64,000 bases of DNA, from NCBI GenBank assembly GCA_038087875.1, contig CM075993.1, forward strand, positions 11,534,001 to 11,598,000. Reading direction: 5' to 3'. Source of the DNA: Malacoraja senta. Lineage: Eukaryota. The notes beneath the pieces are model-generated. The model did not search any database and was not told where the DNA came from. It saw only the letters and a program-made list of their open reading frames with translations. Shown one piece after another: positions 1-64,000 of the stretch. The stretch's first letter is position 1, and every line of letters begins with the position of its first letter. A program made the position numbers and the translations under genes.

Positions 1-234
1 GCCACCTCCCCTCCTATCCCTCCCCACCCCACTCCACCCCGGCCACTCCGGCGGCCACTCCCGGGGCAGCCAGTGCGCTCCGCTCCGCGGGCCCGGCGCT
101 TGGACCAGCGCTACTGTCTGTCTTGTCACGGACCGGGTGCCGGGAGCGCAGCACCAGGGTAGGGGTGGGGACGAGGGGACGAGGGGCCGGCCGCCGGCCG
201 CAGACACACACCCACACGCCGGCATCCAGACCAC

Positions 235-887
235 CCCACACTGGCCCGGGTCATTCCACACACCCCCCCGGCCCGGGAAAACCCACCCCCCTCCTCCCGG
301 ACTCCACACACCTCTGGCCCGGGTTAATGACACCTTCTATCCCGAGACGCTCCACACACCCGCTGACCCGGGTCATTCCACACACCTATAGCCCGGGTCA
401 CCCTACACCCCTTCTCCGGACTCTACACACACTCTGTCCCGTGTTACTCCGCATCCCTTACCATGGGACAGTCGATACGCCTAACCCGGGTCATTGCACA
501 CACCTATAGCCCGGGTCACCCTACACTCCCTCTCCCGGAACTCGACACACACACACACACTCTGGCCCGGGTTACCCCACACCCCGTATCCCGGGACGCT
601 CCACACGTCCTGACCCGGGTCATTCCATCTACCCCTGGCCCGGATCACCGTACAGCCCCCTCCCGGACCTCCACGCCTACTCTGCCCCCGGATTAACGGG
701 GACCCCTATCCCGGGAAGCTGCATACCCCCTGTCCCGGGTCATTCCATCTACCCCTAACCCGGGACATTGCACATACACCTAGCCTGGGTCACCCTATAC
801 CGCCTCTCCCGGACAGCACCCGCACTCTGGCCCGGGTTACCCGCTATCCCGGGACAGCCCACACCCTCTGACCCGGGTCCCCCACAC
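235..887. repeat. Degenerate C-rich minisatellite with CCCGGG cores and ~120-bp higher-order period
   Basis: Recurrent ct(g/a)acccgggtcattccacacacctatagcccgggtcaccctacac-like blocks at ~363, ~481, ~609 and ~755. Confidence 0.8.
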
Positions 888-1039
888 CTCTGTCTCGCCG
901 CCGCCGGGCCCTGCCGCACTGCCGGGGCCGGGGCTGGGACCGCTGCTGGGTTACCTCTGCTGCTGGAGCTACTGTGTCGGCGGGCGGGCGGCTGCTGGTG
1001 GCCGTTCTCCTGGAGGCTGCGGGCGGCTGCGGGCTCCAT
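888..1039 (-). CDS. Probable first coding exon of an unidentified host gene (MEPAAARSLQENGHQQPPARRHSSSSSRGNPAAVPAPAPAVRQGPAAARQR...)
   Basis: Strong Kozak gccATGG at 1039 inside the CpG island. Donor candidates AG|GTGTGG after 888 and AG|GTAACC after 955. Low-complexity Ala/Pro N-terminus; protein family not recognised. Confidence 0.5.
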
Positions 1040-1148
1040 GGCACAGTCAGACTGGCAGCGCCGGGCAACAGCCGCAGCGGCGGTACCGGGACGCGAGCAG
1101 CCGACACCCAGCGCCCGGCATCCCGACTGCGTGGCGAGGCGAGGCGAG

Positions 1149-1150
1149 GG

Positions 1151-1202
<52 letters not shown>

Positions 1203-1203
1203 C
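1149..1203 (+). repeat. (GGCA)13 microsatellite
   Basis: Perfect tetranucleotide array read directly from the sequence. Confidence 0.98.
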
Positions 1204-1391
1204 GGCCGCAGCCGGGCCCGGGAGATCGGAGCCGCTGACTTAATCCTTCACGCTGCAAACATTCCCGCAAATCAGCGGAGAAAACTGCGTCGGAGGGGGT
1301 GAGGAGGACCGGGCCCGGGTATTTAAAGAGTAACAGCAGCAGCTCACATCCCCTGGAGGCAAGACTCAGTGTACAGCCCAGTAATCTGCCC

Positions 1392-1868
1392 CTCTTATAG
1401 AAACATATAACATTATTAAGGGATTGGACAGGCTAGATGCAGGAACAACGTTGGGGGGAATCCAGAACCAGGGGTCACACAGTTTAACACTGAGGGGTTG
1501 GCCATTTAGGACTGAGAGGAGGAAAAACTTTTTCACGCAGAGAGTTGTGAATCTGTGGGATTCTCTGCCACAGAAGGCAGTGGAGGCCGATTCACTGGAT
1601 GTTTTCAAGAGAGAGTTAGATTTAGCTCTTAGGGCGAACGGAATCAAAGGGTATGGGGAGAAAGCAGGAACGGGGTACTGATTCTGGATAGACAAAAATG
1701 CTGGAGAAACTCAGCGGGTGAGGCAGCATCTATGGAGCGAAGGAAATAGGCAACGTTTCGGGCCGAAACCCTCCTTCAGGATTGTGGATGATCAGCCATG
1801 ATCATATTGAATGGCGGTGCTGGCTCGAAGGGCCGAATGGCCTACTGCCCCCCATTTTCTATGTTTCT
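1392..1868 (+). mobile_element. CR1 LINE 3' fragment
   Basis: ORF2 C-terminal motif RKNFFTQRVVNLWDSLP and 3' UTR ending TTTCTATGTTTC. Interrupted at 1690-1779. Confidence 0.9.
1690..1779 (-). mobile_element. Short PLE-derived element with degenerate hammerhead core
   Basis: Minus strand reads CTGAAGGAGGGTTTCGGCCCGAAACGTT. Flanked by gatt(c/g)tggat repeats at 1680-1689 and 1780-1789. Confidence 0.75.
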
Positions 1869-1941
1869 TCGCATCACACACTCACACACACATAACTCAG
1901 GTCTCTCGTCGTCAGCGTGACAGGGGCTGGAAGTACTGGTG

Positions 1942-2915
1942 AACATAGAAACATAGAAACATAGAAAATAGGTGCAGGATGAGGCCATTCGGCCCTTCGA
2001 GCCAGCACCACCTTTCATTGTGATCATGGCTGATCGTCCCCAATCAATAACCCGTGCCTGCCTTCATCCCATATCCCTTGACTCCACTAGCCCCTCGAGC
2101 TCTATCTAATTCTCTCTTAAATCCATCCAGTGATTTGGCCTCCACTGCCCTCTGTGGCAGGGAATTCCACAAATTCACAACTCTCTGGGTGAAAAAGTTT
2201 TTTTCTCATCTCATTCCTAAATGGCCGACCCCTTATTCTTAAACTGTGACCCCTGGTTCTGGACTCGCCCAACATGGGGAACATTTTTCCTGCATCTAGC
2301 TTGTCCAGTCCTTTTATAATTTTATATGTTTCTATAAGAATCCCCTCATCCTTCTAAACTCCAGTGAATACAAGCCAAGTCTTTTTAATCTTTCCTCATA
2401 TGACAGTCCCGCCATCCCAGGGATCAATCTCGTGAACCTATGCTGCACTGCCTCAATGACAAGGATGTCCTTCCTCAAATTAGGAGACCGAAACTGTACC
2501 CAATACTCCAGATGTGGTCTTACCAGAGCCCTATACAACTGCAGAAGAACCTCTCTACACCTATACTAAAATCTTCTTGTTATGAAGGCCAACATTCCAT
2601 TAGCTTTCTTCACTGCCTGCTGTACCTGCATGCCAACTTTCAGTGACCGGTGTACAAGGACACCCAGGTCTCGCTGTACCTCCCCCTTACCTAACCTAAC
2701 CCCATTGAGATAATAATCTTCCCCCTTGCTTTTGCCACCAAAGTGGATAACCTCACATTTATCTATATTATACTGCATCTGCCACACATCTGCCCACTCA
2801 CTCAACCTGTCCACGTCACCCTGCAACCCCCTAACATCCTCTACACAGTTCACACTGCCGCCCAGCTTTGTGTCATCCGCAAACTTGCTAGTGTTGCTCC
2901 TAATTCCCTCTCCCA
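1942..2915 (-). mobile_element. CR1 LINE 3' portion (RT and C-terminus, disrupted)
   Basis: KFADDTKL and LVRPHLEY motifs; (TTTCTATG)n tail. Confidence 0.92.
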
Positions 2916-2979
2916 AATCTGCAATGTTCGGGGCTGCTGCGAGAGAAACAGTAGCCGCATCTCGGACTTGCTGAGACAT

Positions 2980-3116
2980 GCACAGGTTTGTCGGCTAACT
3001 GGCTTGATAACATTGTAAATTGTCCCTAGCATGTCGGATAGTGCTAGTGCACGGGTATCGTGGGCCGAAAGGCCTGTTTCTGCTCTCTATCTCTAAACTA
3101 AACTAAACTAAACTAC
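2980..3116 (+). mobile_element. V-SINE/HE1-like SINE, 3' half
   Basis: gggccgaa..gcctgtttc stem-loop and (CTAAA)n tail. Confidence 0.8.
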
Positions 3117-3301
3117 TCCAAGTGTGGCTTCAGTACATCCACGTGAGTGGGAGGCTGATGGGTGCCCATCTGCTCCTTCCTGGGGTCACACCCAGGACCT
3201 GTCGCCCAGTGGTCAGTGCCCCTGGAGCTCAACCCTCTCATTCCCTGCCTCCAACGTGTGAATAGGGAGATGGTTTTTAATCTCTGTGCAAAAAGGGTGA
3301 T

Positions 3302-3520
3302 ACATAGAAACATGGAAAATAGGTCCAGGAGTAGGCCATTCTGCCCTTCGAGCCAGCACCGCCCCTCAATATGATCATGGCTGATCATCCAGAATCAGTA
3401 CCCCCGTTCCTGCTTTCGTCCCATATCCCTTGATTCGGTTAGCCCTAAGTGCGAAGTGAATTGGCCTCCACTGCCTTTTGTGGCAGAGAATTCCACAGAT
3501 TCACAACTCTCTGGGTGAAA
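3302..3520 (-). mobile_element. CR1 3' end fragment
   Basis: Same 3' UTR and QRVVNLWNSLP motif as the other CR1 copies. Confidence 0.85.
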
Positions 3521-3880
3521 AATACAGCATGGAAAGAGGCCTTTCGGCCTGTTGTTCCATGCCGGCCCTTGATGACGTTATATCCATTCATTCCATTCTC
3601 CAGCAAACCATCCCCATGCATGGAGTGCATTTATAAATATGACCCGGCTAATGGCGTGTTCGACATGTTGGAGTCACCCAGCACAGGAATGGGCCCAGTC
3701 TGAAGAGGGTTCCAACCCAAAATGTCACCTATTTTTTTCCAGAGATGCTGCCTGACCCGCTGTTCCTCCAGCAATTTGTGTCTATCTTCGGTATAAACCA
3801 ACATCTGTAATTCCTTCCTTCAGATGGGAACGGGCCCTTCAGCCCACCATGTCCATGTTGACTGCCAAGTAACATCAGAG

Positions 3881-4196
3881 GTGGCACGGTGGCACAGCGG
3901 TAGAGTTGTTGCCTTACAGCGCTTGCAGCACCAGAGACCCGGGTTTGATCCCGACTACAGGTGCTGTCTGTACGGAGTTTGTATTTCTCCCCGTGGCCGC
4001 ATGGGTTTTCTCCGAGATCTTCAGTTTCTCCCACACTCCAAAGACGTACAGGTTTGTAGGTTAACTGGCTTGGTATAAATCAAACATTGTCCCGCGTGTG
4101 TGTAGGATAGTGTTAATATGTGGGGATTGCTGTTCGGTACGGACTTGATGGGCCAAAGGGCCTGTTTCCGCGCTGTATCTCTAAATTAAACTAAAT
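3881..4196 (+). mobile_element. Full-length tRNA-derived V-SINE/HE1-like SINE
   Basis: tRNA-like head with A box (tggcacagcgg) and B-box-like ggtttgatcc, central V-like domain, CR1-like tail plus (CTAAA)n. Confidence 0.9.
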
Positions 4197-4261
4197 ACCA
4201 GCACTTGGCCCAGAGCCGTCCGTGCCTCACTGATCCAAGTGCTCATTCCATGTTGTGATGG

Positions 4262-4990
4262 AAGATCTCTCCGCCACCTTCTCACTCAATGTGTCCGAGA
4301 TTCCAACAAGCCTCCGTTGAAAAAAAAGTCCTCAACTCCCTATCCCATTGCAACCATTTTAACTCCCCTTCCCATACCCACACTGACCTTTCTGTCCTGG
4401 GCCTCCTCCATTGCCTGCGGTACGCCACATGCAAACTGAAGGAACAGCTCCTCATATTCCACTTGGGTCGTTTTACAACCCAACAGTATGAACATTGAAG
4501 TCCCCAGTTTTAAGAAACACCCCCTCACACCCACCTCTCTCTTCCCTGCCAGCTTCCTTGCCTGGTGCACAGACAGTTCTCTCATCATCTCCCAACACAC
4601 CCACCCTGCCCATTACCCTTCCACTTTCCCATGCATTCCACACTCATCTCCCATCCCAGATCCCTTATTTGCCTTTTATCCCCATTTTATCCCCCCCCCC
4701 TTGTCCCCTTCTACCCATATCCTTCTTTCCGGATTTACATTCCACCCCTCTTCTTATCTCACAACCCTCTGTCTCCTCTCCATCTCTGGTCTTTGTCCAC
4801 CCATCTGCCATCAAACTGCATCCACCTATCACTTGCCAGGCTTTGTCCTGCCCCCATCTCTCCTTTCCAGCTTTTGCTACCCTACTTCAATCAGTCTGAA
4901 GAAGAGTCCCGACCAGAAAGGTCACCTGTCTAGTCCCTCCATAGATGCTGCCTGACCTGCTGAGTTCCTCCAGCACTTTGTGTTTTGCCC
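4262..4990 (+). mobile_element. Penelope-like element 3' fragment (GIY-YIG C-terminus plus pLTR-like end)
   Basis: NHFNSPSHTHTDLSVLGLLHC...KLKEQLLIFHLG motif; ends in a degenerate ctgaagaa...gaaa core and the gatgctgcctgacc..gagt tail. Confidence 0.8.
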
Positions 4991-5378
4991 ATGCCCGACT
5001 ATCGTGTTCCATCTCACTGGACAAGCTCACTTGGATTACAAAGCACTGGAGTAGCTCAGCGGGTCAGGCAGCATCTCTGGGGAACATGGATAAGGTGATG
5101 TTTTGGGTCGGGACCACTTCTTCCTGAGTAGATGCTGTGAGGGTACCTGTGTCTCCACAACCTTCTCAGGCAGTATGTTCCAGATTCCAACCAACTCAGT
5201 TGAAAAGAAAGTCCTCTAATCTCTTTCCCATGTAACCATTTTAACTCCCATTCCCATTCCCACACTGGCCAGATGCTACCTGAGTCACTGAGTTACTCCA
5301 GCACTTTGTGTCTTTTTTTGTGAACCTGTATCTGCAGTTCCTTGTTTCTACCTCCTCACTTTGATGATCCACACTTAC

Positions 5379-5505
5379 CGTAAACCAATGTTACTCTGGG
5401 GCCTCCATGGTACTAACTCTCCTGGTCTTTTCTTAGTAATGTGAAATATTCTTTGGAAAAGGTTCCAACTCTCATTCCTTGTACGTCCAGTATCGGTGCC
5501 ATTTC
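5379..5505 (-). other. Candidate 127-bp exon in unique sequence
   Basis: Minus strand shows ctccag| acceptor and ACG|gtaagt donor. One frame is open throughout (NGTDTGRTRNESWNLFQRIFHITKKRPGELVPWRPQSNIGL). Confidence 0.3.
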
Positions 5506-5981
5506 CTGGAGATACTCCAGATTGGAAAATGTTGTCAGTTTTGCTTTTCAATTTTACATTTTGCTTGTCAGTTTTGCTTGGGGTGGCACAGTGGGGCAGC
5601 GGTAGAGTTGTGGTCACAGAGAACGTACAAAGTGCAAGGAGACTGAGGTGAAGAGACTACCCTCAAAGGTAGAAGGTGAGAGGCACAACCTATTGGGATT
5701 TAGCTACTGAAATAATGGCAGACAAGTTGCTGCAGTGTGACTCTTGCAGGATGTGGGAAGTCAGGGACACTGCTGGTGCCTCTGACAACTGCAACAGTGG
5801 AAATTGTGTCCAGACGCAGCTCCCGAAGGACCGTGTTAGGGAACTGGAGCAGCAGCTGGATGATCTCAGGACCATCCGGGAAAACGAAAGCTTCCTCGAC
5901 AGGACCTACTATGAAGAGCGAAGGTGGGTGAAGATGAGGAAGGGAAGTAAGCATGGAATGCAGAAGACCCCGGTGGCTGTA

Positions 5982-6120
5982 TTTGTCTTCTTCTTCTTGC
6001 GTATGGCGTGCACAGCCTAAAGTTGCAAGTCAACTTGTTCAATTTGATCTTATTAGTGCATGTCGGGTTGGTTGCATTAGTCGAAACGGGGTGGACCACA
6101 TGAAGTTGCAATCTCCCACC
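5982..6120 (-). mobile_element. Short unclassified repeat fragment with (GAA)n tail
   Basis: Minus strand ends in caagaagaagaaga; interrupts CR1 ORF1. Confidence 0.5.
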
Positions 6121-6575
6121 CTGCTGAGAGAATGGAGCGGTTGGGCTTGTACACTCTGGAGTTTAGAAGGATGAGAGGGGATCTCATTGAAATATATAAG
6201 ATTGTTAAGGGTTTGGACACGCTAGAGGCAGGAAACATGTTCCCGATGTTGGGGGAGTCCAGAACCAGGGGCCAGAGTTTAAGAATAAGGAGTAAGCCAT
6301 TTAGAACGGAGACAAGGAAACACTTTTTCTCACGGTGAGTCTGTGGAATTCTCTGCCTCAGAAGGCGGTGGAGGCCGGTTCTCTGGATGCTTTCAAGAGA
6401 GAGCTGGATAGGGCTCTTAAAAATAGCGGAGTCAGGGGATATGGGGAGAAGGCAGGAACGGGGTACTGATTGGGGATGATCAGCCATGATCACATTGAAT
6501 GGCGGTGCTGGCTCAAAGGGTCGAATGGCCTACTCCTGCACCTATTGTCTATTGTTTATTGTCTATTGTCTATTG
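6121..6575 (+). mobile_element. CR1 3' fragment, (TATTGTC)n-tail subfamily
   Basis: [17 protein letters not shown]...TRG motif and tandem tail. Confidence 0.92.
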
Positions 6576-7462
6576 TACCTGTTGAAACAGATACACCCTC
6601 TTGGAAGCTGTCGGGACGGACGACACTTCCAGTCTGAGCGGCGGACAGGTCTTTCAATCAAATCCTGGCGCTGTGGCTCAACCGGAGAGACCTACGTCAG
6701 GTACCGCCGTAGTGGTAGGGGACTCAATAGTGAGAGGTACCGACAGGAGATTCTGTGGCAACGGGCGAGACTCGAGGATGGTGTGTTGCCTCCCTGGTGC
6801 CAGGGTCCATGACGTCTCGGACTGATTGCTGGGCATCCTCAAGTTGTGCGTGTCGGCATAAACGACGTCGGGAAGAAGAGGAAGGAGGTTCTGCAACTTG
6901 AGATTTGATAAGGGAATTCTCGACCCGAAACGTCACCCATTCCTTTGCTCCATAGATGCTGCCTCACCCGCTGAGTTTCTCCGGCTTTTTGTCTACCTTT
7001 GAGATTTAGGAAGAAGCCTGAAAAGCATGGCTTCTAGGGTGGTTATCTCTGGTTTGCTTCCAGTACCTCATGCTGGTGAGGGCAGGAACAGGGAGATAGG
7101 GGATCTGAATGTGTGGCTGAGGAACTGGTGCAGGGAGCAGGGATTTAGATTTATAGACCACTGGGATCTCTTCTGGGGTAGGGGTGACCTGTACAAAAGG
7201 GACGTGTTACACCTTAACTGGAGGAGGAACCAACGTTCTGGCAGGCAGGTTTGCTAGTGCTACACGTGTGGGTTTAAACTAAATAGCGGGGGAGAGGATT
7301 TGCCAAATTGGAAATATATGGATGGAGTTAAAGGGAAAGAGAGTACAGTAAAAGTTATGAAAGACACCTGAATTAATGGGACAGAAAGTTCAAGAAGGGA
7401 TAAGAGAGTAAGGTCAGGAACCGGTGTGAGAGGGGAGGTGAATAGCGGAATTAAAAGTGTTA

Positions 7463-7887
7463 AGGGCTTGTCCCACTTAGGCTATTTTTAGGCGACTGCC
7501 GGCGACTGTCATAGTCGTAGCAGGTGGCCGAGAAAACGGCGACTCGACCCCCCCTTCGACATAGGATTTGAAATAGAATCATTACTTTAACAAGAAAAAA
7601 AAAAGGTCAGCAGCGGCGACAACCTACGTTAACCTGGCGACAACTACGACAGCACCTACGTCAGGAGAAGTCAAGCTACGCTCATTGGCATCAAACCCAC
7701 TGCCGCCGACTTTCTCCGAAAAATTTTCAACATGTTGAAAATCCAACGGCAACCAGAAAGACGCTACGACTCTTTGGGCGACTGAGGAGACGACTCACGG
7801 CCATACAGGCAACACCCCAGCGACCATGTGACGACAGCCTAGTCACCTGCAGTCGCCTAAAAAAATTGCCTAAGTGGGACAGGCCCT
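7463..7887. mobile_element. PIF/Harbinger-type MITE
   Basis: TIRs AGGGC(T/C)TGTCCCACTTAGGC; TTA duplication at 7460-7462 and 7888-7890. Removing it restores CR1 ORF2 KVLYMN. Confidence 0.9.
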
Positions 7888-7985
7888 TTATACATGAATG
7901 TGCGAAGTATAACATAGAAACATAGAAAATAGGTGCAGGAGAAGGCCATTCGGCCCTTCGAGCCAGCAACGGCATTCATTGTGAT

Positions 7986-9867
7986 CATAGAAACATAAAA
8001 ACATAGAAAATAGGTGCAGGAGAAGGCCATTTGGCCCTTCGAGCCTGCACCGCCATTCAATATGATCATGGCTGATCATCCAACTCAGTATTCTGTACCT
8101 GCCTTCTCTCCATACCCCCTGATCCCTTTAGCCACAAGGGCCACAATCTAACTCCCTCTTAAATATAGCCAATGAACTGGCCTCAACTACCTTCTGTGGC
8201 AGAGAATTCCAGAGATTCACCACTCTCTGTATGAAAAATGTTTTTGTCATCTCGGTCCTAAAGGATTTCCCCTTTATCCTTAAACTGTGACCCCTTGTCC
8301 TGGACTTCCCCAACATCGGGAACAATCTTCCTGTATCTAGCCTGTCCAACCCCTTAAGAATTTTGTAAGTTTTCTATAAGATCCCCCCTCAATCTTCTAA
8401 ATTCTAGCGAGTACAAGCCGAGTCTATCCAGTCTTTCTTCATATGAAAGTCCTGACATCCCAGGAATCAGTCTGGTAAACCTTCTCTGTACTCCCTCTAT
8501 GGCAAGAATGTCTTTCCTCAGATTTGGAGACCAAAATTGTACGCAATACTCCAGGTGTGGTCTCACCAAGACCCTGTACAACTGCAGTAGAACCTCCCTG
8601 CTCCTATACTCAAATCCTTTTGCTATGAATGCTAACATACCATTCGCTATCTTCACTGCCTGCTGCACCTGCATGCCTACTTTCAATGACTGGTGTACCA
8701 TGACACCCAGGTCTCGTTGCATCTCCCCTTTTCCTAATCGGGCACCATTTGGATAATAGTCTACTTTCCTGTTTTTGCCACCAAAGTGGGTAACCTCACA
8801 TTTATCCACATTATACTGCATCTGCCATGCATTTGCCCACTCACCCAGCCTATCCAAGTCACCTTGCAGCCTCCTAGCACCCTCCTCACAGCTAACACTG
8901 CCCCCCGCTTCGTGTCATCTGCAAACTTGGAGATGTTGCATTCAATTCCCTCGTCCAAATCATTAATATATATTGTAAATAGCTGGGGTCCCAGCACTGA
9001 GCCTTGCGGTACCCCACTAGTCACTGCCTGCCATTGTGAAAAGGACCCGTTTACTCCTACTCTTTGATTCCTGTTTGCCAGCCAGTTCTCTATCCACATC
9101 AATACTGAACCCCCAATACCTTGTGCTTTAAGCTTGTATACTAATCTCTTATGTGGGACCTTGTCGAAAGCCTTCTGAAAGTCCAGATATAACACATCCA
9201 CTGGTTCTCCCCTATCCAGTCAACTAGTTACATCCTCGATAAATTTTATAAGATTCGTCAGACATGATATACCTTTTGTAAATCCATGCTGACTTTGTCC
9301 AATGATTTCACCACTTTCCAAATGTGCTGCTATCCCATCTTTAATAACTGACTCTAGCAGTTTCCCCACTACCGATGTTGGACTAACTGGTCTGTAATTC
9401 CCCGTTTTCTCTCTCCCTCCCTTTTTAAGAAGTGGGGTTACATTAGCTACCCTCCAATCCTCAGGAACTACTCCAGAATCTAAGGAGTTTTGAAAAATTA
9501 TCACTAATGCATCCACTATTTCTGGGGCTATTTCCTTAAGTACTCTGGGATGCAGCCTATCTGGCCCTGGTGATTTATCGGCCTTTAATCCATTCAATTT
9601 ACCTAATACCACTTCCCAGCTAACCTGGATTTCACTTAGTTCTTCCATCTCATTTGACCCGCGGTCCCCTGCTATTTCCGGCAGATTATTTATGTCTTCC
9701 TTAGTGAAGACAGAACTAAAGTAGTTATTCAATTGGTCTGCCATATCCTTGTTCCCCATGATCAATTCACCTGTTTCTGACTGCAAGGGACCTACATTTG
9801 TTTTAACTAATCTCTTTTTCTTCACATATCTATAAAAACTTTTGCAGTCAGTTTTTATGTTCCCTGC
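7986..9867 (-). mobile_element. Young 5'-truncated CR1 ORF2 (~1.9 kb) nested in a short CR1 (7911-7988 plus 9868-9940)
   Basis: [33 protein letters not shown] and KFADDTK motifs with a few frameshifts. TGATCAT repeated at 7982-7988 and 9868-9874. Confidence 0.93.
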
Positions 9868-11980
9868 TGATCATGGCCGATCATCCACAATCAGTACCCC
9901 GTTCCTGCCTCCCCATATCCCTTGATTCTGTTAGCCCCCTAAAAGAAATAACGTGGATGAGCTTGGGGCTCAGTTAGAGATTGGTAGGTATGATGTTGTG
10001 GGAATTACAGAGACATGGCTGCAAGAGGATCAGAACTGGGAACTGAATATTCAGGGTTGTACGTCCGATTGAAAAGACAGACGGGTGGGCAGATGGGGCG
10101 AGGTGGCTCTGTTGGTAACAAATGAAATTCAGTCCCTTGCGAGGGGCGACATAGAATCAGAAGATGTAGAGTCATTGTGGATAGAACTGAGAAATTGTAA
10201 GGGTAAAAAGACCCTAATGGGAGTTATCCACAGACCCCCAAGCAGTAGCCTGGAGATAGGGTGCAAGTTGTTTCGCAGCTATTTACAACAAGTTAAAATT
10301 AGCGTGTAACAAAGCTAATGCTACGCTGGTTATGGGAGATTTCAACATGCAGGTAGACTGGGAAAATCAGGTTGGAACTGGACCCCAAGAAAAGTAGTTT
10401 GTAGAGCGCCTCCGAGATGGATTCTTAGAGCAGCTTGTACTGGAGCCTACCAGGGAGAAGGCAATTCTGGATTTAGTGTTATGTAATGAACCAGATTTGA
10501 TAAGGGAATTCAAAGTAAAGGAACCATTAGGAGGTAGTGACCATAATATGATACGTTTTAATCTGCAATTTGAGAGGGAGAAGGTAAAATCAGTGTTGCA
10601 GTTGAACAAAGGGGACTATGGAGGCATGAGGGAGGAGCTGGCCAAAGTTGACTGGAAAGGGACCCTAGCAGGGATGACGGTGGAATAGCAATGGCAGGAA
10701 TTTCTGGGAATAATCCAGAACATGCAGGATCATTTCATTCCAAAGAGGAGGAAAAATTCTAATGGGAGTAAGAGGCGACTGTGGCTGACAAGGGAAGTCA
10801 AGGCCAGTATAAAACTAAAAGAGAAGACTATAACATAGCAAAGATGAGCGGGAAGCCAGAGGATTGGGAAACTTTCAACAGAAGGTAACTAAAAAGGCAA
10901 TACGGGGAGAAAAGATGAATTACAAAGGTACTGGCCAAGAATATACAGGAGGATAGTAGAAGCTTCTTTAGGTATGTGAAGAGGAAACGATTAGTTCAGA
11001 CAAAGACAGAAACCGGTGAATTTATTATGGGGAACAGGAAAATGGCAGATGAGTTGAACAGGTACATTGGTTCTGTCTTCACTAAGGAAGACACGAACAA
11101 TCTCCCAGATGTACTAGGGGACAGAGGACCTAGGGTGACGGAGGAACTGAAGGAAATTCACATTAGTCAGGAAATGGTGTTGGGTAGACTGATGGGACTG
11201 AAGGCTGATAAATCCCCAGGGCCTGATGGTCTGCATCCCAGGGTACTCAAGGAGGTGGCTCAAGAAATCGTTGACGCATTGGGACCTGGGTGTCTTTGTT
11301 CATCAGTCACTGAAAGTGCATGCAGCTACAGCAGGCAGTGATGAAAGCTGTTGGCCTTCATAACGAGTATAGAAAGCCAAGAGGTCCTTCTGCAGTTGTA
11401 CAGGGGCCTGGTGAGACCACACCTGGAGTATTGTGTGCAGTTTTGGTCTCCTAATTTGAGGAAGGACATTCTTGCTATTGAGGGAGTGTAGAGTAGGTTC
11501 ACGAGGTTAATTCCCGGCATGGCAGGATTGTCATATGATGAAAGAATGGAACGACTGGGCTTGTATTCACTGGAATTTAGAAGGATGAGAGGGTATCTTA
11601 TAGAAACCTATAAAATTATTAAGAGATTGGACACGCTAGATGCAGGAAACATGTTCCCGATTTTGGGGGAGTCCAGAACCAGGGGCCACAGTTTAAGAAT
11701 AAGGGATAGGCCATTTAGAACTGAGATGAGGAAACACCTTTTCACCCGGAGAGAGCTGTGAATTTGTGGAATTCTCTGCCACAGAAGGCAGTGGAGGCCG
11801 ATTCACTGGATGCATTCAAAAGAGAGTTAGATAGAGCTCTTAGGGCTAGCAGAATCAAGGGATATGGGGGAAAAGGCAGGAACGGGGAAATGATTGTGGA
11901 TGATCAGCCATGATCACATTGAATGGTGGTGCTGGCTCGAAGGGCCGAATGGCCTACTCCTGCAACTATTTTCTATGTAT

Positions 11981-13105
11981 CTAAGCCCTAAGAGCTATAT
12001 CGAACTCTCTCTTGAAAACATCCAGTGAATTGGCCTCCAATGCCTTCTGGCAGAGAATTCCACAGATTCACAACTCTCTGGGTGAAAAAGTTTTTCCTCA
12101 TCTTTTCCTCATCAGGGGTCATATATGGCAATCCCTAATTCTGGACTCCACTCACATCGGGATAAATTTTCCTGCATCTAGCCTGTCCAATCATCCGAGG
12201 GGGCGCCGTCGAGCATTGTTGCCGAGCCTGCAGCCGTCCATCCTTTCACCCTTTTAAAACATGTTTTAGTATGTTAAAAAGTTTTGTTTGGAGGTCTAAT
12301 CTTTTTTATGTTGGGGGGGGCGGGGGAGGGGGAAACTGTATTTCTCAGTCCCTACCTGGTCGGAGATGCGTCTTTTCTCCGAGCCGTATTTTCGCCCCTT
12401 CCTCGCGGCCTATCAACGGGACTGGAGCGGCGTTTGCTGCCGGGACCGGCCAGAACTTCGGCTTTGGCTTCGGCGGCGGCGCAGCGCTGGGGCGCCATCG
12501 CGGAGCGGGCGATGCCTTACCCTGGTCGGCGTGCGGTGGGCTGAGACCGCCGACTCCCAACATCGCGGAGCTGTCGTTGCGGAGCTTCCAGCCGCGGCGG
12601 TGCTGACCTTTAAACTCTCGCCGTGGGATCTCCTCGCCGAGATCGCCAGTGTCGGAGCTCCGACCAGCATGGCCTGTGGACTTCGGGAGCCGCGGTCTCC
12701 GGGGAGGAAGCGGCCGTTCCAGACACTCCAAGCCGCTGAAGAGTGTTCTCCCGACACCAGAGCTCCATCATCCGGCGAGAGGGCCTGAAACATCGGGCTG
12801 CTGTAGCGGCAACTGTGGAGGCCTCAAATAGGCCCCGACTACGGCTGAACAAGAGGAAGAGGACTGGACTTTGCTGCCTTCCCTCCCAGTGGGAACCATT
12901 GTGGGGGGATGTTTTATGTTTTATGTTAAATTCTTCTTTAATGTGGTGTCTTACTTTTATTCATGTGCTGCAAATGGCAACTCAAATTTCACTACACCAA
13001 TTGGTGTATATGATAATAAATGTCCTTTGTCCTTTGTCAATCCCTTAATAGTTTTATATGTTTCTATATCCCTCTCATCCTTCTAAATTCCAGTGAATAC
13101 AAGCC
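11981..13105 (-). mobile_element. CR1 3' fragment split by the 12193-13037 insertion
   Basis: agcctgtccaatc (ends 12192) resumes as caatcccttaatagttttatatg at 13038. Confidence 0.8.
12193..13037 (+). mobile_element. GC/CpG-rich non-autonomous retroposon with AATAAA plus (TGTCCTT)n tail
   Basis: CAATC repeats at 12188-12192 and 13038-13042; tandem 3' tail; no credible ORF. A related 5' segment is at ~51155-51300. Confidence 0.7.
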
Positions 13106-13460
13106 TTTCCAGTCTGTATGGTAAGTGGTTACCTCTGATGTAAACTCATCAATCTGTTGGATTAAAATGGATCCCTCTACAGATGTCTCCTTAATGTTAG
13201 ACTTCCTGCATCTGCAGTGTTTTGTATTTCAAAATTCCATTATTGATAATTTTGTGTATTTTTCCTCTGCCCCCATTCCTTTTTATTTACATCTCCTTCA
13301 GATGAACTTTAATTGAAAAGCTATCACCAGCCTCTCTCAGCCAGCAGCTTCTATGTTCTTCAGTCTCTTTGCCTTCATTGTACCAAGGCACATTCCTTGT
13401 ATGTATACATACTTGCCTAATAAAATGTATTCAATTCAATTCAATCCCATCGCTAACATC

Positions 13461-13784
13461 TTAGTTTAGTTTAGTTTAGAGATACAGCGCTGAAACAGGC
13501 CCTTCGGCCCACCGGGTCCTCCCCGACCAGAGATCCCCGCACATTAACACTATCCTACACACACTAGGGACAATTTACACATACACCAAGCCAATTAACC
13601 TACAAACCTGTACGTCTTTGGAGTGTGGGAGGAAACCGAAGATCTCGGAGAAAACCCACGCAGGTCACGGGGAGAACGTACAAACTCCGTACAGACAGCA
13701 CCTGTAGTCAGGATCGAACCCGGGTCTCTGGCGCTGCAAGCGCTGTAAGGCAGCAACTCTACCGCTGCACAACTATGGCTGCCC
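13461..13784 (-). mobile_element. Full-length V-SINE/HE1-like SINE
   Basis: tRNA head with ggttcgatcc B box and (CTAAA)n tail on the minus strand. Confidence 0.9.
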
Positions 13785-14129
13785 TAATTTCTTGATCATT
13801 TCTTGATCTCTCCTCCCCTTCCTCTTCACTGAAACTACTTCACCCATTTCTAACATTTCTCGGTCTTGAAGAAAGGCCAAAAACCGCAAGATTAATGCTG
13901 CCATCCCTGGCTCTCAATTTCTCCAAGATGTCCTTTCTCTTCAGTAAGCTTGCTTTCCCCCTGCTGTTGGAGCTGGATCCCTCACCCTCATCTCCTCTGT
14001 TTCCCGCAGTTCTGCTCTCACTCCCTTCCCTCCAGAAGGAACAAGGATAGGATTCCCTTGGTTTTTACCTTTCACCTCGACATTCTCATCATTCTCTGAC
14101 ATTTCTACCCCTTCAATGTGATTCCCACG

Positions 14130-14270
14130 TGGCGGCACGGTGGCGCAGCGGTAGAGTTGCTGCCTTAAAGACCCAGGTTCCATGCTGACCATGGGTGCTG
14201 TCTGCGTGGAGTTTGTATGTTCTCCCTGTGACCTGCATGGTGTTCCAGTTTCCTCTCACACTCCAAAGAT
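14130..14270 (+). mobile_element. V-SINE 5' portion
   Basis: ggcggcacggtggcgcagcggtagagttgctgcc head. Confidence 0.8.
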
Positions 14271-14415
14271 ATTTTTTTAGTCAGAGCATGGTGAATCTGT
14301 GGAATATTTTGCCATAGAAGGCTGTAGATGCCAAGTCACTGAATATTTTTAAGGCAGAGATAGATAGAGCTTATGGGGTGTCCGAGGTTATGGAGAGAAG
14401 GCAGGAGAATGGGGT

Positions 14416-15635
14416 TCATCCTACTTCATCCTACAGCACCTGGACCACCAGGGGACCTATGCGAGGATCCTGTTTGTTGATTTTAGCTCTGCATTCAACA
14501 CCATTGTGCCAGAGCTACTACACTCCAAATGTTCCGAGTTGAATGTGCCTGAACCCCTCTGTCGGTGGATCACCAGCTTCGTGACAGACAGGAAGCAGCA
14601 TGTGAGGCTGGGAAAGCACATCTCGGACCCGCAAACGCTCAGCATAGGAGCGCCACAAGGCTGCGTACTCTCCCCTCTCCCCTACTCTCTCTAAACCAAT
14701 GACTGCACCTCCACAGACACCTCTGTCAAGCTTCTCAAGTTTGCGGACGACACAACCCTGATTGGACTGATCCAGGATGGGGAGGAATCTGTCTACAGAC
14801 AGGAAGTGTCACAGCTGGCGTCCTGATGCCGTAGCAACAACCTAGAGCTCAATACTCTTAAGACAGTGGAATTGATTGTAGACTTTAGGAGAGCCCCCCT
14901 TCCCCTCACCCAACTCACCATCAACAACACCACAGTCACATCTGTGGAGTCTTTTAAGTTCCTGGGAACCATCATCTCCAAGGACCTTAAGTGGGGGGCT
15001 ACCATCGACTCCACAGTCAAAAAGGCACAACAGAGGATGTACTTCCTACGGCAGCTGAGGAAGCACAATCTGCCACAGGCAATGATGGTCCAATTCTACA
15101 CGGCCATCATAGAGTCTTTTCTCACCTTCTCCATCATGGTCTGGTTTGGCTTAGCCACCAAGCACGACACCCGGAGTCTGCAGCGAATCGTCCGATCAGC
15201 AGAGAAGATTATTGGCTGCAACGTTCCGTCCATTGATGAACTGTACACTGCAAGGGCCAGGAAGCGAGTGGGCAAGATCATCTCTGACCCCGCTCACCCT
15301 GGCCACAAACTCTTTGAATCACTTCCCTCTGGAAGGCGACTCCAGACTGTCAAAGCTGCCACAGCCAGACATAAAAACAGCTTTTATCCACGAGTAGTAG
15401 CTCTACTCAACAGCCAAAAATCTGTAGCCTCCCTTTGATCTGGTATTTTGTTGGTTCACATGCTTGATCAATGGTGTTTTATCATTAATGTTTTATTATT
15501 ATTAATGTTTAGTGTTTTTTGAGTCATTCGTAACTGTCACTGTATGTCATGTTGTTACTTGTGGGCAGAGCACCAAGGCAAATTCCTTGTATGTGAATAC
15601 TTGGCCAATAAACGTACTTACTTATTTACTTACTT
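14416..15635 (+). mobile_element. Rex1/Babar-type LINE 3' portion
   Basis: FVDFSSAFNTI, GAPQGCVLSP, KFADDT, FKFLG and KKAQQRMYFLR motifs; AATAAA plus (TTAC)n tail. Splits an older CR1 (14270-14415 / 15636-15722). Confidence 0.88.
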
Positions 15636-15839
15636 AGGAGAGATAGATCAGCCATGATTGAATGGCGGAATAGACAATGGGCCGAGTGGCCTAATTCTAT
15701 TCCTATTCCTTATGACCTTATGTTTTGACACCATTTACCAAGTTCAGTCCTCGCTCCAGTTGTTATGAGTGATGTCCGATTCAGGTAAGTCCTAGGCTGC
15801 TGTGGGCAAGGTGCATGGTGTCTCATTAACGATAAAGTT

Positions 15840-16340
15840 TATTGAGATGGTGACAAAGGGTAGAGCAATGGGTGTTGTCTACATGGATTGTCTACTAAGG
15901 CATTTGATAAAGTCCACCAAGTAGGCTGATCCAAAAGATTAAGATGCATGGGATTAATAATGACTTGGTCATATAGATTCTGAACTGGGTTACTCATGGA
16001 AGGACAAGATTCAGACTGGCAGTCTGTGACCTGTGGAGTTCCGCAGGGATCTGTGCTGGGACCTCTGTTGTTTGTTATATGTATAAATGACTTGGACATC
16101 AACGTAGACAAGTTGGTTAATAAGTTTGCAGTTGACACCAGGTTTGCTGGGCTCGTGGACTGAGAGGAAGGCTGTCAAAGTGGATCACGGAATATAGATC
16201 AGCTACAGAGAAATGGCAGATGGAGTTTGATCCAAACAAGTGTGAGGAGTTGCACTTTGAGGTTAAATGTAAGGGGATAATATACAATTAATGGCTTGAC
16301 CTTTAATAGCATTGATGTACAGAGGGATCTTGGGGTCCCG
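15840..16340 (+). mobile_element. Old CR1 RT fragment
   Basis: Degenerate [16 protein letters not shown] and KFAVDT motifs. Confidence 0.75.
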
Positions 16341-16449
16341 TGGCATAGGCTCGGTGCTCTCGCCATTGCCGTGCGGTCCCCTCTACAGGCGAAGCCGCGC
16401 TTCACCGCCGATGACCGCAACACCGTGAGACAGAGCAGCCTCCTCTCTC

Positions 16450-17695
16450 ACCTCCATCTAGGGACCTGAGCAGCCCTTCCAGGTGAGGCAGAGGTCACAT
16501 GCACCTCCTCTAAACTCATCCACTGTATTCGATGCTCCTGATATGGCCTCCTTTACCTTAGCGACCAAGCGTAGACTAGTTGAATGTTTCACCAAACACT
16601 TGAGCTCCACCTGTCAAGGGCTACTGGATCTCCCAGTTGCTAACCATTTTAACTCCCCTACCTATACCCACACTGACCTTTCTGTCCTTGGCCTCCTCCA
16701 CTGCCAGAGTGAGGCCCAACACATCAACTGGAAGCGGAACACCTCATATTCTGGATGGGTGGTTTACAACCCAATGGTATGAACATTGAATTCTCCAATT
16801 TCAAGTACAGGTCCACCACAAATTTTCCGACAACTGGTGGTCCGGCACCTCTTTTAATCCGGACAATAAATCACGAGAACACACTTGTGAAGCACCTCCG
16901 GAAGTCCCCCCGAAAATGTGGTGCCCAGGCCGGGTGAAGCGGCCGATCTCTACCTCATCGGGACTTCCACAGCCGATCAGCGGGTTGAATTTGCCCCCTG
17001 CGGCCGGGTCTCTGGAACTCCGGCTCGGACGGAGCCGGCAGATCCGTTCCCATAGCCGACTTCCGAGGCCGACTTTGCGGGCCGGTATCTCGGCCACCCT
17101 CGGCGGCCTAGGCGGACCGTTCCGATACCGTTGGACTCCTCTCGGAGATCGTGACCTCTGTTAGACCGGCAAAATGGAAAATCCAGAAAGACTCTGGAAC
17201 CAAGGGTGCTGGAAAATCGGTGGTGGAGCTGTAATACCCACCTCTCCTCTTGGACCCCACTGTGCTCCACCCCACCCAGTGTGCATACATGCCTTCCAGC
17301 ACCCTGTTCTTGACACCCCTCCTTTCTCTCATCTCCCACCCCTACTTCAAGTCCTCCCATTTCTCTTTTATCTCTCCCCATTTCCCTCTCCACAAACACT
17401 TCCACCCATATCCCTCCCTCTGGCTTTACATTCCACTCCACCTCTCTCAGATTCTGACACTCTTTGCTCTCAATTTCACCTCTGTTACTATCTCCATCCA
17501 TCTGTCAGTTAATCCCCCCTTCTCCCCGTATCCACCTATCATTTGCCATGTTTTGCTCCCCCCCCCCCTCATCCTCAGCTTTCTCTTCCCTACTCCAATC
17601 AGTCTGAAGAAGGGTCTTGATCCGAAAGGTCCTCAGTCTATTCCCTCCAATGATGCGGCCTGACCTGTTGAGTTCCTCCAGCTCTTTGTGTTTTG
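16450..17695 (+). mobile_element. Penelope-like element 3' fragment interrupted by a MITE
   Basis: PVANHFNSP...DLSVLGLLHC...LQPNGMNIEFSNF; pLTR-like end with ctgaagaagggtcttgatccgaaa near 17604. Confidence 0.82.
16808..17231. mobile_element. Tc1/mariner (pogo/Tigger-like) MITE
   Basis: Imperfect TIRs CAG(G/C)TCCACCAC..ATTTTCC; TA duplication at 16806-16807 and 17232-17233. Confidence 0.82.
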
Positions 17696-17782
17696 AGGCT
17701 GAACGTTAACTCTGTTCTGGCCTGGCCTGCTGCGTACATCCACTACTCTGCTTTCATTGATTCCCAGGAATAACTTTGTTAT

Positions 17783-18056
17783 GGACAATTGGTGCAGGAG
17801 TAGGCCATTCGGCCCCTCCAGCCAGCATCGCCATTCAATGTGATCATGGCCGATCATCAACAATCAGTACCCCGTTCCTGCCTTCTCCCCATATCCCTTG
17901 ACTCCACTATCTTTAAAAGCCCTATCTAGCTCTCTCTTGAAAGCATCCAGAGAACCTGCCTCCACTGCCCTCTGAGGCAGAGAATTCCACGGGTTTACAA
18001 CTCTCTGCATGAAAATGGCTCGCCCCTTATTCTTAAACTGTGGCCCCTGGTTCCAG
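17783..18056 (-). mobile_element. CR1 3' fragment
   Basis: QRVVNPWNSLPQRAVEA motif and 3' UTR. Confidence 0.85.
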
Positions 18057-18163
18057 CTGTGTTTCCTTAAAATCCCAGTGTGCATAACTCGATTTAGTTT
18101 AGTGTAGTTTAGTTTAGTTTAGTTTAGAGATTCAGCGTGGAAACAGGCCCTTCGGCCCACAGC

Positions 18164-19418
18164 TCTGCCTTTAATACTATTATACCATGCAAGCATATCT
18201 CCAAACTCGCAGGACTTGGTGTTAGCACTGAACTCTGCAACTGGATCCTCAACTTCCTGACCAACAGACCCCAACTGGTGAGGATAGGGGACAAACCATC
18301 CTCCACGATAATCCTCAACACTGCAGCTCTGCAAGGATGTTCAAGAAGGAACTGCAGATGCTGGAAAATCGAAGGTAGACAAAATTGCTGGAGAAATTCA
18401 GTGGGCGCGGCAGCATCTATGGAGCGAAGGAAATAGGCAACGTTTCGGGCCGAAACGTTTCTCAGCCCCCTTGTTTACTCCTTGTACACCCACCACTGTG
18501 CAGCCATGTACAAGTCTGATTCCATTTTCAAATTTGCAGACGACATCACCATTGTGGGCCGGATATCAAATAATGATGAGACGCAATACAGGAAGGAGAT
18601 CGAGAACCTCGTGTCCTTGTGTCGAGACAACAACCTTTCTCTCAATGTCAGCAACACAAAGGAGATAGTGATGGACTTCAGGAAGTGAAGTGGTACTCAC
18701 ACCCCAGTATACATTGACGGTGCCGAAGTGGAGATGGTTGAAAGCTTCAAATTCCTAGGAGTCAATATCACCAACAACTTCTCCTGGACCACCCACATTG
18801 AGGCTACAACCGAGAAAGCACACCAACACCTCGACTTCCTTAGGCTTAGAAAGTTTCGCATGTCCCCTACACCTCTCACCAACTTATACAGATGCATCAT
18901 AGAAATGATTTTATCAGGATACATCACAGCACGGTTTGGGAACGGCTCCATCCCAGACCGCGAGAAATTGCAGAGAATTGTGGACGTGGCCCGGACCATC
19001 ACACAAACCAACCTCCCTTCCATTGACTCCATTTACACCTCACGCTGCCTCGGCAAGGCCAGCAGCATAATCAAGGACGAGTTGCACCCCTGGCCACTCC
19101 CTCTCCCCTCTCCCATCGGGCAAAAGGTATTGAAGTATGAAAAAGCACACCTCCAGATTCAGGGCCAGTTTCTTCCCAGCTGTTATCAGGCAACTGAATC
19201 ATCCTACCACAACCAGAGAGCGGTCCTTAACAAATATTTACCACATTTAATCCTTGATCGCCTTTACCTTGCACTAAACATTATCCCCTTATCATGTATC
19301 TATACACTGTGACTTGCTCGATTGTAATCATGTATTGTCTTTCTGCTGACTGGTTAGCACGCAACAACAGCTGTTCATTGTACCTCGGTACACGAGACAT
19401 GAAACTAAACTGAACCGA
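18164..19418 (+). mobile_element. Rex1/Babar-type LINE 3' portion
   Basis: SSAFNTI, KFADDITIVG and FKFLGV motifs. A PLE mini-element is inserted at ~18343-18460. Confidence 0.85.
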
Positions 19419-19493
19419 ATCCGTGCTGACCAGCGATCCCCGAACACTAACACTGTCCTACACACACATCAGGGACAATTTACAATTATGCCA

Positions 19494-20013
19494 ATAGACA
19501 ATAGACAAAAGACAATAGGTGCAGGAGTAGGCCATTTGGCCCTTCGAGCCAGCACCGCCATTCAATGTGATCATGGCTGATCATCCCCAATCAGTACCCC
19601 CGTTCCTGCCTTCTCCCCATATCCCCTGACTTCGCTATTTTTAAGAGCCCTATCTAGCTCTCTCTTGAAAGCATCCAAAGAACCGGCCTCCACCGCCCTC
19701 TGAGGCAGAAAATTCCACAGACTCACCACTCTCTGTGAGAAAAAGTGTTTCCTCGTCTCCGTTCTAAACGGCTTACTCCTTATTCTTAAACTGTGGCCCC
19801 TAGTTCTGGACTCCCCCAACATCGGGAACATGTTTCCTGCCTCTAGCGTGTGCAAACCCTTAACAATCTTATATGTTTCAATGAGATACCCTCTCATCCT
19901 TCTAAACTCCAGAGTGTACAAGCCCAGCTGCTCCATTCTCTCAGCATATGACAGTCCCGCCATCCCGGGAATTAATCTTGTAAACCTACGCTGCACTCCC
20001 TCAATAGCAAGAA
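19494..20013 (-). mobile_element. CR1 3' fragment, (TATTGTC)n tail, inserted in a minus-strand SINE (19420-19493 / 20014-20160)
   Basis: 141-aa ORF2 C-terminus; SINE halves on both sides. Confidence 0.9.
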
Positions 20014-20682
20014 TGCCAAGCCAATTAACCTACAAACCTGTATGACTTGTGGGAGGATACTGGAGATCCCTGAGAAAACCAACGTAAAACTCTGTATAGA
20101 CAGCACCCGTAGTCGGGATCAAACCAGGGTCTCTGGCAGCTGTAAGGCAGCAACTCTACTGCAGCCCCTTTCCCATTGCATCTGTTCTGATGACTCTACC
20201 CATATTATCAGTGATTTCAGCATGTTTCCAATTTATTTTCACTCTGAACGTGTTTACCAAGCCAAGGACACTGATGATGTAGTGGCAGCTTTAATAAATA
20301 ATCTGGAGTGAGGATTTATGAACCTGAATTCCCTGGTGTTTATGTTCCTGTTCAGTTATTAAAATCAGAAACTGCTGGAGATACAGAGTGAATCGGTGAC
20401 ATGTTATTGATGGAAATGGATTGCATTTTTATGATTGATTTACAGATACAGCATGGAAACAGGCCCTTCGGCCCATCGACTCCACGCCGATCATCTGTAA
20501 TGACATCGAGAGATGTGTAGAACCAGAGAAGACACACAGGCAGGTTAAACTCAAAGGCTTTTATTAGAATCCTGAACAACAAGAGTACAAGGCTCAGCAC
20601 GGTGGCACAGTGGTAGAGTTGCTGCCTGACAGCGCCGGTTCGATCCTGACTACAGGTGATGTCTGTGCGGAGTTTGTACATT

Positions 20683-20970
20683 CACACCTCCCACAGGTGT
20701 GGTCATCGGGACCACTGGGCATCTTCCTGACCTCCCACATCCTGCAGGAGGAGCAGACCACTGCCCTCATCCCCACCCTCACTGCACTGCACCATGGAGG
20801 GTTGAGAGATGGACAAACACATCTTGCCATCACCCTCTACGCTGATGCCTCTCGAGCCAAAACCTCACACTTACCCTCCACAGGTCCTGAGGTCGAGCAG
20901 CTGCTGCTCCAGTTCCCTGATGCGGTGGGTAAGAAGCTGCAGGTGGACCCTCCTCCCACAGGTGGTCTTC
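20683..20970 (-). mobile_element. Rearranged CR1 5'UTR/ORF1 fragment
   Basis: MRAVVCSSCRMWEVR...CGRC and VHLQLLTHRIRELEQQLLDLR blocks in permuted order. Confidence 0.7.
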
Positions 20971-21009
20971 CATCCACGTTCTGCCCCCACCTTGGGCATC
21001 ACCTCACTG

Positions 21010-22135
21010 TAACTTGGACAGGTTGGGAGAGTGGGCAGAGAAGTGGCAGATGGAATATACTGTAGCAAAGTGTGGAGTCATGCACTCACGTAGTAGGAAT
21101 AAAGGCTCCAATTAGATTCTAAATGGGGAAGAGAATTCAGAAATCGGAAGTGCAAAGGGACTTGGGAGTGCTGATGCAGGATTCCCAATATGATAATTTG
21201 CAAGTCAAATTGGTAGCAAGGAAGGCAAACGCATTTATTTCGAGTGGACTAGAATACAAATACAGTGATGTAATGCTGAGGCTTTATTAGGCGCTGGTCA
21301 GACTGCATTTGGAATATTGTGAGCATCCGGGAAACTGCGGACATCACGGACAAGAGTTACATTGAGGTGACGGACAGGAGTTCATGTTCACAAGTTCCAG
21401 GAGCAGAATTAGGCCCATCAAGTCTACTCCGCCATTCAATCTTGGCTGATCAGGTCTATCTATCTTTCCCTCTCAACCCCATTCTCCTGCCTTCTCCCAT
21501 AACCCCTGGCATGAGTACTAATCAAGAATGTGTCAATCTCCGCCTTGAAAATATCAATTGACGTGGCCTTCACAGCCATCAGTGGCCATGAAGCCCACAG
21601 ATTCACCACCCTCTGACTGAAGAAATGTCTCCTCATCTCCTTCCTAAAGCTACGTCCTTTTATTCTGTCCTGTCTACACTAGCCCCACCTGCCGGCATTT
21701 GGTCCCTATCATAGACATAGACATAGACATAGAAAATAGGTGCAGGAGGAGGCCATTCGGCCCTTCGAGCCAGCTCCGCCATTCATTGTGATCATGGCTG
21801 ATCGTCCCCTATCAATAACACGTGCCTGCCTTCTCCCCATATCCCTTGACTCCACTAGCCCCTAGAGCTCTATCTAACACTCTTAAATCCATCCAGTCAC
21901 TTGGCCTCCACTGCCCTCTGTGGCAGGGAATTCCATAAATTCACAACTCTCTGGGTGAAAACGTTTTTTCTCACCTCAGTCTTAAATGACCTCCCCTTTA
22001 TTCTAAGACTGTGGCCCCTGGTTCTGGACTCGCCCAACATTGGGAACATTTTTCCTGCATCTAGCTTGTCCAGTCCTTTTATAATTTTATATGTTTCTAT
22101 AAGATCCCCCCTCATCTTTCTAAACTCCAGTGAAT
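21010..22135. mobile_element. Cluster of CR1 fragments (+ 21010-21320; - 21380-21670; - 21711-22135 with (TATGTC)n tail)
   Basis: CR1 C-terminal motifs and 3' UTRs. Confidence 0.8.
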
Positions 22136-22455
22136 ATCCCTTTGTGCTTGGCCAAATGCCCTTTAAATGTTGTTATCGTAGCTGCCTCAACTATCTCCTC
22201 TGGCAGCTCGTGCAATATACCCAACACACTCTGTGTGAAAAAGTTGCCTCCCTCTCTAAGGTTCCTATTAAAATGTTTCCCTCTCACCATCAATCTATGC
22301 CCTCTGGTTCTTGATTCCCTTTCTCTGGGTAAAAGCCTCAGTGCATTCGCCCCATCAAAATCATGAAGGGAATAAGGGAATTTCTACAAAATGGAAATGT
22401 AATATTCATGCCATTGGGCTGTAGACTAGAGTGGATGTAAGTTTTATGTTTTAAG

Positions 22456-22745
22456 GGGCAGCATAGTGACACAGCGGTAGAGGGACTGCCTTATAGCGCC
22501 AGAGACCCGGGTTCCATCCTGTCGGGAGTTTGTACGTTCTCCCCGTAACTGTGTGGGTTTCCCCCGGGTGATCCGGTTACCTCTCACACTACGAAGACAT
22601 ACAGGTTTGCAGGTTAATTGGCTTCAGCAAATTATACATTGTCCGTAGTGTGTAGGATATTGCTAGTGGACGGGGGGGACAGCTGGTCAGCATGAATTCG
22701 GTGGGCCGAAGGGCCTGTTTCCATGCTGCATCTATAAAAGTCTTT
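22456..22745 (+). mobile_element. V-SINE/HE1-like SINE
   Basis: tRNA head, V-like domain and CR1-like tail. Confidence 0.85.
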
Positions 22746-23084
22746 AAAAGTCATAGGACGAATGCACAGAGTATTTTACCCAGAGTGAGGGAATCAAGAA
22801 TCAGACGACATCATTTAAGGTGAGATAGTAAAGGTTTAGTGGGAACATGAGGGCAATTTCTTTCACAGAGTGTGGTGGATATATGGAACGAGCTGCTGGA
22901 GGAGGTAGTTGAGGCAGGTATCATAACAAAATGTCAAAGATATTTGGACAGGTGCAGGGGTAAGAAAGGTTTAGAGGGATATGGGCCAAATGTGGGCAGG
23001 TGGGATTAGTGTAGATGGGGCATCTGGGTCAGCATGGACAAATTAGGTCAAAGGGCATGTGTCTGTGCACTGTGACACTATGTA

Positions 23085-25275
23085 ATATGGTTGTCAGAGT
23101 AGATGCTTTTAACATTCCCAATATAGACTGGGACTGCCAAAGTGCCAAACCCTTAGACAGGGTGGAACTTGTCAAATGTGTTCAGGAACGTTTCTTTAGG
23201 CAATATATAGGTATTATAAGGGAGAGGGCAAAACTTGGCCTAATCTTCGGAAATTGGGAAGGGCAAGTTACTGAACTATCGGTGGGCAAGCCTTTTAGGA
23301 CCTGTGACCACAGTTCTATTAGCTTTATAGTTATAGTTAAGTACAGTGCAGGCCCACAAGTTAAAGTTATGAGTTGGGGCAAGGCCATCTTTGTTGGTAA
23401 TGGACAGGAACTTGCTAAAGTTGATTGGAGTCGGCTGTTTGTGGGCAAAGGAACATCCGGAAAATGGGATGCTTGTAAAAGAGTGATGGGGAGAGTACAG
23501 GTTCCTGTTGTGACAGGCAAGGCACATGGGAGTAAGGAAGCCTGGGTGATGAGACATATTACACATCTGGTCAGGGAAAAGAAGGAGGCATGGGATAGTT
23601 GTAGGCAACTGGGATCAAGTGTATCCCTGGAGCGGTTTGGGGAATTGAGGAGCGCACTTAAGAAGGAAGGCAACAAGGGGGCAGCAGATATCTGGTAGAT
23701 AATATTAAGGAAAGTCCTAAGAGATATTATGTACATTAGGGAAAGAGGGTAACTAGAGAAAGAACAGAGTCCTCAGAAACCCAAGTGGTCACCTCTGTGT
23801 GGAGTTCACAAGTTATAGGAGTAAAATTAGTCCATTGAGTTTACTCCACCAATCAATCATGGCTGATCTCTGCCTCCCAATCCCATTTTCCTGCCTTCTC
23901 CAAAAACACTTCACACCCATTCTAATCAAGAATTTGTCTATCTCCTCCTTAAAAATATCCAAGAAATGTCAACTCTTGGAAGATCAGCCATGATCAAATT
24001 GAATGGTGGTGCTGGCTCGAAGGGCCGAATGGCCTACTCCTGCACCTATTGTCTATTGTCTATTGTCTAAGACAGTTTTATTGTCATGTGTCCTAGATAG
24101 GACAATTAAATTCTTGCTCGCTGCAGCACAACAGAATATGTAAACATAATACAAGACGGAAGATAAAAGTTCAGTGTGTCTATAGACCATAGACCATATA
24201 TATACAATAAATAAACAGATATAGTGCAATAATAATAATAGACTGTAATAGAGCTTATTTGCTGTTGTGTTTAATAGCCTGATGGCTGTGGGGAAGCAGC
24301 TGTTCCTGAACCTGGATGTTACAGATTTCAGGCTCCTGTACCTTCTTCCCGATGGCAACGGTGAGATGAGTGTGTGGCCAGGATGGTGTGCGTCTTTGAT
24401 GATGTTGGCAGCCTTTTTTGAGGCAGTGACTGCGATAGATCCCTTCGATGGTGGGGAGGTCAGAGCCGATGATGGACTGGGCAATGGTTACAACTTTCTG
24501 CGGTCTTTTCCGCTCCTGGACGTTCAAGTTGCCGAACCAGGCCATGATGCAGCCAGTCAGCATGCTCTCTACTGTGCACCTGTAGAAGTTCAAGAGAGTC
24601 CTCCTTGACATACTGACTCTCCGTAATCTTCTCAGGAAGTAGAGGCGCTGATGTGCTTTCTTTATAATTGCATCAGTGTGCTGGGACCAGGAAAGATCTT
24701 CGGAAATATGCAGGCCGAGGAATTTGAAGTTTTTTACCCTTTCCACCATCGACCTGTTGATATAAACGGGATTGTGGGTCCCTATTCTTCCCCTTCCAAA
24801 GTCCACAATCAGTTCCTAGGTTTTACTGGTGATGAGAGCCAGGTTGTTGTGCTGGCACCATTTGGTCAATAGGTCGATCTCACTTCTATACTCTGACAGG
24901 GACAGGACTTGGCCTCCACTGACTTGGCCTCCACAGCCTTCTGTGGGAATTAGTTCCACAGATTAACTACCCCCTGACTAAAGAGGTTCCTCCTCACCTC
25001 TTTTCTAAAAGGGCACCCTTTAATTGTGAGGCTATGACCTCTGGTCCTAGACTCTCCCACCAATGGAAACATCCTCTCCACATCCACTTTGTCCATGCCT
25101 TAGATACAGGAGGTTGGCAAGGTCCTCAATGAGTATTTCTCCTCTGTTTATACTGTGGAAAAACACATCAAGCCTGGGAACTTGGACAATTAAAGTGTCT
25201 TGAGGACAGTCCGTATCAATGTCACGGAGGTACTGGATGTCCTAGGGCATATAAAGGTAGATCAATCTCCTGGAC
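23085..25275 (+). mobile_element. Old CR1 ORF2 endonuclease/linker region, split by later insertions (23800-25100)
   Basis: FNIPNIDW and CDHSSISF motifs; resumes at ~25100 with VLNEYFSSVYT...KVDQSPG. Confidence 0.7.
24069..24896 (-). mobile_element. Rex1/Babar-type LINE 3' fragment
   Basis: FKFLGLHISEDLSW...KKAHQRLYFLRRL; same family as 28248-29070. Confidence 0.88.
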
Positions 25276-25385
25276 TGCCAACATTGAACAACACCCTTGG
25301 CCTTTTCCAGGCCACTGCTGCCGCAGCCACCGTGACCCTTACCGCGACCATTGACTCCGCCGATATTGGTCTCGCCCCCAGCTGA

Positions 25386-26853
25386 GGTCAAGTCAAGTCA
25401 CATTTATTTATATAGCACATTTAAAAAACAACTCTCGTTGGCCAAAGTGCTTTACATTTGTTATAAGAATAGCACAACAAAACAAACTACATACATATAT
25501 ACATGTAGCCCTCACTCAGAGGACGTCAGGAAAGGCTTGGGAGTATAGATAAGTCTTTAGTCTTGACTTAAAAGAGTCGATGGAGGGGGCAGTTCTGATG
25601 GGAAAGGGGATGCTGTTCAACGTAAAGGCGCGGTCGCCCCTGAGCTTATGCCTAGACCATGGGATATTCAGCAACCCCAAGGCGGCCGATCTGAGGGGCC
25701 TGGAGGTGGAGTGGTGGGTGAGAAGACTTTTTATGTAGGTGGGGGCAAACCCATTGAGGGCTTTGTAGACATGGAGGAGGATCTTGAAGTTTATACGGAA
25801 CCGCACAGGGAGCCAGTGGAGAGAGGCCAGGATCGGGGTGATGTGGTCCCTTTTTCGGGTGCCCGTCAGGAGTGTCGCTGCGGCGTTTTGGACCAGTTGC
25901 AGGCGGGACAGGGAAGATTGGCTGATGCCAGTGTAAAGGGAGTTGCAGTAATCTAGGCGGGAGGAGATGAATGTGTGGATGATCTTTTCCAGGTCATCAA
26001 ACTGGAGGAATTGTTTTATTTTAGCTATCGTCCGAAGCTGAAAGAAGCTAGCTTTTACCACGGCATTGACTTGTTTGTCAAATTTCAGTGCTGAGTCAAA
26101 TATCACGGCAATGTTTTTGACGTGAGGTTTGAGTAGTGGGGTAAGGCTTCCAAGGCTGCCTGCTATCATTTTGATTGAGTCCGAGGGGCCGAGAAGGATG
26201 ACCTCAGACTTACTCTCGTTTAGTTGGAGGAAGTTCTGGGCCATCCAACACTTTATATCCTCGAGGCAGTGGGTAAGGTTAAACAGATTTGATTGGTTTT
26301 GGGCTTCAGGGGGAGATAGAGTTGTGTATCGTCTGCGTAGCAATGGAAGGAAATGCCGTGCCTTTCAATGACTTGGCCTAAGGGGAGCGTATACAGGGAG
26401 AAGAGAATGGGGCCAAGGGTGGAACCTTGTGGAACCGCACAGCAGAGATTAGCTGGGGAGGAGAATGAGTTGCCTATGTTAGTCGAGAAACTCCTACCTT
26501 TGAGATAGGAGATGAACCAGCTCAGGGCAGTGCCATCAATACCAACCCCATACCGGAGACGGTCAATTAGGATGGTGTGGTCGACAGTATCAAATGCTGC
26601 GCTGAGGTCAAGAAGGAGCAGAATTGCACAGTCGCCAGAGTCAACGGTGAGCAGTAGGTCATTGTGTACCTTCAACAAGGCAGACTCTGTACTGTGGTGA
26701 GCCCTGAAACCTGATTGGAAAGTTTCCAAGATAGTGTTTTGGTGAAGGTAAGGTATAAGTTGACTTTAAATGACCTTTTCAAGGGCTTTTGAGAGGAAAG
26801 GCAGTTTAGAAATGGGTCTGTAGTTGCTTGGCAAGATGGGGTCGAGGTTAGGT
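25386..26853 (-). mobile_element. L2-clade LINE 3' portion (RT)
   Basis: QSGFRAHHSTESAL, LLDLSAAFDTVDH, YADDTQLY and SRLDYCNSL motifs; one frameshift near 26320; (TGACT)n tail. Confidence 0.92.
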
Positions 26854-26994
26854 CAACTCACCTGGATTCCAGGCCCAGTTCTGGACCCAGAGTCTGAAGA
26901 AGAATTTCGGCCCGAGACATCACCTATCCATGTTCTCCCAGAGATGCTGTCTGACCTGCTGAGTTACTCCTGCATATTGTGTCCTTTTATGTCG

Positions 26995-27385
26995 AAGGAT
27001 GAAGGCAGATTTCATGGAAACCTACCGAATTATGAAAGGCCGAGGTCGGGTAGATGTGGAGAGGATATTTCCTGTAATGGGGGAATCTAGGACCAGAGGG
27101 CACAGCCACAGAATAAAAGGACATACCTTCAGAACAGAGATGAGGAGGAATTTATTTAGTCAGAAGGTGGTGAATCTGTGGAATTCATTGTCACTGAGGC
27201 CAAAGTCAGTGGGTACTTCTGAAGCAGTGATTGGTAGGTTCTTGATTAGGAAGGCATCAACATTTATGAGGAGATGGAAGGAGAATAGGGTTGAGAGGGG
27301 AAAATAGATCAGCTATGATTGAATGGTGGAGCAGACTCGATGGGCCGAATGGTTTAATTCTGCTCCTATGTCTTATGACCATGAC
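26995..27385 (+). mobile_element. CR1 3' fragment
   Basis: ESRTRGH...VVNLWNSL motif. Confidence 0.82.
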
Positions 27386-28247
27386 TTCAACAGTGGTTTT
27401 GATAAAGTTCATCATGGTTGGCTGCTCTGGAAGGTTGGATCGTCTCTAGAGATGCTGCCTGATCCGCTGAGTTACTCCAGCTCTCTGTGAAACATCACCT
27501 ATCCATGTTCTCCACAGATGCTGCCTGTCCCGCTGAGTTACTCCAGCATTTTGTGTCAAGCTTGGATCAAGCTTGGAACTGCAGATGCTGAAACCAGCAT
27601 CTGCAGTTCTTTCCTGCACAAATGGATCCAGACTTGGCTTCATGGAAGAAAGCAGTTCGTGGTTGATCAAGCTCCAGTTTTTCCCCCATATCCCTCAAAC
27701 CCGTGCAACCCTGAGAACAATGACTAACTCGGTCTTGAATACATTAAATGACTTGGCTTCAACTGCTTCCTGCAGCTGAGAATTCCGCCCTCAGTGGGAG
27801 AAGAATTTCCCCTCATCTCAGGCTGAAGATGTTGACCGATGGGCCACAATGAAGCACCTTGTCACATCACCCCTTGTACGTCAGCTGAATCAGAAGCGAT
27901 GGCCGTGACTCAATCAGGTCACGGTTTTGTGAAGGTCTTTCAGAGAGGCTGGTTGGACTGGACGTAAATGTAAGAACATTGGAACCCAGGGCATTAGGAG
28001 GCCATTCTTTTGGTTATGTAGAATTGTATGAGCCTTGAAATTTGAACTTTGGTGAACCTTCATCTCATTGTAGTAGAGGCCAAAAATAATAGTCTGAAGA
28101 AGGGTCTTGACCTGAAACATCACCCATTCCTTCTATCCAAAGATGCTGCCTGTCCCACTGAGTAACTCCAGCATTTTGTGTCTATTGTCGGTGTAAGCCA
28201 GCATCTGCAGTTCCTTCCTGCGCCAAACGTATCACTGATGGTGATGA

Positions 28248-29070
28248 GTCAGAGTATAGAAGAGAGATCGAGCAACTGTCCATATGGTGCCAGCACAACA
28301 ACCTGGCCCTCAACACCAGCAAAACCAAGGAACTGATTGTGGACTTTGGAAGGAGTAGGATGGGGACCCACAGTCCCGTTTATATCAACGGGTCGATGGT
28401 TGAAAGGGTCAAGAGCTTCAAATTCCTGGGCGTGCACATCTCTGAAGATCTTTCCTGGTCCGAGAACAATGATGCCATTATTAAGAAAGCACATCAGCGC
28501 CTCTACTTCCTGAGAAGATTACGGAGAGTCGGTTTGTCAAGGAGGACTCTCTCTAACTTCTACAGGTGCACAGTAGAGAGCATGCTGACCGGTTGCATCG
28601 TGGCTTGGTTCGGCAACTTGAGTGCCCTGGAGAGGCAAAGACTACAAAAAGTAGTAAACACTGCCCAGTCCATCATCGGCTCTGACCTCCCTTCCATCGA
28701 GGGGATCTATCACAGTCGCTGCCTCAAAAAGGCTGGCAGCATCATCAAGGACCCACACCATCCTGGCCACACACTCATCTCCCTACTACCTTCAGGTAGA
28801 AGGTACAGGAACCTGAAGACTGCAACGACCAGGTTCAGGAACAGCTACTTCCCCACAGCCATCAGGCTATTAAACCTGGCTCGGACATAACACTGAACTT
28901 TACTAGCCAATACTGTTATTTGCACTTTATCAGTATATTGACCCATTGTGTATATATTTATAGAATGCCTTGTAGTAAATGCCTACTATGTTCTGTTGTG
29001 CTCAAGCAAAGCAAGAATTTCATTGTCCTACCAGGGACACATGACAATAAACTCACTTGACTTGACTTGA
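28248..29070 (+). mobile_element. Rex1/Babar-type LINE 3' fragment, (CTTGA)n tail
   Basis: Open 183-aa C-terminal ORF at 28339-28890; AATAAA plus tandem tail. Confidence 0.9.
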
Positions 29071-29079
29071 CGTAATACG

Positions 29080-30297
29080 ATTGGTAGCTATCGATGGGAT
29101 CTGAGCAAGATGGGATGGAAGCAGATACTGTTTGCATTTAAAAATTCACGTTAAATTGAGACTTTCTTTTCTTTTCAAGAACTACAGGAGAAATTTCATT
29201 TGATAGCAAACAATCTTTTTTGATATCTTCAAATCTGAGATTATGTGAAAACATACACACAAGATTGTCCTTTTATGGGTCCAGATATATTAGACGATTG
29301 TCTGAATAGACATGCCGATACAAGTAAGGATATCTTTCATTTATAACACTCTCTTAAATGCTGATTCCCCACCTTCTGAGATGTATAGGCGAGCATGGGA
29401 AGATGAGTTGGGTTTATCTATTTCAAAAGATATATGGGAGGAAAGCCTACTATACATACATTACTGTTCTTTAAATGTCAGGCATTGCCTGATACAATTC
29501 AAAATATTGCATAGGCTATATTATTCAAAAACTGAATTGAATAAGATCTTTCCAAATGTCTCCCCTAACTGTGATAAATGTCACCTCCAAGAAGCTACCT
29601 TAACCCATTCCTTCGCATCCTGTATAAAATACAAAATTTCTGGATGGGAATATTCGATATCATCTCTAAAACACTTAAAATTCAACTGGAGTCAGATGCA
29701 AACGAATAATTTTTAGGAATGTCAGAGGGCTGTTCTAAGTTAACGACTTTCCAAAGACGTTTCCTTGACTACGGCTTAATAACCGCGAAAAAACATATAC
29801 TCAAATTTTGGAAAAAGATAACAGTTCCCACAGTGAAGATGTGGATTACAGAAATGACCAAGACACTACATCTAGGAATAAATTAGGCTTGTTTTGGCTG
29901 ATAAATCAGACCAATTCTCCAAAACATGGTCTCCTTTCACTGAATGTCTTCAACAATAGAATGGTTGAACACAAATTTAAAACCGATGCTTGGGATGGGT
30001 GAGCGGGGGGAGGGGGGAAGGGAAGGATAGTGGGACATATCTCCGTTTTTTTTTTTGTCCTTTCCACTTTTTTTTCTTCTCGCACTTCTTTGGCAGTTCA
30101 GCGGTCTTTTCCTCTCTCTTTTTTGTATCTTTCTTCTCTTTCTTCATTCTTTCCTTTTTACTTTTTTTCCCCCCGATTCATTTATCAATTTATAAAATGT
30201 TAAAAAATGAAGCTGTACGAAAATTGTATAATTGTTATGCCGATTGCTTTATTCTTGTACAATTGCTTCTAATAAAATAAACATTAAAAAAAAAAAA
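29080..30297 (+). mobile_element. L1-clade LINE 3' portion
   Basis: Cys-rich ORF2 C-terminus QFKILHRLYY...CDKC...HSF..C; AATAAA at 30271 and poly(A) at 30286-30297. Confidence 0.85.
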
Positions 30298-30884
30298 TTT
30301 GAGAGTGCATGTAAAATACACAGAAGCAGGTTTTGAATTAGCAGATAATTAAACATGCCAGAGTTCTGTAGCCATGAATTTCTGTGCTTTAACTCAAAGT
30401 CTCACTAGCTTATAAATATGAATCAGGTCTGCAAAACAGTGTGATGAAGAAGTCTCTTGGAGCGAACAAACATCAAACCTCTGTCATGTCACGGTGATAG
30501 AAGGAACTAAGGAAGCGGAGTTATTTACCTAGTAACGTCCCATCTTGTGGAAAGATTCCACAAAAAGGTAAGATTCTCAATTAATTACAAGTGACCCACT
30601 TTAAGTGACTTCCTGGAGCTACAAAAATCCGGATTCACAAGGGTCTCATGCCTACACAGCCCATCCCAGCTCCGTGCCTGTCCACAGACCAGACACAGCT
30701 ACATTACGGTTCCAGACAGTGTGTTGCTGACTTTGAACACTGGTGTGATGCTGAGCCAGTTATGTCACTTGATGTATAATTCAGAGGCCAGAACTGATCA
30801 TCCAAATTGCAGCAGAGCCGTTCAGCAATATGATTGCAGTTTCAAGTAAAGTAAAAGCTCTGCACCATAAAGCAAACCCCATCT

Positions 30885-31245
30885 TGTTCATAAGCTGTGG
30901 GAGCGCAATGAGGCCATTCGGCCCATCAAGTCTACTCCGCCATTCAATTATGGCTGATCTATCTTTCCCTCCTAACCGCATTCTCCTGCCTTCTCCCCAT
31001 AACCGCTGACAACCAGACTAATCATGAATCTATCTATCTCTGCCTTAAAAATATCCATTGACGGCCTCCACAGCCTTCTGTGGCAATGAATCCAACAGAT
31101 TCACCACCCTCTGACTAAAGAACTTCCTTCTCATCTCTGTTCTAAAGGTACGCCTGTTTATTCTGAGGCTGTGACCTCTGTCCTGGACTCTCCCACTAGA
31201 GGAAACATCCTCTCCACATCCACTCTATCCAGGTCTTTCCCTATT
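30885..31245 (-). mobile_element. CR1 3' fragment
   Basis: CR1 3' UTR and C-terminal coding remnant. Confidence 0.8.
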
Positions 31246-31669
31246 CGGCATGTTGTTCCCAAACTCCAACTCATTCCCAATATCTCTTAGGGAAAGTGGC
31301 ATGCCATCCCCACTCTACCAATTCTACACTGCAGTCCCAAACCACCATGGTAGTGCCACCTGAGGTACTGGATCCCAGGAGAAGGTCCACCATCTTGTCT
31401 CATGGTGTCACAGAGAGATACAGTATGGAAACAGGCCCTTCAGCCCACTGAGGTACAGCATGGTGGCGCAGTGGTATCCACCCACATCCCAATAGTATGT
31501 TAATTGGCCTCTGTAAATTGCCCCAATTGTGTAGGGAGTGGATGAGAAAGTGGGATAACATAGAACTGTTGTGAACGGGTGATCCATGGTGGGCGTGGAC
31601 TCGGTGGGACAAGGGACCTGTTTCCTTGCTGCATCTCTAAACTAAACTAAAAAGCCCCAAAATGATTCA

Positions 31670-32180
31670 GTACAAGTATCACTTTACATAAGCACTGAGA
31701 TACATATTAGATAAGTATCTCAGATACAGTACAAGTGTGTTGCAGCAGGACACTGAGACAGTTTACAGAGTCGCCAGTTTGGTGCCATTTCCAAGTCCCA
31801 GTTGTTGTAAGTGCAGGGATCTTGACCTGACCATGAAGGCCCGTTGTCATGGCGACGTTGCAGAGTCGGCCTGGCCAAGCATAGCCGTGGTAACCTCCGC
31901 CGCTGCTCCACCGCTGTAGGTCGCGTCCAGTCCACGCGCTCGGCCTCTTGGAGCGGTGCCCGGTCCAGCCCAGCCCCAGGCTGCTGCAGGGCCTCCAGCG
32001 GCCACTCCCCCGTCGAGGCCGTGCTCTCCCTCCACTCTGGGCGGGCGGGACGGGGCTCCAGGTGGGTTCTCGGTCCGCGGTGGGTAAGCCAGGCGTAACT
32101 GGTGGTTCTGGCCATGGCTTGCTGGGATACTCCTGCCGCGTGGCATTGGCAAAGATCACTGATAACCGCATCCACCAGGG
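31670..32180 (-). mobile_element. Unclassified GC-rich non-autonomous repeat
   Basis: GC-rich body followed by an AT-rich LINE-like 3' part; only spurious ORFs. Confidence 0.4.
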
Positions 32181-32353
32181 CTCCCTCTCAACATGCTGGA
32201 CAAACCATGGAGCAGCCACGGTGGCGCAGCGATAGAGTTGCTGCCTTACAGCACTTGCAGTGCCGTCAACCCGGGTTCGATCCCGACTACGTGTGCTGTC
32301 TGTATGGAGTTTGTATTTATCCGGGTGCTCCGATTTTCTCCCACACTCCAACG

Positions 32354-33415
32354 ACAATAGACAATAGACAATAGGTGCAGGAGTAGGCCATTCAGCCCTT
32401 CGAGCCAGCACCGCCATTCAATGTGATCATGGCTGATCATCGCCAATTAGTACCCCGTTCCTGCCTTCTCCCCATATCCCCTGACTCCGCTATTTTTAAC
32501 AGCCCTATCTAGCTCTCTCTTGAAAGCATCCAGAGAACCTACCTCCATTGCCCTCTGGGACAGAGAATTCCACACACTCACAACTCACTGTGAGAAAAGT
32601 GTTTCCTCGTCTCCGTTCTAAATGGCTTACTCCTTATTCTTAATCTGTGGCCCCTGGTTCTGGTCTCCCTCAACATCGGGAACATGTTTCCTGCCTCTAG
32701 CGTGTCCAAGCCCTTAACAATCTTATATGTTTCAATGAGATGCCCTCTCATCCTTCTAAACTCTAGAGTGTACAAGCCCAGCTGCTCCATTCTCTCAGTA
32801 TATGACAGTCCCGGCATCCCGGGAATTAACCTTGTAAACCTACGCTGCACTCCCTCAATAGCAAGAATGTCCTTCCTTAAATTAGGGGACCAAAACTGCA
32901 TACAATACTCCAGGTGTGGTCTCACTAAGGCTCTGTACAACTTCAGAAGGACCTCTTTGCTCCTATATTCGATTCCTCTTGTTATAAAGGCCAACATGCC
33001 ATACGCTTTCTTCACTGCCTGCTGTACCTGCATGCTTACTTTCATAGACTGATGTACAAGGACCCCCAGGTCCCGTTGTACTTCCCCTTTTCCCTACTTG
33101 ACGCCATTTAGATAGTAATCTGCCTTCCTGTTTTTGCTACCAAAGTGGATAACCTCACATTTATCTGCATTAAACGTCATCTGCCATGCATCTGCCCACT
33201 CCCCCAACCTGTCCAAGTCACCCTGCATTCTCATAGCATCCTCCTCACAGTTCACACTGCCACCCAGCTTTGTGTCATCTGCAAATTTGCTAATGTTACT
33301 TTGAATCCCTTCATCCAAATTATTGATGTATATTGTAAATAGCTGCGGTGCCAGCACTGAGCCTTGCGGTACCCCACCGGTCACTGCCTGCCATTCTGAA
33401 AGGGACCCGTCTGAA
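32354..33415 (-). mobile_element. CR1 3' portion, (TATTGTC)n tail, inserted in a SINE (32212-32353 / 33420-33572)
   Basis: [16 protein letters not shown] and LVRPHLEYC motifs; SINE halves flank it. Confidence 0.92.
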
Positions 33416-34039
33416 AAGGACGACGTACAGGTATGCCGGCTAATTGGCTTGGTGTATGTCTAGATTGTCCCTAGTGTGTGTAGGATAATGTTAATGTGCA
33501 GGGATCGCTGGTTGGTGCAGACTCAATGGGCTGAATGGCCTGTTTCCGTGCTGTATATCTAAATTAAACTAAAGAGGTACACAGAATGGTGAAGGACTCT
33601 GCAGATCGAATGAAGAACAATCAAGCATTCTTAACCATGTTCCATTGGAGCTAGCGGTGAAATCTTGGCGTGAGCTACAAAGTATTCAAGAGAGAGTTAG
33701 ATCTAGCTCTAAGTAGGGCTAACCGCATCAAGAGATATGCGGAGAAAGCAGGAACAGGATTTTGAATGATCAGCCATGTCATATTGAATGGCGGTGCTGG
33801 CTCGAAGGGCCAAATGGCCTACTTTCTATGTTTCTATGTTACCATTGTACTTAGAAGCTTTGAAGCATAAATTATGGCAGCCCAGGAGGCCATTCAAACC
33901 ATTGCGTCCGGGCTAGCTCCCAGAAAAGCAATCCCATTCGCCTCCCTTGCCTGTGAAGATCTGACAATATCTCTCTTTCTCAAAGGCACTGATGATCACT
34001 TCACCAACCTCCAAGGCAATTAGCTCCTGATTCCACCGT

Positions 34040-35275
34040 ATAACGGACTGGTTGGGCAACTCAAATGCCCAGAACTGAAGGAGATTGCAAAACCACTATC
34101 CAGTCTATCACGGGTACTGACCTCCCCACCATCGAAGGGATCTACAGGAGTCGCTGCTCCAAAAGGCAGCCAGCATCATCAGTGACCCACACCACCCTGG
34201 CCACACACTCATTTCACCCCTGCCATCGGGAAGAAGGTACAGGAGCCTGAAAACTGTAACGTCCTGGTTCAGGAACAGCTTCTTCACTACAGCCACAAGG
34301 TTCTTGAACTCATTATTTATTTCAAATGGACTAGAATACAAAAACAGGGATGTAATGCTGAGGCTCTATAAGGGTGCTGGTCAGGCCACATTTGGGATAT
34401 CGTGAGCCATTTTGGGCACCATATCTGAGGAAGGATGTGCTGGCTCTGGAGAGGATGTAGAAGAGGTTTTACAAGAACGATCTTGTACAAGATCTACTTT
34501 ACAAGTGGGTTAACCTATGATGAGCGTTTGACGGCACTGGGCCTGTACTCGCTGGTGTTTAGAAGAATGAGGGGGGACCTCATTGAAACTTACCGAATAG
34601 TGAAAGGCTTGGATAGAGTGGATGAGGAGAGAATGTTTCCACTAGTGGGGGAGTCTAGGACTAGAGGTCACAGCCTCAGAATTAAAGAACGTTCCTTTAG
34701 GAAGGAGATGAGGAGGAATTTCTTTAGTCAGAGGGTGGTGAATCTGTGGAATTATTGGCTGTGGCCAAGTCAATGGGTATTTTTAAGGCAGGGATAGTTA
34801 GCTTCTTGATTAGTACGGGTGTCAGGGGTTATGGGGAGAAAGCCTGACCTGCTGTGTTTCCAGCATATTTAGTGGGTTTTTGGTTTTGATTTGTTCAGTT
34901 TAGTTTGGTTTAGTTTATTGTCAAGTGTACCGAGGTACAAGCTTTTGTTGTGGCTAACCAGTCAGCGGAAAGACAATACATGATTACAATCGAGCCATTT
35001 ACAGTGTAAAGATACAGGATATAAGGAATAGCGTTTAGTGCAAGGTAAAGCCAGCAAGGTCCGAGGGTCTCCAATGAGGTAGATAGTAGTTCAGCTCTGC
35101 TCTCTGGTTGTTGTAGGATGATTCAGTTGCTTGATAAACAGCTGGGAAGAAACTGTCCCTGAATCCAGAGGTTTGCATTTCACACTTCTATACCTTTTGC
35201 CTGATGGGGGAGGGGAGAAGAGGGAGTGACTGGGGTTCAACTCATCCTTGATTATGCTGCTTACCTTGCCGAGGT
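34040..35275. mobile_element. Mixed LINE fragments (Rex1 + 34040-34310; CR1 + 34315-34840; Rex1 - 34900-35275)
   Basis: Motifs shared with the copies above. Confidence 0.75.
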
Positions 35276-36499
35276 TTCGGTTTAATTTGGTTTGGTTTGG
35301 TTGGAGATGGAACATACATTTTTGGCACATGGAGTGCATGCTGAATTCATACTGGTTCTATGTTATATCACGCTATCACTTCCCTACACAATGAGGGCAA
35401 TGTTGTGAGGGCTTTGTGCCTATTCTGGGTTTCACATTGGGCCTTCAGTCTCTTGTTCTACATTTCTGTTTCAGTTCTGGGCGGGCAATAACTCTTTATT
35501 CATGTTTGACGAAATTAGATCTCTTAAAGTAAAGACTTCCCAAAGGAGAGACGTCAACTTTCAGTCTCCCTGGAGTCCAGCTGAATTGGGATTGGTAACA
35601 ATAATGAAAACAGACTCATGCGGGCTTAACACTTTCTGACAACATCTACAACTTCTTCCACTTAATTGTAAGCTCCTGGACCAACCTTGTCGCACTTCCA
35701 CCCCGGCTTTCACTCTCCCGACTTCATGTCACTTTTCAAAGGAAATAACAAAGAAGGTCGAGGAGGGCAAGGCCATCTACACGTTGACACATTGACTGGT
35801 TCCATCGAGATGCAGCACAGAACGCCACAGGAGATCATTTTTCCCTGTGGCTATCAAAAAAAAACAAAAAAAAATGTTCGGCACGGACTTGAAGGGCCGA
35901 GATGGCCTGTTTCCGTGCTGTAATGGTTATATGGTTATATATCAAACTGTACAACTCCTCCCCCTTCTGTCGTGGGGTAGTTTTGCTCACCTTGCTAAAG
36001 GAAAGATGCCATTAATCCGGAAAGACTGCAGAGAAAATTTACGAGGATGTTGCCAGGACTCGAGGGGCTGAGCTACAGGGAGAGTTTGGGCACACTAGGG
36101 GTATTCTTTGGAGCGCAGGAGGTTAAGGGATGATTTTATAGAGATGTATAAAACCACGGGGTAGGGTGAGTGTACAGAGGCTTCTGCCCAGGGTCGGGGA
36201 GTCAAGAACTAGGGTGCAAAGATTTAGTCAATGGTCAATGCTCAATGGAGCTTTATTTGTCACATATGCGACTGCACGGTGAAATTATTTTTGCTTATAT
36301 TACACATGCTGCGACACCATTAGTGGCGCCATTATTCAAAGAGCAAAGTCCGGTCGGTCCGCGCGCTCGATGTACTGACGTCCCCCTCCTCTCCTCGCCC
36401 GCCCATCTTTGTGTCCCGGGGGTGCCTCCTGTAGCCGACCTTGAAGACGCTGGAGGCATTACCACGGTTCACCCTCCGACCCGCCCTTGCACCTCATGT

Positions 36500-36970
36500 C
36501 CCTGGGATGGCGGGACTGTCATATGAGGAAAGATTGAAAAGACTAGGCTTGTATTCACTGGAGTTTAGAAGGATGAGGGGGGATCTTATAGAAACATATA
36601 ACATTATAAAAGGACTGGACAAGCTGGATGCAGGAAAAATGTTCCCAATTTTGGGCGAGTCCAGAACTAGGGGCCACAGTCTTAGAATAAAGGGGAGGCC
36701 ATTTAAGACTGAGGTGAGGATTTGTTTTTTCACCCAGAGAGTTGTGAATTTGTGGAATTCCCTGTCACAGAGGGCAGTGGAGGCCAAATCACTGGATGGA
36801 TTTAAGAGAGAGTTAGATAGAGCTCTAGGGGCTAGTGGAATCAAGGGATATGGGGAGAAGGCAGGCACGGGTTATTGATTGGGGACGATCAGCCATGATC
36901 ACAATGAATGGCGGTGCTGGTTCCAAGGGCCGAATGGCCTGCTCCTGCACCTATTTTCTATGTTTCTATG
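36500..36970 (+). mobile_element. Young CR1 3' fragment inserted in a GC-rich minus-strand repeat (36227-37075)
   Basis: Open ORF2 C-terminus; ATGTCC on both sides; (TTTCTATG)n tail. Confidence 0.88.
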
Positions 36971-37254
36971 TCCAACTTCTCCAGTTCCCTCCCGGTTACA
37001 CCAGCCACGAGCCTTCAGGAGGGTTCCCGGTTGAGCCAGGGACCGCAGCAGGTGACCTGGGCCTACCGAGGTCGGAGAGAGGGAACATTCAATGGGAACC
37101 TGAGGGACAACTTTTATCACTGAGGGTAATGGATATATGAGACCAGCTGCCAGATGAATGAATTGAGGCAGGTACAATAACAACATTACAATTACATTTG
37201 GAATATACATGGATAGGAAAGGTTGAGAGGGATATGGGACAAACGTAGGCAAAA

Positions 37255-37619
37255 GTTTGGACACGCTAGAGGCAGGAAACATGTTCCTGATGTTGGGGGA
37301 GTCCAGAACCAGGGGCCACAGTTTAAGAATAAGGGGTAAGCCATTTAGAACGGAGACGAGGAAACACTTTTTCTCACAGAGAGTGGTGAGTCTGTGGAAT
37401 TCTCTGCCTCAGAGGGCGGTGGAGGCAGGTTCTCTGGATGCTTTCAAGAGAGAGCTAGATAGGGCTCTTAAAAATACCGGAGTCAGGGGATATGGGGAGA
37501 AGGCAGGAACGGGGTACTGATTGGGGATGATCAGCCATGATCACATTGTATGGCGGTGCTGGCTCGAAGGGCCGAATGGCCTACTCCTGCACCTATTGTC
37601 TATTGTCTATTGTCTATTG
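37255..37619 (+). mobile_element. CR1 3' fragment, (TATTGTC)n tail
   Basis: Near identical to 6121-6575. Confidence 0.9.
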
Positions 37620-38002
37620 TAAAAAAGACTAGCATGGATGGATAGACAAAATGCTGGGGAAACTCAGCGGGTGAGGCAGCATCTGTGGAGCGAAGGGAAA
37701 AGGCGACGTTTCGGGTCGAGACCCTGAGGGCCGTAGGGCCTGTTCCCATGCCATATGACTCTATTTAACTTTCTTTCACCTTTGACCTCTTCAGTGGCCC
37801 AGGACAGTAGTTTTCGGGAGGTCAATTTGGGGGTATAGTTTCTCTTTTGGGATCTAGGTGTGGAATTTGTTCATTAGCTGTACCAGACCTGCAAAGCTGT
37901 TTTAGACTCTCATTTACATTTGACCCTGCCGAATAAAATAAAGCTCTCAAACCAGGGTGACTGACTGTGTTCAGAACTTGGACAATATTATTGATCTATA
38001 GT

Positions 38003-38300
38003 GTGGCATGGTGGCGCAGCGGTAGAGTTGCTGCCTCACAGCGCCAGAGACCCGGGTTCCATCCTGACTACGGGTGCTGTCTGTATGGAGTTTGTACGTT
38101 CTCCCCGTGACCTGCGTGGGTTTTCTCCGAAATCCTCGGTTTCCTCCCATAATCCAAAGACGTGCAGGTTTGTAGTCTAATTGGCTCGGTATCAATGCAA
38201 AATTGTCCCTAGTGGGTGTGCGGGAATTGCTGGTCGGCGCGGACTCAGTGGGCCGAAGGGCCTGTTTCCATGCTGTATCTCTCTAAACTAAACTAAACTA
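38003..38300 (+). mobile_element. Full-length V-SINE/HE1-like SINE
   Basis: tRNA head, V-like domain, (CTAAA)n tail. Confidence 0.9.
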
Positions 38301-38913
38301 TCGTGGTGATGTGGTGCAGTTTGATTAAAACAGTTTAAAATGTGTGCAACAAAAAGAACAACTGCTAGTGGCAGTGGCTATTCACCACCTGTGGATAACC
38401 TGAGCTTTAACTTACTAAAAATAATGTTTGTAAGCTGCAGAACAGAGAACTATTTGTTAGTTTTATTGATGCACTGACAGTCACTTAGTAAGATTTTTAA
38501 AACATTTGCTCATAAACCTTAAAACCACCATAATTAATGCCTTTGCATTGAGAAAACCCAGGTGCACCTTCTGCAAACAGAGTTAGCAGATATGGTGTTG
38601 AATTGCATCTGGGCTTAGCCTGAAGAAGGTCCCGGACTGAAACGTCACCCATCCTTTATCTCCAGAGATGCTACCTAACCCGCTGAGTTACTCCAGAACG
38701 TTGTGTCCCTCTCGGGCTCAGGCCAGCTTAATGGTCAAGAACACCTTTCAAGTTTAAAACCAATTCAGAGATCCTAAGTTGCAACAAATGTTATTTCTGT
38801 GCATTGTTCTGTAGTGGGTACGTGGAACAAACTGCCAGAGGAGGTAGTTGAGGCAGGTACTGTATAACATCAATTAAAAGACTTTACTTTAGACTTTAGA
38901 GATACAGCATGCA

Positions 38914-39835
38914 ACATAGAAACATAGAAACATAGAAATTAGGTGCAGGAGTAGGCCATTCGGCCCTTCGAGCCTGCACCGCCATTCAATATGATCATGG
39001 CTGATCATCCAACTCAGTATCCCGTACCTGCCTTCTCTCCATACCCCCTGATCCCTTTAGCCACAAGGGCCACATCTAACTTAAATATAGCCAATGAACT
39101 GGCCTCGACTACCCTCTGTGGCAGAGAGTTCCAGAGATTCACCACTCTCTGTGTGAAAAAAGTTCTTCTCATCTCGGTTTTAAAGGATTTCCCCCTTATC
39201 CTTAAGCTGTGACCCCTTGTCCTGGACTTCCCCAACATCGGGAGCAATCTTCCTGCATCTAGCCTGTCCAACCCCTTAAGAATTTTGTAAGTTTCTATAA
39301 GATCCCCTCTCAATCTCCTAAATTCTAGAGAGTATAAACCAAGTCTATCCAGTCTTTCTTCATAAGACAGTCCTGACATCCCAGGAATCAGTCTGGTGAA
39401 CCTTCTCTGCACTCCCTCTATGGCAATAATGTCCTTCCTCAGATTTGGAGACCAAAACTGTACGCAATACTCCAGGTGTGGTCTCACCAAGACCCTGTAC
39501 AACTGCAGTAGAACCTCCCTGCTCCTATACTCAAATCCTTTTGCTATGAAAGCTAACATACCATTCGCTTTCTTCACTGCCTGCTGCACCTGCATGCCTA
39601 CTTTCAATGACTGGTGTACCATGACACCCAGGTCTCGCTGCATCTCCCCTTTTCCTAGTCGGCCACCATTTAGAAAATAGTCTGCTTTCCTGTTTTTGCC
39701 ACCAAAATGGATAACCTCACATTTATCCACATTATACTGCATCTGCCAAACATTTGCCCACTCACCCAGCCTATCCAAGTCACCATGCAGTCTCCTGGCA
39801 TCCTCCTCACAGCTAACACTGCCCCCCAGCTTAGT
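38914..39835 (-). mobile_element. Young CR1 3' portion with uninterrupted ORF2 C-terminus
   Basis: Open frame 39014-39835; (TTTCTATG)n tail; same subfamily as 7986-9867. Confidence 0.93.
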
Positions 39836-39839
39836 GTCC

Positions 39840-40112
39840 CAACAGGCCCACCGTGTCCGCACCGACCACCGATCACACTGTACACTCGCACTATCCTACA
39901 CACTAGGGACAATTTACAATTTTTACCAAAGCCAATTAACCGTCAAACCTGTACGTCTTTGGAGTGTGGGAGGAAACCGGTGCAACTGAAGAAACCCATG
40001 TGGTCACAGGGAGAAGGTACAAACTCTGTACAGACCTCACCCCTAGTCAGGATGGAAGCTGGGTCTCTGGCGCTGTAAGGCAGCAACTCTACCGCTGCAC
40101 CACCGTGACGCC
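39840..40112 (-). mobile_element. V-SINE/HE1-like SINE
   Basis: tRNA head at the right end. Confidence 0.82.
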
Positions 40113-40624
40113 CTTGGAATATTTGGACAGGTGCATGGATAGGAAAGATTTAGAAACATAGAAACATAGAAACATAAAAATTAGGTGCAGGAGGAGGCAA
40201 TTTGGCCCTTTGGGCCTGCACCACCATTCATTGTGATCGTGGCTGATCAAGGCTGATTTAGAGGGATATGGGCCAAATCTTGGCAAGTGTGACTAATGTA
40301 GATGAGGAATCTTGGTTGGCATGGGCTAGTTGGGCCGAAGGGCCTGTAACCATGCTGAATGACTCTGTGATTCTGTCTGATTCATTGGTTATGCAGCTTC
40401 AGCAAATTGCAGCAATTATAATCCTCTGCTTGCATTTTATTGATAAAGCAAGTTGTGGATTGAAGTATCTCCGCTAGTTCTGATGGTGATGTCGGAAAGG
40501 TTAACTTCGGGAGCTGCTCCAGTACGTCGAGTGCATGGACCGGGCTTTGAGTTTTGTAAGCGGCACCAATATATGGTGACCCATGCATGTGTGAGCGATG
40601 CAGCATGGAATTTCACTGTGCAGA

Positions 40625-40945
40625 CGGCACGGTGGCGCAGCGGTAGAGTTGCTGCCTCACAGCGCTAGAGACCCGGGTTCGATCCCGACTACGGGTGCTC
40701 TCTGTACGGAGTTTGTACATTCTCCCAGTGACCGCGTGGTTTTACTCCGAGATCTTTGGTTTCCTCCCACATTCCAAAGACGTACAAGTTTGTAGGTTAG
40801 TTGGCTTTGTAAATGTAAAATTGTGCCCAGTGTGTGTAGGATAGTGTTAACGTGCGGGGATCGCTGGTCAGCGCGATCGCTGGTCGGCGCAGACTCGGTG
40901 GGCCGAAGGGCCTGTTTCCACCCTGTATCTCTAAACTAAACTAAA
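40625..40945 (+). mobile_element. Full-length V-SINE/HE1-like SINE
   Basis: A box tggcgcagcgg, B box ggttcgatcc, (CTAAA)n tail. Confidence 0.92.
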
Positions 40946-41263
40946 GTGCATGCTTGACAATAAAGAATCATTGATCCACTGAATTTCCAGCCTCTCCATA
41001 GACATTGAGTGACTAAATGCACAGAGTCTCTTGCCCAGAGTAGGGTAATCGAGGAGCAGGGGACATAGGTTCATGGTGAAGGGGAAACAATTTAATAGGA
41101 ATCTGAGGGGTAACATTTTCACACAAAGGGTGGTGGGTGTATGGAACAAGCTCCCAGAGGAGGTTGTTGAGGCAGGGACTATCCCAACGTTTAAGAAATA
41201 GTTAGGCAGGTACATGGATAGGACAGGTTTGGAAGGATATGGACCAATCGCAGGCAGGTGGGA

Positions 41264-41882
41264 CCAGTGTAGCTGGGACATGTTGGCTGGTGTGGGCAAG
41301 TTGGGCTGAAGGGGCCTGTTTCCACACTGTATATAACCATTACAGCACGGAAACAGGCCATCTCGGCCCTTCAAGTCCGTGCCGAACATTTTTTTTTGTT
41401 TTTAAATAAATACTTCCCCTAGTCCCATCTACCTGCACTCGGACCATAACCCTCCATTCCTTTCCCGTCCATATACCCATCCAATCTATTTTTAAAGGAT
41501 AAAATCGAACCAGCCTCCACCACTTCCACTGGAAGCTCATTCCACACAGCTACCCCTCTCTGAGTAAAGAAGTTCCCCCTAATGTTACCCCTAAACTTCT
41601 GTCCCTTAATTCTCAAGTCATGTCCCCTTGTTTGAATCACTCTATGACCAGTGTAGCTGGGTCATGTTGGCCGGTATGGGCAAGTTGGGCTGAAGGGCCT
41701 GTTTCCACACTGTATCACTCTATGACCAGTGTAGCTGGGACATGTTGGCCGGTATGGGCAAGTTGGGCTGAAGGGCCTGTTTCCACACAGTATCACTCTA
41801 TGACCAGTGTAGCTGGGTCATGTTGGCCGGTGTGGTCAAATTGGGCTGAAGGGCCTGTTTCCACACTGCATCACTCTATGAC
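41264..41882 (+). repeat. Tandem array of a 78-bp CR1 3' terminus (4 units; first interrupted by a minus-strand CR1 at ~41333-41635)
   Basis: Units at 41648-41725, 41726-41803 and 41804-41881, plus a split unit starting at 41264. Confidence 0.88.
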
Positions 41883-42968
41883 TGTACGACCCAGGGTGTC
41901 CAGCTGTTTACCTGCACAAAAATCACCTTTATGTTTCACGTGAGGCATCTCACTTTGCAGCAGATTTATTCTCTGCTGAGTTTGATCACTGCCACTCGTT
42001 GTGAGCGGGATTGTTAATGGGACATTCCAAGGTGAGAGGTTTTACATGGGCCAGGCTTGCAATCTATCAACCATTGCAACAAGTTAGTGGAACATAAAGT
42101 AGGTTTTTGAGATAATGGCTCCCTGCAGTAAATCATAAAGCTAACTCTGTTTGAAAATGGAGGTTATTGTGTTGCAGGCATCATATATTATGCTATTATG
42201 TATAGCCTGCTCTAGGAGATAGGTTGTGTGTAGTGCATCAGTCCAGCGGTATTTATAAATGATTGATCACCCTGACAACAGCTGGGGAACGTGCTGGTAA
42301 CCCATTTTTCTTCTTTACTGGGGAAGACAATATTTCAAATCGATACAATATGCAGGAACCGCACGGCTTCGAAACCTTGTCTGTGGCGAGGCAGGAGTAT
42401 ATGTGCACACTAAAACCATTCATCAGGTCTGACTAACAAGAAAGTTTCTACAGGAACAAAGAGTCACCCAGATTAGTTGAGGGAACCAAAGTGAACACAC
42501 TCTGAGAGTGAAAGAACTGCAGATGCTGGTTTAAATCGAAGATAGACACAAAATGTTGGAGTAACTCAGCGGGGCAGGCAGCATCTCTGGAGAGGTGGAA
42601 TGACCCCAAAACGTCACCCATTCCTTCTCTCCAGAGATGCTGCCTGTCCTGCTGAGTTACTCCAGCGTTTTGTCTACACTCTGAGTGAAGTTCACTTGAA
42701 ACTCTTCTCCAACACTGTCTCTGCGACAACTCTTTTGTGACTTTTGCCACTTTTATCGTCACTTTTATCGTATCTTTTTTAATCTTCATTTTAGTCCTGT
42801 AATATCATTGCTGAGGTGACCCGTTGTCTTGTCAAACACATTTCATTGTACCGTCGACCCTGTGTTAACCTACATATGACAAATAAAACTGAACTGAACT
42901 GAAGCGCTTCACCTTGCCCCCTCTCATACAACGAGTGCAATGGACAGAGGTACTTTCTCCAACATTAT

Positions 42969-43168
42969 NNNNNNNNNNNNNNNNNNNNNNNNNNNNNNNN
43001 NNNNNNNNNNNNNNNNNNNNNNNNNNNNNNNNNNNNNNNNNNNNNNNNNNNNNNNNNNNNNNNNNNNNNNNNNNNNNNNNNNNNNNNNNNNNNNNNNNNN
43101 NNNNNNNNNNNNNNNNNNNNNNNNNNNNNNNNNNNNNNNNNNNNNNNNNNNNNNNNNNNNNNNNNNNN
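42969..43168. other. Assembly gap (200 N)
   Basis: Run of N. Confidence 1.
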
Positions 43169-43585
43169 ATGATTGCACTGGATAGGGTGTAGAGGAGATT
43201 CATATGGATGAGGCTTGGGATAGAGTATTTATGTTACAAGGAGAAACTGGATACAAACATTTGTTTCTCTTGGAGTGGAGCAGGCTGAGGGGATGTCTGA
43301 TGGAAGAATGCAAAGTTATGAGATAAATTGTAAATAAGTAATCTATACGATCTGTAGTTCAAGATCATCTTTAATTATAACGGTACAGCAGGTTGTTAGT
43401 TGTTAGTTGTTAGTTCATCGTTACCACTTCCAAGACTGACCATTGTAGGAAGTGGGTATTAGTATGAATCATACAGTAAGGTGGGGTTATTGATGCTATT
43501 CTACTATGATTGGTCCACATGCATTAACCAATCTATATCCTTCCCCGTAAAGAGTGAATATACTTAAACACACATGCAGCTAGAA

Positions 43586-46580
43586 TTAAACATACTCGCC
43601 ATATCTGTCAGGCAGTCTACTAATACGGCCCGAACGCGTACGGACCAAGCCCTCTCCCCCTTCCCCAGAAAAATAAGAGGGAGGCGGTGAACCCGGAAGT
43701 GAGAAAGCAGCAGGGGACACCCGTGGTGACCGACAGGGGGAGCATGCGGTAGAGGTAGTATTGTTGTTAGTCATGGCCGCCGGTCATGGTGGGGTAAGGG
43801 ACATGCTGGGACTGGTGGTGGACACGGCAGCAGGGCTGGAACAGTAGAGGTGGAACGAAAGGATCAGCTGGTGGTGGACGTGGTTCCTTCACAGCCAGCA
43901 AGTGTTGGCGGCTCCGACGGTACAAGGTGCCATCGATGTCAACAAGGTAAGATCGGGGTTCTTCAGACGGGCCAACAACGCAACCCAAATGGGAATGTCC
44001 CACAGTAGTTTGCAAACGGACGACTTGGCCCGGTAGTAGTGGTTTAAGTTGTTTGCAGGAGTTGTCATGAGAACGTTTCTGGATGCCGTGTTCCTCCTCG
44101 ATGCGCTTCTGGACCGCGGCTGGCTTCAGCACCTGTGGCACCAGCTTCTGCTGGGCAATCGGTATCGGAGGTCGCGTTGTCCTGGACATCAGTCGTTGGG
44201 CTGGTGAGCCCAGCATCCCATCTCTAGCAATGTTCCTGTGGTTTAAGAGGTCGAGATACACTTCTGACTTGGCTAGGTGGGCGCGTTCCATTAGCTGTTT
44301 AGCGCTTCTGACGGCTCGTGCAGCGAGCTGTTTAGCGCTTCTGACGGCTCGTTCAGCGAATGTGGAGAAGTGTTTCTGTAGCTTTTGAATGACCATCTCT
44401 GATGTGATAGAAGGCAGTAAATCAAGTTTGAACCAGTTAGAATAGGAGTCAACCAGGACTAGATAATGTTTACCGTGCCACTTGAAAATGTCTGCCGCCA
44501 GCGAAGTCCAGGGTAGTGCTGGTGGAGGTTGTTGCAGCAGGGCTGTCTCTGTTGGTGCGGCGCCAGGCTGTTGCAGATGGGGCAGGAGGCTGTCTTGTCC
44601 CATATGTACTTGGCCATGCCGGTCCAGTAAAACATGTTCTGTGCGTGGGCCAGCGTGGCATTGGTACCTGGGTGACCGCTGTGTGCCTCTTTGTAGTATT
44701 CGTCATGTAGTGATGAAGGGATCACGATGTTGTGGCCCTTAACTATGACACCGTCCTGTATTACCAGTTCATCACGGACAAAGAAGAATGGCTACACCTC
44801 CAGTGGCGTGCTGGATTGCCTGTCTGGCCAGCCTCTCTTTATTATAGATGAGAGTAGCTGGAGGGTGGCGTCAGCGGCTGTGTGTTCGGCTAGGCGGCAT
44901 AATTGTTTTGTGGGAACAAAGTCAATGCTTGAGAACCGTAAACTCGTCCCGTTCGTAGGGCTGTCGTTCATTGGATGCCCATGGTGCGCGAGAGAGGGTG
45001 TCAGCAACGAGCATGTCTTTACCCTTTTTGTAAACAATTTTGAAGTCAAATCGCTGGAGTTGCATCATCATACGCTGCAGACGTGCAGGTGCTGCGTGGA
45101 TAGGTTTGTTGAGGATGGTCACAAGAGGTTGGTGGTCTGTCTCGACCGTGAAAACATTCCCAAAGATAAAGTCCTTGAATTTAGAACAAGCGAAGACCAC
45201 AGTCAGCAGCTCCTTCTCGATTTGCACGTAGCGCTGTTCGGTGTCGGTCATGGTGTGGGAGGCATAGGAGACAAGACGTAAAGTTCCATCGGCAGATGAT
45301 TGTAGGCAGGCGGCGTCGAGTCCAAATCGTGAGGCATCGCAGGTAACTGTCACAGGGCGCTTCAGGTCGAAAAATGTCAAGGTGGGTGCGCTGGTCAGCC
45401 TCGATTTTAAAACATCAAATGCTTTTTAGTGTTGCTGGAACCAGGACCAGGCAGTATCCTTTCGAGTTAGTTGTCTCAGAGGGGAACTCAGTTCACTGAG
45501 GTTCGGTATGAACTTTCCCACATAGTTCACCATACCCAGGAATCGCTGCAGGCTGAACACGTCGGTGGGGGCTGGCATCTCTGTGATGGCAGCTGTTTTT
45601 TTCGGATCCGGCTTGAGACCATCAGGAGTGAACACATGTCTGACATAGGTGACTTCTGGAACTGTGAACTTGCACTTGTTAGGGTTGAATTTCAGGTTGA
45701 TCTGACGTGCCCGGTCCATGATAAGCTTTAGGTTGTTGTCATGCTCCGCTGTGTCCTTGCTATAAACCAGGATATCGTCTACGATGATGGCACACCGGGA
45801 GGCCCTGGAACAGAAGTTCCATGTTTCTCAGGAAGACTTCACTGGCCGAGTTGATGCCGAATGGCATTCTTAGAAATTTAAATCTGCCAAATGGAGTGGC
45901 AAATGTGGTCAGGTTTGACAACTCGTCATCTAGCGGTATCTGCCAAAATGAGCTTTTTGCATCAAGGACTGAAAATACAATGGCTCATCCGATCTGCGCA
46001 GCGACGTCATCGACGGTCCTCATAGGATAGTGTGGACGCCTGATGGCAGCGTTCAAATCTTTTGGGTTGGTGCATACGCGGAACTCATTTTTATCCTTCT
46101 TAAGGGTGGCAACCATAGTGGAAACCCATTCAGTGGATTCACTGATCTCTTCTAGTATGCCTCAGGAGACCATGTTCTTTAGTTCAGACTCAATCCTGTC
46201 ACTCATAGCGTGTGGCACACGGTGAGGTGCACGGACAACTGTGTCAACATTGGGGTCAATGGATATCTTGTAGGTCACGGGCAGCTTGCCTAGTTTACCA
46301 TCGAACAGATGGTATTCTTTTACCGGGTCCACAGATATCAGTAGCTTGTGGACTGACCGGTCAAAGAAACCAGCCCTAAGTCTTGGCATGCATGGATGCC
46401 CAGTAGTGTCACAGTCAGAATTCAAAACATAGAAGGTCAGATTTTCAGCACACATTTAAAAGTGGTTCTTCCCAGGGGATACAAAACTTCTCCTCCGTAG
46501 GCATGTAGAGTGGACTTGTCTTTAGTCAAGGCCTCATTATTTCTTATCTTGTTGTAGTTGTGCACAGACATTACATTAAC
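43586..46580 (-). pseudogene. pol: Gypsy pol (protease remainder, RT, RNase H, integrase), frameshifted
   Basis: MPFGI, IVDDILVY, RFLGMVNY, CDAS, IEKELL, ETDHQPL and VADTLSR motifs; integrase HHCC (H..HPG...CPIC) and TRSGR tail. Confidence 0.92.
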
Positions 46581-46584
46581 TCTT

Positions 46585-47611
46585 TTTAAAAAGGGAGGGA
46601 GAGAGAAAACAGGGAATTACAGACCAGTTAGTTTAACATCGGTAGTGGGGAAACTGCTAGAGTCAGTTATTAAAGATGGGATAGCAGCACATTTGGAAAG
46701 TGGTGAAATCATTGGACAAAGTCAGCATGGATTTACGAAAGGTAAATCATGTCTGACGAATCTGATAGAATTTTTCGAGGATGTAACTAGTCGAGTGGAT
46801 AAGGGAGAACCAGTGGATGTGTGATATCTGGACTTTCAGAAGGCTTTCGACAAGGTCCCACATAAGAGATTAGTATACAAACTTAAAGCACATGGTATTG
46901 GGGGTTCAGTATTGATGTGGATAGAGAACTGGCTGGCAGACAGGAAGCAAAGAGTAGGAGTAAACGGGTCCTTTTCAAAATGGCAGGCAGTGACTAGTGG
47001 GGTACCGCAAGGCTCAGTGCTGGGACCCCAGCTATTTACAATATATATTAATGATTTGGACGAGGGAATTGAATGCAACATCTCCAAGTTTGCGGATGAC
47101 ACGAAGCTGGGGGGCAGTTTTAGCTGTGAGGAGGAAGATAGGAGGCGGCAAGGTTACTTGGATAGGCTGGGTGAGTGGGCAAATGCATGGCAGATGCAGT
47201 ATAATGTGGATAAATGTGAGGTTATCCACTTTGGTGGCAAAAACAGGAAAGTAGACTATTGTCTCAAAGGTAGCCGATTAGGAAAAGGGGAGATGCAACG
47301 AGACCTGGGTGTCATGGTACACCAGTCATTGAAAGTAGGCATGCAGGTGCAGCAGGCAGTGAAGAAAGCGAATGGTATGTTAGCATTCATAGCAAAAGGA
47401 TTTGAGTATAGGAGCAGGGAGGTTCTACTGCAATTGTACAGGGTCTTGGTGAGACCACACCTGGAGTATTGCGTACAGTTTTGGTCTCCAAATCTGAGGA
47501 AAGACATTCTTGCCATAGTGGGAGTACAGAGAAGGTTCACTAGACTGATTCCTGGGATGATCGAAGGGCCAAATGGCCTACTCCTGCACCTATTTTCTAT
47601 GTTTCTATGTT
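46585..47611 (+). mobile_element. CR1 RT fragment inserted in the Gypsy protease
   Basis: [19 protein letters not shown] and KFADDTKL motifs; internal deletion at ~47560; TCTT at both junctions. Confidence 0.93.
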
Positions 47612-47615
47612 TCTT

Positions 47616-48654
47616 GCACCAGTGTCTAGCTTGGCCTTCACAAGTTTATTATTAATTGACATCAGAACTGAAGGATCGAGAATCTTACCAGCTGTGTGAA
47701 GGAGTGAATGCACAGTTGACTCCCCGTAAGAGTTAATTGGACTGTCCTCGGGGGCAGAGTCGAACTGGTCTTGAGAAACAGGAATTGTTTGATCTTGTTG
47801 CAGCAGGTGCAGATTAGACGCTGAACTAGAGGGTCTTTTCCCACGGCTCTGCAAACGATGGCAAAATGGTTCATTTTCTTGCAGTAATTGCAGGACTTTC
47901 CATAAGCAGGACAGGTAGTTCGCCCTTTGTTGTGGAAGTAGTTACAATTAGGACATCTCCGAGGAGGCTCATTGGCGAATCCCTGATTAGCCGGTTGAGG
48001 GGGCTCAGTCATAAATCTTCTGTTATCGGTCGGTGTTTATAGTCTGTTGAAACCCGTCAGGTTTATAGTCTTCTTCTCAAGGTCAAGCTGTTCGCTTAAT
48101 GGTGCAACAAACTCAGACATACGACAGGCATGTGTTGCTTGCTCAAGCGTTAAATCAGGATTCCGCAGTAACTCAGCCCGTAACTTCTGATCAATCATCC
48201 CAATAACTAGTTTATCACTTATCAGCTCATTCGTCATAGTTTCGAATCGGCACCTCTGAACCATGTATCTTAAATCACAAATAAACCTCTCCACCGGCTC
48301 ATCAGGAAGCTGGTGTCTCGCAAAGAATTTAGCTCTTTCTAAAATGCGGTTCGACGGTAGGTCGCATATCTCACGGAATTTACGCAGTAAAACATTAGGG
48401 TCATGCATAGACTCGGCAGGCACAACTACCTGTTCGTTGTCGTCTTGAACGGCTGGTGCATATTCAAAAGTCCGAGCTCTCATCATGGCCTCGGGTCCTG
48501 CAAGGTTAAGTAGAAGGGAAGTCTTGACAGCGTCTGGTTCATTTCGGTGGACGATATTGATGTAGTGTCCGTAATTAATCTCAAAGAGCCGCCATCGTTC
48601 ACCGATGTCGGAATCATAGATAAGCTGTGCAGGCTTCCTGCATGAGTGAGCCAT
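47616..48654 (-). pseudogene. gag: Gypsy gag with two Cys/His knuckles and start of protease
   Basis: ORF 48654-48037, then an in-frame stop, then CPNCNYFH...CPAYGKSCNYCKKMNHFAIVC, and KLDTGA after a frameshift. Confidence 0.9.
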
Positions 48655-50431
48655 AGCGAAGCAAGAAAAAAACCTGATAAACAGAAATAAAAAACGGTAA
48701 ACGGACGCGGTGGGTTACTTCAAGCTAACTGACACCATGTACATAAGTAATCTACACGATCTGTAGTTCAAGATCATCTTTAATCAGTAGCCATATTATA
48801 ACGGTACAGCAGGTTGTTAGTTGTTAGTTCATCGTTACCACTTCCAAGACTGACCATTGTAGGAAGTGGGTGTTAGTATGAATCATACAGTAAGGTGGGG
48901 TTAGTGATGCTATTCTACTATGATTGGCCCACATGCATTAACCAATCTACATAAATAAATATGCTAGATAGTAGAAAATCCTTTCACTTACCGGAGGTAT
49001 CTAAATCTGGAGGACTTAAGTATAGCACAACAGTAGGAGGTTTAAAGGGGATCTGAGGTAGAACTGGTTCACCAGAGTGTAGTTGAAATCTGAAGTGTAC
49101 AGTCTGAGTAGGAGGTAGAGGTAAATACTCTCACAATATTTATGTTTTAAGGTGAGGCTTGAATCGCTAAGGCATTGAAGCCCATGGTCCAAATAGTTAT
49201 TAAATGGGAATTGTACAAAGGGGTGTTTAATCGTTAGGATGGACAAGGTTGACAAGGAGCCTGTTTCTGTGCTGTATGATTCCATGATTATTTGTTTCTT
49301 TCTATGATACTCATTGCTCTGATGGAATTTACACTACACAATGCATCATTACAAAAAAGTTTATGACTTTCCTTTAGTACAGAGACTAAAACTGCACACA
49401 GTATACCAAATGTAGTTTCAGTCATAGGGTTTATTTAAAGATGAAATTGATTCATTTCTGGACGCAAAATCAATCAAGGGATTGAGGGATCAGATAGTAA
49501 AGTGGACTTGAGGAATACTCTCAACTGTGATCCTATTGAATTGCTGTGATCCTATGTGACATGAGACGCGACCAACTCCTGTTTCATTTCTTACATGCTT
49601 ATGCTCATCAATGTGGAGGTCATCATTTATTTTTAAACTTATCCACTCCTCAGGCTTAATGCTCTTATTTGAAACAATATAAACCTTTCAATTGACTATG
49701 ATCTTTAGCTTCCTAGATATAGCTGAATCACACTTTCTACATTGTTTTAAGTTAGCAGAAGATTGTATATTTATTTTGGTCAACATCTCTCCTGTCTTAG
49801 TCCCTGTGCCTCACTGCCTCACAATCCATTCCGTGCTTCTGCCTTCAAGCAGCAGCTATAAGTCCCATTCATCTTATTCACACTCTCTTTTAAAGCTTCA
49901 CAGCGTGTTTATATTGCAGCTACTCAAACATTACACGATCCTGTCCATTGTGGTTGATTTAAAAAGTTCATCAGCTTCACTTTAATTTTAATCTGTTTGA
50001 GGATTTGAAATTCATAGAATCAATCAGTCTTCTGTGTTGTTTAAAGTGGAAAAGAAATAAGCTAGTTTTAACTGAAAAACATCTTAAAATATTGGATTTG
50101 TTATCCGTCACAAAATCTTCCTGGAAACAAATTACTTTATTAAGCTTTTATAATTCTTCATAATGTCTTTTTTAGCAGCATATGCTAATTTTTATGGTAA
50201 CAAACACAAAACTAAATGAGCTTACAGAGCATTTGTAGAATTTGTGATACAATAATGTAGCCCAATATGCAACATTTACAAATATACTATTAAGTCCTTC
50301 TGAAAATAGTTACCATTGACAAGATACCACATGGTAGGCTGGTCTGGAAAGTTAGATATTTTGGGATCCACTGAATACAATTTTTTTATGCAGGACAACT
50401 GAATACAAATTTTTCTTGAAAATAGGAGACC

Positions 50432-50542
50432 CCTAACGATTAAACACCCGTTTGTACAATTCCCATTTAATAACTATTTGGACCATGGGCTTCAATGCCT
50501 TAGCGATTCAAGCCTCACCTTAAAACATAAATATTGTGAGAG
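50432..50542 (-). repeat. 111-bp inverted copy of 49128-49238
   Basis: 110/111 identity to the reverse complement by manual alignment. Confidence 0.95.
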
Positions 50543-50774
50543 GGTGGTGGTGGAGAATTGTTTTTCAGGCCGGAAGCCTATAACAAATAATGTGCCACAG
50601 GATCACTGTTAGTTCAACTAGTTGTTTGTTATTTATATGAACTATTTGAATGTGAATGTAGATGGCATAGTTAGTAGGTTTGCAGATGACACAAAAAACT
50701 GTAGCACAGTGGACAATTAAGCATCTTATCTATGATCACAATGCAATCTTGATCAACTGGTAATATTTTTGTCC

Positions 50775-51150
50775 TGGTTACCCTTTTATTTTTAATGCAT
50801 GTATAAAAGACTCGGCATTTTCCTTAATCCAACTCATCAAAGACACATCATGATCCCATTTGGTTCTTCTAATTGCCCACTTGAGTTCATTCCTGCTTGC
50901 TTTATATTCCATAAAGGCTCTGTCTGATTTCATCTTTCTAAAGCTTACATGTGCTTCCTTTTTCTTTTTGACCAAATTTACAATCACTTTGATCATCCAA
51001 GGTTCCCTTAACTTGCCATCATTATTCTTCCTCCTTACTGCAACATGCCGGTCCTGAACTCTGATGATCAGGCATTTAAACAACAGCCCCATGTTGGGCG
51101 TGGCCTTCCCCAATAATAACTGTTCCCAGTTTACTTTCCTTATTCCTGCT
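50775..51150 (-). mobile_element. Old CR1 ORF2 fragment
   Basis: KVNWEQLL...PWMIK...KKKKEA linker region. Confidence 0.7.
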
Positions 51151-52721
51151 AGTACACCGGGTGGTGCCAGCAATGTCTGCCTCGCCATCAGTCTGTCTGT
51201 CCTTTCCATCTTTGTGTTTTAATTGTATGCGTTAAATGTATGTTTTCAGTGTTCTTTAGCTTGATTTATGTGGGAGGTGGGTTTGGGGGTTGAGGGAAAA
51301 AAGGAAAGTGCAGATCCCCTTGTGTAGCACAGGAGTAATCTACAGTATGTATATCCATGTGCTCCAGAGATGCTGTCTGACCCACTTCGTTACTTCAGCA
51401 CTTTGTATCTTTTTATCATTAAAACATTCACAATAGTGTTGTCATTTTGCTACAGACTCTTATTCTTTTTTAGTATTCTGGTTCCTTCAACAACTTACAG
51501 AAATTTGGAGGAGACAAAATATTCTCCAAGGAGTTTCAAATGATTTGCAAGATGGAGCACCCTTGCATTTTTACACAATTCTAGATTACCCTAAAAGTTA
51601 TTTTTTCATCTTAAAAGTCTCTAGACCACAGTCTATCTTTAACATAGTTTGACATTTTACTGTGACTTTTAGACAAACCAGGGGTTTCACTCCTCCCAGC
51701 AGGAGGCAAAGATCACTACAGGGTCATGTGGAATGCAGCTCATAACAAACCTTAAATCTTTCCCAGCCAAATACTACATGGCTCCTCGGAAGAGGTCAGG
51801 ACAGTCAAATTATGAAATCACTGTTCCAGTGCACTGATGATCTACTCTATGGCACAACAGTGCATGGTTGTTGACTGGAATCAGGAGTCATGTGGCTGGT
51901 AGCCATTCTCCAGTTTGACAAAATGGATAAATATTAAAGATTGCAAAATGGAGAATTTTACATCACTTCTTTCTGGAAACGGGATGATGATGCATTCATT
52001 ATTGTCACACCAGCTGCATATTCAGGAAGTGAAAATCCTCCTGGTTGTGATACATCTTAGAGTTCACACGTGGAACCTCTAACCTTAGTGTTGCAGACAG
52101 ATCCAGCCCAGAAACAGGCCTTTCAGCCCATTGAGTCCATGAAGACAATGGTCCACTCATGCACACTAATAGTAAGATTAAATGAGAACTTACCAGTTTG
52201 AAGTTTGATCTTTATTTTATGAGGAGTTACGTTGGTGATTACGTGAAGAAGACCCGTCACGATGCATGCGCGTCAATCTTCAAAGCAGCGGTATGAAATC
52301 ACAGACAACACCATAATTGAAGTAACATATTAAGATGATCAACATGAGAACTACCATTATGATATTTTTTCTATGAGAGAGGGTTGGGCGTGGCGGGCAC
52401 GTAATCACCAACGTAACTCCTCATAAAATAAAGATCAAACTTCAAACTGGTAAGTTCTCGTTTAATCTTACTATTTTACTTCGGAGTCACGTGAGTGACT
52501 ACGTGAAGATTTTAAAGCTCTGTGATTTTTATGCCGCAGATCAAAATCCAGGCTTCTCACTGCATCGATTGACTCTGAGTATCATCAATAATGCTGTAAA
52601 CATGACATTGCATATCATGCAAAAACAAAACAGTTTTATTTTTGGTCATAAAACAACCAATAAACCCTCTTAATGTAGGGGCAACAAACGAAACAGAATT
52701 AAACAGTATTGAAAACAGACT

Positions 52722-53696
52722 TTAAACAATAGCAACAGCACTCAATATTGAGTTGGCAAACAGCCCTCCATCGGCAATCGGCCAATGGTAGTATTGCTGA
52801 AACACAAGTTCATTTTTCCAACCTGCAGCTTTTAATATATGGTCGATGGGAACGTCCATCGCCCTGGCCGCGGATGTTGCTACTGCGCTAGAGGAATGAG
52901 ATGTAAACACATAAATGTTAATTCCTGCCTGAACCAACTCTTGCTTTAACCACCTTGAGATAGTCTGAACTGCCACTCTTTTATGTTGGCTTCTTGTAAC
53001 TGACAAATAATCCTGTTTCTTCTTGTCTTAAAGCCCTTGTGGCTTCAATGTAATGTAACAAATGTGTCCTTACACATAAACATGGAGCTGTAGGATATGC
53101 TGAGAACACAATCTTAAATCCTGTCACACCTGGCCTGCTTTGTTTGAGCAGGTCATAAATATAAAACAGAACATTCTCTGTAGTCACTTCCATTCCAGCT
53201 AACTGAAGGTTTTGCAAAGTCTGCACTCTCTGTACTGACACCAATGCCATTAGCATAGTCAATTTCATGGTTAATTTTAACAAAGTTATAGACGTGACAG
53301 GGACCCAATGACGAAGCATGTTAAGAACAATGCTTACATCGCAGATTACCATATACCTAGGCTTAGGCGGTTTGGAATTAAAGATTCCTTTCATCAACCT
53401 AGATATGAGAGGGTGAGAACCTATACTTTGTGTCCGTGTACCTATTACAAGACATGCCGACAAAGCACTTCTAGCTGTATTGATAGCAGTATAGCTAAGA
53501 CCCTCATCATAATAAAGTGTAGATAAAACTCTAACACATTTTCAATAACTACAGTATCATATTGAATATTCTTTTGAACACCATATTGTTCCCAATTTTT
53601 TACATAAGTCATATACTGCTTTTGAGTACTCTTTCTCCAGGCTGCAGTGAGTATATCCACTGTTGGCCTAGAAAGTCCTCGACCAATGTAAGGCAT
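52722..53696 (-). pseudogene. DIRS tyrosine recombinase (frameshifted)
   Basis: WRKSTQKQY N-domain; LMALVSVQRVQTL; LKQSRP; HSSSAVATS (HxxR with Arg lost); ILKAAGW...FQQYY. Confidence 0.9.
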
Positions 53697-53778
53697 TCTT
53701 AAAAACCTGCAAATTAACAGATCAATACGATCACATAACGGATGAACTTAACGCGTTACTGGATGCTCCAGCAAATTC

Positions 53779-55290
53779 CTACTGTTTGGAATCAGCAAAA
53801 GGAGGTTGGATCGTTATCTGTAACATCAAAGGGAACCATGGTTGAATCAGGCAATTTGGTATCACCAAAACCCCTGAAGCGGCATCCTGCTTGATTTTCC
53901 TCAAACACCGACCTATGAGGCAGAATGGTGGGAAAATGTACACAAACATATCATCCCAATTTAGTGAAAAAGCATCAATTGCCACTGCCCCTGGATCTGG
54001 TGCCCATGAAACATATTTTGGCCTTCCATATAGAAGTACTATGTTCTTGAACACATCCTGGTTCAACATCCACTCTGTATTATCATGGAATTTTCGTGAC
54101 CTGCCATCTGGTACTACATTCAGTTTCCCTGGCAGATAGATAGCTCCAATCCAAATATCTCTATCCATACTCCAGGTCCAATTTTATTTGCCAACCTGTC
54201 ACATGATAACAATTTGATTCCACCCATGTGATTCATATCAGCAACTGCTGTAGTGTTGTCTATTTTGCACTGCACATGCAAACTAGTTTTGTTAGTGCCA
54301 TAAGCCTTGAGTCCATAAAATACTCTTGGTTAATTCCCCATGTTTGCAGAAGCAATGTCCATCTGTCTCCACTGCTGGATCTTGTATCAGTAGCACCCTA
54401 CCCAAGTGCTCTGACATCTGTCTGCAAAATCATGGAAGGTTGGTCCAATAACACTTTGGAACTACTAGTGGACACATGCTGAATCCACCATTGTACATCA
54501 GCAACAGCCTCTATTGATAGAAGCATAGGTCTATTATAATGACCCCAATGTATCCTCAGTGCTTGTTCCTTTGACCTTTGTAATTGTAGATAATAAAGAG
54601 GCCACTATTGAACTTCTGGAAATGCTGCCAGCAATTTCCCCAGCAGACTTGTCACCTGGCTAATTGAAGGCTGTGTGTCAGCAATTAACTTGATACAGCT
54701 CTTAATTAGCTCTACCCTTTTTTGCCTGGGCAAGGTCACAATCATGTTGATTAAGTCTATTGTGAACCCAACTAGTAAATTTGTGTCACAGGTATTAATT
54801 TAGATTTCTCTGGATAGCTTATGAAGCCCAATTTATTAAAAGTGGTTTTTACCAACTGCCAATGATGCTTCAGCTGCTTCCTTTGATTGTCCTACAATCA
54901 AAATATTATCTAGTTAAGCCATAAGCACATGCCCTTGACTTCTCATCATGCCTAGAATAGGTTTTAACAACTTTGTAATCACTCTAGGAGCTGAAGACAA
55001 ACCATTAGGCAGTGCATTGTATTGCCATAATTGCCCCATCCAGCTGAATTTTAAATCTTCTATCCTGCAAATGAACAGACACTGAATCCGCATTTTTAAG
55101 ATCTCCTTCACAAACGTTTCCATCTATACCGTACAAAAGGGTTAAGCCTATTCATGTGCTGTATAATTCTGCATCCCCCATCCTTTTTTGGTCTGGGAAA
55201 GATATTGGACACAAACTGATGGCTTTGGTAAACTGCCTTAGCAATTACACCTTTATTACATAAGCTTGCAAGTTCCACCTGAACTTCCAA
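53779..55290 (-). pseudogene. DIRS RT / RNase H / methyltransferase-like ORF (frameshifted)
   Basis: FVSNIFPRPKKDGGCRII, LPNGLSSAPR, LDNILI (YLDD remnant), YLPGKLNVVPD and DAFSLNW...YIFPPF. Confidence 0.88.
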
Positions 55291-55591
55291 TTGTTCAGTG
55301 ATACTGAAGTCAAACTCCTTTTTGGAACATGTTGCATGGGTAAATCAGAATTTGCATTAAGCTTTATTCGAAACCCTTCAATAACCTTCAGTATAAACAT
55401 ATCTGAGGTATCACATTAGATCTGTCTACATGAGAACCAGACCCACTTACCACCTGGCATTCTTCCCCGGCCTCGAGCTGGATATCTCACCTTCCCTGGT
55501 GCTGCTACAGCCGAACGCCAACTGCGCTGCATCGTAGCTGGACTCGTCCGTTGCCCGGACCAGTCTCCTGGCTTATAGGGATACTTCCACT

Positions 55592-56690
55592 TTAGTGGAT
55601 ATGTGGCTGCCTAATCAAGCCCACCGTCTTGGCCTCCTCCACCAGCTCCTTCACCTGCTTTGCGAAATCCTCGCCAAACAGATTTGCCGGTTGCACTGTG
55701 CCAGGCTGGCAGAGTGAAGCATATTTAGGGTAGATGGTTGGTCTAAGCGCAGTCTTGCGAAGGCAGTTGATCTCAGTGCCACAATAGCGCCACACCTTTC
55801 GTTGTAATTTTGTCATGGCCTCTCCATCCACCATCCTGGCAAAGCTCGTTATGCCAGATGCCAGCAACTTAAAAAAAAAATGGAGCTTCACCTCCTCCTG
55901 GGCTCTCATTAGTATGCCCATCTTGCCCCAAATCTTCCTGTTCCCAACTGGAACCTTTAACAGGCCACAGTTGATTGGGGCTTCATGCTTCCTTACTGTC
56001 TCATCCATTGTCAGCTCCTGTAGCTGATGTGAGACTTGGTAATTTATGCTGGTGGCAAGTTCCTCACCCAGAGGCTCACCAGCGTCGGACGACATGGCAA
56101 ACCGTGCTGCACACGGTGTCAGCTCTGGCCGCTGCCTGCCCTCCCTTTGGAAGTCGTCGTCAGACTCAGGGTCAGAGCGTATCTGCCCTTCTGCACTCAC
56201 CTCTTGCAAAGAGGGTGCTTTCAAACAGGCCTCTACTAGGCACTGCCGGCGGAGCCTTCCCGACGGCCTCCCGCCCACACAACTCCTCCTGGAGTATGGC
56301 TTTGTGGAGCAGGCCTCTCCTAGGCACTGCCGGCGGAGCCTTCCCTACAGCCTCCCGCCTGCACAACTCCTCCTGGAGTGTGGCTTTGTGGAGCAGCCCC
56401 TGTATGAGCTGCTCCTTTTGGATAACCGCTGGGGCACGGTATCCTGTCGCCGACGGGACTCTCCTGGCCCGACTCTGCGGAGTCAATGGCCCTGACAGAC
56501 TTGGCTTATGCCTACCGCCCGACTGGCGTTGGCTGTGTACCCGGCTGGGCACTTTGCCAAGTCTGTCGCCGCACCGCTACCGGCTTGCGACTCCCCAGAG
56601 GTGACAGGCTGCCTTTCAGAGACTGCGCTCCCGCAGCTCTCTCTCTCCTTGTCCGTAGCAGGCCTGCACCTTGATGATTTTTTCCTTGTT
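55592..56690 (-). pseudogene. DIRS ORF1 (gag-like), frameshifted, with 84-bp tandem duplication
   Basis: P.NC..LKVP...IW and LFGEDFAKQVKE motifs; position upstream of RT. Confidence 0.7.
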
Positions 56691-57219
56691 CCTGTATTGT
56701 GGGGAAAAACATACAGCAATAATTTTACTTTTATCTAACTCCTCCAAAGTCTCCCTGACTTTGGTGGAGCTGTAACTACTCACCTGCAGGAGGAGCTCCG
56801 TCCTCCTGCTGCCGGGCGCCAATGCGTCAGACGTAATTACGCGCATGCGCCCTGACGGGTCTTCTTCACGTAGTCACTCACGTGACTCCGAAGTAAAATC
56901 CTATATTAATCACATTGTTATTCGTAGCATTCTCATCAATTCACATTGATTCTATGAATCCCCCTACACCCCAAGGGCAATTTCAGTTGCCAGTTAGCCA
57001 ACTGATATCTTTGGGGATGTGGAAGGAAACCAGAGTATCCAGAGGAAACCCCTGCAATATGAATGCCATCAGTGTCAAGGAAGTCTGCAATCCAAGTGCA
57101 GTTGCCTGGCACTGTTTAGGTTGCTGCTCCCCTCATCATCCTTCTTCCCCTCCTCATGCGTATCCTGTTCAGCTGCCCGTCATACCGCTACACCTCTGGA
57201 TAGAAGGAATGGGTGATGC

Positions 57220-57550
57220 TTCAGGCAGAGATGTCCCCCCATTCCCACAATGACTTTTCTGTCCTAGGCCTTATCTCTATTGTCAGAGTGAGGCTAAATG
57301 CAAATTGGAGGAACAGCACCTCATATTTTGCTTGGGCATCTTTCAACCCAATGGTATAAATATTGACTGGAGAGAAGGAAAGGGTGACGTTTTGGATCGA
57401 GACCCTTCTTCAGTCTGAAGTCTGAAGAAGGGTCTCGACCTGAAACATCACCCTTTCCTTCTCTCCAGAGATGCTGCCTATCCCGTGAGTTACTCCAGCA
57501 TTTTGTATCTATCTTTGGTTTAAACCAGCGTCTGTTCTTCCTTCCTACAC
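57220..57550 (+). mobile_element. Penelope-like fragment with head-to-head pLTR-like ends
   Basis: KLEEQHLIFCLG..QPNG motif; inverted arms at 57367-57413 and 57422-57468. Confidence 0.8.
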
Positions 57551-58499
57551 ATTGTAACTAAGTTACTTCCTCAAGGTCATTAAAGTAGTGGATTTGGATT
57601 TGATTTTTAACTTTAATTGGCTAGAAATACCATTTGACCATTTTTCTATCTACAAGTGTAAAAACCAAAAATTTAGAACGTATAGAAATCCGTTAATGTG
57701 GATTTTCTACCTCAGCTCCATTTTTCTGCAGTATCCCATGTCCTTTAATTTTCTTACCATCCATCACTATTTTGAGATATCTCCATCAAATTAGAAATTA
57801 ATCCCTATTTGTTCATCTCTATTTTGATAGAATTCAGTAACCAAGACCCCATTGCTGCAGTGAGGTCAATTCTAAATATTCCAGACTTTCTCCATGAAAA
57901 ACTCCCCTGAAACCTAAATGTTCACTTAATCTGAGACTGCTACTCCGTTATTGACTCCTCGGCCAGGGGAATCAACAGTTTTGCATGAACACTATTGAGC
58001 CCTGCAAAAAATTTATAATTTCAACGAATTTCATCCTACACAACTCTGAGGAACAAAGACCACCACTTAGTCAGGGAGAAACCTGCATTGCCTGGAACAA
58101 ATGAGATGAGTCTGCTACATTCTTTCCATGATAAGTTCTTCATGCAAGAAGATCAAAATTGTACACTATACACCAGATACTGCCTCATCAAGGCATGATC
58201 CAATTGTTTAATTCCTGTTCAGAGCCTCAGCGGTTACTCTAATCATTAATGCCTGTATCACCAGCTGTGGAAACCATCAGATAATGTAAGCCAAGGAAGA
58301 TTTTGCAAGGACTAAGCTCTATGGGGAACTCAGTGTCACAACAGAGGACCCTGCAAGTGCCCGCGGATCTAGGAGTAATTACTAGCAGACATTTGGTAGA
58401 TTTAATCCATTGCTTGCATGATTCCCAACTGAACAAATAGTGTCAGAAGAGAACACAGTGAAAATAAAATTGGCTTGATTCCAAACGTTCTGGGTTTGG

Positions 58500-59100
58500 A
58501 ATTGTGGAGAAGTGCAGAACCACAGGTGAGAACATGATTGAAGATCAACATGGCCCATTGCCAGTGCAAAGTTACATTGTCAGACAGACCAATTAACAAA
58601 GGAAAGAAAATGTTTCAGCCAACAAATTAAACTGCTGACATAATTTAAAGAATCTGCCGTGAAGCAACAAATTCCACACACTTGACTAAAATGAGTTACA
58701 CAGTGAAGTAACTACTTATGACAGTTCATTTAGATCTTGCAGTTAATTGATAGAAGATCAACTAATTTAAAGAGTCATGTACATTCTGTTATGCAAATGA
58801 AATTATTACTATATAAAACAATTGAATGTCACATCTGTAGCATTAGTTGTGACTGCAAACATAGCAATTCAATTTAAATCATGCACAAACATCTCCCTAT
58901 CATGAACTCATTATGTCATTCACAATTAATAGGTTTCAGAATCGTGCAAAACCATCAATTTCATTACTTGTGTAAACTGCAGGCAATTAACAGAACCCCC
59001 AACAACTTTTTCTCAGTTACAGCAATTAATCTAATTGCTTAAACCATTGAAATAATCAAATCACTGTGATCCTAACTAGGATCCAGTGGCTTATTACTGA
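58500..59100. promoter_or_regulatory. Candidate enhancer / conserved non-coding element
   Basis: No recognisable repeat; dense TAAT/ATTA sites; octamer ATGCAAAT at 58791-58798; palindrome AGCAATTA-atc-TAATTGCT at 59021-59039. Confidence 0.35.
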
Positions 59101-61429
59101 TCCACACAAGTGAAGCCTTTAAAAAAAATCATTTTTACTATTGCCTTGTTATGTTTTGTCATTCTAATTAGTTTGATTGAGACAATGCTAGGTTGTGGTG
59201 AATATTCACAGCAGTTTTACTGGAAGTTGTAATTCAGCAGGAAATGCTTTTGTGCAAAATTCATTTTATAACTGAAGGGAAGAAATAAATGAACCACCTA
59301 ACTTTTAAATCATGAGCACTGTTCCAAACAATCCAGCTAAAATGTTATATACTACTTGTCAGCATATACCTGGTGAAGGAAACCTGATATAATAAGTGAC
59401 AAGAGGTGAAGCATTGATTATGTTTTTAGCTCCATGAATAAATAAAAACACATGAGTTATGCACTTTTTTAAATTAGTGAAGTAAAATTGACATCCCACA
59501 GTTCATCGTACTTAATTTGGATTCTGATTAACGTTGCAAATAGTGTAACATCAAATTTCTGTTGAAGAAAATAATTATATCTTAAAGCTAAATATAGACT
59601 TGTTCACATGGCACAGAAATTATGTTCCCAAACACTCCCAAAATTAGTTCAGCTATTCTTGCAACCAAAATAATAGGGCATTTATTGTCCACCTGCTTCA
59701 TCATTTTCATCTGCGGAGGGCGGTTCCTGAACCTGAAACCTTTGGTTTTAGCTCTGCCTGTTACAAGTTTCAAAGAAGCTTGTAAACACTCTATTAGCCT
59801 CCCCCCATCCCATTGAAACAAAGGGCAGACTGTTGATGGCTGGAGGATTACCGTCAGATACAAATAGGTGGAGTATATGTGTCATTTTGGCTTTGCAGAC
59901 ACCACTTGATTTAGGAATACTTGGTTTCCAATAGTTTTGCAATTGACTCTTCAGGCTCGGTGTCCTCAGTTTATAGATCCAGTTTTTGCTCTGTACTGCA
60001 CCAAAATAATGTATTTTGCCCATCCTGATGGATTTATGAAATTTCACTTCTTGAAAGGATTTCCAGAAATCCAGACCTATCGTCAGTAGGCGAGCAGTAA
60101 GTCTTCCAGTTATTGCTGAAAGTTGGCCGGGTGACAACCCAGATGGAGATGCATGTATATTCTAATAAATTGCCCAGCAAAATGTCCCAAGCTACTTCGT
60201 TCACCCCCCCCCCCCCCCCACTCCCCAGCCTGAGACTTCTGGTTTCTCTGAACATAACCTCTTACACACTAACCCATTCCAGCACAAACTTTGTGTGGAA
60301 TCTGGGTCATCTTATTGACTTCCCAATAATTGTCAAACAGAAATTCCAGTAAATCCCCCTGTTCATTTGATACAGTTTTCATTATTACATCAAATATTTA
60401 GAGATTCACGAGCTCCATTTCCGAAGCATTGAAATAGTGTTACGCAATGCAGCCATACTGAATTAGCTTATGTATTCAGATTGCAATCTTCAATCATGTT
60501 CCCAGTGCAACGTGGTGAGTTATTTATTTTCCCGTAGAGCTTCTGGATGTGGGAAGCAGCACATCATCTGTTACTTCCAGCTTAAACTCCTTGCGATTAC
60601 CAGCACTTCCACATACATAATAATCACACCAGGGCTTTGGCCCTTAAAGGGATCCTTTATTCTTCTAGCATAAATGCAGTGATGGATTTAATTGCTGATG
60701 TGGAAGGGCAAGTGGCTGGAAATTGGTAAGAGTATGCCCCATGCCAATTGACAGAAAGTTTGACATACAGGTGGAGGAAATCTGCACCAGGAGAGAAGTG
60801 CTTTTTGGAGATGGCCCACAAGGCCCATCACAGGGTATGATAAGGAGAGTCTGGTAGGAGGTGCCAAAAGAGCTATCTCCAGGATCAACACCCTGTAAAA
60901 TGTGGAGCAATGTCATATAAAAGATCATGAGCCTATTCAATCTTCTGTTTCCTCCTCAAAGGCCCTACTTTTAGTGCCCACACTCAGGTTCACATCATAC
61001 ATGCATCCAGTAAGGTGAGAATTGGTGGAGATTATTATCAGCCACAAGCAATGAGGAATCACAGGCTGGGCAACCAGACAGGAGGGACTCCCTCACATTC
61101 GATCCTTTACCACGTTGGAAGAGAAGGTTTTTCTCCTAACAGTCATGATAAACTTAGGCACATGCATGGTGGAGAAAGTAATTCATCTTCACAGTAAACA
61201 TATGTGATGTTATCTCATGCTTGTATGACAACACAGGAGGAGTCCATTTGGCCCAGCCATCATTGCCCATTTTGCTTTCAGATGATATTAACCCAATAAT
61301 TCCATCAAGAATATCTCATAGCTCATTTTATCAGGAATAATATGCAATGTTTCTTAACAGCAAGACAGATATCTATCTGTGAGAATAAGGCAATGTTATT
61401 TTTACCATGAGAACCAACAATAACCAAGC

Positions 61430-62215
61430 AATGTCAGCAAGATGAAGGAGCTAATTATCGACTTCAGGAAGCATGGTGGAGTACATGCCCGAATCAGCAT
61501 CAATGATGCCAAATTGGAAATGATTGAGAGCTTTGAATTCTTTGGTATCAATATCGTCAATGATCTGTCAATGACAAACCACATTGAAGCAACAGCCATG
61601 AAGGCACACCAATGGCTTTACTTCATCAGGAAACTAAAGAAACTCAGCATGTCTCGAATGACTCTTACAAACTATGATGCATAGTTTCTATGGATGCACC
61701 ATAGAAAGTGTACTGTCGGATTGCATCAACTTTTGGTTTGGGAAAATCTCTGCCCAAGACAAGCACGATATTGCAGAGAGTTGTGGATGAGGCTCAGTCC
61801 TTCACATGCACACAGACTTCCCGTTATTGACTCCATCTACACTACCTGCTGCCTCTGAAAAGCAGAAAACATAATCTGCTCCCTGATCCTGTCAGGCAGA
61901 AGATACAAAAGCTTGCAAACATGCTCCACCAGACTCAGAACAACGTTTTCCACTCTGTTATCAGGCATTAGAATGGACATCAGCTAGGGTGCTATTCAAT
62001 TCACCTCTATCCCATTGCAGACATTGGTCTTTGTCTGTGGAACTGGGGTGCTACAATGCTGAGATCTATATTCTGCACGTATTTTTCACTTTGTTCCACT
62101 TATTGTACTTGAGATTGGCTTGATTATATTTATGTACTTGATTTCATTGGATAGCATGCAAAACAAAATTATTCACTGTACCTCAGTACATATGACTATA
62201 ATAAACCTAAACCTA
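61430..62215 (+). mobile_element. Old Rex1/Babar-type LINE 3' fragment
   Basis: KELIIDFRK...FEFFGI...KAHQWLYFIRKL. Confidence 0.82.
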
Positions 62216-62254
62216 GACCAAAGTAAAGGGGAGATACAAGAAACTACAGTAAAA

Positions 62255-63065
62255 ATCAAATGCTGGAGAAATTTAGCAGGTCAGTGGGAGAGAGTGACAT
62301 TTTGGAAAGCTGGAAAAGAGATGGGAGCAGTATAAAGCCCGACAAGTTATAGATAGATCCAGGTAAGGGTGTGATTCGCAGATGGGTGGAGTAAATGACA
62401 AAGGCTCGTGGATAAAAGGAGAGAAAAGAGTATCAAATAAGGAAAGAAGAGGAGAAGTGAAATGTCAAATCAGAGAAAGAGATATGGGTGCAAGGCCACA
62501 TGGGGAGGGAAAGAGAGGGGATTAAAGGGAAATTCCGGTGGGGAAATGAGCGACAGAAGAGGGGACAGGAGCAGGGTGACTAGAGGTGGTGGGAGATGAG
62601 AGAGGGGTATTATTTTAAATCGGAGAATTCATTGTTCATACTGAAGAAGGGTTTCGGCCCGAAACGTTGCCTATTTCCTTCGCTCCATAGATGCTGCTGC
62701 ACCCGCTGAGTTTCTCCAGCATTTTTGTGTACCTTCACTGTTCATACTGTTGGTTTGTAGGCTACCCATGTGGAATGCAAGGTGCTGTTCTTCCAATTTT
62801 AAGGAATAACAGCTTCCCACTCCTCCACTCTTCCTCCTGTGCCCCAAACACCCGCATACACCTTTCTCCCATTATCTCCTATCACCATAGTCACCCTGAG
62901 CTTTTCCCTTCCTCCTTCTTTCCTTATCTGACATCCTTTAGTTTACGTTTCACCTCTAGCCTTTGACACTCCACCCATCTGCCAATCATACCCCTCACCT
63001 GTAAGCAGCTATCACTTGCCCCCACACCCATCTCTCTTTTCCAGCTTTCTCCCCCCCACTGTGGT
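62255..63065. mobile_element. Penelope-like fragments in opposite orientations
   Basis: Minus-strand LEEQHL/MNNEFSDF remnant with purine-rich 3' region; plus-strand pyrimidine-rich counterpart. Confidence 0.65.
62641..62668 (+). ncRNA. Minimal type I hammerhead ribozyme core (stem I not evident)
   Basis: CUGAAGA-A-[GGGU UUCG GCCC]-GAAA-CGUU: conserved core, stem II, palindromic ACGU stem III. Confidence 0.65.
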
Positions 63066-63512
63066 GCTACAATGCAGCACATGTAGTCAACTTGGCCAAG
63101 GGTATGGTGGCCTAAGGCCTTCATGTAGAAATGCATATATCCATTGCTGTACAGTAAAATTCAACTAACCGAGTAAAATCATTTAAATGCGTGTGGTTTC
63201 ACTTGGCTCGGAAAATTTGAATAAGCCATCCTTTTACAATTGGTGAATTCCATAATTTTTTACAGCATTTACTTTTTTCAGATTAATTGGTAGAATAAAG
63301 TACTCAGTTCATCTGATCCATCTTTATGCTGATTTATGAAAACATTTAATAAAAATTGTAAGTTCACTTCTTTATCTCACTCAACCATTCAGAAAATAAT
63401 ATTAATGGCCTTGGAAATTAAAAAAAATAGGCAAGCTTTCTATTTCTCTAATGACTGAGAAACATGTACTGCTGGAGTTCTACTGCATTTCTGCATAATA
63501 ATGTAAACTAAT

Positions 63513-63825
63513 AGCCCTGTATCACGGTGCGAGTCCACCCACGAGTTATCCCGAGTGAAAGAAAAAATCAAACTCGTGGTTGTCTACGAGATTCCAAGTT
63601 TATGTTCACGAGTTTAAACGAGTTCCCACGTGTATGTCTAAGTTTGCCGTTTACTTCTCATTTCTGCGATGTACCAAGTTCCTCTCCCGAGTTACCAAGT
63701 TCCTCTCCCGAGTTACTCTTGAGCCAACAATGACTACCGACGTGTGGAAAAATCATCACATGGTAAAAATGGTGTCATGCAGTATTTTTTTTCACTATAA
63801 AAAGCCTCCCATGTTTAAATTTCTT
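63513..63825. mobile_element. Partial Harbinger-like MITE (one end)
   Basis: gccctgtatcac resembles the TIR of 7463-7887; internal cgagtt repeats; no second TIR seen. Confidence 0.4.
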
Positions 63826-63960
63826 AGGGTTACGGAATCAAGGGATATGGGGAGAAAGCAGAAATGGGGTACTGATTTTGGATGATCAGCCATAATCATA
63901 TTGAATGGCAATGCTGGCTCGAAGGGCCGAATGGCCTACTGCACCTATTTGCTATGTGTT
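63826..63960 (+). mobile_element. CR1 3' end
   Basis: CR1 3' UTR. Confidence 0.82.
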
Positions 63961-64000
63961 TATACCTTTTAAATGTTTTGACATGCGTTTCAGGATTCCA

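Follow-up and report, generated by a model that had tools for sequence, protein, structure and literature searches.

The closest described relatives of the repeat considered here are the minimal type I hammerheads of metazoan Penelope-like elements (PLEs), for which the main result of the 2014 survey was that thousands of dispersed single motifs occur per genome (Cervera and de la Pena, PMC4209133). According to the same source, single copies left by truncated elements amount to about 4,000 in coelacanth and 9,000 in Xenopus, the consensus reads CUGANGAH-G..C-GAAAN-palindrome-NUH, and the 56 motifs of its Fig. S3, of which none comes from a cartilaginous fish, include forms with a 4-bp stem II closed by a tetraloop and forms with a 2-bp helix I. 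For the Poseidon element PAc of Anolis carolinensis, ribozyme mutants have been reported to insert normally, uncut RNA to be the main template, and cleavage to need protein (Frangieh et al. 2024, PMC11167929); low, dimer-dependent or protein-assisted activity has likewise been reported for Penelope hammerheads (PMC11167929, PMC6765202). Among endonuclease-bearing PLEs, the Neptune and Nematis clades carry a CX2-5CxxC linker, the clade features used here being those described by Craig et al. 2021 (PMC8557442). Animal non-LTR retrozymes are pLTR-derived, hammerhead-bearing and non-coding, and are defined by tandem units of which two or more in a row hold a complete ribozyme (Li, Clavereau and Pollet 2026, bioRxiv 10.64898/2026.07.22.740005).

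The window analysed here is the whole stretch of 64,000 nucleotides from Malacoraja senta. The repeat that it harbours resembles the metazoan hammerheads of the 2014 survey in the core boxes, the extra base, the G10.1-C11.1 pair, the loopless palindromic stem III, the pLTR position and the dispersal as single copies; it differs from the published set in that its 4-bp stem II is short and its stem I lies at the weak end of the range, and the family may be much more numerous (PMC4209133). With PAc it shares a hammerhead upstream of two tail-defining starts of reverse transcription (RT) and, as argued below, copies apparently made from uncut RNA, whereas PAc is an element of the Penelope/Poseidon clade with an ORF that begins within the ribozyme (PMC11167929), and the relatives of the window ORF mostly have the Neptune/Nematis linker. 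A C-terminal GIY-YIG endonuclease (EN) with CCHH motif, 5' truncation, inverted partners and a tail are shared with the EN+ elements of the Neptune clade, an assignment made by feature description, linker and reverse transcriptase being unreadable in the window (PMC8557442). In contrast to the tandem retrozymes, whose chondrichthyan families average 363 bp, the window holds dispersed monomers of 90-130 bp (bioRxiv 10.64898/2026.07.22.740005). The repeat is regarded here as a newly found family of the known association of Penelope pLTR and minimal hammerhead, which the supplements of the retrozyme study may already list; it is a demonstration neither of a new ribozyme class nor of an active ribozyme.

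The hammerhead core and its copies

The initial annotation had placed a hammerhead core at 62641-62668 (+), and the predicted CUGAAGA-A-GGGU(UUCG)GCCC-GAAA-CGU-U is indeed found there, with 12 of the 12 core bases, a 4-bp stem II and a loopless ACGU stem III; the cut is predicted after 62668. The pattern CUGANGA-13 nt-GAAANNUH has five exact matches in the window against a chance mean of 0.05, and none of 100 shuffles reached five. With two mismatches allowed, nine matches compare with 0.84 by chance, the one at 1936 not being the repeat. Since the five exact matches are copies of one repeat, the excess over shuffles counts one origin many times. No hammerhead match was returned by any of three Rfam searches (the whole window and two short stretches), and scans of viral and metagenome contigs with the core pattern gave no match.

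An HMM built from window copies yields 22 nhmmer matches at E<=0.01, one of them borderline and several being pieces of one composite insertion (Table 1). The core is complete (12 of 12 bases) in 5 of the 14 anchored copies, including that at 62641. The variant GGGU(CUCG)ACCC-GAAACGUC was recovered at 37705-37724 (minus) and, truncated, at 6919-6934, as had been claimed, and a profile search of the window identified as copies of one repeat all eight positions previously called decayed. For 1752-1779 the word decayed goes too far, this copy sharing 95% identity with that at 62641 and having a single change in the core. Beyond the cores listed initially, others lie at 57386-57413 (minus), at about 18446 (minus, in a fold-back) and at about 5100 (minus, decayed). 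Loose contig ends at 62651 in runs X2 and X3 reflect the same kind of inversion as the fold-back at 18440-18466 (minus).

Table 1. Copies of the repeat in the window and features bound to them
Feature	Position	Strand	Remarks
Minimal type I hammerhead core (putative)	62641..62668	+	Boxes CUGAAGA and GAAA..UU; UUCG loop; no stem I
Inserted short pLTR-end copy, young subfamily	62644..62733	+	Duplication, 3' end, empty site; 93-95% identical to copies at 1686-1779 and ~18340-18466
Left 16-bp target-site duplication	62628..62643	+	Last three bases are CUG of the hammerhead core
Right 16-bp target-site duplication	62734..62749	+	1 mismatch
Older Penelope-like copy hosting the 62641 insert	62258..62801	-	Endonuclease ORF end at 62740-62799, continuing below 62640; pyrimidine-rich 3' UTR; pLTR end with hammerhead region deleted
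5'-truncated Penelope-like copy	4334..4987	+	GIY-YIG ORF end (4334-about 4520, frameshifted), 3' UTR, core at 4896 with damaged stem II and palindrome, pLTR end
5'-truncated Penelope-like copy	16419..17694	+	GIY-YIG ORF end (16419-16805, frameshifted), 3' UTR, core at 17604; split by MITE-like insert 16806-17233
Composite copy	57238..57547	+	ORF-end fragment 57238-57367; inverted partial pLTR 57367-57416 (core 57386-57413 minus); then direct pLTR, core 57422, tail
Young-subfamily short insert	1686..1779	-	Starts exactly at C3; 10-bp duplication (1 mismatch); core A9 changed to G
Short insert with tail	3697..3825	+	Starts 3 bases before C3; 11-bp duplication (1 mismatch); core decayed
Short insert	6908..6998	+	Starts at about third core base; 9-bp duplication; 5' box damaged
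Short copy without CUGA box	37640..37725	-	Stem II and GAAACGUC intact
Young-subfamily copy with tail	18340..18466	-	Fold-back 5' end at near-palindromic stem II/GAAAC segment
Short copy	26891..26985	+	Starts 3 bases before C3; core decayed
Short copy with tail	28088..28225	+	Core boxes, stem II, 2-bp stem I; palindrome broken (ACAU)
Short copy	38617..38708	+	1-base deletion after CUGA box; stem II damaged
Inverted pair of decayed pLTR ends	5036..5315	.	5038-5117 minus and 5253-5313 plus, around ORF-end fragment
Head-to-head inverted pair of pLTR ends	42511..42678	.	Without 5' core box; one with tail
Two partial pLTR ends in direct order	27443..27559	+	11-bp duplication (1 mismatch); without 5' core box
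pLTR end without hammerhead	51353..51412	+	Profile match

The repeat belongs to a very large family, as the initial annotation had supposed, and one that is common to related species. Contigs aligning to a 421-base stretch, which support its size qualitatively and are not a copy number, range from 35,468 to 93,556 per run in four runs from three organisms, and nearly all of the depth falls on the repeat.

Read as a column majority, eight full-length copies give a complete set of hammerhead parts (the two boxes, stem II, ACGU and a stem I of 2 bp), which no window copy possesses by itself. The claim that stem I reaches at most 2 bp stands for the copies at 4896, 26894, 28094 and 57422, all four with a broken palindrome, but the 62641 copy itself has 0 bp. 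AGU precedes the core in the loose contig ends of four runs, and the family pairs stem I by one G-C and either U-A or U-G, a weaker combination than in the published 2-bp forms, where both pairs are G-C (PMC4209133). Stem III is, as described, a loopless palindrome, ACGU in the 62641 copy and in the column majority, and is broken in 8 of 32 cells, mostly at CpG. The extra base after A9 and the G10.1-C11.1 pair opening a paired stem II are likewise present in both. Across 13 copies, 82.7% of stem II cells are paired. The two alternatives U-G and U-A, put forward as preserving stem II, do both pair, but they represent a one-sided change and not a compensation; covariation failed the check, its score being reached by 105 of 500 shuffles in an alignment of 13 decayed copies with three rows imperfectly aligned.

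Changes from the majority affect 8 of 146 cells in the core boxes against 73 of 602 downstream (p=0.018), a comparison biased in the 5' box because copies were recognised by that box; the GAAA..U box alone (5/80 changed, p=0.14) falls short of significance. An earlier value of p=1e-5 for core conservation was set aside, being biased by the choice of eight intact-looking copies.

Several other features lie in the same window. The MITE-like insert at 16806-17233 has 23-nt terminal inverted repeats (87% complementary), begins and ends in TA, and is presumably of Tc1/mariner type. The stretches 4250-4388 and 5132-5270, 79% identical, show the same junction between an antisense LINE-like 3' fragment, which I take to be CR1, and a Penelope endonuclease remnant; these twin junctions are either an old local duplication or a chimeric family. 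An Rfam match to mir-641 at 57368-57467 (53 bits, cut-off 100) was rejected as an inverted pLTR pair, as were comparable miRNA matches at 42557-42664; such pairs could be mis-annotated as microRNA hairpins. ORF remnants occur at 43767-48714 (minus), which I read as an LTR retrotransposon with gag, RT, RNase H and integrase, and at 52981-56344 (minus), presumably a tyrosine-recombinase (DIRS-type) element. An assembly gap of 200 N spans 42969-43168.

The link to a Penelope-like element

In the copies at 4334-4987 and 16419-17694 an ORF end is followed by a pyrimidine-rich UTR and then, in collinear order, by the hammerhead, and the core thus lies within a Penelope-like pLTR. Along with the fit of the published consensus (PMC4209133), the junction of these two copies to a GIY-YIG ORF end bears out the previous attribution to a Penelope-type minimal type I hammerhead. 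By such sequence comparison, a putative ribozyme of this type is shown to be carried in the pLTR of the master elements.

A profile of five window ORF fragments retrieved 281 proteins at E<=0.001. Pfam GIY-YIG was found in 7 of the 16 proteins scanned (E 0.00013-0.008), one of the seven reaching the curated cut-off; in two of the seven, the distant relatives P0059 and P0144, there was also a reverse transcriptase match below cut-off, a LINE-type chimera left aside. Ten relatives had their source looked up: nine are from skates, rays or whale shark and one is from a sea urchin, which by itself suggests a cartilaginous-fish host. By tblastn, the relatives map onto the window at 16419-16805, 4316-4468, 57275-57376 and 62719-62799, and the frameshifted window fragments match the latter half of the endonuclease with E values of 2e-15 to 8e-19. 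The C-terminal GIY-YIG endonuclease with CCHH motif is recognised via these matches to GIY-YIG-bearing proteins; Pfam on the window ORF fragments alone and word-index protein searches with two single fragments gave no match, and a protein atlas search returned one uninformative match at 0.76. A Penelope-type reverse transcriptase was not found in the window by motif scan or by tblastn with an RT+EN protein, which matched in its EN part only; all window copies are truncated within the endonuclease. The CX2-5CxxC linker, unreadable in the window fragments, occurs in 18 of the 28 relatives that are long enough and probably points to the Neptune type.

Some public gene models of ray and skate (P0012, P0019, P0006 and P0078), for example neuromedin-U receptor 1 and an NYAP1-like gene, have absorbed this Penelope endonuclease end, by annotation artefact or exonisation.

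Copy ends and the making of the copies

For the purpose of comparing copy ends, C3 of the hammerhead core was counted as +1. In 20 regions with 3' ends, two of which overlap each other, the ends fall into two classes, +86 to +93 in 12 and +123 to +132 in 7, one further region being an inverted arm; the two classes match the optional 30-40 bp tail of Penelope-like elements (PMC11167929, PMC8557442). Inverted partners occur at three places in the window. Target-site duplications of 9-16 bp flank 5 of the 12 copies tested, and among 299 random positions three score like the weakest of these and none like the other four. The 62641 copy, a case in point, has landed within the ORF end of an older Penelope-like copy on the opposite strand, and one X3 contig, from another organism, has the empty site: it aligns to 62480-62632 and 62739-62900 and skips the 106 bases 62633-62738. 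Because CTG is common to the target, the 5' boundary of this insert is anywhere in 62641-62644; the core CUG lying within the left duplication, the full core of the copy may owe three bases to the target.

The explanation that I favour, and consider very probable, is that the repeat is the pLTR end of an EN-bearing PLE, probably of Neptune type, copied from uncut RNA, and that the dispersed copies are inactive passengers. The GIY-YIG endonuclease of the element would cut the target DNA, and RT would start about 60 or about 100 bases downstream of the ribozyme cut site, on uncut RNA. Both the start and the template are deduced from where the copies end and from what is reported for the anole element: the copies extend some 60 or 100 bases past the predicted cut site, so that the template RNA would have been uncut or re-joined. 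Most cDNAs would reach a length of 90-130 bases, stopping where the ribozyme core begins or close to it, and would be joined to the target there, sometimes via a few shared bases, as shown for the duplication-bounded copies. As the cDNAs would end near the core, the dispersed copies would therefore be passengers, single and in most cases lacking stem I or bearing core damage, and as monomers they are very likely inactive. Any ribozyme action would take place in tandem or read-through master transcripts, as a dimer and probably with the help of protein; along the same line, the ribozyme would be dispensable for insertion, as it is in the anole element. The 5' pile-up at the core may reflect focused truncation or an RNA 5' end. 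In the two long copies, a pyrimidine tract ending in CAG, splice-acceptor-like, stops one base before the core (4860-4895 and 17570-17603), and in the Penelope of Drosophila virilis an intron ends at helix I, which makes a splice junction a candidate.

The 5' ends bear directly on another reading, in which the Penelope protein would mobilise a 90-130 bp unit that is either a separate non-autonomous element or a full cDNA of the Penelope transcript's short 5' leader, the 5' end of the unit being that of the RNA (start site or splice junction) and not a random truncation. Four of the five duplication-bounded inserts begin within 3 bases of C3; of 11 copies extending into the 5' box, 2 stay similar upstream for more than 500 bases, and in the other 9 the likeness ends no more than about 7 bases upstream of C3; and in each of the four runs the loose contig ends on the upstream side of 62641 converge on ..ATCAGT (367-836 contigs per run). 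The three young copies (62641, 1779 and 18462) are nowhere in the window joined to UTR or ORF, and the anole element shows internal RT initiation in the 5' part of its transcript (PMC11167929). All of this would suit such a unit, yet the copies are few and other 5' ends lie at about +8, +11 and +18 to +48; the low agreement of the loose ends (0.38-0.39 over 30 letters) may reflect several unrelated UTR subfamilies, structured RNA or microhomology could focus truncation without an RNA end, and five ORF-end fragments against 22 pLTR-end matches in the window mean that long cDNAs are not rare. A leader or non-autonomous unit is hence a tentative alternative, and it is similarly doubtful that the inserts are complete cDNAs with an internal RT start at the tail sites and run-off at an RNA 5' end located at the first hammerhead bases. 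A head-less, ribozyme-shaped mini-element family of sharks and rays found no description in the literature searched, although Lunse et al. may list shark or ray examples. Since the duplication-bounded inserts start at the core, there is no room for the Pol III head of a SINE, and Rfam gave no tRNA, 5S or 7SL match in the window at E<=10. That the unit is a non-LTR retrozyme, a tandem non-autonomous ribozyme repeat spreading via circular RNA of which the window shows monomers only, appears quite improbable: head-to-tail joints (62733 or 62735 back to 62641, the letters between units not being read) do occur, in 6, 8, 17 and 18 contigs of the four runs, and retrozymes are reported from the one chondrichthyan examined (bioRxiv 10.64898/2026.07.22.740005), but these joints are few among 35,468-93,556 contigs, none of the 22 window matches forms a tandem array with intact cores, and the copies show no permutation at the cut site, their 3' ends being those of the ORF-bearing copies.

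The folding predictions raise the further question of whether the hammerhead of the family is a dead relic, of which neither monomer nor dimer would cleave, its boxes being kept by descent or for another role such as protein binding or promoter. The ribozyme fold is predicted at -3.7 kcal/mol against -10.2 for a rival hairpin that pairs the 5' box and a stem II strand with the downstream pyrimidine tract (a gap of about 6 kcal/mol), the dimer fold at -5.7 against -24.3 kcal/mol for the best cofold, and predicted stem II pair probabilities are 0.01 or less in eight of eight copies. Such figures strengthen the earlier suspicion that the window copies may be inactive, as do the lack of stem I at 62641 and of any complete copy. 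For a relic speak, besides, the weak 2-bp stem I, the report that eight of nine Xenopus retrozyme dimers were uncleaved in vitro (bioRxiv 10.64898/2026.07.22.740005) and the spread of Naiad elements without hammerheads (PMC8557442). However, both subfamilies (about 80% identical) keep the boxes, the stem II pairing and the ACGU palindrome; the boxes are changed in 8 of 146 cells against 80 of 437 for stem II, loop and tract (p=9e-5, with ascertainment bias in the 5' box); the stability of the rival hairpin does not exceed that of shuffled sequence (z about 0 in six 50-nt segments), for which reason the hairpin was also rejected as a regulatory off-switch; and energy models omit the tertiary structure of hammerheads, low or protein-dependent activity being usual in the family. 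A relic thus seems rather unlikely, and far less credence still, next to none, can be given to a chance likeness within an ordinary repeat. The missing Rfam match, the covariation short of significance and the repeated counting of one family in the shuffle excess would agree with chance, but a single origin must still yield 12 spaced core bases, G10.1-C11.1, the extra base and a palindromic stem III, at the very pLTR position where Penelope-like elements carry hammerheads.

Significance for cartilaginous-fish genomes

To sum up, the association of Penelope pLTR and hammerhead is extended to a very abundant cartilaginous-fish repeat that lies outside the 2014 survey and is undetected by Rfam. 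Its tens of thousands of sequence variants are an unusually large natural data set on the role of the ribozyme. The copy ends indicate an uncut template, and the clustering of 5' ends at the core may mark a transcript start or a stop of RT. Were the inserts complete cDNAs, sharks and rays would carry a head-less, ribozyme-shaped mini-element of very high abundance that would rank among the largest hammerhead-bearing families in a vertebrate; its copies would record the 5' end of the transcript, and its rare head-to-tail pairs would be natural dimers.
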